Below, piece by piece: positions 1 to 64,000 of a DNA stretch of 64,000 bases. Position numbers and translations under genes: made by a program. The notes under the pieces are model-generated. The model saw nothing but the letters and a program-made list of their open reading frames with translations, searched no databases and was not told the origin of the DNA. The stretch lies in the NCBI GenBank assembly GCA_039545335.1, contig BCIN01000003.1:1993060-2057059 (forward strand). Direction: 5' to 3'. The stretch comes from Kondoa subrosea. Its lineage: Eukaryota. The stretch's first letter is position 1. Each line of letters starts with the position of its first letter.

Positions 1-1369
1 AGAATCCTGGGTTAGTTGCTTCTCTCGCATTCGGTACCAATTCCTGATCTTCCTGCTCTAGCTTCAAGCCTTATGTCCATGCAACCGGTAATTCACGATA
101 TTGGTCTCACCGGATTGCAGCTCATTAAATCTAGGACCCATTATCGATTACATGGCCTCTTGCACCAATGGCGATTGTACATCCTTCGATGCCACTGATG
201 CTGACTGGGTTAAAGTACAAGAATTCGGTATTGATATGTCTAAGACTATTGAGCCTGAACTCAGAGGCTTGATGGCCGCTAAACCGTATGCTGCTATCTA
301 CTTGACAATTGGAGATCTGGCTGAATACGTTTCAGTGAGGTTTATCATCCCCTTGGAGCTGGTCTCTGGGCATCAGCCAAGATGAGTGAGTCTGTTGGTT
401 TTGATGTTCAGCAGCAGGCGCTGAACGTTACGCATTTTAGTTCAAGATGGTTCAAGCTGGACTTTAAACATTCCCTCCAGCCTCAAGGCAGGACAGTACA
501 GTATGTCAGTTTTGATTGGTAGCCTTTTATTTTGCTCATACTTTCACGCAAATAGTCTGGAGAAACGATGTGAGCCTACTTCACATACTTCACAGCACCG
601 ACAGCGCAGGACTGACTACTTGTTGAATGGAAAGATGCTCAATATGCACACTGCCAATTCGGCTCAATCTTACGTCGCTTGCGTTCAGCTTGATGTTACT
701 GGTAACGGCAATGCAGGCATTAACGGCGGGACAAAAGCTTACCAGTACGTATACTGATACTGGTGACAGGGTAGTCTGATAAGACGTCTATCCGTCTGCG
801 CAGACTCTACCCTACTTCTGCTTTTAGCGACTTCAACTTATACTCGTCTGATCCATCTTCTTTCAAGATACCTGGACCAGCTTTATACAAATTTGACGGC
901 GCTTCTTCTCCCGCTCCAGCACCTAAATCAGAAGCTACCACTGCTGAAGTTAAGCCGGAGCCTACTCCTGAGCCTAAGCCAGAAGTTCAGCAGCCAAAGC
1001 CAGAAGCTGAGAAGCCTACTCAGGAGAAACCCAAACAAGAAGAGAAGCCCGTTCAACAAAAGCCAAAGGAAGAAGCCAAGCCTACGCCAGCCAAAGAAGA
1101 CAAAGCTCAAGTCACCTCTAGCAGTTCTCTTTCCGTGCCAGCTCGTCACAGAGCTACTTCTCGTTCGTCCAGCATGGTCAAGGAGAGCAAAGCGACTGCA
1201 GCTAGCAAGGAGACTGGCAAGTACACTATTGTCGATCATTCGGACGTGTCAAGCGCGTCTCGAGGTTTGTTCATTTTTCTTGTTTCGGTCCATGATGACT
1301 GATCGGTATTTAGCTCAAGTTTTCTCCTCGCTTGTCGCAATCTCCTCAATTCTGTACTGGTTGATCTGA
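1..1369 (+). CDS. AA9 (GH61) lytic polysaccharide monooxygenase, 5' end outside window; Pro/Glu/Lys-rich stalk and hydrophobic C-terminus
   Basis: Spliced reading gives [70 protein letters not shown] and FKIPGPALY, which match AA9 H..GP, H..QxY and IPGP motifs. Last exon [22 protein letters not shown]. Confidence 0.85.
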
Positions 1370-1682
1370 AACTCTTTCATTCGCCTTTCGTTTGCTTGAA
1401 TAATTGATTGACAGCTTGTTGAACAAGTAAAAGGACAATGACTGGTTTCATTGCGTAATTGTCAGTGCTAGTAGATCATAGCTTATAATTGTATCATTCG
1501 TAAATTTCAGCCGTTGTTCTCGAGACACTCGATCCTGAAACAATGCCGTGTTTGACCAATCAATAGCCGCGTGCAAGATAAGAAGACAAAGGCGCAAACG
1601 CAATGGAATCAAGAGTAATTTGTTTCAATACAATGTAACATACATATTCCGTTTAGAAAGCCCGTTGAAGCAATCATCCTGT

Positions 1683-2306
1683 TTATGATGACTTGCCTCC
1701 CTTTTGACCTTCAACATGAGGGTCTGGTCCATCTTCACCACCGAAACCGTGGTCTGATTGGGTGCGCTTGTCAACTGTGCCATCTTTCTTCAATCCACCA
1801 TGTTCCTTAGGGCGGTAGCTGCACATCGAGAATGAGCGAATGTCGAAGATCAAAGCAAAGCATGAAGAACATACGTTCCAGTGCTGTCATCAGCGTTACC
1901 AGCGGCGTCAGAAGAGCCGCTTGATCCAGTAGAACCAGATTGAGCTCCGCCTTTCTGCTCAGGCAAATGCTCATCAGTCAACGTTTCAGAACTCACGGTA
2001 AATGAATTGAACGAACCTGTCCACCTTCAGACTTGGCAGCCTGAGCTTCTTCGGTCTGGTTTTCCTTGTATCTCATGTCTGGTGTGCCATCGGCTTTCTG
2101 GAAGCGGCATGCAGATCAGATCGAGAAATGACATGCTTGAATAGATGGACATACGACGTGACTGCGGGAGAGTGGAATAGAGAATATGAGCAAGAGAAAT
2201 CCAGAACGAGGCTTGCAAGGCTCACTCAGGGTTAGAGGCCTGTTACGAAGCACAAGCAGTTAGCTTGGAACACACTGCTACGAGCTCGAGGAAAATAGCT
2301 TACCAT
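1683..2306 (-). CDS. Small hydrophilin/KGG-like stress protein (~106 aa, 6 exons), copy 1
   Basis: ATG-only first coding exon, then 14-nt and 7-nt micro-exons. Protein MASNPDHVKADGTPDMRYKENQ...EGGQKGG...GLKKDGTVDKR...EGQKGGKSS. Near-identical inverted copy at 20841-21451. Confidence 0.85.
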
Positions 2307-2645
2307 TGCTTAAGATCGTTTGTGTAAGAGGAGGTAGGAGTAGAGGAGTGATAAAGAAGAGGAAGAGAAGCGAGCCAAAATAATGCGGGAATAAGGTAAT
2401 CGCAATTTCTGCGATCGAATTCCCAACAATACCATATCGAGATATCGATGACGAATCAGCAGTGCGGTCACGGTTGCTGGCTCATAGACGTTGAAATAAC
2501 TGGAAGTGGAATGTAGCGATATAAAAGACACAATATTGCCCACATCAAAGACTGAGATATCAAATGAAAGTTAAAGGACTTTTACATGAGTAACGAACGT
2601 CTATGCCCACAAACCCAAAATTTGAATATCTTGAGGAAAGTTTTA

Positions 2646-4546
2646 CTACTGAGTACGGAACATCAAGCGCTTGCGATTTCGATTTTGAAGACTTCTTTTG
2701 CCAGCAATGCCGGAATATGGTGATGTCCCGTCTAAGCGAGTAGGAGTCGTGATTGGAGGAAGGCCAGAGCAGCTGTCACCTTTCGGGCAAGTCTACGACA
2801 GGTATTAGTGATGTAGCAACAAATGCAAGAAGATCAGCTTACTGAATTTGCTTGCGAAATGCCGGACGACAAGCCCTGAGTGACGCAATCGAGATAAGTG
2901 TCGTAGCAAGCTTCGTATTGAGCTAAGGGAGTGCGGATGAGCGAAAGCAAAGCTTCTATACGATCGCACTTACTACCAGCGCTGACTTGATCGAAAAGAG
3001 CTTGTAGCTCAGATTTGACTTCCGCTTCGCTCATACCTGTATGTTTTGATCAATACGACTCACATTCTGGTCAAGAGCGGTACTAACCTGATTCGGCTGC
3101 CAATTCGATTGTCTTCTGGTTCAAGGCCAGAACTAGAGTTTTAGGTAATGTTGAAACGTATTGAGCTAGATAATTGCGGTATATGTTGAACTTGGCTGTA
3201 AAGTGGTATATTAGATGGAACCTTGTGATGTGGAATAATGACGACTTACATTTTACGACTGCTGCATTTGTTTCTGGGTCACAGTTGGTCTCTTGATCCG
3301 CATCGAGCAGAGTGTTAAGGCACTTGGTAAGGCTGATCGCTAGACTTGCTGTCTCCCCAGATGTCGCCGCGACATTACTGAGAATGGCATCGTTGATCGC
3401 TTTTCGGGTCGCGGCTTGGTATGGGTCGAGAGAAACAGATAAGGATTGCAAACCGATGCTTTGAACGTCGCTGACGATGTTAGGAGGTAGATAGCCAGAG
3501 TATTGGTTGGTAGCGGCGATATAGCTTTCTTCTATCTTAGCGAGAGTAGATTGATCGAAAGATGTTCCGGTGTTACCGAGATCGCATTGAAGGTAGCGAT
3601 CTTTGAGAGCGACGGTGGAAATCATTTGTATGGCCGAAGTGAAGCAATCGAAGGATCGAATAGAAGCGTCCCGCAGAGTTGCCGCTTGCGTTAACTGTAC
3701 ATTTTGAATAGCTCCTTGTGTTTGACTGATGATGGCTTCTGCTCCTGGATAGAGAACGTTGTTGTCCAGATACTTGGTCACGTCTGCTCAGGACAGTCAG
3801 TCATGTCCAGATCGGCGCGCAAATGCAACTTACCTGCTGTCACTGCGTTGATGGCAGCAGCTGGAATGTCAAAGTCGTTGACATTGACGAATTTCTGATC
3901 TGCCATGAGACCTAGACCAGAAGATATGATATGATGAACTTACGACAAATTGATCTCGCAATGAAGCAACAGAATAACCAGATTCTGACAGACAATTTTG
4001 GCCTTCTTGAAGTCCACCTCTGCGTTGCTGTTAGTGCTGAGGGGCGCCAAGCGATCAGACAACTCACTGTTTCACAATTTGGCCGATGCAAGCCTGCAAA
4101 GCTTCGAAATTCGCTCTGTCGCTTCCCAGACTACTAGAATCCAACTGGGCAATGTCTGAAATTACGTCGTCTTGAACGTTGGAAAGCTTTGTTGTAATCT
4201 GGGTCTGCAGGCGTTGCAGCTGTTCGGTAGCTGTAAGATCGTAATTGGCTTGTGAGACTGAAAACGATTTTCATTAGGTGAACGAATAGAGCTGTAATAG
4301 AATTGTATGCCTACGAGGTAGAGACACAGCCTGTTGTACAACACTCTTAATTTCCGGTGGCAAGTCTGAGAATTGTTGTAATGTAGCTGCAACATCGTCC
4401 TGAATGGTTTGTCTGACTTGACCATTGATGAAAGCTCCTGGATTTGCGATGATTGCACCAATGGATGAACGTGCTCGAAGTGCCGTATCGCGTCGGGACA
4501 TCACGACTGGAAGCAGAGCCAATAGGCTCAATGAAATGAATCGCAT
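2646..4546 (-). CDS. Hypothetical secreted, Cys-containing, probably alpha-helical protein (multi-exon)
   Basis: Signal-peptide-like MRFISLSLLALLPVVMS followed by RR. Coding-like ORFs 4274-4546, 3083-3781 and 2834-3034 are joined by canonical introns. Terminal exon ends ...KRSLQNRNRKRLMFRTQ-stop. Confidence 0.7.
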
Positions 4547-5253
4547 TTTGTTATGTGTAAGGGAAAGGAATGTAGGTGATTATGTGAGAATGAAAGACTT
4601 GAAATTGATTGAGGATGATAAATGGCACCAAGATGGCGAATTGAGGACAAGAAAAGATTGATACAACAAGAGACAAACGGAGCGGAACGAACAGAACGAT
4701 CCGCTGAGACAGCCTTCAGGATCAGATTTTGCAAGGCACATCACCTCCGTGACTCGGGGTCCACGTTCTTCTTTAGCGCAGACACAGGCAGAGGATGTGC
4801 TTCTCGTGGACCATGGAATCAAGCAACTCGCCTGAACGTGTTTGGCGAAAAGACACTTGATAGAGAAAGATTTGCAGCCAAATGTTGGATCCAATGGCCT
4901 CCGCCAAGCTTTGTTTCAATAAGTGCAGTCGTGAGCGATGTAGACAAGACGCAGAGGTCACGCAAAGCTGTGCAAAGACTCCTGGACCGAACGGATGTTA
5001 TAGGTCAACAGCCAATCTGCCTTGAATCTGCTTCCTTCAAGTTGTTCCGTCCCCGGCATGTAGTCGCCTGCAGCGACTCGCAACCTGTACTGGTTCTTGG
5101 TGTTCAAGAATTGCAGAGCATGTCATCATTTTTGCACAGCTAGCATCGAATCTTTGAGCGAAAGTTCTACGTACTTGTACTGCCAGTATGTATTATTGCG
5201 GACCAGTTTACGGACCTGTGGTCCACAGTAATAATACATCGCTTCAAAAACCT

Positions 5254-5258
<5 letters not shown>

Positions 5259-5286
<28 letters not shown>
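5259..5286. repeat. (CT)n microsatellite just upstream of the ABC transporter start
   Basis: Direct tctctc run in the sequence. Confidence 0.9.
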
Positions 5287-5311
5287 CTTTGTGTTCTCCT
5301 CTGTTCTGGTT

Positions 5312-8300
5312 ATGCCCTTCTGTTTCGATGACTGGTCTTTCAGCAGCAGCGCTTTCCCTGGTTCGAGCTGCCGGACTCTGGATTTCAATCTCGCGTTTTC
5401 CAGCTTACTACTATCCATCATACCCAGTCTGTGCTATATCATTGTTTCTGGTATCAGATTTTCTGCGCTTTTGCGAAAAAGCACTAAAGTGGATGATATA
5501 CCTTCGTGGCTTTACTATGCAAAGACATCTACTGGAAGTCTGAACATCATAGGCTGTGCTGTGGCTTTGATCGGTGGAGCTATAAACGGAAGTCTACCAG
5601 TCGTCGGAATCGCAGCTCTAGTCTTAGCTTTACCAGCAGCGGTATGCGCATTCTTCCTGCGGGCCTGAACAGACATTGATGGCTTTGCAGATCCTGGTCC
5701 TATTGCAATCACTTCTGGAACACAAAAGAAGCCTGGCATCATCACAGCTCCTCACGATCTTCCTCTCGTTGGTCATTATTTTCGATGCTGCGCGTCTAAG
5801 AAGCTTGATCGAGATCGGTCTGCTGCACGACAAACCAACTTTGGTGGCCGGAATAATCTGTAGCATAGCAGCCCGGCTTTCACTGCTAATACTCGAGAAC
5901 GCGTCGAAGAAGTTCTGTCTCAGAACCGATCTGAAAGAAAAGGTAGCTCGTTCATTCTTCATTTTGCAGTGCTAGCCTAAGCTGCATCGCCAGAAACTTG
6001 CATCGCATCTCACAGCATCGCCGATCTCTCGCTGGTTGCTTCTATGGTTCTGGACTTTGTTGCTCAAAGGTGCTAAGAATTCGACGCTTCGCATGCAAGA
6101 TTTGGGAGAAGTCGAGCACGATTCAGCCCATTACCATGCACGCTTTGAAAAGGCTTGGCTTATCCACAAAAACAGCAATTATCCGTTACTACGATCTCTG
6201 CATGCCGCTTTCCTCAAAGAATTACTCATGCCTCTTCTCCCAACTCTTTGCTGGGCATGCCTCTTGAGCGTCTCACCTCTCAACCTGTCGGCTATTCTAG
6301 ATTTTCTCAAGTAGGTCTATCAGCCCAAGCTGTGCCCCTTGGCTAAAGACTTTGATAGTTCTTGGAAGACCGATTCTCCTCAACCCGTTTCCTACGGCTG
6401 GGCAATGGTCGTCGCTTACGGACTAACTTATCTATCTACACCAATCGTCGTCAACAGCGCTTATATTTCAGCTTACCGTGCAGTTGCTATCTTTCGGCAA
6501 GTGTTAATTGAAGCCATTTATCGCAAAGCAGTCAGTCACAGCCGATACCTGTGGTCGAAAGCCATATGCTGACTATTATTTGAACCAGATGGTTATGCAT
6601 TCGCGGGTTGGCAACGAGGTCGGGCTGGGTTCTTTGTCATCTTATGTCAGTCACTCTTTTCGACCTCAAAATAACGGAGCTCAGCGCATATTTTCTATAG
6701 GTCAGCGTGGACATGGAGAGAATCTCGTATGTGTCTTCCGCGTGCTTATGCTTCCTGACTGATTTCCAAGTGTAGAGCTAACGCTTTTCTGCCGTATCAA
6801 TTTATCGCTCTTATAGTTTTGGTAATTTTGGGCATGATGTGAGGCTTCTTTTATAACTGTGATACGAAAGCTCATCTACCCAGCATCATCGCCAATCAGA
6901 TTGGTTTGGCTTTCTTAGCTAGCTTAGTCGGCCTACTCATCGCAATTGCGCTCATACCAACCACGGCTGTCAACTTCACGATCGATCAGGAGAATTGGTC
7001 TCGCAGCACCGATCAGCGTATTTTGTCCCGGTTGTTCAGGTCCTGATGCGTGCTGAATACTTACACAGGCGTACGATTTTTGACTTCCGTGGTAGAATGT
7101 ATGAAAGCTGTCAAAGCAGCCGCTTATGAAGTCACACTCTCGACTAAGTATAACGCTCTGCGAGAAAAGGAACTTAGCGTTATGCAAAAGTATAGGGTGC
7201 GCTATGCTGCCACTGCTATTTTCTACAATTTCATCTACGGTAAGCAGCTTTTTACTCACAATTCTCATACGACACTGATTTCAATTGACAGCTATAGTGC
7301 GAGTCGTATCAGTCAGCAGCTTTGCTCTCGTCGCAAAGTACTCAACCACAAAGACTTTCGCCTATAAGCCTGTATTCGTGACAATCGCTATGGTGGAAAC
7401 AATCTCCACTGTTTTCTTTGAGATTGTTTGGAATGTAAGTCTGGTCTACCTGGAGAGAAGCTTGGGAACTCATTTGAACACAGTATTCCAAAATCTTGAG
7501 TATGTTACTTGTTATACGCAATTCGGGGGCTGACACTTCAGTCTGTCAGGCGCGTGGTCGTCACTGATTAGAGTCGAATCCTTCCTGCTAAAACAGGAGG
7601 TTAATCTATCGGTTGACTCGTCCTCTGCCAGGTCATCTGCTAGCACCTCGACCGAGAAGTTTCAGGAGAAGTCAGTGTCGCAATCTCCTTCGATTGTGGT
7701 CAAAGATGCTGCGATTGGCATGCAACACAACAAGTCAAGATTCATACAAGACCTCGACTTCACGTGTTTGCCTGAAAACTTGACTATGATCTTGGGCAAA
7801 GTTGCTGCAGGCAAATCTTCTCTTTTGCTAGGTCTGCTGGGAGAGTACGATCTTTTACAAGGCTCTATCAACATGTCTCCTGTCAACCCTAGTATTGCTT
7901 TTGCATCGCAAGATCCTTATCTTCAAACGAATCTTTCGATCAAGAACAATATCTTGTTTGGCAAAACCTTTGACGATCGCCGATATAGTCAGACTCTGTC
8001 TGCTTGTGCTCTCGATGTAGACTTGGGGTATATGGCCGAAGGAGATCGGACGTTCGCTTCTGGGTTGAGTGGAGGTCAACGGGCTGTAAGTGTGAAGCCT
8101 TTTCAATGCGAAGTCACTGATCTGTTGAGCAGCGCATCGCACTTGCTCGCTGTGTCTACGCTGATGCTCAGCTCACTGTGCTCGACGACGTCTTCAGCGC
8201 TCTAGACAATAAGACTGAAGACATCGTTTGGCGGAAGCTATTCTCAACTACTGGTCTGCTATCTCGAAAGACCGTCATTATGGTCACCAACGTTGTCAAG

Positions 8301-11091
8301 CGATTCAAAGAAGCAGATCATATAGTCTTTCTGGTTGATCGCCATCAGACACATCAAGGCGCATACAAGGAATTGGTGCAGGAGCAAGAGTTCGAGGCGT
8401 TTTTAGCGCTTGGTCGCATGTCAGCAGATGATGTAGTCGCCAAAGCCGTATCCAACTCTGCCTTTCCGATACTGCAGAGTACCCACCAACATTCCTCTGA
8501 AGGTGAAGCTATATCAGAGCAAGTCAACATCGAAGCACGATTAGCTGCTAAACAGCCTGTACTGCCTACTGTTGCTCAATTTTTGCGTATGTGCGGATTG
8601 GTGCCCGCAACAGTAGCGGTTATCTCCACTCTTTTGGGTATGTTACTACATTGTCGCAGAGCTTCAAAGCTAAAGCCGGTGCGCAGCCTTCTGCATTCTT
8701 TTCGTCAGTCATCCGTTGGCTACATCAACTGCTCTGAGCCATTACTGATAGGCTTTCAGGCGCCCTACCCGCTATACATGCGAGGCTGGACGTCGAATGC
8801 TTCAAACAAAAAAGATCAGCAGGCATGGAGCTGGGTCGGTGGATTGACCGCACTTCTTGTACTATGTGTGCTATGCTCAATGGTGTCATGGGGCAGTAAG
8901 TCTATCACATGATGTCGAAACTGTGCTGAATCTACTCAAAGTCCGGTACACGACTATTGCGACCAAGACTTCTCGCTCTTTCCATCAGCAAGCCGCTAAA
9001 GCTTGTCAGTCTGGGATACAAATAGTTTGCTGATGCCTGACCGATACCACAGTGTTTAATGCGTCTCCTCGATATTTCGACTACTTCTCGTCGGCATTCA
9101 TTACCAACAGATTCAGCAGGTGAGGATCTCTGGTTCAATGATCATAGAGAATCTGACGCCCAATGTAGCGATACCAGCCAGTATGACGTGGATTTCTCGA
9201 TCGCGGTCTTTACACTTTGTTTGCCGCTTGCGACTTCTTAATGTGGAACATGTTGATTGTCGATGCCAGTACAACAATTGACAGTTATTGTCTCGCAAAT
9301 TATGTTAGCACTGTAGTGGCCTAGCTGGATCGACTCTGACGTGTGTGCAGTTTGATGGCCTTGGGTTCGGTCTACACCTTAGCAGTATTGGTATGCTTCG
9401 GGCATGTGCACATTGAATCTGACTGAAACTCACACTTCACTTCATCTCAGGCGGTTGCAGCTTTCATAGGCGAGATTGGTCGGCGGTTTTACATGAAAAC
9501 TTCTGCGTCGTTACGGGCGTTAGAAAGTGCAGCTAAAACTCGTAAATATGATACGCCCGACTTACATCAGTCTGCTAATCATCTATCTACAGCGCTATAT
9601 GAAGCTTGCGACGAAGTCTTGAGAGGCCTAGTCACGTCAGTCTGGCTTGATCAGCTGTCCTTGTTGCTGCTTATGGCCTTTTCACAGTATCAGGGCATTT
9701 TCACAGCAAAAGCAACTTACGGTCAAAGCCACTACCCGCATAACAGACGCTACCAAGCCCTTCCTTGACCTTCAAATAGCAAGGCAGTGGTTTCTGTTGA
9801 TGCTTGGAATAGCGGTCTCTCCTCTGTCCATGATTATGCTTGCTGTCGCTGTCGTCAATCGAGCCGATAGCAATACTTCTTTAGCGCTCGGTAAGCGCAG
9901 TCGTTCGGGCTTGATGCAGGATCCTGACCATCTTACAGGTCTTCTTCCTCTACTTGTGTTGCCTCGTGAGTCTTCTCACACCTGAAGCGGGCGCGTTGCT
10001 GAAATGCTGCACAGGCGTGCTACAAGGAACTTTTGACGCCGTTACTCTGTTGGAAATCTCCAGCGTTTCCGTTCATCGCATCAACACAATCATCAATGAG
10101 CCACCTGAAGAAGTCGGTACAGATCTCACTATTACCCATCCCGATTCATCTTGGTTGGAAGAACCTTCAATCTCGTTTAATAACGTTACTCTCCGTTACT
10201 CTGCAGAAGCACATCCAGCGCTCAACAGTCTTTCGCTGAAGATCCCAGCAGGAGCAAGGGTAGGTATTTGTGGTCGAACAGGAAGTGGGAAAAGCACATT
10301 GTTGACAGCTCTGTTTCGATTGGCCGATATTCAAGATGGAACAATCTCAATCAACGGTCGAGATATATCCACTTTACCGTGTCAGAGTCTAAGAAGCAGT
10401 ATGAGCTTGATCTCTCAAGAACCGATGCTGCTTTGCTGCAGTCTAAGAGAAGTGGGTTTTATCATTGTTATCTGCCGACTGATTGTATGCTGAAGGATGT
10501 CACAACAGAATCTGGACCCAGAAGGCGTTTCTGAAGATGTCGCAATTTGGGCAGCTTTGGAGCAAGCGCAATGTAAAGCTTTCGTTGAATCTCTGCCTGA
10601 AAAGTTGGATCATGAGATTGCTGCTGGTGGACAATCGATCAGCAAGGGAACAAGGCAATTACTAGCTTTAGCGAGAGCACTTTGTCAGTCTCTCCCTCTT
10701 CGTCATGTAATCAAACCTGATGCCTGTTGATAGTGAGGAAGAGGAAAATCTTATGCCTTGATGAAGCCAGTGCCAGTCTAGACAAAGCTACAGATTTGGG
10801 TGAGTTGGAACATCAACTGATTTGCTATAGCTCATCATACCTTCACAGCTGTCCAAAATCTGCTACAGAACGCTTTCAAAGGTGTGACTCTAATCGTTGT
10901 CGCACATCGAATCTCGTAAGGCTAGCTTGTGGTTCTGCTGTTTCCTCTGCTCACTCAGACGCAGGACAATCATGGATATGGACACTATCATTTGTCTAGA
11001 GCAAGGGAAGATCATCGAACAAGGATCACCTCAAGACTTGCTGAAGAAGCCTGAAGGAGTTTTCGCTACTCTTGCTAGCTTGGATCATTGA
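5312..11091 (+). CDS. ABCC/MRP-type full-length ABC transporter
   Basis: TMD0-like start (CFDDWSF...CRTLDFNLAFS). NBD1 has GKVAAGKSS, LSGGQR and LDDVFSALD. NBD2 has GRTGSGKST, LDEASASLD, VAHRI and IIEQGSPQDLL. Confidence 0.92.
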
Positions 11092-11362
11092 AAGTATCAG
11101 CTAGTATCGCAAAACACAGCAAGTAGACAGGGAGACGAGACTGAATAGAGAAAGAGAACTATTGTATCGTATCGTCTTTAGCACATAGATCACAAGCATG
11201 CTTTGTTTCAACTGCCGGCACAAGCAAAGAGTAGAGTAGTTTGAAAGCCGATAGCACCGAAAGAATTATTACGAAAGATCATGGCCTCTATATGTTTGCA
11301 CCACCCTGTTTCCCCTTGCTGCCTTCCTTCCAAAGCCATACGATCGATCTCATGCAGCAAAC

Positions 11363-13085
11363 TTAGGATTGCTTGCTGTGAGTGGTGTTGCATATGAGCA
11401 ACAGCTCCAATTGATTCTCATGCAACAAAGCTTACCATTCTGCTGGATCTTGGCTCGAGCTAGGAGTGACACCCATAGCTCCTGGTGGAGGGCGACTTGA
11501 ACCACCTTCAGAATCATCATCGCTGTGAGCAAATTCGCGCCACTCAGCGCTCTTCACGCACACAAACAGGATTCTATCCAACTCACTCATACTCATCAAA
11601 CTCATCATCCGATTCGATATCCAAATCATTCTCATACTTGAGTGCTTTACCAGTAAAGTAATCAACCGCACGAGGAATAACTCTTTCTTTGATATCTTCA
11701 CCAATCTGGTAATCCAACTCCAACTTGGATTCAATATCGGCTTCCAAATCTTCATCATCTTCTGCATCATCTTCGGGCATGACGGGTGGTTTGAAAAAGT
11801 TGAAAAAGGAATCAGTTGGAACTTGTTTCTTAATGATTCGAGTTTGTTGCGTGTTCTTGTTGCGCTGTTTCTTGGTTTCGGTCTTGGTTGTCAGATCTTT
11901 GCCTTCCTTCCAGGCGATTTCGCTGTAGTTGAGGATATGGCCCTCAGCATAGTTAATATGCAAAAGCGAATCCAAACCTACGTTCCCTCGGCGTGATCAT
12001 AGATGAAATCTCCCTCGTACTAGATCCGATCATGATTAGCTACTCTTCAATAGTTCTATGAGAGACTGGTCGCTCACACCAACTTCATCTTGGTAGATAT
12101 AAGTCTTTTCCAAAACCTTTTGCTCAAAGAAATCTTTGGCGCCTTCAGTGAATTCGAAAAGCAGTTTGAAACCTGATCGACCGTCCAAGTATTCTACGCG
12201 GATATCGGAAAGGAACTTGAGCGCTTCTACATCCCTTTCGGTGATGAGTTCTGATAGACCCATATGGTTCTTCAATGCAGTCAACCAGAATTCGGGAATA
12301 CCCTGTCATTCGAGCACACGCTAGCATCAGTCAAGTCTGAGAACCAGTATCACCGAACTGACCTTTGGTGCGGCATCAATTTCAGCTTGAGTAGGTTTCG
12401 GTCTTTGAGCTTTTGGTTCTTGATCATCTTCATCCTCATCATCTGAATCTTCTTCATCCTCATCCACTTTCTTACCCTTTTCAACCAAATCATCCGAAGG
12501 TTCTTGAGTACCAGCAACAATTTTCGCCCGTTGCTCATACAAAGGTGTATACTTTTTCAAATACTTCTTTTCCAATTCCAACAGTTCCGCTTGGAATTCA
12601 TTTTCAATCTTAGATTGCTCTACTTGCAGACCTTGTAAACCATCCACTCGGTGTCTGATTGCTAAGGGTAAAGCTTCCACATAACCTGATGATCTTCCCA
12701 TTAGGCCAGCGAGTTTGCCTTCAACCATAGCGGAGAATGCAGGGTTCTGTGCGTTGACTACAATTCAGAGACATGCCCAAGCATGTACGATAAGAGGGTA
12801 GAACACACGCGTAAAAGGTCTTCACGGGATAAACCACCTGAAGCAGCGTTGGCTGAAGAAATTACAGGTAAATCAGCTTCATCTTCATCTCCTTCTTGAA
12901 TATTTGGTGGAATCGAAGGTTTGCTCAATTCAGTTTGCAAAGTATGTTGAGCTGGTGTATTTTCTGTTTAGTAGTGATATCGCGGGCAAACGTGAGTTTT
13001 GGTTTCAAGAAAGTGCAGCACACGACTAACGAGGTGTGTCTGGCACTTGCTTGCCTGCTCCTGAAATCTTTGTAGCGCTTGACAT
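11363..13085 (-). CDS. NAP1: Nucleosome assembly protein 1
   Basis: GRSSGYVEALP, LELEKKY..LY, GIPEFWLTALKNH, IAWKEGKDLT, DSFFNFFKPP, LELDYQIGEDIKERVIPRAVDYFTG. C-terminal ECKQS CaaX-like end after the last intron. Confidence 0.95.
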
Positions 13086-13197
13086 TGCTATTCCAAGTCT
13101 TTATTGGTGTGACAAGGTCAAGAGCAGAAAAATGCTTTCTATTCCGAAACCTCGCACACGCCACTCCGCTATCGTGCTAGCAGACCCTACAGCAAGC

Positions 13198-13900
13198 ATG
13201 AGCGTAGTCAAAGCAAGCAACACGAAGCCCTGGCTAACCATCAAGGACAAATCTCGCAAAGACCCAAGCAATGTGTATAGATACGCAGATCCAGAAGCCA
13301 GCTCTTCCTCCGCTTCTGCAGCTTCTTCTATCACCCCTATGATCAGTTTTGTAGCTTCAGGAGTAGCAATGGCAATGGGTAAAAGGGAACTAGTGAGCTT
13401 TCCCCTTTTTGGCTTCCAGACTTCTCGAGCGATAAGACTAGCAAATGCTGTCCTCGCACGAAGAAGTCTGTTTGTAGACAGTTGACTGATTCAAATTGTA
13501 TAGGTCTGGGTCGCCATGGCTTTATCGCTACATAACCTCATGACTGCTCAAACATGGTTTACGGAGGGTGAGGGGCACTGCTTCATTTACTAAGTGCCGT
13601 ATTCAGTACTGATGCTAATTTCCAGGAGGCACATCACCTGTCACATCACTCGTGTAGGTCTAAACGCTTCAGAGTACTGTTTTCCAGTTTACAAAGAAGA
13701 ATGTATCTACAGATTCACCGCTTCTGCTTTCTTTACTCTGTATACTCCGATGCTGCTGAAGTAGAGTAAAATGGTAGAGGTAGGTTGGTACGAGGTTTGC
13801 TGTAAAATCAGGCTAACATTTCCTTTGCCAATGCTACAGGATGCATTGGCTGTAAATGTATATGTATTACTTGTAAGCCTTCTAGCTCGCGCATGCGTTC
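13198..13900 (+). CDS. Small membrane protein, possibly Asterix/PAT-complex (UPF0139)-like; 3' exons unresolved
   Basis: Spliced reading DKSRKDPSNVYRYADP...ISFVASGVAMAMGKRELVWVAMALSLHNL...TSPVTSL resembles the D.R.P..V.RY plus short TM pattern of Asterix. End coordinate is approximate. Confidence 0.4.
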
Positions 13901-14814
13901 TTGCCCAAAACTGATGCTGAATACCAGAATAGAGGCATGAGTGTACTCAAATGAATATAAACATCGTGTTAGCTTTGTCGGATCCTACGCTATTGCTTTT
14001 CTTTCGTCGACGCCATCCGTCAGAATATGGTCTACTAGTTCCAATCTTTGTCTTCTTCTCTATCAATGTCTATCGTGCTCGCTATGCCCACGAGTTGCAT
14101 CGCTTATGCCTGCTTTCTGCTATGGTGTCGACTTCCCGGTCAGCCTCGCGTCTCCTTTCATCTTTGCTAGCCACCGACGTGCATCGTTTCTCGCTACATA
14201 TGCCCGAATGTACTTGTCGGTTCTACTGCAAATGCTTTGATGCGTTCGAGTGAAGGCAGATGGCTATTCAAGATCGCTCACTGAGCAAGAACCAGCGTCA
14301 GTTCCTCGCAATAGTCGGGGTAATCAACATCGAAAGTATGCGAATCCGCTGCTCCTCGTACTCAGATAAATGGGAGTGACTCGGGGATGAGCGAAGCTCG
14401 GGCAAAAAGTAAAGATGTTTTGTTTGGGCTCGCAAGCTAGGTTTCACATGATAGATCGTGGAGCAGTCACTGTTACTTCGCAATGTACGACTTTGAGCCC
14501 CTTGACTTCAATTTGACGCGACATTTCTTTTGATCATTTACCACGACCCTTTTGACGAGATAGTTCTTCCCGCTTTGAGCTGTCTTAAACATACTTCACA
14601 GCGGAAAGCTCTATATACCTGCCTCAAGTACACAAGACAGCACAACACTGCTGCATTCAGCGAAAGTGCTCGAGCCTATCACTTCTTTTAGGAACGCACT
14701 GAGCTCGTCTGTTCTCCTTCAATACAACAATCTCTACATCTCTCCTACATCTAGTCTGTTCTTTCAGTCACTCCTTATAACCCCTTCTTTTACTCTTTCC
14801 TTCAACCTTTCAAT

Positions 14815-15661
<847 letters not shown>

Positions 15662-16083
15662 TCTGACTGGACTCATATTCGGGTAAGTCTCTGTGTTCGC
15701 GAAGCCTCTAATGCTTAGTCGACCAGCGTTGTGCTTACAGGCACTTGCATTTCTTTTCTTGGGAATTGGCTATTGAACCGACTATCTTTCAGGCCAGATC
15801 CATAGCTAGACTCTCGGGTGGTCTCTTATCGCGTTTATTGGGCTTGTAATTGGGTTATTCGCAGCATCACTTTTTGCTAATTACATATATCTATCATCCT
15901 CTTGGACAGCATCCGCCATTCAAGTGTTTGGAAATTGCGGTGGACTACGCGCCATTTTGATTGCTCAACTGATGCTACCTTCATAGCTCCAGAAGATGAG
16001 CAGGCATCGCCCTCTGCCTTTGTTATTTCTCCAAGTCGATTCAATCTTCTTCGCCTGTTGGTCTCGCTCCGTATTTCAAAGTC

Positions 16084-17940
16084 ATGACTGCTCTTCGTGC
16101 TAGACCTTCAGCTCTACGTAATCTAGACAGACCGCTAGAATCCAGATTGCGTAGTCATTCATTCAATGATTTCCGTTCGCCAGCATCTGGTATACCTAGA
16201 TCTGCTACTTTCAACCAGAAGGCAAAGAACCGAGGAGTTGTTGTCCATGGACCTGTTCCTTTCGGTGATGCTGAAGCAGAAGAACAAGAACTAGGCGAAA
16301 AGGCTATGCATGATCTAAGTCTTCATAATGATGCAAAATTCGCTCCATGGTCACCTCATAGAGCTGAACGATCTGATTCGGGCTATGGAGGCGAATCTGA
16401 AGATCTTGTGAAGAAGAAGAAGAAGGAGAAAGCTGGTCTTTCGAATTCTGCGCTATTCAATTCGAATGAGAAGAAGAAAGATGGACCTGCTTCTTATCCT
16501 GCTACATTTGGTGATGGAGTGATTGGTATCACTGGGTTGTCTAATTTAGGCAATACCGTATGTTTTCTTCTCCTTCGCTAAATATTAGCTAAATCTGAGG
16601 CAGTGCTTCATGAATTCCGCTATACAATGTTTGAGCGCAACGATTCCTCTAGCACGATACATGCGAACAGGAGCCTACAAAGCAGACCTCAATCGACACA
16701 ATACTTTGGGATCGAAAGGTTATTTGGCCCGAGCGACAGCTAAACTGTTCACTGTCTTATACTCGGAAGAACACTCCCATGTCTCACCCGTAGCTGTGAG
16801 AGAAGCAATCATGAAGTTTGCTCCTCAATTCGAAGGTTATGATCAACAAGACGCGCAAGAATTGACTGCCTTTCTCCTTGACGGATTACATGAAGATTTG
16901 AACCTTGTCAAGCAGAAACCAAATACCTGCCTATCTGATGCGCAGGAGGAAGAATTGGAAAGAATGCCTAGTCTTTTAGCTGCTGAGCAAGAGTGGAAAA
17001 GAGCTTTGAAGAGGGATGAAAGTATCATTACGTATCTTTTTACTGGCCAAGAACGGTCTAGATTGACAGTGAGCTGTTTCTCGTCGATATTAGCTGCACT
17101 TCCTGACACTCTGCAGTGCCGGACATGTAAAGCTGTAAGTCTGCCTCGAATAACGATTGCTCTATTGCTGACTTGTTGAGCAGACTTCTACAACTTGGTC
17201 AAACTTCAATGAACTATCACTAGCAATACCAAAGAAACCACGGAAGCTAAAGTCCTCATCCGGAGTCACCTTGTCTGAATGCTTGAACGATTATTTGGTG
17301 TCTGAGCGTTTACCTACGGAAGATGGATGGAAATGTCATGTTTGTCAAGAACCTCGATCGGCTGTCAAGACTATGGCTTTGACTAGATTACCGCCTGTCG
17401 TAATCATTCATCGTAAGTAGCATGTCTGGATGATCTGCTTGACTACGCGTAGAAAGCTCCGCTGACGTCTTGTTACAGTCAACCGAACGCAATTCAATGA
17501 CTATGGTATGGCAGACAAAGACGATCGACCGGTACAATATCCTCTGCAGTAAGTGTTTTGCTGCGTGAAACTGGACGGTTACTGATCAGTAATGTAGTGA
17601 TTTCAACCTCGGTAGTTTCTTGACGCACTCCTGCTCTGATGGTAAACCGAAGTTGTACAGTCTATATGCGGTTGTGAATCATGTTGGCTCAGCAGAGTCT
17701 GGTCAGCAGAACCTCTTTCCCATACAACGCTGAAGCTGATTGTATCACCAGGTCATTATACTTCAATGATCCTCAACCATGGCAAGTGGGCTAACATATC
17801 TGATTCCATGGCAGGTGCCTATTCCTCTTCGTCGTAATTTATAGTAACGCATGTTTTAGGTCAAGAAGATTTCGAAAGATTCGGTCAAGCGCAGTGCTCG
17901 TTCTGCGTACATTCTTTTCTACCATCTTCAAGAAGCTTAG
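16084..17940 (+). CDS. Ubiquitin-specific protease (C19; Doa4/USP8/USP2-like catalytic domain)
   Basis: Cys box GLSNLGNTCFMNSAIQCL, QQDAQE..LLDGLHEDLN, CxxC pairs, His box YAVVNHVGSAESGHYT, and WANISDS. Confidence 0.92.
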
Positions 17941-18232
17941 AGGCACAGGTGTCGAGCAAGTAGTGATAAGCCTACGAGACTTTCACTTGTACATGTTGAC
18001 CAATATGCATGTTTCACGCTTTTCATGAACCACGAGCGCATCCATCTTCAAGCTAGACTTGAGACCAACAGTAATACTGCCTTTACCTGAAGTCACGCGC
18101 GAAAATCGGCACAGTAGTCTGCCATGTGAAGGAGTTCAGCGGCAGGGAAGACGTTTCTTTTGCGAAAGCCTGTTTCTGCTGTGTCTACGCTGCCTTCACC
18201 TGCTCTGTTTCGCTCTTTCTTTCGTATCTACC

Positions 18233-18931
18233 ATGTCTAAGATTCAATTCACGAAACCCACACCTGCTGAAGTACAATTTGTCGTCGAAGGCCAATCTGA
18301 GCCTGTCTATTTCTTGCGGACTGTAGCAGAGCAGAAGGCTTTCAGTGCACCTGTTTATGCTCTCAGCCGACAAGGCGTCCAGCTGGCTACGTGGAAGGGT
18401 TCATCTATAATTATTAAACGACGAGAAATCAAAGCAAAGGATTTCTTAGGGCCACCCAAATTCCTGAGCTCGTACGCGCTTGTATTCGTTTTGTGTTCTG
18501 TCTTCACTCCTAATGTCCGCTTCGGGGGCTTAGAAAGCGCTTCGTTACTTGCTGCAATCAAGAATTCTGTTTCGATAAGTCTGGCAGCGCTGTAGAGGTA
18601 TGTAAGCGATGTGCTACTAGCTCTAAATGAATGACTGATCGATGGTCAGGTCTATCGCATGATCTCAGGCAGTAAAGGTCCTCGGTCCTTACAAGCCAAG
18701 AACATGCTGCCGCATATTTACGGGTCAACCAAGCTCTTTTCGACCAACAAATTCAAGAAAGGCTTCCTATCATTCGGCTCAGAAGAAGATCGTCAAGCTT
18801 TCTTCACCCAAGGAATGCCTAATCAAATGATGGATGATGTTCTGTTAGCCATGTTGATCTTTACCCAGGAACTAGCGAAGAAGCAAAGTAGGATCAGAGC
18901 AGGAGGCGATGCAGGGGATGCAATAGGGTGA
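18233..18931 (+). CDS. Hypothetical protein, tandem paralog A
   Basis: MSKIQFTKPTPAEVQFVVEG...QLATW...IYGSTKLFSTNKFKKGFLSF. Homologous to the next gene, with similar intron layout. Confidence 0.7.
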
Positions 18932-19410
18932 GTGTCTATGGCCTGAGCAATACTAGTCTGGTCTGATCAAGGTGAAGATCTATGGCTTCGTGAGCTAGAA
19001 GGATTTGATGTCCCATAATGAGGAGATGGAATGAGCTGTTTTATAATGATCGATAAAATCTAGCTTTCGCATCTGTATCAGACTGTACATAGGACGATTG
19101 ATGCAAACTGCCAAGGTTTCTTGAGAAAACTTGAAGTGGATTCTGAATCCTTGCTTTGGACAAGCACAGGATTAACCCTCTTCGGGCGCCATGATGCACT
19201 AATTACGTCAAGGCATCCTCTATACAGTCACGCCCTGTCTCGATATGATCTTCTCGCATCGATACCGCCCTATCGATTTCTAATCGATATTCGCTATACT
19301 TCTTTTCTAGACTGGATCTTGTTCTTCTGGACTGGTATATCTGCATGTGACCATAGAGCGAAGCCAACCTGTTTCTTCTTCTTGTACTGACCTGAATACT
19401 ACATCGTAAA

Positions 19411-20083
19411 ATGGCAAAAATCCGTTTCAATAAAGTGAAAACTTCAGGCGATGTTACATTCACGCTTGAGGGCGCAGCTCAAGCTATATACAGCTTTCGT
19501 CAACTATCAGGCGGTTTCTATCTTCTTCTTCGAGATGGTATTCAGCTCGCTTCATGGAACAGCTCTTACGTAACACCGCCCAGACAAAGGCAGATGAGAG
19601 TATCAGAGTATTTGAAGCGAGACAGTATACTCAGTCGGTAAGTCATGCATGCTGCTGTAACAAGTGGAAGCTGGAATACAAAACAGAAAAAGAACCGCGA
19701 CTTGCGCGAACATGGACTTTATCTTGTCTACCAGCTGGACAGCCCCAACGACTATCATAGTACGTGCCTGACAATGCGCCCAGGTTCTCTTGCAGACGCT
19801 GACGACGAATAATCAGGTGTATCGCGCGGAGGCAGGCAAACAACGTTCTCTGGCAATGAAGTTTAGCAACGCTGTGAACATTTATGGATCAACTGGATGG
19901 CTAACACTGAACAAATTCAAGAAAGGGTTCATTCGATTCGCATCTAGTCAAGAGCAGCTGTCTTTTCTTGACGATGGACGACCCACCACAGCTTTTGACG
20001 AAATAATGGTCGCTGTGCTGGTTTATGTAATTCAGGCGCAGGATAGGCAGCGTGCGGGAATTATTGCTGTGGGAGCAGCGTGA
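19411..20083 (+). CDS. Hypothetical protein, tandem paralog B
   Basis: MAKIRFNKVKTSGDVTFTLEG...QLASW...IYGSTGWLTLNKFKKGFIRF. Homologous to the previous gene. Confidence 0.7.
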
Positions 20084-20840
20084 GTCTCCTCTGTTACTCG
20101 ATACAACACCGTGTCTAACATTGTTGAATATAGAAGCGCTTGATTTCTGCCGTTCAATGTCAGCTATATCGACGTGAAAAACCAGCATGAATACCAAGTT
20201 CACTCATAGATTTCTCTTTTGACTCTATCTGCTCCTTTCCTAATTGTCTATAGCTTCATCTGTCTTCAACTGCTGTCTCTATGTCCCATCTCTGTGCTGG
20301 GCGCAATTTTTGCCTCGACAGCTCCAGCAACAAACGCCTGCAAGAACTTGCAATGCACACTCTAAAGCTCTGTTGAAATATTGAGCAATCTGATACATTT
20401 ACATGTCAACAGTGCGCTCTTTTATCCGTCTTCTGCACTACTCGTACAGCTCATTGCGATCGATAGCCTGCATCGAGACCAGCATGCGATGACCCTCTGT
20501 AGTCTCCTCGATTTGGTCTGTCAACGATTGCCAAAAGCGGACGGTGCCCCGCGTTATTCATCGACGCGTTCTACGCGAATCAGATTTTAGCATCGCATCC
20601 GCAAAAGGCTAAGAATTGACATGATACAGCTTGAGAGGCTTGGGATAGCTGCGCAGCGTGGCATCTGAGGGGCCGAGAAGGATGTATATTGGCATTTGTA
20701 TATACGTAAGCCTTGAAATTGCATCAACGTCATACAATTCCGGAAAGTATAACCGGAATCGCATACTACATAAATCGTCGATTTCAACTTGTTCTCTTCT
20801 TCAGCAACCCTCATATCTCTCGCACAAGTAATCTTTAACA

Positions 20841-21451
20841 ATGGTGAGTGCAACAACCCAAGCAGCTCTTTTCCAGCTAACTCTTTGTTATGTAGGCCTC
20901 TAACCCTGAGTGAGTCTTGCAAGCCTCGTTCTGAATTTCTGTTGCTCATATTCTCTGTTCTACTCTCCCTCAGTCACGTCGTATGTTCAGCTATTCCAGC
21001 ATAACATTTCCCCAATCTGACGTACATGCCGCTTTCAGAAAGCCGATGGCACCCCAGACATGAGATACAAAGAGAACCAGACTGAAGAAGCCCAGGCTGC
21101 CAAGTCTGAAGGTGGACAGGTTCGTTCAAACTCATTCCCCGCGAGTCTGAAACGTTGACTGATCAACACTTTGGTGAGCAGAAAGGCGGAGCTCAATCCG
21201 GTTCTACTGGATCAAGCGACTCTTCTGATGCCGCTGGTAACGCTGATGACAGCACCGGAACGTATGTTAACTCTCTTTCCTTCGATCATGAACATCGCTC
21301 ATTGACGATGTGTAGCTACCGCCCTAAGGAACACGGTGGATTGAAGAAGGATGGCACAGTTGACAAGCGCACTCAATCTGACCACGGTTTCGGTGGTGAA
21401 GATGGACCAGATCCTCATGTTGAAGGTCAAAAGGGAGGCAAGTCATCATAA
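20841..21451 (+). CDS. Small hydrophilin/KGG-like stress protein (~106 aa, 6 exons), copy 2
   Basis: Same exon structure as 1683-2306 in the opposite orientation. Only one amino-acid difference seen (SSDSS vs SSGSS). Confidence 0.85.
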
Positions 21452-21845
21452 AGGGTGATTGCAAGGTGTACTGGGGTTTACCGAAGAAAAACTTATGTAT
21501 GTGTATTGAAACAAATTATCTATCAGCAATCTTCTTCCCGTCCCTTTGGTAGTCGTTTCATCATCTTATCTTTCTTGTCTTTACCCTTGTTGATCATCAC
21601 TGAGGTTGTCTCCCATTCTTTCTGCTACGTGATAGCTCCTGCATCCGCGTAGCGCTACACGTCTCATGCGGATAGCTTTAGTCTCTCTTGCTCGATTTTG
21701 ATGTCGCAGACAATGTCGCATCTCGATTAACGCAACTGACTGAAAAATGCACACCCATTCCTAATTGTGACGGTACATTACAAGAACACTTCCACTCCCT
21801 GTACACTACTTGACAAACCCAACCTCCCTATACATTATACATGCT

Positions 21846-22961
21846 TCATCTGATATTAGTCACATCCACAGACCCTCTTTTCGAGCCCAAAGAAGCTTTG
21901 GATGGTTTGAGTGATACGACACTTGGTCGTGGACCTTCCCAGTCGCAAGCAAGGACGAGTTTGCGCTCATTGCGAATCCGATGTTGTTCGATAGTCGCTT
22001 CAATCTCGTCGTAATCGATCCATTCCTTGTTTGGACTGACTTCGTATGCCGCACGAACAACTGAAGGATAAAGTTGAGCCACCGAGCAATGCATCCGCCG
22101 AAGAAAAGCTTACTGTCTGCCAGATCACCGAAATCGGCAAACGTCTCCTCCTTCCATGATTTGACCACTCCTTCAGCCCCAGCGTTTACGAGCAAGATAC
22201 CACCGAGAACGTTTCCATTCTTTCCGCCGGTCTTTAGAGTGCCTTCGACATCGTGAATCTTGTTCAGTTTGAGCAGGCGAAGGAAAGTTTTGGTAAACAT
22301 CGACCAGTAAGAAGCTCGACGCATCTTCCCATCTCCCAGATAAGTGTAGAAGGCTCTTTCCTTGTCTACGTAAGTCCTGGATGGGACATCAGTCTGAGTT
22401 CATGATTGCTCAACTTGTCTTACCTTCCCGTCCATGCCATACCCTGAAACTCAACGATCTGCCCAGACCGATCAGATAAACACACTTAGATGGTGTGTTG
22501 CTCACATCCTCGTCATCGTATGGCATGACTGTTGTCTCACATCAGGTCTTTGCGGCAACAGTATAGAATGGAGCACTTACTAGCTACTACTTCAAAGCCT
22601 AACCTTCGCAGCATAGTCTTACAATGCGATATGAGAATGCCTTGAGCTCGACAGAATTGGCAACCCGGGCGTCGCACAACTATTGATCGTATGATGAGCT
22701 AATCTCAGCATTCTTATGCGCATGAGGGAAACTGACCAAAGACTAGAGCAGGTTGAGTCTTCCATATTTCGCGAGCTTCCAGTTTCTGCCTATATGTCAA
22801 AGTTCATTGTTCAGCATTTCCCGTTGGCAATATATCAACAGATCGACAGACTGGTCCGGGATTCTCTTTTGTATAGAGTGTTCCAGCTCAAAGAAATTGC
22901 GATCAATGGTACGCAAGCCAGCGAAAGGGCTATCAAATCCAAACGCAAGATCGTCGTCCAT
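21846..22961 (-). CDS. Peroxiredoxin-like 2 (AhpC/TSA_2, FAM213-type) thioredoxin-fold protein
   Basis: Spliced reading EIWKTQPALVFVVRRPGCQFCRAQ (RRPGCxxCR motif), and GNVLGGILLV..GVVKSWKEETFAD. Confidence 0.8.
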
Positions 22962-23493
22962 TGTTTCTTGAGGTCCGTCCGGCACAAGTATACAGCTTGA
23001 TTTCTCTACTCTTCACGTGTGTTACGTACAGCTCAACACTGCGGCTTGAGCTTCTTTTGACAGTTAGTGCTGGAGGCGATTGGAGGAGGATGAGCTGATT
23101 TTAATAAAGTTGCAGATCTTTCGCCGAACGCGATCAATGTCTCTGCTCGCAGGATCTAGATTCGCTTATACCGTTGGATAGACAGACGTGGTACGAGAGG
23201 TGTAAAAGAAGCTGAGAAATTCAATTTACGTGATGGCATGATCTTTGTTAGCCATCTTTCAGGGCCGCAAAAGGCATTACAAAATTCAGGCCCTTCGAGG
23301 AACCTTATCTCTCCCGCTCGACCTCTCCTGTACAGCTCTTTATATATGCGCGGCCTGAGTGCCAGAAGAGCTGAAAATGCTCGCATCCAGATTTCTGTCG
23401 AGTTGCAAGCGGTCTTTTTGAGCCTGCTTCGATGGAGCCATAGTTTGCTGAATATGCCAGAAGCGCAGGCAAAGAGAGAACGTGTGTTCAAAT

Positions 23494-26416
23494 CTAGGAA
23501 TCGACTTCCATGGGACTTGCACCGTTGGAAACTCCATTGCTGCTAGGCAAATCAACAACATCCTTGAAATCGAAATCCATTTGTCTGTCAATATGCAGAA
23601 AACATCGATGAGCAAGAGCTCAACATACAGGGGACAAACTACACTGACCGAAGAGTGTAATCCAAAATAAAGGACTCCTGAGCTAAAGCTTTATCAGCCC
23701 GATTGAAGTGTCGTTCAGTGTACGGTATAAGTCCTTCCAGAATATCGCCAATAGTTGATTGAACTTTTCTCTTGACAGCTTTGTCTGCATTACTCGATGG
23801 TTCTTCCTTCACTGCCAATCCGAGGAGATGTGTGGCAGTATTGCTTTTCAAAATGACATGAAGAACTCTTTGAGCTATATCGGACGTCTTGATCGAGGTG
23901 TTCCAATCTCGTACATGACCAAGAAGTCGCAATGTTTCCTCCGAGTTCAGAGATCGCAGAGCTGTATCAACCGCAGAACTTCCTGTAATTGATTGCTTGT
24001 CTTGATTGGAAAGAGAAATGACGGAAGAGAACAGCTTCAATAGTCGCCGAGGTTGATCCATAGTCAAAGCCAGAAGAATAGCGGACCGATAGTCCTTCGC
24101 TACAACAAAATTCTCATAGTCTTGATTTCTAGTCACATTGCACAATGAGATCACGCTTGACAGTACCAACACAATGAAGACCTACTTGAGCACAAGCTGT
24201 TCCTCTTCCGCAGCTTTCTCTTCTTCTTTCTCGACTGTAATGTCTTGCCAAATTGTGACTACTGAATCCGCTCCACCCGAAATGATTCGCTTCTCGTCTT
24301 TGCTGACTGCCAATGCCCAGATCTGATCAAGAAAATGAGCGCATGCCAATACATCAGTGAGAGGGACTCTCACCTTCTCCTCGTGATTGTCGAGAGTAGT
24401 AGCAGTCTCTTCATCCTTGATGTTCCATACTTTGACAAGTCCATCTGAAGCACAAGATACAAGCTGCATTCCAGCTGAGATGAAGTCGACCCGTAGTACA
24501 GAATTCGTATGACCCTCGAAAGTCTATCCGAAAGATTAGCTTTCTTCCTGACTAATGATATCAGCCTACATACCTTCAAGCACGTATAATCCTTCACGCT
24601 CCATAGCTTCACAGTTTTGTCACCACTTGCAGTGGCCAGTACTTGATCGGTAGAACTAAACTTGACGCTCCATACACCTCTTTTGTGACCTTTAAAGATG
24701 CCCATGAGTTGGAAACTTGCAGTTTTACCGGCTTCGTAGGAAAGAGCAAAGAGTTTTGCAGTCTTATCTTGAGAACCTGAAGCAAGAAGTTTGTCATTTG
24801 GTGCTATATCGAGCGAATTGATATCCTTGTCGTGAATCTTCTGCGTCAAGAGGGATCTCAATTGAACAGCTTCACCATCTGATTCTTCGGACAGGCTACT
24901 GAGATCCCAAATTTTGACAGTCTTATCTTGGGAAGCCGTAACAGCAAAAGAACCAGAAGGTTGAGTTTTCGAGATCGCTACAGCTCCAACACTCTCCAAA
25001 TGACCTTCACAAAGCCCAACAGTCGCCCAAGTGATTTTGTTGCCTCCTTTGACTTGCTTCCATATCCTGGCTGAGCGATCTTTTCCACCACTAATGAAAG
25101 TAGATCCATCTGCACTTCTTGCTAAAGAGAGTACTATATCGGTATGACCAGAAAGTAGAGTGGTATTGGAGAACCCGTCTTCAGCTAAATCGTATAATCG
25201 AATTTGTTCTGAATTGGTTGCCAGCGCTAGATAGGTTTCGGTGCGAGTCTGGTCGGTAGAAGAAGGTGTAGTGAGGAAGAGGCAGTCGACAGTTTCATCA
25301 TTGAATCCTATAAGCTGCCGGACGGGTGCAAGGGATGGTAAGGCATGAGAAATGATATTCTGGTCAACTCGAACAGAAACAAGCATAGAAGGTGCGGAAA
25401 GCCAGCTGAATATAACCATTAGGTGACGAACAGATCTAGATACGAAAGAAAACTCACAAAGCATCGAAAATTTCGACAGGTTTAGAAGATGTACTTTGTT
25501 CCGATGCTAACAATTGCCCAGTCGCCAAACTCCATAAACGCAGTTGACCCTTATCACCAGCAGTAAAGATGGCAGTATGAGTTTGTTCTCTTTGTTTGCC
25601 TTTTCCTGGCGCCGCATTTGCAACCGGAACTTCCAGCAATCCACATGCTTCGACTGTTTCAAGTACTGGAAAAGTGTTGCGAGGTTGATGCCCAGACATC
25701 TTCTTTGGGTTGCGCGAAAGAGGCCAGATATTGACTACTTGATCTCTTCCAGCGCTGACGAGAGTGGAACCATCTTCCGTTACAGCCAATCCACGAACAA
25801 CAGAAACATGACCCTCAAGTATCTGCTCGCATTTCCTGCTCTTGAGATTCCATACTCGGATTCGACAATCGTCTGCACCAGAAACCAATCTTGCATCATT
25901 GGGTACTGAGAGATCCCAAGCGAAAGCAGAAATGACACCTCCATGTCCTTTCAAGACATGTGTGCAGAAACCACCTTCGATAGACCAGACTTTGACAATC
26001 CCGTCTGCTGCACCAGTTGCGAAAATATGAGAAGAAGGATCTGAAGACATTGTAATAATAGGAGCATCATGAGCTCGATGTACTGTTCTTGTTGCTTCTG
26101 CATTGGTTTCGACAAAAGGTGTAGCATACCATTGCAATTGTAAATTTCGACGAGCAATAAGTAGAGTGCCAGATTCGCTGGACAGATGGGAAGTCAAGCA
26201 GAAAGTTGTGACGGGCGAATCACCAATAGCTCGACCTAGTTCTTGACCAGATTGGGTATCCGTGAGCAGGACATCGTTTTCCAAAGTTGTGTATGCATGC
26301 AGCCCATCTTGCGTTAGAGCAACTTTGCCTCCAGTGTAGATGGGTGCGATAGAACGCTCAGCTTTGAAGGCTGTCTTGAGCTTGTTCCGCTTAAGATAGG
26401 CTGCTCTGTCGGACAT
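23494..26416 (-). CDS. UTP13: U3 snoRNA-associated protein 13 (WD40 repeats plus Utp13 domain; TBL3 ortholog)
   Basis: LKTAFKAERSIAPIYTGGKVAL start, many WD repeats (GHKRGVWSVKFS, HDKDINSLDIAPNDKL), and C-terminal RDWNT..AQRVL and LIPYTERHFNR..ESFILDYTL. Confidence 0.95.
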
Positions 26417-26855
26417 GGCAGCTTGATGCAGAAAGTGCAAAATTGCATTTCAAAATATTTCTTGTTCTGCGCGGCCAAGTGTACTCTTATATATGGCCCT
26501 ATATGGACCTTCCGAGGTCTTCAACACGTTCGCACACTGCATCTATCGTCTTTCGGCTGACCAGTTTGCCTTGTCGAGCTATAATCTATGAATTGCTTCT
26601 TTTGAGTCTGTCTTTCCTCTCTCTCTCTTTGCTCTTCCGCTCCGCACTGTTGGCTTCATCAAAGTTTGTCACTTCTTTCCCCTTATTACTCATGATTTGC
26701 CGTTCTGTACGTCTTAAGAAGTTTGACCGAGATTGGTTTCTGGCGCAATAAACCCTTGTTCGCCGGGTCGTCATGATCAATAGGCGGGTGCTTGACCTCC
26801 ATTGCTGATTCTCGTTGAGCTATTGAAGAAGTCCGGCTTTCCAGGTGCCTTGAAG

Positions 26856-27222
26856 GGAAAAGGTAGCTTAAATTCTATGCCTGGCCAAAGCGAGTGCTAG
26901 TCTGGACCGATAGTGGGTAAGTCGACATGTCTGCTAATCCATTATGACTCATCCTCCTTTTGAGTCACAGGTTTTCAGAATCTGCTGCAATGCGCTTTCA
27001 AAAGGAGTGATCCGAATTGTTGTCCTCATGACCGAATGCTTTCAGGTCCAACTTGGGCATTCCCTGGTCTGTTTTACTCACATTGATTCAAACCGATCAT
27101 ATATATGGCTACTACCGTTTGTCTAGATCGTGGGAAGATCATTGAACAAGGTTTGCATCTCAGCAATTGTTGAAAAGACTTGTGAAGAATTCTTCGCGAC
27201 CCTGACTAGCTTGCAGCATTGA
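26856..27222 (+). pseudogene. Degenerate relic of the 3' end of an ABCC transporter, homologous to 10737-11091
   Basis: Colinear nucleotide similarity: tatgcctggccaaagcgagtgctagtctggac vs tatgccttgatgaagccagtgccagtctagac; aatctgctgcaatgcgctttcaaa vs aatctgctacagaacgctttcaaa; tttgtctagatcgtgggaagatcattgaacaagg vs tttgtctagagcaagggaagatcatcgaacaagg; ctagcttgcagcattga vs ctagcttggatcattga. Indels and loss of the Walker B DE. Confidence 0.8.
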
Positions 27223-27356
27223 GATACTCGATACTAGAGCTAGAGTTTCTCATCTGTGACTTTGACGTCCGCCACTGTTCACCTTGCCTCGCGAAACGAA
27301 TTTCGTTTAAGACACTTTGTTTCGCTACCAACTTATACCCGTTGCACTCTGCCACT

Positions 27357-30300
27357 ATGAGTGCCCAAGAATTTGACTTGGATGCTGAACTCAATGGCGA
27401 GGAAGGGGACAATGCTGCTGCTGCTGGTCAAGCGGGAGATGAATCTCAAGAACAACAGAATGGCGCGGATAATCAAGATGAGGAGGAGGAGCAGGGTGAT
27501 GGTCAGGAGGGTGAAGAGGATGAGGATGAGGTGTGCTTTAGCTGCGTGCTGTACAAGAGACAGGCTCTGATTTGTGGAATTGCAGGACGAGGATGAAGGC
27601 AGCGCTGAAGAAAGTAATAGACCGGCAAAGGTGCGTTGCTGAAAGCCTATATGCTGTAGTCTAGCTTAGGTATCTCTTCAATGTACAGCGCCGCAAGATC
27701 AAACGCAAGGGCAATCGTTTCATTGATCTTGAAGCGTATGTCTTTTGATTCGAGTATTTGCACGCTATCTGCTGATACTGGTTCTTCATCTGCACAGTGA
27801 AGTCGACGAGGATGACGACGAAGAGGAAGATGATGAAGATGGGGTAGGCGCAGCAGGCAAGTCTTTTACAACTCTCACATTCCCGCAGCTCTAATTTCGA
27901 CTGTGGCCCAAACAGACGGCTTTGTGGTCACTGGACAAGATCTAGCTGGCCCAGAAGAAGATTTTGATGAAGCTGCAGCAAGCAGACAGAATAGGGCTTA
28001 TGATCGAAGGCACCGAGATGTCGAAGAAAAAGATTTACACAAGATTGCGGAGGAACTTGATGCAAGAGAAAGAGATAGAAGAAGAGCTGCTCGAGAAGCT
28101 GACGAAATGGGCGCAAATGGTCAATTACCTCGAAACTACTTGATGCCGGATATCAATGATCCCACTATCTGGGCTCTGAAAGTCAAGCCAGGAAGAGAAC
28201 AAGCTCTGATTCTTTCCATCTCAAGGAAAGCTGCTACGCAAGACATTCATATTGTTTCTGCTTTCTTCAGAGACTCGCTCAAGGGTTACATTTATGTTGA
28301 AGCAAGATCCGAAGCTCATGTTCGATCAGCTGTTCATGGTCTTGTTGGTGTCTACGCTACAAATCAACCTCTTTTGATCCCTCTGGAAGAAAGACCTGAT
28401 TTACTCAAGACTAGAAAAAGGGATGTTCCTCTTCAAATTGGCGGATGGGTCAGATTCAAGCGAGGCAAATATGCTGGCGATGTTGCTCAGATTGTTGATG
28501 TACCTGAGAACGCCGACGCAATCACTATCAAATTCGTTCCTCGTATTGATATGAACCCGAAACCTGAAGAAACGAGTGCGGATGGCAAGAAGCGAAAGAA
28601 AGCACCGTCAAACAACGCTGCATTCAGACCACCTCAACATTTTTTCAATGCAGATGAAATCAAATCCGTTTATCCTCCTCGATCAGTCTCATACGCCAAA
28701 GGAGTCTATCAATTCCAAAATGATGAATTTGAAGATGGGTATTGTATCAAAGATGTACGCTTGACTGCGCTCAACATTGAAGATATCAACCCAACTATCG
28801 ATGAAATCACCAAATTTGCGGGAGAAGCTCGATCAGCAGCAAAAGCTACCAAAACCGGAGAGCTGGACGAAGATGATACCACTGCAGAAAAAGATCGAGA
28901 TCAAGCTGCTCTGAACCTTTCCTTGATAGCTGATGCTGCAAGGAAAACTGCAAATTTGGCTTTACAACCTGGTGATCACGTAGAAATCTTTGAAGGCGAT
29001 TCTAAAGGAGTCGTCGGTGTTGTGGATTCGATCGTCAACGAAATCGTCACTCTCAACCCTTCGGAAGATGCACATCCAGATTTATCAGGAACAAAGCTTG
29101 ATGTGGACATCAAAAGCGTTCGAAAGAAGTTCAAAGTTGGAGACCATGTCAAAGTTCTCAGTGGTTCAAACGCAGACGAGACTGGTTTGGTCGTCAGTCT
29201 GGACAGGGAAACAGTCACTTTCATCTCGGATTTGAGCGGAGAAGAAATTACCGTCTTTGCCAAAGATATTAGAGAAGCTGCTGAAGTTGGTTCTGGTATC
29301 AACACCATTGGTCAATATCAGCTTCATGATTTGGTCCAGCTAGAGTAGGTGCAGTAGGGGATACCCTGAGACTATAGCTCATGGATTTTCTTCGCACCTA
29401 CAGTACTCAAACCTGTGGTGTCATTTACAAGATTGAAAGAGGTGTCTTCCGCGTGCTCGATCAGTCTGGTCAAGTCAAAGGTGTTCGACCGCAAAATTTG
29501 CAAGGCAAAGTCGTTTCCAATTCTGCCCTGGCTACGGATGCGGAAGGCAGCACTGTCAACATCGGCGATACTATGAAGGAAACTCAAGGCTCTGTGAGTT
29601 GCCGACTTTCCTGCATAGACTAATGCTTAGGAAGCCTTGCACGACATACAGTACAGCTCCGTACAGCGGGTTGGCAAAGTTCTACACATCTATCGATCTC
29701 TGTTCGCTTTCCTCTATAGTCGAGACTATGCTGAAAACGGAGGAGTTTTTGTCACTTATGCTCAATACCTCACTTCCGCTGCACCGAAGCAAAAGCGTGG
29801 AACCGATTACTCGAAACTTAACCCAGATCTCATGCCTCCACCATCAAATCGGGCCCCTCTTCAGGAGGACACCAATATCGCTGGCACTTCAGGTGCTAAG
29901 CGTGTCCGTGATCCTATTGTTGGCATGCTGGTCACCATTACCAAGGGCGCGCAGAAAGGATTCCAAGGCGTCGTGAAAGATGTCAATGGCATGGCTACGC
30001 GTATTGAGCTGACTTCCAATAACAAGACCGTAAACATCGATCGAATGAATCTATATGCAAAGTCAGTGAGGTACCAATTTTATCGCTCGAGACTGATCGA
30101 TTTGTTATATAACAGGGCACACAGATCGACAGGCGGTGCTCTTCTGCCTGTAGATGAGGCAATCAAGTCTTTCAGAACTCCTTCCGGAGCTCCTCGAGGG
30201 GATCAAAATGGTCGACCTGCAGGCAGTTATGCAAGCGGAGGAAGAACGTCCAATCCTTATAGCGGAGGTGGAGCGACTGCGAATCCGTACACTGCAGGAT

Positions 30301-31822
30301 CAAGAACTGCCAATCCCTATGCAGCAGGAAGCAGAACGGCGAATCCTTATGCAAATGGCAATGCGACTGCCAATCCCTATGCTAATGGCGGATCTACTTC
30401 GAATCCCTATGCTGGTGGAGCAACACCATCTGGCCGGAACTCGTCGTATGGCAACTCGTGGGCAGCAGGCGCGGCGACTCCTCATGCATCGACAAGTGGA
30501 ACGAGTTGGGACAGTTCTGCTAAAACACCTTATTCCGGCGCAAGTGGTCAGAACTCATTCAGCGCATCTGCTAGAACTCCTTACAACCCCAGTGCTGGCA
30601 ATTCGTACAGTGCTGGAAACAGATCACCCTATCATGCTCCTCAGCAAGACATCAAAGTACCTCCGCAAGGTAATACTTACGGTGGTTCGAGCAGCTATGG
30701 CGGTGTTGGTCAGAACAGAGGATCTGCGTCTACTGCACCTACACCTTATGCTTCTGCTCCGACACCTTACAGCGGCAACGCCAATACTCCTTATGGTGCT
30801 CCGACTCCTGCAGCTTCAGGTCAACGTTACGAAGATCCAGAAAGAAGAGCTTTGCGGGAACAAGCCATGCGAGATGCAGCGACGCCTGCTGCTGCACCTA
30901 CGCCCGCTGCTTATACCAATACTCCAGTAGCGTCGTACGATTACAATCCAGCTGGCACTGCGACCAACTCTATGCCTTTGAGCAAATCGAGATGGGGATC
31001 TGGTCCTACTTCAGCTCCAACGCCAGCTGTAAGGCGCTTTCTCCTTTGATAAAGTCGAAGACTGATCAATTGCGGATAGGCTCAAAATTACGATTATGAT
31101 ATGGCCGCACCTACACCAGGTGCCTCGCATGATCAGCAACGTCCGATGGGCGCACCTACTCCTGGTGTCTTTTCCGCGCCCACTCCAGGTGGCTATTCAG
31201 CACCAACACCTGGAGCTTTCTCAGCACCAACCCCCGGAGCTTTCACAGGAATCACACCTGGTTTCTCTGCTCAAACACCGGCAGCTTACGGGCAGACACC
31301 TGGTGCAGGGCTTTACGGCGCACCAACGCCTGCTGCAGGTCTATTGAATCAATCTCATGGAAGTACGACGAGCAGGCTTGGTGGCTTACCTGCAGATTGG
31401 GCAGAAATTGGATTAATTGTACAAGTGATCTCGCCTGATGGAAACGAAACGAAAAGCGGAACGATTCTGGAAGTCCAGCCCGATATCCTCAATACTACTT
31501 ATTTGTGTCAAGTTGCGGTTGAAGGAGAAGAAGATTCAAGATCTGTTGGAGTGAAACTTCTAGCACCTTATCAACCTGATGGACCTGGTCAAGATGTGAT
31601 TTGCGTTGGCAATGGACCTCATAGAAGAGAGAAGTTGAAGACCGATATGAGGGATGATGATACTTTCATCTGTCTGTTTGAAGATGGCAGAGGCAAGGAC
31701 CAGTTTGAAGCATCAAGATTGTGTTTGGTGAGTGTTTTTGCGCCGAATCGTTTGTGCTTACTAAGATTTCTTATTTTCCACAGTACGACAAGCAAATGAA
31801 GGATTCGATAGGAGAGGAGTAG
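27357..31822 (+). CDS. SPT5: Transcription elongation factor Spt5
   Basis: Acidic N-terminus, NGN domain ([23 protein letters not shown]), KOW motifs ([29 protein letters not shown]) and C-terminal repeat regions. Confidence 0.97.
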
Positions 31823-31969
31823 TAGTACTATGTATCTGTAGCTCTGCATCAATGTGTATACTTCATGGCCTGTGCTCTTGACCAACCATTTTTTTGAAAA
31901 TATTTCTTGCTCCCTCTTCCTCGAACCAAACGATACCCAAGGCTGCCCATACCTAAGGAGTGATTAGAT

Positions 31970-34150
31970 ATGGCTGTCAAACGACTCAAGAAGAAGGGGG
32001 ACTCTGGCGCTGCAAAGAACTACATTACCAGAACCAAGGCCATCAAGAAATTACAATGTTCGCTGGCAGACTTCCGCAGGCTTTGTATCCTGAAGGGCAT
32101 CTTCCCTCGTGAACCTCGGTCTAGGAAAAAGGCCAACAAAGGCTCTACGGCTCCTACTTCTTTTTACTATATCAAAGATATACAGTACCTAGGTTTGTGA
32201 ATGGTCTTCGAAAGTAGCAGTCGTGCTGGTTGCTGATGATATTTATTGACTGTAATAGCTCACGAGCCAGTCTTGGATCGATTGCGTCAACACAAGACCT
32301 TCGCGAAGAAGCTCAGCAGAGCTTTAGGCAGAGAACAGTATGGGTTGGCCAAGAATTTGCAAGAGAACAAACCAATGTTCAAGATTGATCATATCATCAA
32401 AGAGAGGTCAGCTTGGGCAGTCGGTTAGTAGCACAACGTGCTGAAGAATTTGTCTTGTTGATAGATATCCCACTTTCCCTGATGCGTTACGAGACCTGGA
32501 CGACGCTCTCTCCCTCGTTATGCTCTTTGCGCATCTTCCAGCTTCACCTCAAGTCTCTTCTACCGTAATCGCGAATTGTGCACGTCTGTCAGCAGAATGG
32601 CAATTGTATGTCATGAGGAGTAGAAGCCTGCGGAAGGTCTTCTTGAGCATTAAGGGGATCTACTATCAAGCTGAAGTCAAGGGTCAAACGATTACTTGGC
32701 TTGTACCGTTTTCTTTCACTCAGAATGTGAGTTTGGCACTGCCTGTTCCATTCAATCGTCAATGCTGATTCCTAGCAATAGATCCCCTCAGACATCGATT
32801 TCCGTATCATGTTAACTTTCATCGAACTCTATCAAACTCTTCTTGGATTCTGCTTTTACAAACTGTATACCGACAGCAATTTGATCTACCCACCAACAAT
32901 AGATCAAAATCGGGATGAAGGAGCAGCAGGAATTGGAGCTTTACTTTTGGAAGAAACTTCAAGACATTTGACTGTTGAAGGACAAGCGGAAACTGAAGCT
33001 GCCGTGAATGGAAACGGAAAGAAGATTTCAGCCAAACAAGTCAAGAAGCAAATCACCAATATTACGAAACATACAGATCCATCTGCTGTAGTAGAAGAAG
33101 AAGAGGAAGCTCAACCAGAAGTAGCTGTAGCGGAAGAATCGACTGAAACTGGATTTGTTGATGCATCAGGTCAACAACTCGCTACTAGTTCAGAAGCCAA
33201 CACCACTCTCTTTGACTCTTACTTTTTCTTCCTATCTCGTGAAGTTACTCGACCTACATTAGAATTCGTCATTCGATCTTTTGGTGGTCAAGTAGGATGG
33301 GATCCAGTACTTGGAGCAGGTTCACCTTTTACAGAAGATGACGCAAGAATAACACATCATGTAGTTGATCGACCAATCCCAACTGATCCAGAACTTTTAG
33401 CCATTCATCAAACTAGAATCAATGCTTTTCCAGGGAAAAGAAGTTTGATTCAACCTCAATGGGTAGTGGATTGCGTTAATCGGCAAACAATTCTATCTAC
33501 TGGTCCTTATTCTCCTGGTGCTACTTTACCACCACATTTATCTCCTTTCGTTAATGATAAATTGGTTAAAGAACAAGGTGGTTATGTTCCTGCTGAAGCT
33601 TTATCTATTGAAGGAGCAACGATTGAAGAAATGTCTGATGAGGAAGAAGAATCTGAATCTGAAGAGGAACAAGCAGAAGCAGAAGATGATGATGAAGCGA
33701 TTGTTGCAGTAGGAATGGAAACAGTTAAAGTTAAACCTTTACCACCTGCTTTATTGGCAGCAGCAAGAAATCCGGATAACGAAGAATTGCAACATGCTGC
33801 TGAAATTGAAGCGGAAGCTACAAACGTTCCTCATGCTGTCTTCACGCAGCAACTCAAACAAGTCAAGAAAGATTTGAAAAAGACTGCTCCGGAAATCATC
33901 ACGGCTACTAGAAAGAGAGGACCAGCTGCTGAAGAAGAGGATTTGAAGAATATTATGATTACTGGTAAGAAGAGGAAAGTGTATAACAAGATTCAACATT
34001 CGAAGGGAAAGAAGGCAGAAGAGGTAAGTCTAGTGACAGATGTGACCAAGAGTTGTGCTAACGTGTTCACGAATATAGAAAGAGAAGTTGGAGCAAAAGA
34101 AGAAAGCTTTGCAAAAAGCAGAGAAACGCTTAAAGCGAGGTGTTGCTTAG
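31970..34150 (+). CDS. NOP7: Pescadillo homolog (60S biogenesis, BRCT domain)
   Basis: [56 protein letters not shown] motifs ITHHVVDRP and [19 protein letters not shown]. Confidence 0.97.
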
Positions 34151-34234
34151 AAGTTTTTGTATTGTGCATTCATGTCATTTGCTCATCCTCTCTTTGTTCC
34201 TGTTCAATTCTCAATATGCTTAGAGTTTTGATTG

Positions 34235-34703
34235 TCAAGAAGACTTGTCGTCCTTGATCTTGATGTCGCCTTTGTGAGGACTGTATCATCCATCAGTATG
34301 GACCTGAAGCGGATTTGAGCGAGGGAAAACAAACCCTTCGTCTGATGCCTTGCTGTCTGATGACACAGCCTTATTGGCATGCTGATCGTCATGATCCGAG
34401 GCAGAAGGAGGCTAAGCATAGATGTAAGCTCAATTCTCGAAAGATTGATCGGTTTAGTTTACCTTTGGCATTCCGCCTTACGAAAGAGATAAATCAGCTC
34501 AAATATCTCGTCACAGGGTAATCCTGCTCACTGAGGGATCCTTCTTCAGCTCCGTGATCCTGGGAAGTGCCTGTACATCAGGATTAGATTGGATTCCGCT
34601 AGATCCCCAACGTCAACCAGCGTACTGTCGTGTTTGTGATCTTGGACGGCTAACAGGACGTTGAGCGCACGCTTTCCGAGGACCTGCTGTGCTTACAAGA
34701 CAT
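34235..34703 (-). CDS. Hidden 68-aa hydrophilic protein, 6 exons
   Basis: Five GT-AG introns of ~47-52 nt splice in frame to MSSVQDHKHDSTSQDHGAEEGSLSGMPKPPSASDHDDQHANKAVSSDSKASDEGPHKGDIKIKDDKSS-stop. Confidence 0.65.
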
Positions 34704-34875
34704 TTTGCTGATTCGTTGTTGAGTGACGAAATATTATTGTCAAGAACTTCGAATGCCCTGGATCTGTGGCTGCTACACTACTATGCGGTGCTGATGGCGG
34801 CTGAGTAATATACTCTGGAGCGCGCCTTGATCGCTCGACTTGCTAAAAGCTGACAAATTGCTTCGTGTTGTTTCC

Positions 34876-37208
34876 ATGTGTCGACGGGCTGTCCTTTCTC
34901 TTTCTCGTACACCAGCACTTGCTTTGTCTTTCTCCAGACCTCGTATCGTATCTGCGTTTCTCCCATCGCACCAAAGTCTGTTGTCTTGTCCAACAAGTAC
35001 TTTCCCCTTCGCACGGTCCTACTCTGCCACTGTTGAAAGTGACTTCTACTCCGCTATGTCTATCGAGAATGTATGGCCTTTATTCGTAACGTGCAGTGTA
35101 AGCTGATAAATGACTAAGTTGTATGAAATCAACGGGATCAAACCTCTTACTATCATCAACGAAGGCGATCAAGTGGAAGTACAGGGCAATGGAAAGAATC
35201 CTTACATTTTGAAAGCTTACGGAGAGTGAGTTTGTGTCGGCTTGCGCTCTTGTCTGTAATAATGGGGCGAGAATAGTCATTATGGCTGGTCAGCTTATGC
35301 GTGATAGCTGTTGGCTTGCCTAATTGCAAATTATGCGATGTATGACAGCTCCTGTGTAGGTTATCTTCAGAATGAGTGGAAGACTTGCTGATCATTGCTT
35401 TGGCAGCCTGCTTGGAAGATGCAAAAGGGTGCTCCAGTCGACGGAAGAAGGTGAGCCGTTCCCTACCAATAACCGATTCATCTAATCCGCTGAGCAGCTG
35501 CAAACATCTTCGCGCAACTCTAGGTGATGAGGTATATTTCTGTAATCTAACTTTTGAGAACCAACTCACTTATTCGCTAATAGTATGAAGATGCTCGTTT
35601 GGAAGCCAAAGGTGTCGAAGTCAAGAAGACTGGAGAAACAGCAAAGAAAGCTGCACCCAAGAAACGTAAAGCCAAAGCTGACGAAGAAGAAGCAGAGGAA
35701 GACAATGCACCTAAAGCTAGTACTTCGAAGAAAGCTAAGAAAGATGAAGATGATGCTAAAGCACCTGATTTACTTCTTGGTATGCGTCTAAATAGGTACA
35801 GCAGAGAGTCGTGGCTGATTATCCGGGGCCGCAGCTAATAAATTCGATGTCGAGAAAATGAAGCCTGATCCTACCAAGTTCTGGCTGTCTGAGAAGGTGC
35901 GAGGAGATTGTGTGCAGATGTCAGCGTGAGCTGATTCTTCGACCTCCCTGTGCACAGCTGGACGGCGTTCGTGTTTGTAAGCGATTTGCTTGTCGGCTTA
36001 TCAACCATCTTATAGTCGAGAGGCAGTCTGGGATGGAAAAGTCATACTTTAGCTCATTGTCCAGCTATGTGCTGACTCGATTTGATGCAGGGCAACCTGA
36101 TTTCTCGCTTGGGCAACAAGTTTCATGCGCCGGATTCTTTCACAGAGCGTGCGTTCGCAGCAGAATCAGTAAGATACATACTAAGATCTGACAATTTGCG
36201 CACAGTGCTGCCTCGGGACCAGACTCTCGATGGCGAACTCTTCATGAAGTAAGCCTATCCCCTTCGCTGCTGACCTGATCCACTAATATCGATTAGACGC
36301 AACGCTTTCTCTGAAACCATCTCTATCGTTCGATCCAACGCATCAGCTAAGTGGCCTTCTATCACTTTCATGGTTTTCGATATTCCCTCTCAAGGCCAAT
36401 TACCATTCGAAGAACGAATCGCTTACCTGAAACGACTTTTCCCTAAAGCTCCTTCTTTCAGATTAGGCGAAGAGGAAGAAGCTAAAGGAAAAGACAATGT
36501 TACTTTGGTTGATCGTAAATTATCTTCCTTTGTGTTGGTCGTCAAAAGCTGATTTATTTGACGGTAGAGGTGAAATGTACTGGATCGGATCATCTCTTGT
36601 CTACTTTGGCTATGGTAGAGAAGGTTGGAGGAGAAGGTCTTATGATGAGAAAAGAGAAATCCAAGTACGAAGGCAAGCGAAGTGCAACTTTGCTTAAAGT
36701 CAAGGTTGGGATATCACTTTAGTCGATATCGCCAATGCTAATTTACGACAGACCTTCTATGACGCTGAAGCTGAAGTCATTGGCTATGAAGATGGTGAGC
36801 TCAAATTGACGGAAGTTGTCGATACTGCTGATAGATTGACAGGCAAAGGCAAGTATAAAGGCATGACTGGTAGCTTGAAATGTAAGATGGAGTCAGGCAA
36901 AACTTTTAAAGGTGAGAAGTATTATTCTTAATGATAAGCCATTTGCTAACATTCGTGATAGTTGGCTCTGGGATGGATGATGCGCAACGTCAAGATCCCC
37001 CAAAAGTTGGAGCGATTATCAATTACAGATTTCAAGAAATCACTAAAGATGGAGTTCCTCGTTTCCCTACCTTTACTGGGTCAGTCTTCTGCCTCGCTTC
37101 AGAATCTTTGGCTGACATGCTGGATTTAGCGAGGCGATTGATAAGACGGAGGCGAAAGATGCAGTGCTACCTAATAAAGCAGGCGAAGGAGAAGACGAAG
37201 ATGAATGA
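34876..37208 (+). CDS. Minimal ATP-dependent DNA ligase (bacterial LigE/viral-like adenylation plus OB domains) with N-terminal SWIM zinc finger and putative mitochondrial presequence
   Basis: Motif I WLSEKLDGVR, ISRLGNKF, LDGELF, FMVFDIP, EGLMMR, LLKVK, DAEAEVIGY..GKGKYKGMTGSL, FKVGSGM, GVPRFPTF. SWIM CSCPAW...SCKHLR is assembled from micro-exons. Confidence 0.9.
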
Positions 37209-37546
37209 AGCAGGTGGAAGTAGCTCAAGAGCCGCAAACAATGGGCTGGCTGAGCTGAGCTTAAGCACACGAACCCGAAAGAAGCATAAGAACAGTCATG
37301 TGGGATTATAGTGACCCAATTAGCGAGAAAGACTAAAAAGAGACAAAGCATGGCAGCGAAAGCAATGAAATCTGAAGTCACTTAGAAATTGAGATTGCTT
37401 TGGGTCTCCAATTTAGGCTCGCTACAGCTATTGAACAGCATCATTTAGAACAATTAGCTAGTATTCTACGAGTATATTGAGAAGCGAGTGGCCGCGTCAG
37501 TATAAAACAAGTTTGTGGGTTTGGACAGCATCAACGACTTCTAGAC

Positions 37547-38674
37547 ATGGCATCAGGCGGCGGAGGAGCATACAGGCAAGTACAAGGAGCTCTGATCTAG
37601 CTGGCTTCAGTTGACAATAGCTCGCTAATGCTTGCAGCTTCTCACTTACGACATTCTCGCCCAGCGGTCGGCTCTTTCATCTACCTCAAGGACATCCTAG
37701 CTCATGTGCAATTGACAGGCAAGCTTGTACAGATCGAACATGCTCTAGCAGCTGTCAATCAAGGCACTACAAGTCTAGGAATCAAAGCTACGAATGGCAT
37801 AGTCATTGCGACTGAGAAACGAGTGCGTGTCCTCCATCCCATTCCTCTATCATTCACTCACTTGAACACAGATCGTATCACCTCTGATAGACGACAGCAT
37901 GATTGAGAAAGTCGCATTGATCTGTCCAAACATTGGAATGGTTTATTCTGGCATGGGACCCGATTTCAGAGTTTTAGTAGCCAAAGCAAGAAAATCAGCT
38001 CAAGCTTATTGGAAGATTTATCAAGAGTATCCACCTACTAGAGTTCTGGTTCAGGAAATAGCTACAGTTATGCAAAGTGCTACTCAATCTGGGTCAGTCG
38101 TCGTCGGTGCTGCTGTATCAGATTAGTACTGATGCACTTTCGACGGGATGACAGAGGAATAAGACCGTATGGTGTTTCTATACTCGTTGCGGGATGGGAT
38201 GAAAGTAGAGGTCCAACTTTGTATCAAGTGGATCCTTCTGGTTCTTTCTGGGCATGGAAAGCAAGCGCGATAGGGAAGAATCAAACGAACGCAAAGACTT
38301 TCTTGGAAAAGAGGTGCGTCTATGTGTACTTGGTTTATATCACATTGCGCTGATTTCCAATGCTCATGTTGCACAGATACAACGATGACATTTCATTAGA
38401 AGATGCTATTCATACTGCTCTACTTACGCTCAAAGAAGGCTTCGAAGGTCAAATGACGGAAAAGACTGTAGAGATTGGCGTGATTGGAACGGGTGAAGGT
38501 TGGGCTGCGAAGTCTGAAGCGAGAGTGCATGGAGGTGAAGAAGCTGGAGAGGTAGTGAAACCGAAACCAACGTTCCGAAAGCTTACAGAAGCTGAAGTCA
38601 AGGATTTCTTAGCGCTGGTGAGTCATTTCACCTGTGCGACATATGTTGAATTTATCTAACGCTTGTCACAGTAA
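37547..38674 (+). CDS. PRE8: 20S proteasome subunit alpha-2
   Basis: [78 protein letters not shown]. The last exon contributes only the stop codon. Confidence 0.97.
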
Positions 38675-38789
38675 TCGCTTGTGTATTATTTGAGATTGCA
38701 ATGCTCTTAGCGAGACTTTCGTTAGCCTATCTAGTGACTCTAATCAAGTTCTGCTCAGGTCGAGACGACCGTGACAAACTTCCAAAGGT

Positions 38790-40714
38790 TCATGATAATA
38801 AGTTACTGCAACACGCTTCTACATCAACTACTTCCTTTGATGCGTTCGCAGATAATACCACGTAATCATCTTTTCCTATTGCAACATCATCCTCAATCCG
38901 CACTGCCAGACCTTGGAAATGTTTTGGAAACCGGTCTTCAAAGGGTACACTTCCCTTACATGTCAGCATCATGTGATATGAGTGGAGGGAGAAGCTCACT
39001 AGACTGCTGGTTCTATTGTGATCACCATACCGGATTTAATCCTTATTACAGAAGTTAGCACTTCAACCGCACGGAGTCAAAATAGACAAACCTTTGATCC
39101 CTCTTGAAGGTCGTAGTATCATGTAAATCGATGCCCAAAGGATGACACAGGTAATGTGGGTACAGCTTCTCGATTTCGCCATAACCCAAATGAAAACCAA
39201 TTTGTTTCAGTTCTGTCTTGAGTAATCGAACGCTTTCATTATGGAGTGCATTCATTGTATGACCCAAATCTTCCGTACAAAGTTTGATGCATGCTTTATT
39301 GACGTTTAAAACTGCTGTATAAAGATCTTGTTGAGCTGAAGAGAATCGACCAGAGATAGGGAAAGTTCTAGTTATGTCTGATGCGTAGCCTGAATATTCG
39401 CATCCTGCATCAAGTAGAAGCATATCGTTTGATTGCAGTATTCGATCGTTGGAAGTGTAATGTAGAGTCAGACCTGAAGAACCTGAAGCGCAAACAGGTA
39501 CGTAGGCTGGTCGAGCTGATCCGAGTTGAGAGGTATGGTATTCGAAATGTGAGACTAGTTGGGATTCATTTAAACCAGGTCGTGCGAATTTCATGACCTT
39601 CCGCGTTTGTGAGATCGTGCCAGCTGGAGCATAATAGAAAGACTCACCTCAGCATGCGCATGTGCGCTGATATCGGCCGCCTTCTTCATACAAGCAATTT
39701 CCATTTCACTCTTGACGACTCGAAGCCTTTCCACTTCCTTCTTGAGTGATCTTGTCTTCGTTGCGTGTTTGCCATACAGACTGGAAATCACTGCTTCTCT
39801 GTCTCCTTTTCTCCTGCCTATCCCAAACAGATCTAAACTACTTGTTTGTGCAGTCTGAGTGAAGAAATCAATGATGTTCTTGCTAACTTTCCTCTGAGAA
39901 ATTCGAGATGATGGAATACTTGATTCTTCTTCTGGTACATCAACATAAATTGGACCTGTTTGAGTATGAGAGCCAAGGATGAGTCGGAGTTGATGAGCTA
40001 ATTCAGAGATATCGAAAGCTTCATCTGCGCCAAACACTTCTTTTGCTCCTTCTAAGCCTGTTCGGGGACCTTCCCATATTTCTCTATCCGGGTTCTTGGG
40101 TTGTACAAAGAGTTTCATCGAATACCCTCGTGAGGAAGAATTCTTCTCTACATAAGCCAATACCTTAGGGATGAGTAGAAAACAGAGTATTGAAGCGCAC
40201 GAAGAATAAGAGCAGCATCTGGTTCTTGAAAACCAGTCAAGTACCAGAAATCGGTAGCTTGACGAAATTTGTAACTACAGACATGAAAGCGAAAATGAAG
40301 CGGCAGACAATGAGACCAAGACACAAAAAGGAGAGCAAAATCAATGGAAGCTGACAAGATAGATTGAGACATGTATTGCATTCGAGCGCCGCAAGAAATC
40401 ACAACACTTCCAGCAGGTAACGGATCCATCAATTTCCTCCTTCTGCTTTCATATTCCGCGCTTGAAATGCCCGGAGTCAGTTCACCAGGCTTTAATAAAT
40501 GCGGATGCGTTGAAGGCAATGGCTGCCCATATCGGTGAGGCCAGATTGAAGTCGACTGCTCTGGAGCTTGCAAAGCTTGCGCAGGCGCTATTGTCGCATA
40601 GGTATTCGACAGTCTGGGTATACATTTACATCTCGCTTGCTTAGCAGTGCGTCTGGCAGTGCTCCTGATCGATTGAGCGACCGACATCAGAGTTGAAGAA
40701 AAAGAGCGGCTCAT
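38790..40714 (-). CDS. ICP55: Mitochondrial intermediate cleaving peptidase 55 / Xaa-Pro aminopeptidase (M24B)
   Basis: Presequence-like N-terminus, GQPLPSTHPHLLKPGELTPGIS, FRQATDFWYLTGFQEPD, LLDAGCEYSGYASDITRTFP, PHYLCHPLGIDLHD, VRIEDDV. The 3' end is approximate. Confidence 0.92.
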
Positions 40715-40938
40715 AACGCAACGGTCATGTTTGTACTGCTCCTCCGCTCGCTCGGTACCGCTGCATGATGTCCGCGCAGTCTCTTTGCAAGAATCTTAGC
40801 CTTGTGAAGCACCTTCGACTTCCTGCATGTTCCCAATATTTCTTCTTGGCCCAAGAAGGCTGCATGTGCTCGCGGAGCAGCTAGTGCTTGTATTTATGTC
40901 CGGCTGTCATGTTTCAGCGTTTTTAGCTTGTCTTCTCA

Positions 40939-40962
40939 CTCTCTCTCTCTCTCTCTCTCTCT
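40939..40962. repeat. (CT)n microsatellite immediately upstream of the UGT start
   Basis: Direct ctctct run in the sequence. Confidence 0.9.
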
Positions 40963-40975
40963 ATACAGTACCAAC

Positions 40976-42968
40976 ATGCAGCACCACTTCGTTTGCTTGC
41001 CTGCCCCTTTCTACTCTCATGCGATCACCATGGTACAGCTCAGTCATAGATTGTTGGCAGCTGATGAGAGCGAGTCTTGTAATCATCAGTATGAGTATGA
41101 CCTCATTACTTTGACCAGACTTGGTCGTCTCTATCTTTCTACACCCAGCGATGGCCAAATTTCTCGAAGGTGTACCTTCTAATGTCCCTCCAAACGTTCA
41201 AGAGCGCCTCTGCAAAATCTGCGTCGGGTCTTCTGCTTCATTCGAGGTCGATTCACCTTTACAGGTATTCAACGAGCTACTAGCTGGTTATGTGTCCAAG
41301 CTACCTGAGATAGGAAGCGCTAATGACTGACCTGAGCCAACCACTCTCATTGTAAGCCCTTTCACATCCAATTTTCACCTCAAAATCCGATCTATTGTTT
41401 GCACACAGGTCGACTTTCTGAGCGGCGGTCTATGCTTTGAGCAGACCCGAGCCATGAAGCCTGATTACAGAGTGCTCGCCGTGTGTAAGTCGAGATCTTG
41501 CCTAGACCCACAGCTTCATCTGACCTTGTAATTCAGTGCCTCAAAGTGCTGTCGCTACCGTAATGACCTTGGGAAAAACAAGTCAGGGCGGCAGTGGCGA
41601 ATTCATGGCTCACGCTCAAGCGATCTATGATGACGAGAAGTCTCGTAAAGGCAGAGAGCTGCACCAGATTATGGATGACGTGCGTTTGAACTATTGTCCT
41701 TGTCTTTTCTGTCCTTTGATTGACCTCCACAGTGCTGGATGGCGCACAATGGGACTGACGCATCTAACGGCACCGTTGTCACCCTGCCTGACTTGGGCGA
41801 AAGTTATGATTATGAAGTCCATGCGCAAGCTATGCCAGTCGTTCCAGGTGAGTCTGAATACTTTATTCGACTGTGCTCTCATTGATTGGCTTCTTCTGAT
41901 GAGGCACGACTACCTTGGTGGGCGTCTCTTGCAAGATGACCAACGAGCAAGCAAACGGTCTGATCCTCACCTCTGCGCCTGTCCACGACCCACAATCAGC
42001 TGCTTTAATGCGAAAGATCACAAGCGAGAGAAAGCAGGAGATTTATTTCGTCGGTTTGCAGTCTGACGAAGACGTCTGGCTGCAAAACTCGTCATTTGCT
42101 TCCGAAGATCCCGTCAAAGCCTTCTTGGATGAGCAGATGACCAAAACTGGCGAACGTTCGGTTTTATATATCTCCTTCGGGTATGTCAAATTCCCGGCTA
42201 CATCTTCTTCACTGATATTCAAAAACAGATCTCTCTTTTTTCCAGTACTGAAACCTGAGAACTTGCGCATCTTATTCGAAACCCTCGAAGAGATGGAATA
42301 CCCTTTCGTCTTAGCTCTCAATGGTCTCTTCACTGCTCTGCCAGAAGAAGTCACTTCAAAGATCAATGCTAGCAGACACGGTCTTGTTTGTCGAACTTGG
42401 GTCAATCAGACTGCTCTATTGCAACACGCGGCTATCGGTTTCTTTCTCTCTCACTGTGGTGCCAATTCAGCCAGCGAAGCCTTCTTGAGCGGCGTTCCTG
42501 TGATGTGAGCTCTGGTTCCAAGTTCATCGTAATTCTGCTGAATGCACTCGCATAGCGCATGGCCTTGCGGTGCTGAACAGTGTTAGTCCTCCTTTACAAT
42601 GCTCTGATGTTCGGTGTTTCATTCGCGCTTACTGGGATAGCTATCAATGCGGCTATTTACTCAACTACTGCAAAGCCAGTTGCTTTCGAGCTCACTCAGG
42701 TCAGTTTTCATTGATGTACAGCTCTACAATGATTTAATACTCCCTTCAGATCCGTATTGGTGCAAGCTGCGCTCCTGCTAGACGTGGAATCAATATCACT
42801 GGGACAGAGGAAGCAGTAAGAGCAGAGATGAAAGACATCTTGACCAAGTCTCGTAGACCTGAAGGTGAAGTTCTGCGAAAGAACGTGATCGCGCATCGGG
42901 AGGACTTGAAGAAGTATAAGAATATCGAGGGAAAGGCAGAACTAGAGCGATTAGCTAGATCTGGCTGA
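40976..42968 (+). CDS. UDP-glycosyltransferase, GT1 family
   Basis: N-terminal HFVCLPAPFYSHA (catalytic His position), SVLYISFGS, and PSPG-like box WVNQTALLQHAAIGFFLSHCGANSASEAFLSGVPVIAWP..AEQ. Confidence 0.9.
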
Positions 42969-43042
42969 ATAATCTATGATGAACGATTCGATTTCGGTAC
43001 TACCATTGCATCGTTGAATTCAGAATCCTGACTCGTTGATCA

Positions 43043-43920
43043 ATGGCAACGACGGCGCATTGCGCGTTGACGATCAGCTTGCGGAGCGAGTATTTTGTGC
43101 CTTCCAGCATGGGCCGGATTGCGCTGGCAAACCCAAACAACAAACATTGCGTGGCTTTGGGATTCAAACTAGCTGCTTCTTCAAATACCCCGTTCCAATT
43201 GCTCTACTTCACTATTCCCTTCTACTCAGAGTGCTACTCCTATGGCCTCAAATACGATACCAAACAAGCCCAAGCATGCTCTGAGAAGAGACTCGTCCGG
43301 CGCAATTCTAGTATACAAACATGCTGGCTTTCTTTTCTTACCTTATCGAATGCCTGGTGGCAGCTCTACCACTGTCCCGTTACCTTTAGATGCAGAAATG
43401 TAAGAGACGGTCAATAGCATTCTCAACGAGGCAATGGATTTGAGTTGGATTCAAGAGGATAAAGATTGGGTCAATCGGAATGAACAATGGTTACGATCAA
43501 CAAAGGATCAACTGAGGAGCTTGCAAGTCGATAAATTAGCCAGGGCATATGCGATACGTCAGCAAGAGAGATGGAACCCACATTGGCAAGCGAGACTTGA
43601 GACATTGCAAAGTTCGTTGTGCACCTTGCGACGGTATGACTATGCTTATTTGTCACTACTCCAGTTACTTCCCAGTGGCTGGAATACGCTACTCGTAAGT
43701 TGCGGATCTCTTTCTTTAGGGTTCTTCTGATGCATTTGCTGTAGGAGTGATTGATCGGGCATTAGCTCTAGCAGAGGAGGAAGCTTTAATCACTCAGCAC
43801 CAGGTCGCAAGGGCTAGAACCGAAACTGGCGATTCTATTGATAGTGATGCGCTGCCGTCTTCATCCCCAGGCTTGTTGTGTGGGTCTGGCTCAACAAAGA
43901 TGTTGCCTTCGGACCATTGA
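43043..43920 (+). CDS. Hypothetical protein
   Basis: Coding-like ORFs 43043-43417 and 43434-43730 with plausible introns. No recognisable motif, and the exon structure is uncertain. Confidence 0.4.
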
Positions 43921-44027
43921 TACCAGCAGATCAAAAGGAACGGATTGCTCGCTTCTCCTCTTGCTCCTGACCATCTCTGTACTTGATTTTCTCCCGTGCC
44001 ATCTTTCATCTATTCTCTACTCTTGAC

Positions 44028-44714
44028 ATGCCTGCCAGTAACGTCGAAGAACCAAAGAACCGCAAAAGAAGGGCTGTTCAAGCTGGTATCAAGAAGGTAT
44101 TTAACAGCATCGCAAATGCAGCTAGTCGAGTCGGCTCGGGCAATACTCGTTCAGAGCAGACAGTCTCTGGCCAGCATGCTAGAGATCTGGCTCAAGGTGG
44201 TCGATCTTCCCAGGTAAGAATTTCAATTCGGATCATTGTAAATTCCTCTGATTCTCTTCATTGCCCAGACTGCTCATCCGCAACTGCAACATTCGAATCA
44301 GGGAAGGACCTATGGTGATATGTCTTAGTAAGCTCTTGAGTCGTGCTTTCTATTGCAGTCAATAACGGATTCGTCGCTTTGTAGTCAAGCTGGGCACGTT
44401 CCGACGCGGCTTGCTAGCGGACACAGACAGACTGCTGTAGCATCTCCCCCTCAGCCACAACCTCCTCACTATTCCGATGCCCATAACATGCGAACGGCCG
44501 GTCACTTGGCAGACTTGACAGCTGAGCGGCAGCAGGGGCTCAAGACATGTTTTTACAGTTTCCTTATGCATATCGAACTCATTCGGAGACGGTAGCAAAA
44601 GAAAAGCTGGGACAATCGATTGTGTGTCCCTGTCCAGGTATCTTTGAACGCTTACTGATCTGTATTCTTTTAGCGGTGCGAATGCTCCGAAACTCCAAGG
44701 GCAGGAGCATTTAG
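44028..44714 (+). CDS. Hypothetical low-complexity protein
   Basis: MPASNVEEPKNRKRRAVQAGIKKVFNSIANAASRV followed by several canonical introns. Confidence 0.45.
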
Positions 44715-45048
44715 GTGAAAATCATCCTCATTAAATGTAAGTTGTCGAAGACGTCCCGTGTTCACTCGTCTCATGTTGTTGGAAGATCTAGGGAATTATC
44801 TATGCCTGTTTCATCAATCTACTATCAGCTATATTTGTTTGTGTTTGTACCACATCATCATATTTTGCAAATCATACATCCATGTTGCCCCATGATTTCA
44901 TAATTACCCAAAAAGAGTGACCATCAGGTAGCGATAGGACGATTGGCTGCGGCTGCCTAGCTATGAATTCTGATTTACCTCTGGTACTCTGTTTAAAACT
45001 TTAATAAGTTGAATGAGACTGTTCCTATTGCTACCACTTCAGCTAAAA

Positions 45049-46900
45049 ATGTCACCTGACGAGAAGCCAGACAGCGAGACTTTAGCCGCTGCTGTAGCTT
45101 CTACCTCTTCCCAGTGAGTCTCATATTTGTCAGCATATATTATGCATTGTTGATTTTCAAGATAAGCAGTGCGCTGGCTCAGACTGGTCAAATGCAACGT
45201 CAAAGCGATAGGCGGACACCTGATCAACCGCCTGCTAAACGAATCAAGACAGAACCCGTTACTAATGCAACTCCCAGACGAGGTAGAAGTGAAGCAGTTC
45301 AACCTGCGACTCCTAGGGTGGCTACTCCTGAATTAGAAGTCACTCCACGACGGAGGGAACCTTCTTCTGATCTGAGCGATATCGAGGAACCGCCAGAAGC
45401 TGCAGGGCAAGATTCAGATGACGAAGAAGATCAAGAAGAAGAGGACGACGAGATACTTGAGCAAGTCTATGATTGCTCCAGTCCGACTCAAGCACCACCT
45501 ACTGGAGGAGAATACTGTGTGGTCTATGATGCGCAATACAGAGAAGCATATGTGATAGTATTTTATCTCCCTCTTCCACATATGTCTTAGTGCTGAAGGA
45601 GTAGTTCTGCAGGCATTCAAGAAGTCCAAGGAGAAGAAGACAAAGCAGAAACTTCCTCTCTATAGATATAGCGTCAGCAGAAGAGAATGGGTAGATTTGA
45701 CCGTATGTATCTTGCTCAATGCTATTTGTGTTTACTCATCTTCGCTGACTAGGCTATGCTGAATCATATCACATCTTCTGGCGTCAGAGAACAAAAATTG
45801 ATACCCTTGGCTGATCTTGCGGAAATTGCACATCGACCGAGCGAGAAACGTAATGAACGTGGTTCACTATATGTAGTGATCGGCGATGAAAGTGAGAGCT
45901 TCCGTCTCAAACTGTCGTCGTGATGACCGAGTGATCTCTTAGCCGGCCCTATTGCAAAAAGTGTCCTGGTTATCGACCTTGAAGTGAATACCTGGCGAAA
46001 GCTCTCAACGGCCAAGAATGGTCAATTACCTGTGATGAACCAGCCTGGATTGATAGCAGACTTGGATGGCTCTCTATTAGTCTTTGGAGGAGTCGATGCA
46101 GCTATTGAGACCATCTACAAGACAGTATATCGCTACACCGATAAGAGCAACAAGGAGGGCAAGACTGGGTTGATTGGTAACACAGGCCATTTTGATCTCT
46201 CTTTGGGTCAAGCTTGCAAAGTAGTGCGAAGAACAGGTCAAACGGAAGAATTGCTAATACTTCCTGGTTCAGAAGGTGCTAAGCAGGTGAGCCAGTCAAT
46301 GGCTGTTTTCAGGTCCCGAGACTCACGATTGTGTCTCAGCTGATTGAGCCCAACGCTTTCAGCGTGGTGAAGTACGACACTTCCAGAAAAGTCTTTAGCG
46401 CTTTACAAGATTCAGCAACCAAACCACCTCGACCTCACGAAACCAAACGGTTCGCTTTTGCCAATGCGGAAGAAGTTATTCTGTTTTGCTTTGCACCTCT
46501 CAAAAAAGATATAGAGTATGGCGATAATCGAAGCTATCTCTCTCAAGCTGAAATTGTTTTGTCACTAGACAAAGCCTTCTCCGATCTGCTAGAAAAAGCT
46601 GCAGAAGCTTTCGACTTCTGCCTCTATGAAGCAGCGGATAAATCTAGAGGCATCAAAGAGCGGTTCTTCTTCTTCGATACAAAAGCTAATGCGAAAGGGC
46701 AACCAAGAAGTGAGTGACTACTTGCTTGTCAATGGCTGAAGGCAGCTGAAAGACTGCATAGTCGATAAAGTGTATGAGATAACGGTAAGCTATCTATCTC
46801 CTGCTACCTCAGTGATTCTTCAGTACTGACTGTCTCTAGGGTCGACCTCAATGAGTTCAAATCAGATTGTAGGAAATCAAGGCAGGTTGTAATACGGTAG
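45049..46900 (+). CDS. Hypothetical protein with disordered acidic N-terminus and Kelch-like beta-propeller region
   Basis: PPAKRIK (NLS-like), acidic tract, LYRYSVSRREWVDLT, VIDLEVNTWRKL, GSLLVFGGVD..VYRY (GG...Y/W Kelch-like spacing). Confidence 0.55.
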
Positions 46901-47190
46901 TTCAGTTCTGCAGGGTGTAATAGTAGCGTTGTATAAGCTGACTGAATCTTCGACACCTTAGACGAGTTTCGCGTCGCCTTGTTTTCCTCATACAATGTCT
47001 CATCGCGACTGAACATAACGCATGTGACAGTCTCTGTCCTTGCAATGTACCAGCTAAGACGCTGTACGGCTTTGAATAGTCGAACAAATCAAGCGAAGCT
47101 TCAATCTTCCACTTGCACAAAGGAAGCGCCCTCTCGCGCACTTTCTCTGCTGCTCTTGAGCCCAGCCTAACATCAAGAGACTCTCCTTGA

Positions 47191-48692
47191 ATGACTACTC
47201 ACCTACCAGCCCATCCCTATCTGACTGGTTCAGATCACTTGGTCCTGGAGAATCTGTTCAGAGACATAGATACACCTGAGAAGACTGACAATGCTTCTAC
47301 TATACGCACTCTTTCAAGTCTCAACGACTCTAGCTGTCCAGAATTCGAGCCGACAGTAGCTACAACCTGGGATCTGCCAGCATTGCAAGCGAACCCATAC
47401 TTCAGCAAACACTTCTTGCAACCTTACATCCGTTTCGTTCAAGCCAAGATAGTTCGACATCCTACAGATGTAGTCTTTGCTACACATCTTTGCCTTATCT
47501 TGTGTACTTCTCTCCCTTCAGCAATATGGATGTTTCGTCATTTCACCTATCTGCATGGTATCGCTCACGTGATCTGGACATTCTGGTGTATGGGTGCCTA
47601 CACACTACTTCTCCATAACCATATACATCAAAACGGTTTACTCAATCGAAATCTCGCTTGGCTGGACCAAGCGTTCCCTTATATTGTTTCACCCTTGATG
47701 GGTCATACCTGGCATTCATACTATTATCATGTCAGTCTGCTCGTATTAGTGTATTCTATTGCCTCACGCTGTTCAACTCAGCACGTCAAAATGCATCATT
47801 GCGAGGGCAACGGTCCGGATGATCTTTCGAGGTAGATTTTACAGCCTTCCATTAACCGCGCAACTTAGTTGTTGATAGCACAATACGATATCAACGCGAT
47901 TCGATCGCAGATCTCTGCAAATACGTTGGCAAGTTTCTTGTCATAGGCGCTTTCGAACTTCCACTCTACTTTATCCGAAAGAATCGACCTCGCTTAGCTT
48001 TAGAAACCATCTTCTTCGAATCAGCTAATCTCTTCTCCATCTATCTATTCTCACGAATGAATTTCAAAGCCGCTTTGTTTGTCTTCATGATCCCACTTGG
48101 ACTGTTAAGGATTGGGTTGATGTTGGGTAATTGGGGCCAACATGCTTTGGTTGATGAGCTTGAACCTGAATCGGATCTGAGGTCGAGTATTACACTGATC
48201 GATGTGGCTGTGAGTCATTGCCCTGCTGCATCCAGTATCCGAGCTGACGTAAAAGCAGAGTAATCGCTTTTGTTTCAATGAGTGAGTCAGTACCATGTAT
48301 CCATGTGCAGCTGCTAATGCTATCCAGCGGCTATCATACTTCGCATCGTGAGTTGGATTACTCGGATTCCAGCATCCTGCTGATACGTGTTTTTCATCAT
48401 CACAGACCTCAACAGCCGTCGACATTGGAGGGAACATCCAGTCCATTTCATTTCTTCCAAAGCGACTTACGCCAAAGAAAGAGCTCTGGTCTTCCACAAT
48501 ATCGATTACCTAGAACTGACCTATCGATTAATGCGGCACGATTATGCTCATCTAGCTCGATGCATGGTACCGATCGGTGAACAGATAGGCATGTCACTTG
48601 AAGAGATTGCGGTCATGTTACGTAGCAAGACAAGGAAATTTAGTGAAGAAGAGATCAAGGCGAAGTTTGGGAAGGGGCATCATACCAAATAG
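47191..48692 (+). CDS. Membrane fatty-acid desaturase-superfamily protein (uncharacterised type)
   Basis: His boxes LLHNHIH, HHVKMHH and GYHTSHH(LNSRRHW); also GNWGQHAL and hydrophobic segments. Confidence 0.85.
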
Positions 48693-48882
48693 AGCAGCAA
48701 TCATAGAGTTGTGAACTTAGAACGGACATTCAAGCAGCATTCAGCACCCTTAAGTTATGAAATAGCATACTATAGAAACATCAAACGAAACGACGAGTGA
48801 CCAAAAGATAGCCTGATACGTATGAGTCTGACAGAATACAAAACAGCTCTCCTCAATCTTGATATCTACTAAGCAGCATCTT

Positions 48883-50753
48883 TTATGAAGAGACTGGGTT
48901 GACTTGCTGTGAGTTCTGCACGGAGAAAGAAGCACGCATGCTTCGAAGACTGTTTCCTTGTTGCTGTTGCTGTTGTTGTTGACCTTGACCTTGACCGGCC
49001 TGTCCTTGGAAAGCGCGATCTTGATTGTCCAGACCAGCATTTGAGCCACGAGGAGTACTATTGTTTGCGACGGAAGAACCGTATTGATGTTCAGCGCGAC
49101 GTTGCAGAATATCGACGCAGCTGCCGAGAAGGCGGTTGAAGGCGTCGATACCGAGAGTAGCAACACGCAAACGTCCAGCTCCTCTTGCGGCTCTGACTGT
49201 AGCAGCTCTTGGTGCAGAATTGAGCAAAGCCAGTTCTGCTCAATGACATCAGATTCAAGCTCCGGTGGGATGCAGAAAATAGGCACTCACCACCAAAGTA
49301 ATCTCCTCTGCCAAGCATACTGACTCTTTCTTCCTCTCCTCGACCGCCTCTCCTTTTGGTGACTTCCGCTTGACCGCTTTCAATAATGTAGAAGTTCTTT
49401 CCCACTTCGCCTTCAACAACGACCGCTTCCCCTTCTTCATAAACCTTTTCTTCCAAAGCATCCGCAATCTTTGCTCTTTCTTGAGGTTGCAAGCTGACCA
49501 AGATACCAACTTCAGCTAAAAAGACTTCATACATTTTCCTTTTCCTAGAAGTATGTTCCATCAAGATGCTTCTGAATGTAACTCTATCCAAAGCCCATAA
49601 AGTAGATTGAGGAGCAACAGCTACAACTGTCGCTGCTCTAGGTGCATTGTACATGAGTGCCAATTCACCAAACGAACCACCACTTTCAATCTTGGCAACC
49701 ATTTTAGCAGGTTGAGATTGAGAAGTTACAGAGGAAGATTTGGTTATTGGATCGTAAGAATGTGATTGAGGTGGTTTCACCCAAACTTCAAAGGATCCAC
49801 TTTCGACAACGTAAAAGAAATCACCAACTGCTCCTTGAACAATTACTTGAGTTCCTTGTGGTACTCTAACTTCTTTCATAGCGTTCAAAACATCGTTATG
49901 TTGATCTTCATCCAAGTTCCGGAAGAGTAAATTGTTCTTGATTGAAGTTTCGATTCTTTGCCTTTGAGAAGAAGATTTTGGAATAATGGTTTTTGGTAAA
50001 TCTGAAGTAGTGGATGGATCTAGTGATTCAGCAGAAACGGAAGTTCTTCTACCTAGATTGTAACCGACTGGAATACCGATCGGAGAAGCAGCGGTATTGG
50101 ACGATTGAGTACCAGAAGAAGTAAGAGGTTTATCGCGAGGATCTTCAACTTCTTCTTCGTCTGATTCTTGAGCTTTGATATTGCTGCGAGAAGAAGAAGT
50201 TCTTAAGGGAGATCTCAATTGACCTGAATTGGAAGTCTGATGACCTGTTCGAACGGGAGCGGTTTGAGGTACACCAGGATAAGAGGATCCGCGTTCTTCA
50301 TCTGTTGGAGGGGTTTCAGAGTAAGGAGAAGGCATAGAATCAGGGTTTGATAAGTGAGAGGGCAAAGCAAAAGGAGTGCTGGCATTGGCACCACCGAAGC
50401 TGTAGCCTTTCCCAACCATGGAAGGAGTTGAAGTCTTCTTCTTGATCGGTGGTCTGCCCAACGGTGAGACAGGATTACCAAAGGTTGAAGCTTGAGGTGA
50501 AGTAGGTCGAGAGGAAGAACCTAAACCAGCAGAATTGGGAGGAGTCAAGCCAAGAGCTTCCCTTCGTTGTTCCTCGAGTTTGCCATTGAACTGTCAACCA
50601 GAAAGTTGAACACTCGAGCTACACGAGATTCAAAAGCAATGGACTGACCCAATTCGCGCAGAATTGCCAAACATCCCGAGGTTTCGCTTTAGTGACTTCA
50701 CGATTGAGCTCGTTTAAGATGAGTGAATAGGTATCTGCATAAGACTGAGCCAT
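48883..50753 (-). CDS. BCY1: cAMP-dependent protein kinase regulatory subunit
   Basis: N-terminal D/D domain (LNELNREVTKAKPRDVWQFCANWF), inhibitory RRTSVSAES, and two cNMP domains (FGELALMYNAPRAATV; FGELA..LNSAPRAATV). Confidence 0.96.
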
Positions 50754-51121
50754 TGCTACTTGAGACTGCTTTGTAGGTGCGACACAAGCTTGACAGTCCA
50801 AGAGAGAGAGAAGAGAGATTTGATATTCGAGTCTTTGTTTGTATCGCGCGAATTGGAGTTGAAGATGAAAAGCGACGAGCAGTTTTGGTCAGACCCGCTG
50901 ATAGCTGCTCTTGACTTAATGCAGGCCCGGCAAGTTTGCCTATCGAATGAAATGGCAAGTTGAAAGTTGGCAGAAAGAGAAGACTCCGGATTTGGTGAGA
51001 AGACGCGAAATGTGTCACGCTGGCTTCAGCCACCACTTCTGGCAGTGCATGCTTCATGAATTGTGTGCGCTCTAATGATATATGCTACTCTACATTCCTT
51101 TCCTTTCTTGGTCCTGGCATT

Positions 51122-52909
51122 TCAATCTTTATGAGTTGCACTGAATCTTTGATTTTTGAAGCCTGCTCTTCTCATCCATACATGAGCCACATATCTACAC
51201 TCTCATCAGCTCTTATCCAGTTTATACAGACACGAAGAGAAACTCACCCAGGTCTTCTTAAACTCGTTACAGCCATGATTGAGAAAGTCAACAAGACCAA
51301 ACTACCCGCTTGATGTAAACTTGCCAAAGTAGTAGGTACCATATATATCAGTGTTGAGATACCCAAAGTAGCTTGAATACTAGCCATAGCCGCAATTTCC
51401 CTAACATGCCTTAACGCTTTCCTAGGTATACCCGATCGGATCTTGCCTGCATAGAAAGCTAATGCTAAGGCCGAAGTGAAAGTAGTCATTGCTAGTACTC
51501 GATGATCAAATTGAACAGTTGTTGGGTTCTCGAAAATGTTGCGGCGAATCAAATCGGATTGATCTGGTCGACGAGCGTAAGATGGGTCGTACATTTCTGA
51601 AGTTGGTGGTATGATCCGATTGCCCATGTATGGGAACTCGTTGTAGACTAGACCAGCGTCCAGACCCGCGACGAAGGCACCTGTGAATCACGCTGCACTT
51701 CATAACCTGGTATTGGTTGCGAAGAGCCCGAACCGACCAGAAACAGCAGTCAAGAACACTAGAGCAGTCATACCCGTAGCCAACATCCTCAGTCTTCCAG
51801 CAGTACGAGAGTGCAATACTCGAACAGCATCTTGCACGGTCGGTAATCCACTAATTCCCTTTTTGAGTTTCGCAATCCTCCAATCTTGCAAGATAGCTTG
51901 AGCATTCCTTATTGTCAAAGCGTAAACAGCGAAAGCCATGCCCAAATGTGCTGCTAAGCGATATTGGGACACTCGAGGGATTCCAGATGGGTTCGCTTCA
52001 GCTAAAGCTTCTTGCGTGAGACCTGATTTGACCATATACCATCCCAAAGCGCCTTGTGAGCCGATCAAAGTAGCGATAATGAGGAGTTGTCGACCAGTCG
52101 GACGAGAGATCATTCGCTTGTAGGCGAAGAACGGGATAGGCACTGTCCGATGACATCAATCACATAAGCGAAATGAATCCGCATATGTATTGCTTCAACG
52201 CACGGAGGAAAGCTAGACCGATCATTCGACCTAAAAGACGGTGACCGTATTCCATGAGATAGATGTTCTTAAATTCAGACATGGTAATGTTCTTGTTCAG
52301 CCTGTACCCAAGCAATACTCTCTGAACCAAAATCAATGGTAAAAGAAACAGCCAAACGCACAATCTTCCTTCAGGACTTAGTCTATATTTCCTAAGTTCT
52401 TCTATCCAATCTTCTTCATTCAGAGGCGGTAATGTGCCAGTAACCAAGTTCCATTCCGTTATACTCAATCCACTCTCCGTCAACCTAGTCAATCCGCCGA
52501 TGACAACAATAGCAAAGACCATAATCGCGATACCGATCAGATAGTACGCCACTATTGGATGGGTTAGCGTTGGTAGAGGAGGTAAATTGGATATTGGTAT
52601 AGGCGCTTCATTCGGTGTTGCTAATGTGGCGGCTGAAGATCTTGTAGGTGCGGAAGTGAAAGAACGAGCGAAATAGTTTGATGGAAAGCTTGTAAGGCTA
52701 GACTTGGTGAAATTTGATCGAGTCAAGGAGAGAATAGAAGAATGAGAATGAAAATAAGTCGAATGCAGTGATGAAGAAGGGCCAGCTGAAGAGGAAAGCC
52801 ATGGGATCGTTCGTTTGAAAGGTATAGTCGAAGCAGCCCTACGACTGCTAAGGGGTATCAAGCATCTGCTGCAGCTATTCAGACTGCTCAAAGGCAGGAA
52901 CAGACTCAT
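51122..52909 (-). CDS. COX15: Heme A synthase
   Basis: GGLTRLTESGLSITEW, EYGHRLLGR, GALGWYMVKSGL, RVSQYRLAAHL, VQFDHRVLA, LASLHQAGS. Confidence 0.97.
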
Positions 52910-52999
52910 TCACAGGCGTTTACAAGACACTTCCGATGGCCGTACTGAAAGATCAAGGAAATCTTGAAATTATGCGAATGGAGTCAACACGAAGCCACG

Positions 53000-53521
53000 A
53001 TGTACAAGATCGCAAGAACATCGACCATCGCAAGACGTGCAGCAGTGCCGATCCAGTCAAGAGCTTTCTCATGGACACCTACGACGAAACTTGCGAGCAC
53101 TCAACCTCTGCCTGAAGATGCTGAAGAAGCGACGGACGAGGAGATCTCTGTCATGAAGAAATTGCGTGAGTCTCGTCATACTCCGTCGAGACGATCGCTG
53201 ATCTGTCGAGCAGAATCAAATTTCGCTGGAGCTGAAGTTTCGTGTCAGGATGTATCTGGTGAGCAACGCTCTTCTTGGTCATATGTACATCTCACATAGT
53301 CACAGGTGGATGTGGATCTTTCTATGCTATTTCGATACGGCATGCGGACTTCAAGGGAAAGTCGACAATCAAGCAGCATCAGTTGGTTAACAGCGTCCTG
53401 AGGGAAGAACTACAGAAATGGCACGGTGTACAGGTCAGTAGAGCAAGAGTAATTTCAGCTTATTGCTGATTTGGAATTCTCTTGATGCTGACAGCTCAAG
53501 ACCATGTCGACAGATCAGTGA
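53000..53521 (+). CDS. Mitochondrial BolA-family protein (Bol3/BOLA3-like)
   Basis: Presequence-like N-terminus, then QDVSGGCGSFYAISI...FKGKSTIKQHQLVNSVLREELQKWHGVQLKT. Confidence 0.9.
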
Positions 53522-53760
53522 TCAGCCGATTCTTATGCATTTCAAGCAACTTGTTTATATGACTCGAGTCACTCACGTTCCTTTCCTTCTCAGTAATCCT
53601 TCCTACCGTGCTTTGTCCTGTTCTCTGTTCTTCCGCTCGAGCCATGTTGACTTAGCTGAGTAATGCTGACTCACTTCCGCTTGTTTGTTTGGCTGCTCCT
53701 TTTGTTGATTGTCACGGTCTTTCCATCCCTATCATCCACTTATTTGAACCCCTTTACAAC

Positions 53761-54987
53761 ATGACAATCATCATCTACGGAGCAGTAAGTGTCTGTGCTC
53801 TCACGTTCTCCTCTTCAATCATCCAATTATACAATCATAAATCGTTAATAGTACATGTAAGAATCGCCAGATGCAAATTAATATTCTCACCAATCACGCA
53901 ACAGATCTACCTGCACTCAGCGGGTGATCGCCGTTTGTAAAGCTAAAAATCTCGATTACAGGTTGTCGGGATATGCGGGCAAGGAGGATTTGAGCTTTGT
54001 CAAGGTGAGAACTCTTCGTTAGGTCTCCCGATGGACTGAATTGTGTACAAGCAGGAAGAACGGTATATCCAAGACAAGCAGCCGTTTGCTCAGGTAAGTG
54101 CTTGCTTTATTCTTGAATGATTCTGTTTGAATTTGCTCTTAGATGCCTGCTATTGACGAGTATGCGGTGATACATCGCGGTCTCATATTCTGACTGATCA
54201 CCGAGATCTAGCGATGGTTTCACTGTCTTCGAGTCTCGCGCTATCTGCATATACCTAGCTTCGTACAGTACCCCTATTACACTGCTCAAACATCAACTCA
54301 CAAATTTTACAGCAAGTACAAGTCTCAAGGTATCGATCTCATGCCCGATGCCAATGACCTGCAAAGTATGGCGATCTTCAATCAAGGTGAACATCTGTTT
54401 TGGATATAACAGGTCGATTCTCAATGTTATGTGCAGGTATAATGATAGAAGCTTTCAATTTGAACAAACACCTTGCATCAATTGTTTCTCAATTGCATTT
54501 CAATCGTGCGCTTCATAAATCACATGAACGGCAGAGTGATCATGCATATTGCTACTCTAGCTTATTTCGGGCTTCCTACGGACAAAGCTGTTGTGCAGCA
54601 AGAAGAAAAAGTATTGGATTCTCGTCTGAAGGCTTTGGACATTCTGCTCAGCAAGCAGAAATATCTTGGTCAGTTTCCCTGCCTCTAATACTATCCTCAA
54701 GAGCTGAGACTATATCTCATTTCAAGGCGGCAATCAATTGACTGTGGTCGATATCTTTGTTCTGTAGGCTCGCTCCTGAACCGTTGCAAACGGAAAAGAC
54801 TAATAGCGAAAAAAAAATGAATTCATCTAGACCTTTCGGTACTATGGCTGAAGATCTTGGTCAAGCTAAAGGTTTCAAGAAGTATCAAAATGTCTCTCGA
54901 TGGTGGTTCGAAATCAAAATGTTGAATTGCTGGCAGAACACAGCGGCAGAGATACAGGCGGCTTTGAAGATTGACTTAAGTATATAG
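53761..54987 (+). CDS. Glutathione S-transferase (Phi-like), many small exons
   Basis: STCTQRV, KQPFAQMPAIDD, DGFTVFESRAICIYL, LDILLSKQKYLGGNQLTVVDIF, NVSRWW. Confidence 0.85.
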
Positions 54988-55062
54988 GCATCGTTCACGG
55001 ATGGGTTGACTCGGGCGTGTGATCAATGAACCTGATATGAAAGTATAACTGTCGTACACTTG

Positions 55063-55934
55063 CTACATAGGAAAATGATGCTCAAATGGTTGGTACATAT
55101 GTGGTATGCCGTTGATGAACTCGACCTTGATGATGTCTCCTACGCTAGGGACGTGAATGTTTGGCCAATGGATAGTGACTTTGTGCTTGCTGACAAGTAG
55201 ACAAACTTGCACTTGATGTTCAGGCCGAATGATTTCGACTCCACCAATCGCCAGACTAAGAGAGGTATGATAGTGATCAATATCCAGAGTCATGTCGCAT
55301 TCTGTCGTTTGTGCGTTCAGCTTTTCCCCGCTTGGGGGGCGAAAGCCGAAGGAGTAATACGCTGAGAAAAGGGATCTGAAAGCAGCTACTTCTACGTGTT
55401 TAGGTTGATTTCCCAAACCGAGGGCCGAGACGTATATCTGAAAGTACTGTCTACCAATATCATGCAAGATCCGGATGAAGATGTCGAGAAGAAGCCTTCC
55501 TGCACCTTTTCGGCGGTCTTGACTCTCATAGGTTTTCCATACAAGGAGTTCGGCCTTTGCGTTATGAGGTGGGATTTTGGCAGAAATAGTGGCTATATCG
55601 AGTTCAGCTTCATCGGAACAGCTACGAAGGTTGACATTGATTCGATGAACGAAACTGCTATTGTGATGGAATGAATCAATAATCGACTGTAGAGCTCGGG
55701 CGCTGTTGATATCATGCTTGTCTGGGGTCCGACTGGCGGGATCTGCGCTGAAATTAGCTGATATCGATGGATATCAGATGACCAATACCTTGATGGTCAA
55801 GACAAGCTGTCAAAAGCCAGCCGCTATCGGTCGCAAAAGAGATGAGACTGTTCAATAAGCTATCATTGACTGCAATTGATCAGACTTCATCATTAGAGAA
55901 GGGGGATGCATGGCATACCGATATGACGGGACAT
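55063..55934 (-). CDS. Hypothetical protein (3 exons)
   Basis: Two canonical introns join in frame: MSRHIV|NDSLLNSLISFATDSGWLLTACLDHQ|DPASRTPDKH..., continuing open into ORF 55063-55467. Confidence 0.55.
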
Positions 55935-56089
55935 ATTCAGATAAGAGTCAGATATAGACTGAGAACAAGAGAGACAAGGAGCAAGATGCTATCCGATGGA
56001 AGGTAGACTCTGAAAGATAGATGACAAAGGGACACTTTCGGTTAAACTGAACACCATGGTCGCTGCAAGCTTGTGACTGGGATGGTATC

Positions 56090-57209
56090 TCACTTCTTCA
56101 CGCTCTCTAGCAATGTCCGTGACGCTACAGCATGTATATCTACAGACGCTTTGCTGAGCTTGTCCAGAGTCTATTAACAGCTCAGCTACTCAGCTACGCT
56201 GGATAGACGAATGAAGCATTTACGAACCTCCCTGATCAATTCCAAACCGACTTCTCCTTCTATCGTCAAATTCGTTATTGTCCCCATCGCCGGCACACTT
56301 GCCAATCCGACCAGCGCATTCATACTTTCGTTCTCTGCTGTAGTAGGATCTAGAAGTACTTCATTTTCCGCTTCGTTCTTCCGTATTGCCTAGGAGCAGA
56401 ACGATCAGGACAATGAAATTGACCAGAGGAACAGACTGACTGCGCATGCTCCGATGACCAAACCGAACATTTCTACCCCAGCTTCAGCTAAAGCAAGGCT
56501 AGCCGCCGTTATCCCTCTGTCCAAAACAGACTCTGCAGTAAGTCATGATTTGACTTGGCAAAGAAGTGACGAACGAGCTGATATCATTCATAGGCCCGTC
56601 GCATTCGAGTACGACGACAAACAGATCAATGACACTTTTTGGCAATAGATCTAGCCGAAGAGCAGGTTTAAGTGCTTGTTCCAGTTTCGCGCTCAGATGA
56701 GTTGCTTCCGTGTCCTGTCCAGTGATTTCAGCCTTGTTTCTTCCTAGTGAAGAGATGACTCACTCGGCCTGCTGTTTTGTGTTTATCTCGACATGCGAAA
56801 GGAGCATAACGAACTTCGACATTAAGTTGAGCTGAAGATGAGAAAGCTGCATCTCTTCGAATTGGATTCGGGCCGTATCTATTCCATTACATCAAGGATC
56901 AGTAACAAGTACAGCAGAGTGAAAGTAGACGGACACTGCACAAACAAGTTTGGCCTGACCAGTTTCTATGTATGCTGATCCACTCGCTTGAGAGATCAGT
57001 CCAGTTTTGAGAACTAACAGAAATCTAAGTAGGAATGAAATACATCAATATGTAGACGGACAGATAGGTCTAATAGCATCCAAGGCTCTGTCGTCCACAC
57101 GTTTTTCTACTTCTTTGCCTTTATTTGCTCGTGCCAATAATTTCGGATGTTTCTGTATCGGATGAGATTCTGGTGCATTATACCGACGTCTGTCCGCTTG
57201 AGTAGCCAT
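56090..57209 (-). CDS. MTR3: Exosome RNase PH-like subunit Mtr3 (EXOSC6)
   Basis: MATQADRRRYNAPE start, LKTGLISQASGSAYIETG..KLVCAVYGP, LEQALKPALRLDLLPKSVIDLFVVVLECD, AASLALAEAGVEMFGLV. Confidence 0.85.
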
Positions 57210-57555
57210 GCGGTTCCTTGCAATTGGCTGTGTATTATAAACAATTTCTTAAGCTGTTGCAGCGAAGTTGTACGAACTGGGAAGCATCCTGAGCTCTCTC
57301 TTAGATACCCACAGCAAGTCTGGCTAGATTCCTGCGACGTCTCCTGCCTCTCGTTCCTTTCAATATGCCTTCTGTCCGTTTCATGCCCATGATTACACAA
57401 CACTTTATTTATTCTTGTTTCTGCTTTCCTGTGCATAGCCAGCAGTAACGGCCATCTCTCAACTACCTCTAACATCAATAGAAAATGATCGCCCTGTCTC
57501 ACCCGTAACTCCAGTCGAAAACACTCTATCTTCCTCACCTTCTACAGTCTCTTCC

Positions 57556-59267
57556 ATGCTGTCCAACCGATTGGAAACGCTTCCAGTAACAGAAGCAGGT
57601 CAAGCTGATTTAACCGCAACAACGAAACATGTGGATTATACTCGACCAGCTTTCCATACAGCCGAATCTCAAATGGGTATTGGTTCAATGGCTTCCTACA
57701 TTCCTTCTATTCCAGCGAAATCCAAAACACTACCTACAGTCTGTGAAGAATCTACTTCTGTTAACGGAGTTGTTTCAGCACCGACGACGGTAAAGAAGAA
57801 GAAATTGGATGTGGTTGAAGAAGCAAAGAAATTGGCTGCTTATACTGCAGTTGATAGACATGTAAAACCTGAACATAAAGTTATTGGGATTGGAAGTGGA
57901 AGTACAGTACCCTATGTGGTTGATCGGATATTACATCAAGGTGAAGAAGTCAACACAGGAAGATGGTTCATTCCGACTGGTCCGCCTTTCTTCTTGCATC
58001 CCAGATACAATGTACTGAGAAAGTGGTTTCAGGTTTCCAAAGTAAAGAATTGATAGTCAAGGCTGGGTTGCACTTAGGCGACGTGGATCAATTCCCAGTC
58101 ATCGATATAACCATAGATGGAGCAGATGAAGTAGACAATCAACTCAATGCTATCAAAGGAGGTGGAGCGTGTCACCTGAGAGAAAAGGTGAGTCGTCGGA
58201 CAGACACTCAGAATCACCTGATGGTCTATTCCTGCCGGATCACAGGTACTAGCAGAAGCTGCTTTAGAATTCATCATCGTTCGTTCTTAGGTGTCGCTGC
58301 TCTCTATGAGAGCTACTGATGGCCTCAGAACATGAACAGGTAGCAGATCATCGAAAGAATAGTGATGTATTAGGACAGGTAAGTTGCTTCTGTTGATTTA
58401 CGGACTGGTAGTAAGGCAGGCATCGCGTTACAGTCCTGGAAACAGGGCGTTCCTGTTGAAGTGATACCTTTCGCTTGGTCTAAAGGTTCGTCTTAATCTA
58501 CTTCTTAAGCTTGATCAACAGCCAAAAAACGATTTTGTCTTCCACAGTATTCCAGTACGTCAAATCTTGGACTCCGGCTCATCACCAGCCTGATGAGTGA
58601 TTCACTCAACAGAAATCTACTGTCTGTACCCGGAGTGGTAACGCCAACATTACGAATGGGCAAAGCGAAAGCTGGTGTACGTCAGTTCGCGATTATAGCT
58701 GGCTTTTAGCTTACATACGCGCGACTACGTACAGCCTGTGGTGACAGACAACGGGTAAGTCCAATCACGACTCTGCACTGCTCTGGCTGATTGTGATATC
58801 AAGCAACTTTGTCATTGACGCAGTCTTTGACGAATGTTGGTTTGCCTGAGTTTGGGGAACCGAGCTGTGCTGATCAATTAAGCGGGACAGTACATATGCA
58901 AAGACCCGAAGAACTTCTTAACAAGATCAAAATGCTTACAGGTGTAGTGGAAGTGGGACTGTTTTGCGGAATGGCTAAAGCAGCGTCAGTTTTCATTTTC
59001 ACTTTAAAGAAAGACGCAGCCTATTGAATCTTGAAACAGATATTTCGGGAACTCGGATGGGAGTGTGTCAGTGCGAGTAAGCTCAGGCAATAGAAAATCG
59101 TCAAAGGCTTGCTGACCTTCCGGCTCGAAGTGGGACGACGGTCGTGAGTTATTGACAATTCTTTTGGCTTAGCATTTGCCTCATTCAGGTGAATCACAGA
59201 GGTCGATCGGATAGACAAGAGAACGGAATTGGCAGAAGAGGAAGAAGCGGAAGCCAACTCTCAATAG
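57556..59267 (+). CDS. RKI1: Ribose-5-phosphate isomerase A
   Basis: [70 protein letters not shown]. Confidence 0.95.
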
Positions 59268-59487
59268 ACGAGAAGTATAGATTTCGAAATCGGTACAAAG
59301 CCGCTGTAACATTGCATTGACTAATTCAGAAGACACGCGACATGCAGCATTGCTTGCGAAAGAGCCCATCCGTTGATGTTTGACCTGCGCATAATTCTGG
59401 AGCTCCCTCCGAAACTTCCATCTATAGCTGATCAACTCATCATGCCTTAACGCAATCCAATACCTCGCACGCAGACCTATACCAGTC

Positions 59488-60485
59488 ATGTCAGCTTCAA
59501 CGCAGCAGTGTTCAGTTATTCGAGTAGACAAGAAAACGTCCCTGCTGGTCTACCGAGACAGCAATGCGCCTGATTCTATCCTACAAAATGGCCATGAGCC
59601 TTCATACCAGGCTCCTTCTTTCACTTCCACACTAAAATCCATCTTCTCTCCTTCAAGTTCAAACGTTTTCAGCGCTTCGGCTGCATCTGCCAAACAAGAA
59701 GCTGAGCGCAAGAAAATCTTAGGATCTGGTGCAGGAGCAAGTTTAGCGAGGACTAGGTCACAGTCTTCGCCTGGTAGCTCTACTAGTAGCACTGGTACAG
59801 AAAGTCCGAAATTACGCTTCGCTCCATTACCTGAACCCGATGTATGTTCCTCACTTACTAATTGGTGGGGAGTTTCCTCATCCCTTTGTAATGGTAGCGG
59901 CCTAGAGGAAGATCAGCATCCATTTCATGTGGTGTATCTGCTCGAGCAGCTCTATTGAGAGGCGAAACTCCAACAAATGGAGCACCGCCGAGAGAAACAG
60001 TTTATCCTTCTACTACTGAAGCTTTATCTGCCCAAGTCATGTTGGAATCAGCTGTAGAATCAGATGAAGAGCATGTAGTAGAAGAAGAAGAAGAGGATGA
60101 TGATGGTAAAGGTAGAGCAATCTGTAGGAACTCAACATTCACAAAGGAGAGCGCTGCGTCTTCTAACAACAAATCAACATCTTCTGCTACAACAAATACA
60201 CTAACGGAAGAAGAAAAAGGCAAATGGTCGGATAAATTGAAACGGCCATTCTTATCCAAACGAAGATCTTCTTCTGCTAACAGCGCTCAAACGGATAAGA
60301 AGCAACAGAATCAACCTCAAGTAGTATATGAAGTCGTCAGTGCAGAGGAAGCAGATCGAATGGTTGAAAAGGGAGGTGCAAGGAGAGGAAGAGCGGATTT
60401 GAAAGTAGTGCCGGAAAGTGAGAGGGAAGAGGATACTTGGACAGAATATGCGGAATATGCTGAGCCAGAAGGTGCAAGAGCTTGA
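59488..60485 (+). CDS. Hypothetical Ser-rich disordered protein
   Basis: Two long coding-like ORFs joined by one intron near 59841-59898. Contains a short LRFAPLPEP motif. Confidence 0.6.
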
Positions 60486-60790
60486 TAATGTATCGAATGT
60501 GAGTGAAGCTGCTTTGAAGATGAATGGGAATTTGTTTGACTCTGATGACGTAGAATTGATGTTTTGTGGTTGTAGCGTTTCCTTTGAAGAAGAAATAGTC
60601 AAGATTGGGATAAGCTGTAATTCATGTCTGTGTTGGTAGCATAGTGTGGTGTGATTCTATTCGTGTAACAAGATCACACTCACTCCGCTTGGACTTGGCA
60701 TTGACTTTAATTTGTATTCTCATTGCAACGAAGCACAAAAGCCGAACGTACCATGGGTGGGCAGACTATACACTGAACTGTCAACCGCTC

Positions 60791-62715
60791 ATGAGTGATA
60801 CAGCACCGAACGAAAGAAGCTCTTTGCTCTCGGTGAGCACCTTTTTGGGAAATCCGTCTTCCCACGTTTCTGGCTCAAGTTCACTGTGATTTGCAGGGCA
60901 ATAATAGCCAAACACCATTTGGAGGGGAAGAGAAGAGCGACCCTACGTTCTTGCAGTCATATAAAAATCTCTTATTCGGTGGATGGTGCGTTCTGGCAAT
61001 ACGCAGAGTTCAGTTTGGCTGATCGCACCATGCTGAATGTACAGGGTCAATGTCTTACTGATCGCTGTACCCTTCTCTTTCGCTTCGCATTTCGCAGGCT
61101 GGAGCGCATCAGCGACGTTCTTGCTATCCTTTTTGGCTATTGTGCCGTTGGCTTCCGTAGGCCTTTCAGCGAAGTGGTACAAATCTCGGTTCTCATGTTG
61201 TGACTAGCTTCTCGGAGATGCAACAGAGCAGACTGCCATCAAGACCAATGACACTTTAGGCGGATTATTGAACGTAAATGCTCCATTTCCTGTCAGTAGA
61301 GCGTATATTGATAAAATTTTAGGCTACATTCGGCAACGCGGTGGAAGCCAGCAAGTCTAATTTGCCGCATGTAATGAGCTTAGGCTGATTTCGTGTGTGG
61401 TTTTGTCCTTGCAGTTGTCGGTATTATCGCCCTCAAGCAGAATCAACTTCGAATCGTTCAAACTTCCATGCTTGGCTCAATCCTTTCCAACATCTTGCTC
61501 GTACTAGGATGTTCCTTCTTCGCCGCTGGGTTCAAATTCAGAGAATCTAAATTTCAAGTTACTGCTGCTCAAGCTTCTGCCTCGGTCATGACTTTGGCCG
61601 TTTCGACCCTGATCATTCCCGCAGCTTATCATGCGAATCAGAAAGCTAACGTTGCCGGTGGCTTCATGAACTATTTGACTGCCGGAGCTGAAGGTCAAGC
61701 GGCTATTGAAGCAAAGACTGGAATTGATGGATTGCTATTCATCTCGAGAGGTACATCGATTGTAAGTCTATTGATATCCGCCCGCGAAGTATCTGCTTAA
61801 AGCAAGGATGTAGATCTTATTGGTCATCTATGGTCAGTATGGTTCTGGTCATCAACTTCAAAAGCTGATTCTGGGTTTATCATGTCTGACAGGCACATAC
61901 CTTTGGTTCCAACTTCGCACTCACTCTTACCTCTTCGAAGCTGAACAAGGAGACGATGATGAAGAAGATGCAGCGAAAATGAACGTTTGGGCAGCTGTCT
62001 CCGCATTGGTCATCGTTACCGTCGTCACTTCTTTCTGTGCTGATTATCGTAAGGAATCATTTGTTCGACATGCTTTGTGACGGAACTTGGTGTTGATGCT
62101 TGACTCGCAGTGGTCGATTCAATTGATGAATTCGCTGATGATTACGGAATTCCAAAACCTTTTATTGGATTGATTCTGATCCCTATCGTTGGTAACGCTG
62201 GTGAGTTCTGCGCAGTTTCTTGTTTCACGGGGGATGCTGATGTGGCAATAGCTGAGCACTTGACTTCCGGTGAGTTGACTTTGGTTTGTGTCGGCTGAAG
62301 ACTTAGCACCATGATCTCTCACAGTCTGGATGGCCGCCAAAGGAAAGATGGAAATTGTCATTGGCGTTTCTATCGGCTCTTCTATTCAGATTGCAGTCGG
62401 TGTCATCCCAATCTTGGTATTGTGTGTTTCTTTTGCCTCTACCGATATTGGAACAGATTGTCTGATTCATCGTCACAGAGTTGGCTGGGCTATGGGCAGG
62501 GAGTTGACACTCTACTTTGAAAACTTCGAGACCATTTGCCTGTTCATCGCTGTTACTTTGGTCAACTCCTTGGTACAAGGTTTGCGAATTCTTATATATT
62601 TGGAAATCTTGGCTGACGGTAGTGTTCGTATACAGATGGCAAATCTACGTATATGGAAGGACTCATGCTTATAGCCCTCTATGTGGTTATCGGACTCGCT
62701 TTCTGGGTCTCGTAA
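60791..62715 (+). CDS. VCX1: Vacuolar Ca2+/H+ exchanger (CAX family)
   Basis: GGLLNATFGNAVE, SMLGSILSNILLVLG, WFQLRTH, FIGLILIPIVGNAAEH, GSSIQIA, DGKSTYMEG. Confidence 0.95.
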
Positions 62716-62926
62716 AATATCCACCTTTTGTATCTCTAGTCATTTACATATACACGCTACAATACACTCGTAATCTGCTCCTTTTGCGCGTCTGTCAAGC
62801 CTGTGCGTGTGATTTTCGAAGATGACCGAGTTCTGCACGCGTTTTCATTTCAAAACAACGATTTGTTCCTTTCAGCTTCGCATTGCGGAAGAGCCTCTGA
62901 GACTCATTTTGACACGTACTTAGGCC

Positions 62927-64000
62927 ATGGCTAAAGCGAAAGGACCTAAATGTTAGCACAAGCTGTGTATACACCTCGAGAGAATCGAGTTCATCTTATT
63001 CGCTATACAGGGTATGCTGTTCGCAAAGGAGCTCAAGGCAGGAAGATTGTAACAACGTGGGATGAATGTTCTGCTATGGTGAGAGCTGCTTCTTGTTCAG
63101 CGCAAGCTCGTCTAATCTCTATCCTGTCAGGTCACTGGTTTTCGTTTGTCATACATTGCTTCTCTTTCCTCTACTTTTTGATCGTGAATGTAGCTGGTTC
63201 CGTGTACAAGAGTTTCCCTACTGAAAGCGAAGCGAAGAATTGGCTCGGTAAGTCATCCAGTAAAGTAGTCGAGAGGAACCTACTGAGTTGAGGGCAAATG
63301 CAGGCAATTTTGATGCACCTATCCTACTGTCATCTCCTGATCCCTCACCTGAGAAGAAGAAGCAAAAGGCGAAGGAAGTCATTGCTTTAAGCCCTTCGCC
63401 AACTGGAGCTCGATACAGTCCTTATCACCCAAAGAAAGCAGAGCCCGATAGTCCAGCACAGCAGCAAAAACGCTATGCTCTTCCACCTAAAGCGTCTTCT
63501 AGCCAGCAGAGTAATCTCACCTCAACCGTTTATGCATCGTCTAGTTCTCCTGTTGCTTCAACCTCGAAAACCAAGCTGGAAGATGATCTCAGTATTGCTG
63601 AATTACCTGACATTGGCGAAGCACCACCTCCACCTCCTGTCATCGTATTAAACGAAGAACAGTTGGATGTTTTAGCGAAAGTCAGAGCTGGAGAAAACAT
63701 CTTCTTCACTGGATCTGCAGGAACGGGCAAATCAGTCCTAACGCGTGCTATTATTCAGCAAATCAAGGATGAAGGTAGAACAGTGTACACTACAGCTGCA
63801 ACAGGTATGCCGCAATTGCTTCAGACTTGTATCGCTTGGATCTGAATCCTTGTCAGGCATCGCTGCTGTCAACATTGGCGGGAGTACTCTCCACTCGTTC
63901 GCTGTATGTCCTCTTATCCTTCTTGTTTTCGCACGTGAAAATTCGTTGGACAGGGTCTAGGACTGGCTAAAGAACCAAAAGAGAAATGTCTCGGAAAGCT
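62927..64000 (+). CDS. Pif1-family helicase with N-terminal RNase H1-type hybrid-binding (Cauli_VI) domain; runs off the window
   Basis: Spliced N-terminus KWYAVRKGAQGRKIVTTWDECSAMVTGFPGSVYKSFPTESEAKNWL, then LNEEQ..GENIFFTGSAGTGKS, TAATGIAAVNIGGSTLHSFAGLG (Pif1 motifs). Confidence 0.9.

Follow-up and report, generated by a model that had tools for sequence, protein, structure and literature searches.

How did a fungus come by a DNA ligase of compact, bacterial-looking build, preceded by a zinc finger and by two in-frame start codons, and where in the cell would such an enzyme act? The gene that raises this question lies at 34876-37208 of the window, the whole 64,000-nucleotide stretch of Kondoa subrosea DNA that was analyzed (contig BCIN01000003.1, positions 1,993,060 to 2,057,059). 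The coding region was spliced by hand and by script, with the following result.

34876..37208, + strand: whole coding region, 18 exons and 17 introns
34876-35070, 35119-35225, 35277-35288, 35349-35355, 35407-35450, 35498-35531, + strand: exons 1-6
35584-35779, 35835-35896, 35958-35976, 36027-36040, 36091-36148, 36206-36248, + strand: exons 7-12
36297-36514, 36568-36704, 36752-36794, 36843-36911, 36962-37079, 37130-37208, + strand: exons 13-18

All 17 introns were of the GT..AG type with lengths of 47-61 nt, slightly fewer than the 18-20 of the original prediction. The coding sequence of 1455 nt comprised 484 codons and a TGA stop (37206-37208), yielding a protein of 484 amino acids. This product gave a single continuous alignment with intronless bacterial homologs, from residue 78 to residues 459-476 (identity 41-46% over 383-406 aa, E 1e-95 to 1e-102), and it retained 61/61 columns that were invariant in a 71-sequence MAFFT alignment. 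The clean splicing, the collinearity and the conserved columns confirmed that 34876-37208 is a real gene, and all of the motifs quoted for it could be located in the spliced product.

The catalytic part of the protein was assigned to two domains.

35835..36704, + strand: nucleotidyltransferase (adenylation) domain, exons 8-14, from PF01068 and motif positions
36752..37079, + strand: OB-fold domain of the Lig E type (PF14743, DNA_ligase_OB_2), exons 15-17, with motif VI (GVPRFP) at its end

The nucleotidyltransferase motifs I, III, IIIa, IV and V were all found, the KxDG lysine with them. The sequence EKLDGVR occupies residues 218-224, with the codon of the catalytic Lys219 at 35894-35896 in motif I; motif III lies at 36226-36243, and motifs IV and V both fall in exon 14. 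LDGELF (residues 257-262), EGLMMR (359-364), LLKVK (378-382) and GVPRFP (450-455) complete the set. Domain calls were based on single exons plus orthologs of at most 61% core identity: exon 14 by itself matched PF01068 with E 2.1e-5 (24.7 bits, under the cut-off of 26.2), a family that scored above cut-off in 37 of the 40 homologs scanned, and exon 17 by itself matched PF14743 with E 4.2e-16 (59.1 bits, cut-off 28), identifying the OB type as PF14743 and not PF04679. Pfam detected no Lig1-type DNA-binding domain (PF04675) in six exon translations or 43 homologs and no BRCT domain in the exons of the window protein. Against the PDB, the core of a fungal ortholog matched 8u6x (1.1e-62), 4d05 (1.4e-49) and 6gdr (2.8e-45), whereas the Lig1-like archaeal entry 3gde reached only 2e-4. 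A position nested in Lig1, Lig3 or Lig4 was rejected because of the PF14743 type of the OB domain and this difference between E values of 2e-4 and 1e-62. The Pfam and PDB scores thus agree with the compact adenylation-plus-OB ligase, free of Lig1/Lig4 DNA-binding and BRCT domains, that had been proposed, and the core is predicted with assurance to be a bacterial-type minimal ATP-dependent ligase (PF01068 + PF14743).

Ahead of the core lies a small cysteine-containing module.

35146..35592, + strand: SWIM-like zinc-finger module, approximately residues 75-136, exons 2-7, introns included
35287-35288 + 35349 (C105), 35353-35355 (C107), 35499-35501 (C123), 35505-35507 (H125), + strand: predicted zinc ligands

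The CxC..CxH finger itself (residues 105-125) is split across exons 3-6, micro-exons of 12 and 7 nt among them. With C105, C107, C123 and H125 present and the four ligand columns invariant in 71/71 aligned sequences, the intact CxC..CxH finger described earlier was upheld. The best Pfam family for the corresponding ortholog piece was PF04434, at 15.4 bits and below the 19.6 cut-off; 44 of 60 bacterial modules matched this family at E ≤ 1, the best at 0.0015. Many UniRef orthologs already carry the name "SWIM-type domain-containing protein," and in a language-model atlas the SWIM set held 24 of the 30 nearest named clusters (score 0.93). An AF2 model of a bacterial module (pLDDT 89.4) had three strands followed by helices; in it CxC follows strand 3 and CxH lies where a helix begins. 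Foldseek gave no match to the modeled finger at E ≤ 0.001, and VIA-align among 48161 chains reached at most Z 2.6, with Rieske-type ferredoxins, scores that neither assign the finger to a family nor exclude one.

Of 267 sequences compared, 135 had a strict finger motif ahead of the core, and finger-bearing homologs were also seen in Pigoraptor, which is a unicellular animal relative, in a green alga and in an oomycete. The module recurs in 79/80 bacterial relatives (loci from Planctomycetota, Myxococcota and other groups), where it is collinear with the window protein from residue 78; the finger-ligase fusion is, by this comparison, not a fungal invention, and the idea that the finger was gained during domestication had to be dropped. 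Full-text searching found no literature linking SWIM to this ligase family, and the main text of neither PMC10665377 nor PMC7470946 contains the word SWIM. The module is conserved residue for residue among many bacterial phyla, fungi, oomycetes, algae and a unicellular animal relative; this conservation, together with the lack of discussion in the literature searched, makes it a well-defined and testable accessory domain of a large enzyme family. A role as a nick sensor, as first suggested for it, is speculation.

The module is joined to the core by a charged segment, and the protein ends in a short tail.

35593..35834, + strand: Lys/Glu/Ala-rich linker, seen in the sequence and presumed disordered
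37130..37205, + strand: short acidic C-terminal tail, from the exon 18 translation

The NLS-like PKKRKAK that had been noted after the finger was located in this linker at residues 158-164 (35656-35676). Basic clusters occurred in the linkers of 77 of 91 SWIM-bearing homologs, a weak signal because these linkers are of low complexity, and all Pfam matches on exon 7, which encodes the linker, were below cut-off. No WGR, PBZ or BRCT domain followed the core in the window protein; bacterial relatives have a WGR domain in place of its tail.

The original prediction regarded the enzyme as an extra ligase; it is not an unrecognized one, for the family is already published as eukaryotic DNA ligase E (Nat Commun 2023, PMC10665377), and the window gene is a fungal member of the family described there. 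Relatives at E ≤ 1e-3 numbered 2565 among 8000 scored candidates, many of those from Basidiomycota and chytrids being named DNA ligase or SWIM-type domain protein, and another search yielded 16333 representatives at E ≤ 1e-3, 1134 of them at E ≤ 1e-30. Accessory domains among 40 homologs scanned were PBZ (8), BRCT (6), WGR (9) and Macro, WWE, Pol X and UBA (1 each). Fungal NT-OB_2 enzymes cluster with leaderless or WGR-bearing bacterial ones in the analyses of PMC7470946 and PMC8455567. The window protein has no hydrophobic leader that could serve as a periplasmic signal peptide, and because it lacks a leader and groups with the leaderless, decorated branch, it belongs with the wider ligase E in the sense used in PMC10665377 rather than with periplasmic Lig E.

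A tree was built by a quick search with SH-aLRT support only, and many of its deep forks were without resolution. The short sequences used as the first outgroup did not form a clade and had long branches; they were replaced by periplasmic Lig E, and six rows (P0229, P0245, P0224, P0218, P0260 and P0217) were left out of the final tree. Periplasmic gammaproteobacterial Lig E split off with SH-aLRT 95. Chytrid, Agaricomycotina and Pucciniomycotina sequences clustered largely by taxon, with 11/12 Agaricomycotina in a single clade (SH-aLRT 96) and 9/10 Pucciniomycotina in another (SH-aLRT 98). The window protein joined Pucciniomycotina and allies (SH-aLRT 82), its closest row being P0028 with 61% core identity.

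These groupings bear on the possibility that the gene was transferred recently, in this lineage, from a bacterium or giant virus and gained its introns afterwards. A core of bacterial or viral type would fit such an event, and a case for horizontal acquisition has been made for rotifers and, as plausible, for other eukaryotes (PMC10665377). Nevertheless, the finger-linker-core layout extends across Basidiomycota, chytrids, an oomycete, a green alga and Pigoraptor, and the gene contains 17 spliceosomal introns and has ordinary fungal neighbors (Pescadillo, a proteasome subunit and SPT5). As fungal sequences cluster roughly by taxonomy, any transfer was ancient and not lineage-specific. The broad range of eukaryotic orthologs and the taxon-wise grouping led us to disfavor a recent transfer, which we regard as extremely improbable, and the horizontal acquisition originally envisaged does not stand as a recent event. 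Overall, the gene is very probably an unexceptional ortholog of eukaryotic DNA ligase E that this fungus holds by vertical inheritance.

We then considered the two candidate starts, for which dual targeting to mitochondria and nucleus had been proposed.

34876..35055, + strand: upstream ATG (34876-34878) and 60-codon extension, from composition
35056..35058, + strand: second in-frame ATG, encoding Met61, from the MAFFT start-Met column

The spliced frame contained both ATGs, at 34876 and 35056 and 180 nt apart, exactly as predicted. The extension is rich in Arg, Ser and Leu, with 6 Arg and 0 Lys and an R-x-Y/S motif at residues 47-50; its first 53 residues contain neither Asp nor Glu, in accord with the acid-free segment of about 50 residues reported earlier. 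It would be a mitochondrial presequence if translated and a CT-rich leader if not. Met61 fell in a start-Met column that was invariant in 71/71 bacterial and short-form fungal homologs (MAFFT), and seven Agaricomycete orthologs start at precisely the residue aligned to it. Because it coincides with the start Met of all 71 homologs, Met61 is, on the alignment, the ancestral start of the family and the point at which the conserved protein begins.

Met61 may accordingly be the sole start, in which case 34876-35055 would be a CT-rich core promoter or 5' leader with a chance in-frame ATG and the protein would be purely nuclear; we give this an even chance. In addition to the alignment, the composition of the segment is consistent with such a leader: pyrimidines make up 67% of it and no stop interrupts any of the three + frames, so that composition alone would lead one to expect a Ser/Leu/Pro-rich reading without acidic residues. 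CT-rich tracts adjoin start sites in many fungal promoters, which counts toward the same reading. Tests for a coding signal in the segment were not significant. In a codon-usage test the annotated frame was best by 5.9 nats, a margin matched by 12-14% of shuffles and reached by 22% of upstream intergenic windows, with 11% of true coding pieces at or below it. The hydrophobic moment of the extension was reached by 1333 of 5000 shuffles (27%). When exon 1 (65 aa) was searched against longer proteins, the database gave 36 candidates, none at E ≤ 10, and BLAST of the extension alone against 266 homolog proteins gave a best E of 1.1. What speaks against a start at Met61 only is that the annotated frame is still the best and most Arg-rich of the three, that in Sporidiobolales, a related order, the equivalent extension is clearly part of the protein, and that a residual likeness, albeit weak, connects the window extension to those of Sporidiobolales.

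The same data can be read as leaky scanning on one mRNA, with ATG 34876 giving a form that carries a cleavable presequence for mitochondria and would seal nicks in mtDNA, and ATG 35056 giving a nuclear form. The Arg-rich, Lys-free and acid-free composition and the R-x-Y/S motif would suit a presequence, and the -3 base, T at the first ATG and G at the second, would suit leaky scanning, as would the lack of any ATG between the two starts in any frame. The latter depletion was not significant, however, since zero ATGs also occurred in 19% of mononucleotide and 63% of codon-order shuffles (P 0.19 and 0.63), and ATGs at 34753, 34783 and 34794 would precede the first start if transcription began far upstream. 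At least 10 Pucciniomycotina orthologs (Rhodosporidiobolus, Rhodotorula, Sporobolomyces and Leucosporidium) have Arg-rich extensions of 71-96 aa and keep an internal Met 34-45 residues before the finger, which is the exact start of the short-form annotations, although in GC-rich yeasts the calling of longest ORFs may account for part of the long-form annotations. Sporidiobolales extensions are conserved as protein (0/500 shuffles reached the score in three pairs). The window extension showed a weak likeness to the ortholog extensions, the summed score being reached by 6/300 shuffles and the best pair at 0.008. An unrelated, transcript-derived Pigoraptor protein also has an acid-free N-terminus, before its PBZ, finger and ligase. 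On the opposite side, the composition and shuffle results above would equally be given by a leader, and Agaricomycete, chytrid and bacterial homologs begin at the Met61 equivalent; the comparison with homologs thus points both ways. We consider leaky scanning to two forms, and with it dual targeting, plausible but less likely than not, and put the use of ATG 34876 in addition to ATG 35056 at a similar, perhaps slightly higher, level.

The enzyme is expected from its family to seal nicks in an ATP-dependent manner: Lys219 would be adenylated, AMP would pass to the 5' phosphate at the nick, and the OB domain would close over the DNA. The CxC..CxH module of about 60 aa, predicted to bind zinc, is tethered ahead of the core by the flexible, Lys-rich linker of about 80 aa and may act as a DNA- or partner-binding recruitment module. 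Module, linker position and core were inherited as one, the same layout, then followed by WGR, being found in many bacteria. The Met61 form, with its basic linker, would most likely be a nuclear accessory ligase for single-strand-break or base-excision repair. Such a role fits the fusions to PBZ, BRCT, WGR, Macro, WWE and Pol X in relatives, and it fits the radiation-induced rotifer and Mortierella enzymes, ligase E being described as nuclear and X-ray induced in Adineta and Mortierella (PMC10665377).

The window gene is itself ordinary, one more fungal ligase E and not a new kind of gene. Should the Arg-rich extensions of this protein and of those in Sporidiobolales prove to be true presequences, ligase E would serve mtDNA maintenance in basidiomycete yeasts, which would bear on mitochondrial nick sealing in lineages without LIG3. 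A broader proposal, which we hold only tentatively and think rather unlikely, is that Pucciniomycotina ligase E, including the window protein, gained a presequence upstream of the kept ancestral Met, so that one gene gives a nuclear and a mitochondrial ligase. This would be convergent with LIG3 and ligase K, on a bacterial finger-ligase chassis, and the zinc module, found from Planctomycetota to fungi, would be a break- or partner-recognition domain of a very large family.

Known systems resemble the window protein in different respects. Dual-targeted repair enzymes with two AUGs (yeast Pif1 and Cdc9, vertebrate LIG3) resemble it in having a presequence-like segment between two in-frame ATGs, the first of them with a weak -3 base, and an NLS-like basic cluster further downstream, although its sequence signals are statistically inseparable from a CT-rich leader. 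Yeast Cdc9 and vertebrate LIG3 have alternative starts and are dual-targeted, and the kinetoplastid ligase K is mitochondrial. Pif1, which is dual-targeted via leaky scanning (bioRxiv 10.1101/2024.01.21.576553), is with Cdc9 and LIG3 a precedent for two forms from one gene. PMC10665377 discusses ligase K as a relative of ligase E.

Canonical periplasmic Lig E (4d05, 6gdr, 8u6x; 6gdr being the Alteromonas mediterranea enzyme, PMC7470946) has the same minimal NTase + OB_2 core and provides the best PDB matches, but it carries a signal peptide and no further module and forms the separate clade described above. By eye, most of 16 ORFs from 23 gammaproteobacterial loci had a signal-peptide-like hydrophobic leader, and no finger was seen in their printed N-termini.

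The bacterial cytoplasmic finger-LigE-WGR ligases of Planctomycetota, Myxococcota, Verrucomicrobiota and others, which correspond to the NT-OB_2-WGR cluster of PMC7470946, have a homologous N-terminal finger and a core collinear with that of the window protein (41-46% identity over ~390 aa). They have a short linker, a C-terminal WGR domain and no introns, whereas in the fungal protein the linker is long and Lys-rich, WGR is absent and an N-terminal extension is optional. The eukaryotic DNA ligase E enzymes AvLigE of Adineta vaga and MvLigE of Mortierella verticillata (PMC10665377) have in common with the window protein the PF01068 + PF14743 core, which sets them apart from Lig1/3/4; like it, they come from eukaryotic genes with introns, add recruitment modules to the core and are presumed to act in nuclear repair. 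Their added modules, as described there, are C-terminal PBZ fingers, whereas the window protein has no PBZ and bears an N-terminal CxC..CxH finger.

Stop-to-stop frames listed over 34400-37700 consisted of short coding stretches interrupted by short introns, and the coding pieces were joined by coordinates into a ligase gene of 18 exons and 17 GT..AG introns (47-61 nt). The coding sequence of 1455 nt, with its start ATG at 34876 and its stop TGA at 37206-37208, specifies a 484-residue product. This spliced model reproduced exactly the gene coordinates of the original prediction (34876 to 37208), and every motif quoted there was located in the product. Motif searches of the spliced product (+ strand) identified the following features:

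Motif I with Lys219, spliced product, + strand
LDGELF, EGLMMR, LLKVK and GVPRFP, spliced product, + strand
CxC..CxH finger, residues 105-125, + strand
PKKRKAK, residues 158-164, + strand

When compared with intronless bacterial proteins, the spliced protein aligned as one segment (residues 78 to 459-476, 41-46% identity, E 1e-95 to 1e-102), and it kept all 61 invariant columns of a 71-sequence alignment; these two results validate the model, and on sequence grounds we consider the gene to be real. Exons 3-6 together code for the finger. Two of these, at 35277-35288 (12 nt) and 35349-35355 (7 nt), are micro-exons coding for its first half, around CxC, and were placed by homology to intronless relatives only. 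A Pescadillo (Nop7)-like gene lies upstream (32782-34254, + strand; Pescadillo_N 3.7e-16, with a BRCT_2 match slightly below the cut-off), and its stop at ~34257 leaves only ~618 bp to accommodate both its 3' end and the promoter and leader of the ligase. The other neighbors are ordinary, intron-split housekeeping genes:

29631-31046, + strand, SPT5 (KOW4 and KOW5 domains)
37548-38126, + strand, proteasome subunit (PF00227)
39594-40795, - strand, aminopeptidase P-like gene (AMP_N)

By itself, exon 17 matched PF14743 (59.1 bits, cut-off 28), and exon 14 scored 24.7 bits for PF01068, below the cut-off of 26.2. Exon 13 as a query retrieved three proteins, including a Ceratobasidium core (P0001) and a 605-residue Rhodosporidiobolus protein of the same layout (P0002), and orthologs stood in for the spliced protein in database comparisons. 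Among solved structures, P0001 best matched those of Lig E (8u6x, 1.1e-62; 4d05, 1.4e-49; 6gdr, 2.8e-45); the value for the Chlorella virus ligase was lower in significance (∼4e-12). The core is therefore of the Lig E type, and the prediction of a bacterial-style core was correct. Descent of the core from Lig1/3/4 was rejected, given the value of 2e-4 for the Lig1-like archaeal 3gde versus 1.1e-62 for 8u6x.

With P0002 as query, 8000 candidates were scored and 2565 of them were relatives at E ≤ 1e-3. The 120 matches listed were mostly from Basidiomycota (Pucciniomycotina, Agaricomycotina, Tilletia) and chytrids, and many bear the name "DNA ligase/mRNA capping enzyme" or the UniRef label "SWIM-type domain-containing protein". 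Exhaustive HMMER searching with the P0001 core recovered 16333 representatives at E ≤ 1e-3, of which 1134 reached E ≤ 1e-30. Pfam scanning of 40 homologs detected PF14743 and PF01068 in all 40 (PF01068 slightly below the cut-off in three) and the Lig1-type N-terminal domain in none. The accessory domains of these 40 proteins were PBZ (8), WGR (9), BRCT (6), and Macro, WWE, a Pol X module and UBA (one each), the repertoire of strand-break repair linked to poly(ADP-ribose). Among the named non-fungal members are Pythium insidiosum, the green alga Cymbomonas tetramitiformis and Pigoraptor chileana. The ligase in the window belongs to a known, catalogued kind, ligase E, of which the gene itself is a further member. 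In P0167, P0214 and P0221 (unnamed metagenome proteins and Cymbomonas), ligase E cores occur in fusions with a complete Pol X (Pol beta/lambda-like) module, a Macro domain, or TRAF-zf, WWE, BRCT and the finger; such fusions are candidates for enzymes that fill and seal gaps within one polypeptide or that are guided by ADP-ribose.

Of the 267 sequences collected, 135 have the strict finger pattern, C-x-C-P-x-aromatic ... C-K-H, on the N-terminal side of the core. A scan of prokaryote species genomes gave 587 relatives, from which 80 loci were kept, and 79 of these code for the same module at the extreme N-terminus, then the core, then usually WGR. Carriers include Paludisphaera soli, Blastopirellula marina and Labilithrix luteola, along with many MAGs from Planctomycetota, Myxococcota, Verrucomicrobiota, Acidobacteriota and others. 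Because the bacterial loci share the module, the finger is not a eukaryotic addition but was inherited with the ligase, and the idea that it joined the ligase during domestication was not borne out. The four presumed zinc ligands and seven more module positions were invariant in all 71 sequences of the joint bacterial-fungal alignment. Membership in SWIM is likely, although formally sub-threshold: PF04434 was the best Pfam family at 15.4 bits (cut-off 19.6) and matched 44 of 60 bacterial modules at E ≤ 1 (best 0.0015), the SWIM set held 24 of the 30 nearest named clusters in a protein atlas, and UniRef gives many orthologs the SWIM-type name. The AlphaFold model of a bacterial module was confident (pLDDT 89.4), with three strands followed by helices, and its comparison with solved structures gave no convincing relative. 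Neither PMC10665377 nor PMC7470946 uses the word "SWIM" in its main text, and full-text literature searches found no paper linking SWIM to the ligase E family. Three matches occur in the Labilithrix luteola genome. One is a finger-WGR form; the other two are 342-codon copies, almost identical to each other, which are separated by ∼54 kb and lie close to the beginning of the chromosome record.

For an outgroup, 201 genomes from the class of one gammaproteobacterial locus were searched; 25 had a match, and 16 ORFs were extracted from 23 loci. By eye, most began with a hydrophobic leader resembling a signal peptide, and the finger was absent from every N-terminus inspected; this group is canonical periplasmic Lig E. 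A first tree was dropped for its poor outgroup, and six long-branch rows were removed before rebuilding. In the final core tree (79 rows, quick IQ-TREE, SH-aLRT support), 12 periplasmic Lig E rows split off at 95. Fungal rows occupied another part of the tree (87-89) with chytrids basal, 11 of 12 Agaricomycotina in one group (96) and 9 of 10 Pucciniomycotina in another (98). Support was 82 for the grouping of the window protein with Pucciniomycotina, Tilletia and allies, and Meredithblackwellia P0028 (61% core identity) was the row nearest to it. Since fungal rows group by taxon, the pattern is consistent with descent inside fungi from an early ancestor, and any bacteria-eukaryote transfer, in whichever direction, is old; the predicted horizontal acquisition would be an ancient event. 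Thirteen named bacterial finger-WGR rows and five unnamed WGR rows formed a shallow clade (88). The bacterial finger-LigE-WGR genes come from at least eight phyla, and their short branches (e.g., end branches under 0.1 for a Verrucomicrobiae and an Acidobacteriota row) suggest frequent transfer among bacteria.

In the alignment, Met61 (35056) occupies the column that holds the start Met of all 71 bacterial and short-form fungal homologs, and seven Agaricomycete orthologs start exactly there, so it is the ancestral start and residues 1-60 are an add-on. Cdc9 and LIG3 use alternative starts, and ligase K is mitochondrial. Dual mitochondrial/nuclear targeting through two starts, as originally predicted, is a tentative possibility here. 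In composition the extension is presequence-like, with 28% Ser+Thr, 6 Arg, no Lys and no acidic residue until position 54, and it has an R-x-Y/S site at residues 47-50. However, its DNA is 67% pyrimidine and open in all three forward frames, so an acid-free, Ser/Leu/Pro-rich reading needs no selection, and no intrinsic test was significant: the lack of ATGs between 34876 and 35056 gave a shuffling P of 0.19 or 0.63; a codon-usage margin as large as the observed 5.9 nats arose in 12-14% of shuffled sequences and in 22% of intergenic windows upstream; and 27% of shuffles matched the hydrophobic moment. Three additional ATGs lie at 34753-34794. Comparison with homologs partly supports the extension: ten Pucciniomycotina orthologs have Arg-rich extensions of 71-96 residues, with an internal Met where short annotations start, and those of Sporidiobolales are clearly conserved as protein (score reached by 0 of 500 shuffles, three pairs), whereas the seven Agaricomycete orthologs start at the Met61 position. 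The window extension resembles the ortholog extensions weakly: 6 of 300 shuffles attained the summed score, and the best single pair stood at 0.008. An extension-only BLAST gave E ≥ 1, and a database search with exon 1 found nothing. That Met61 is the sole start used has about an even chance. Two Leucosporidium creatinivorum proteins, P0031 and P0033, have near-identical cores, one annotated with a 71-residue Arg-rich extension and the other starting at the internal Met; because a few residues differ, they look like recent duplicates or alleles and not one gene modelled twice. The transcript-derived Pigoraptor chileana protein P0174 (PBZ, finger, ligase E) is acid-free up to position 53, an independent case of a presequence-like start.

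The protein combines an intact adenylation and OB core, in which every family-invariant residue is kept, with a conserved zinc module on a tether and a basic linker. By analogy with the family, Lys219 would be adenylated in an ATP-dependent manner before nick sealing. Speculatively, the finger might recognize DNA ends or a partner. PMC10665377 defines eukaryotic ligase E, argues for horizontal acquisition, and describes a nuclear, radiation-induced rotifer enzyme, an X-ray-induced Mortierella ortholog and improved radiation tolerance of human cells on expression. From these findings, and from the domains that accompany the core in related proteins, a function in the nucleus, in strand-break or base-excision repair, may be proposed. 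PMC7470946 connects mostly fungal enzymes of the same NT-OB_2 core to a bacterial WGR-bearing cluster, and PMC8455567 groups leaderless Myxococcales sequences with a few fungal ones, the latter called of unknown function. Compared to periplasmic Lig E, mostly leader-bearing and fingerless by eye in gammaproteobacteria, the ligase described here possesses the finger; with the bacterial finger-LigE-WGR enzymes it has the N-terminal module and core in common, WGR being usual on the bacterial side.
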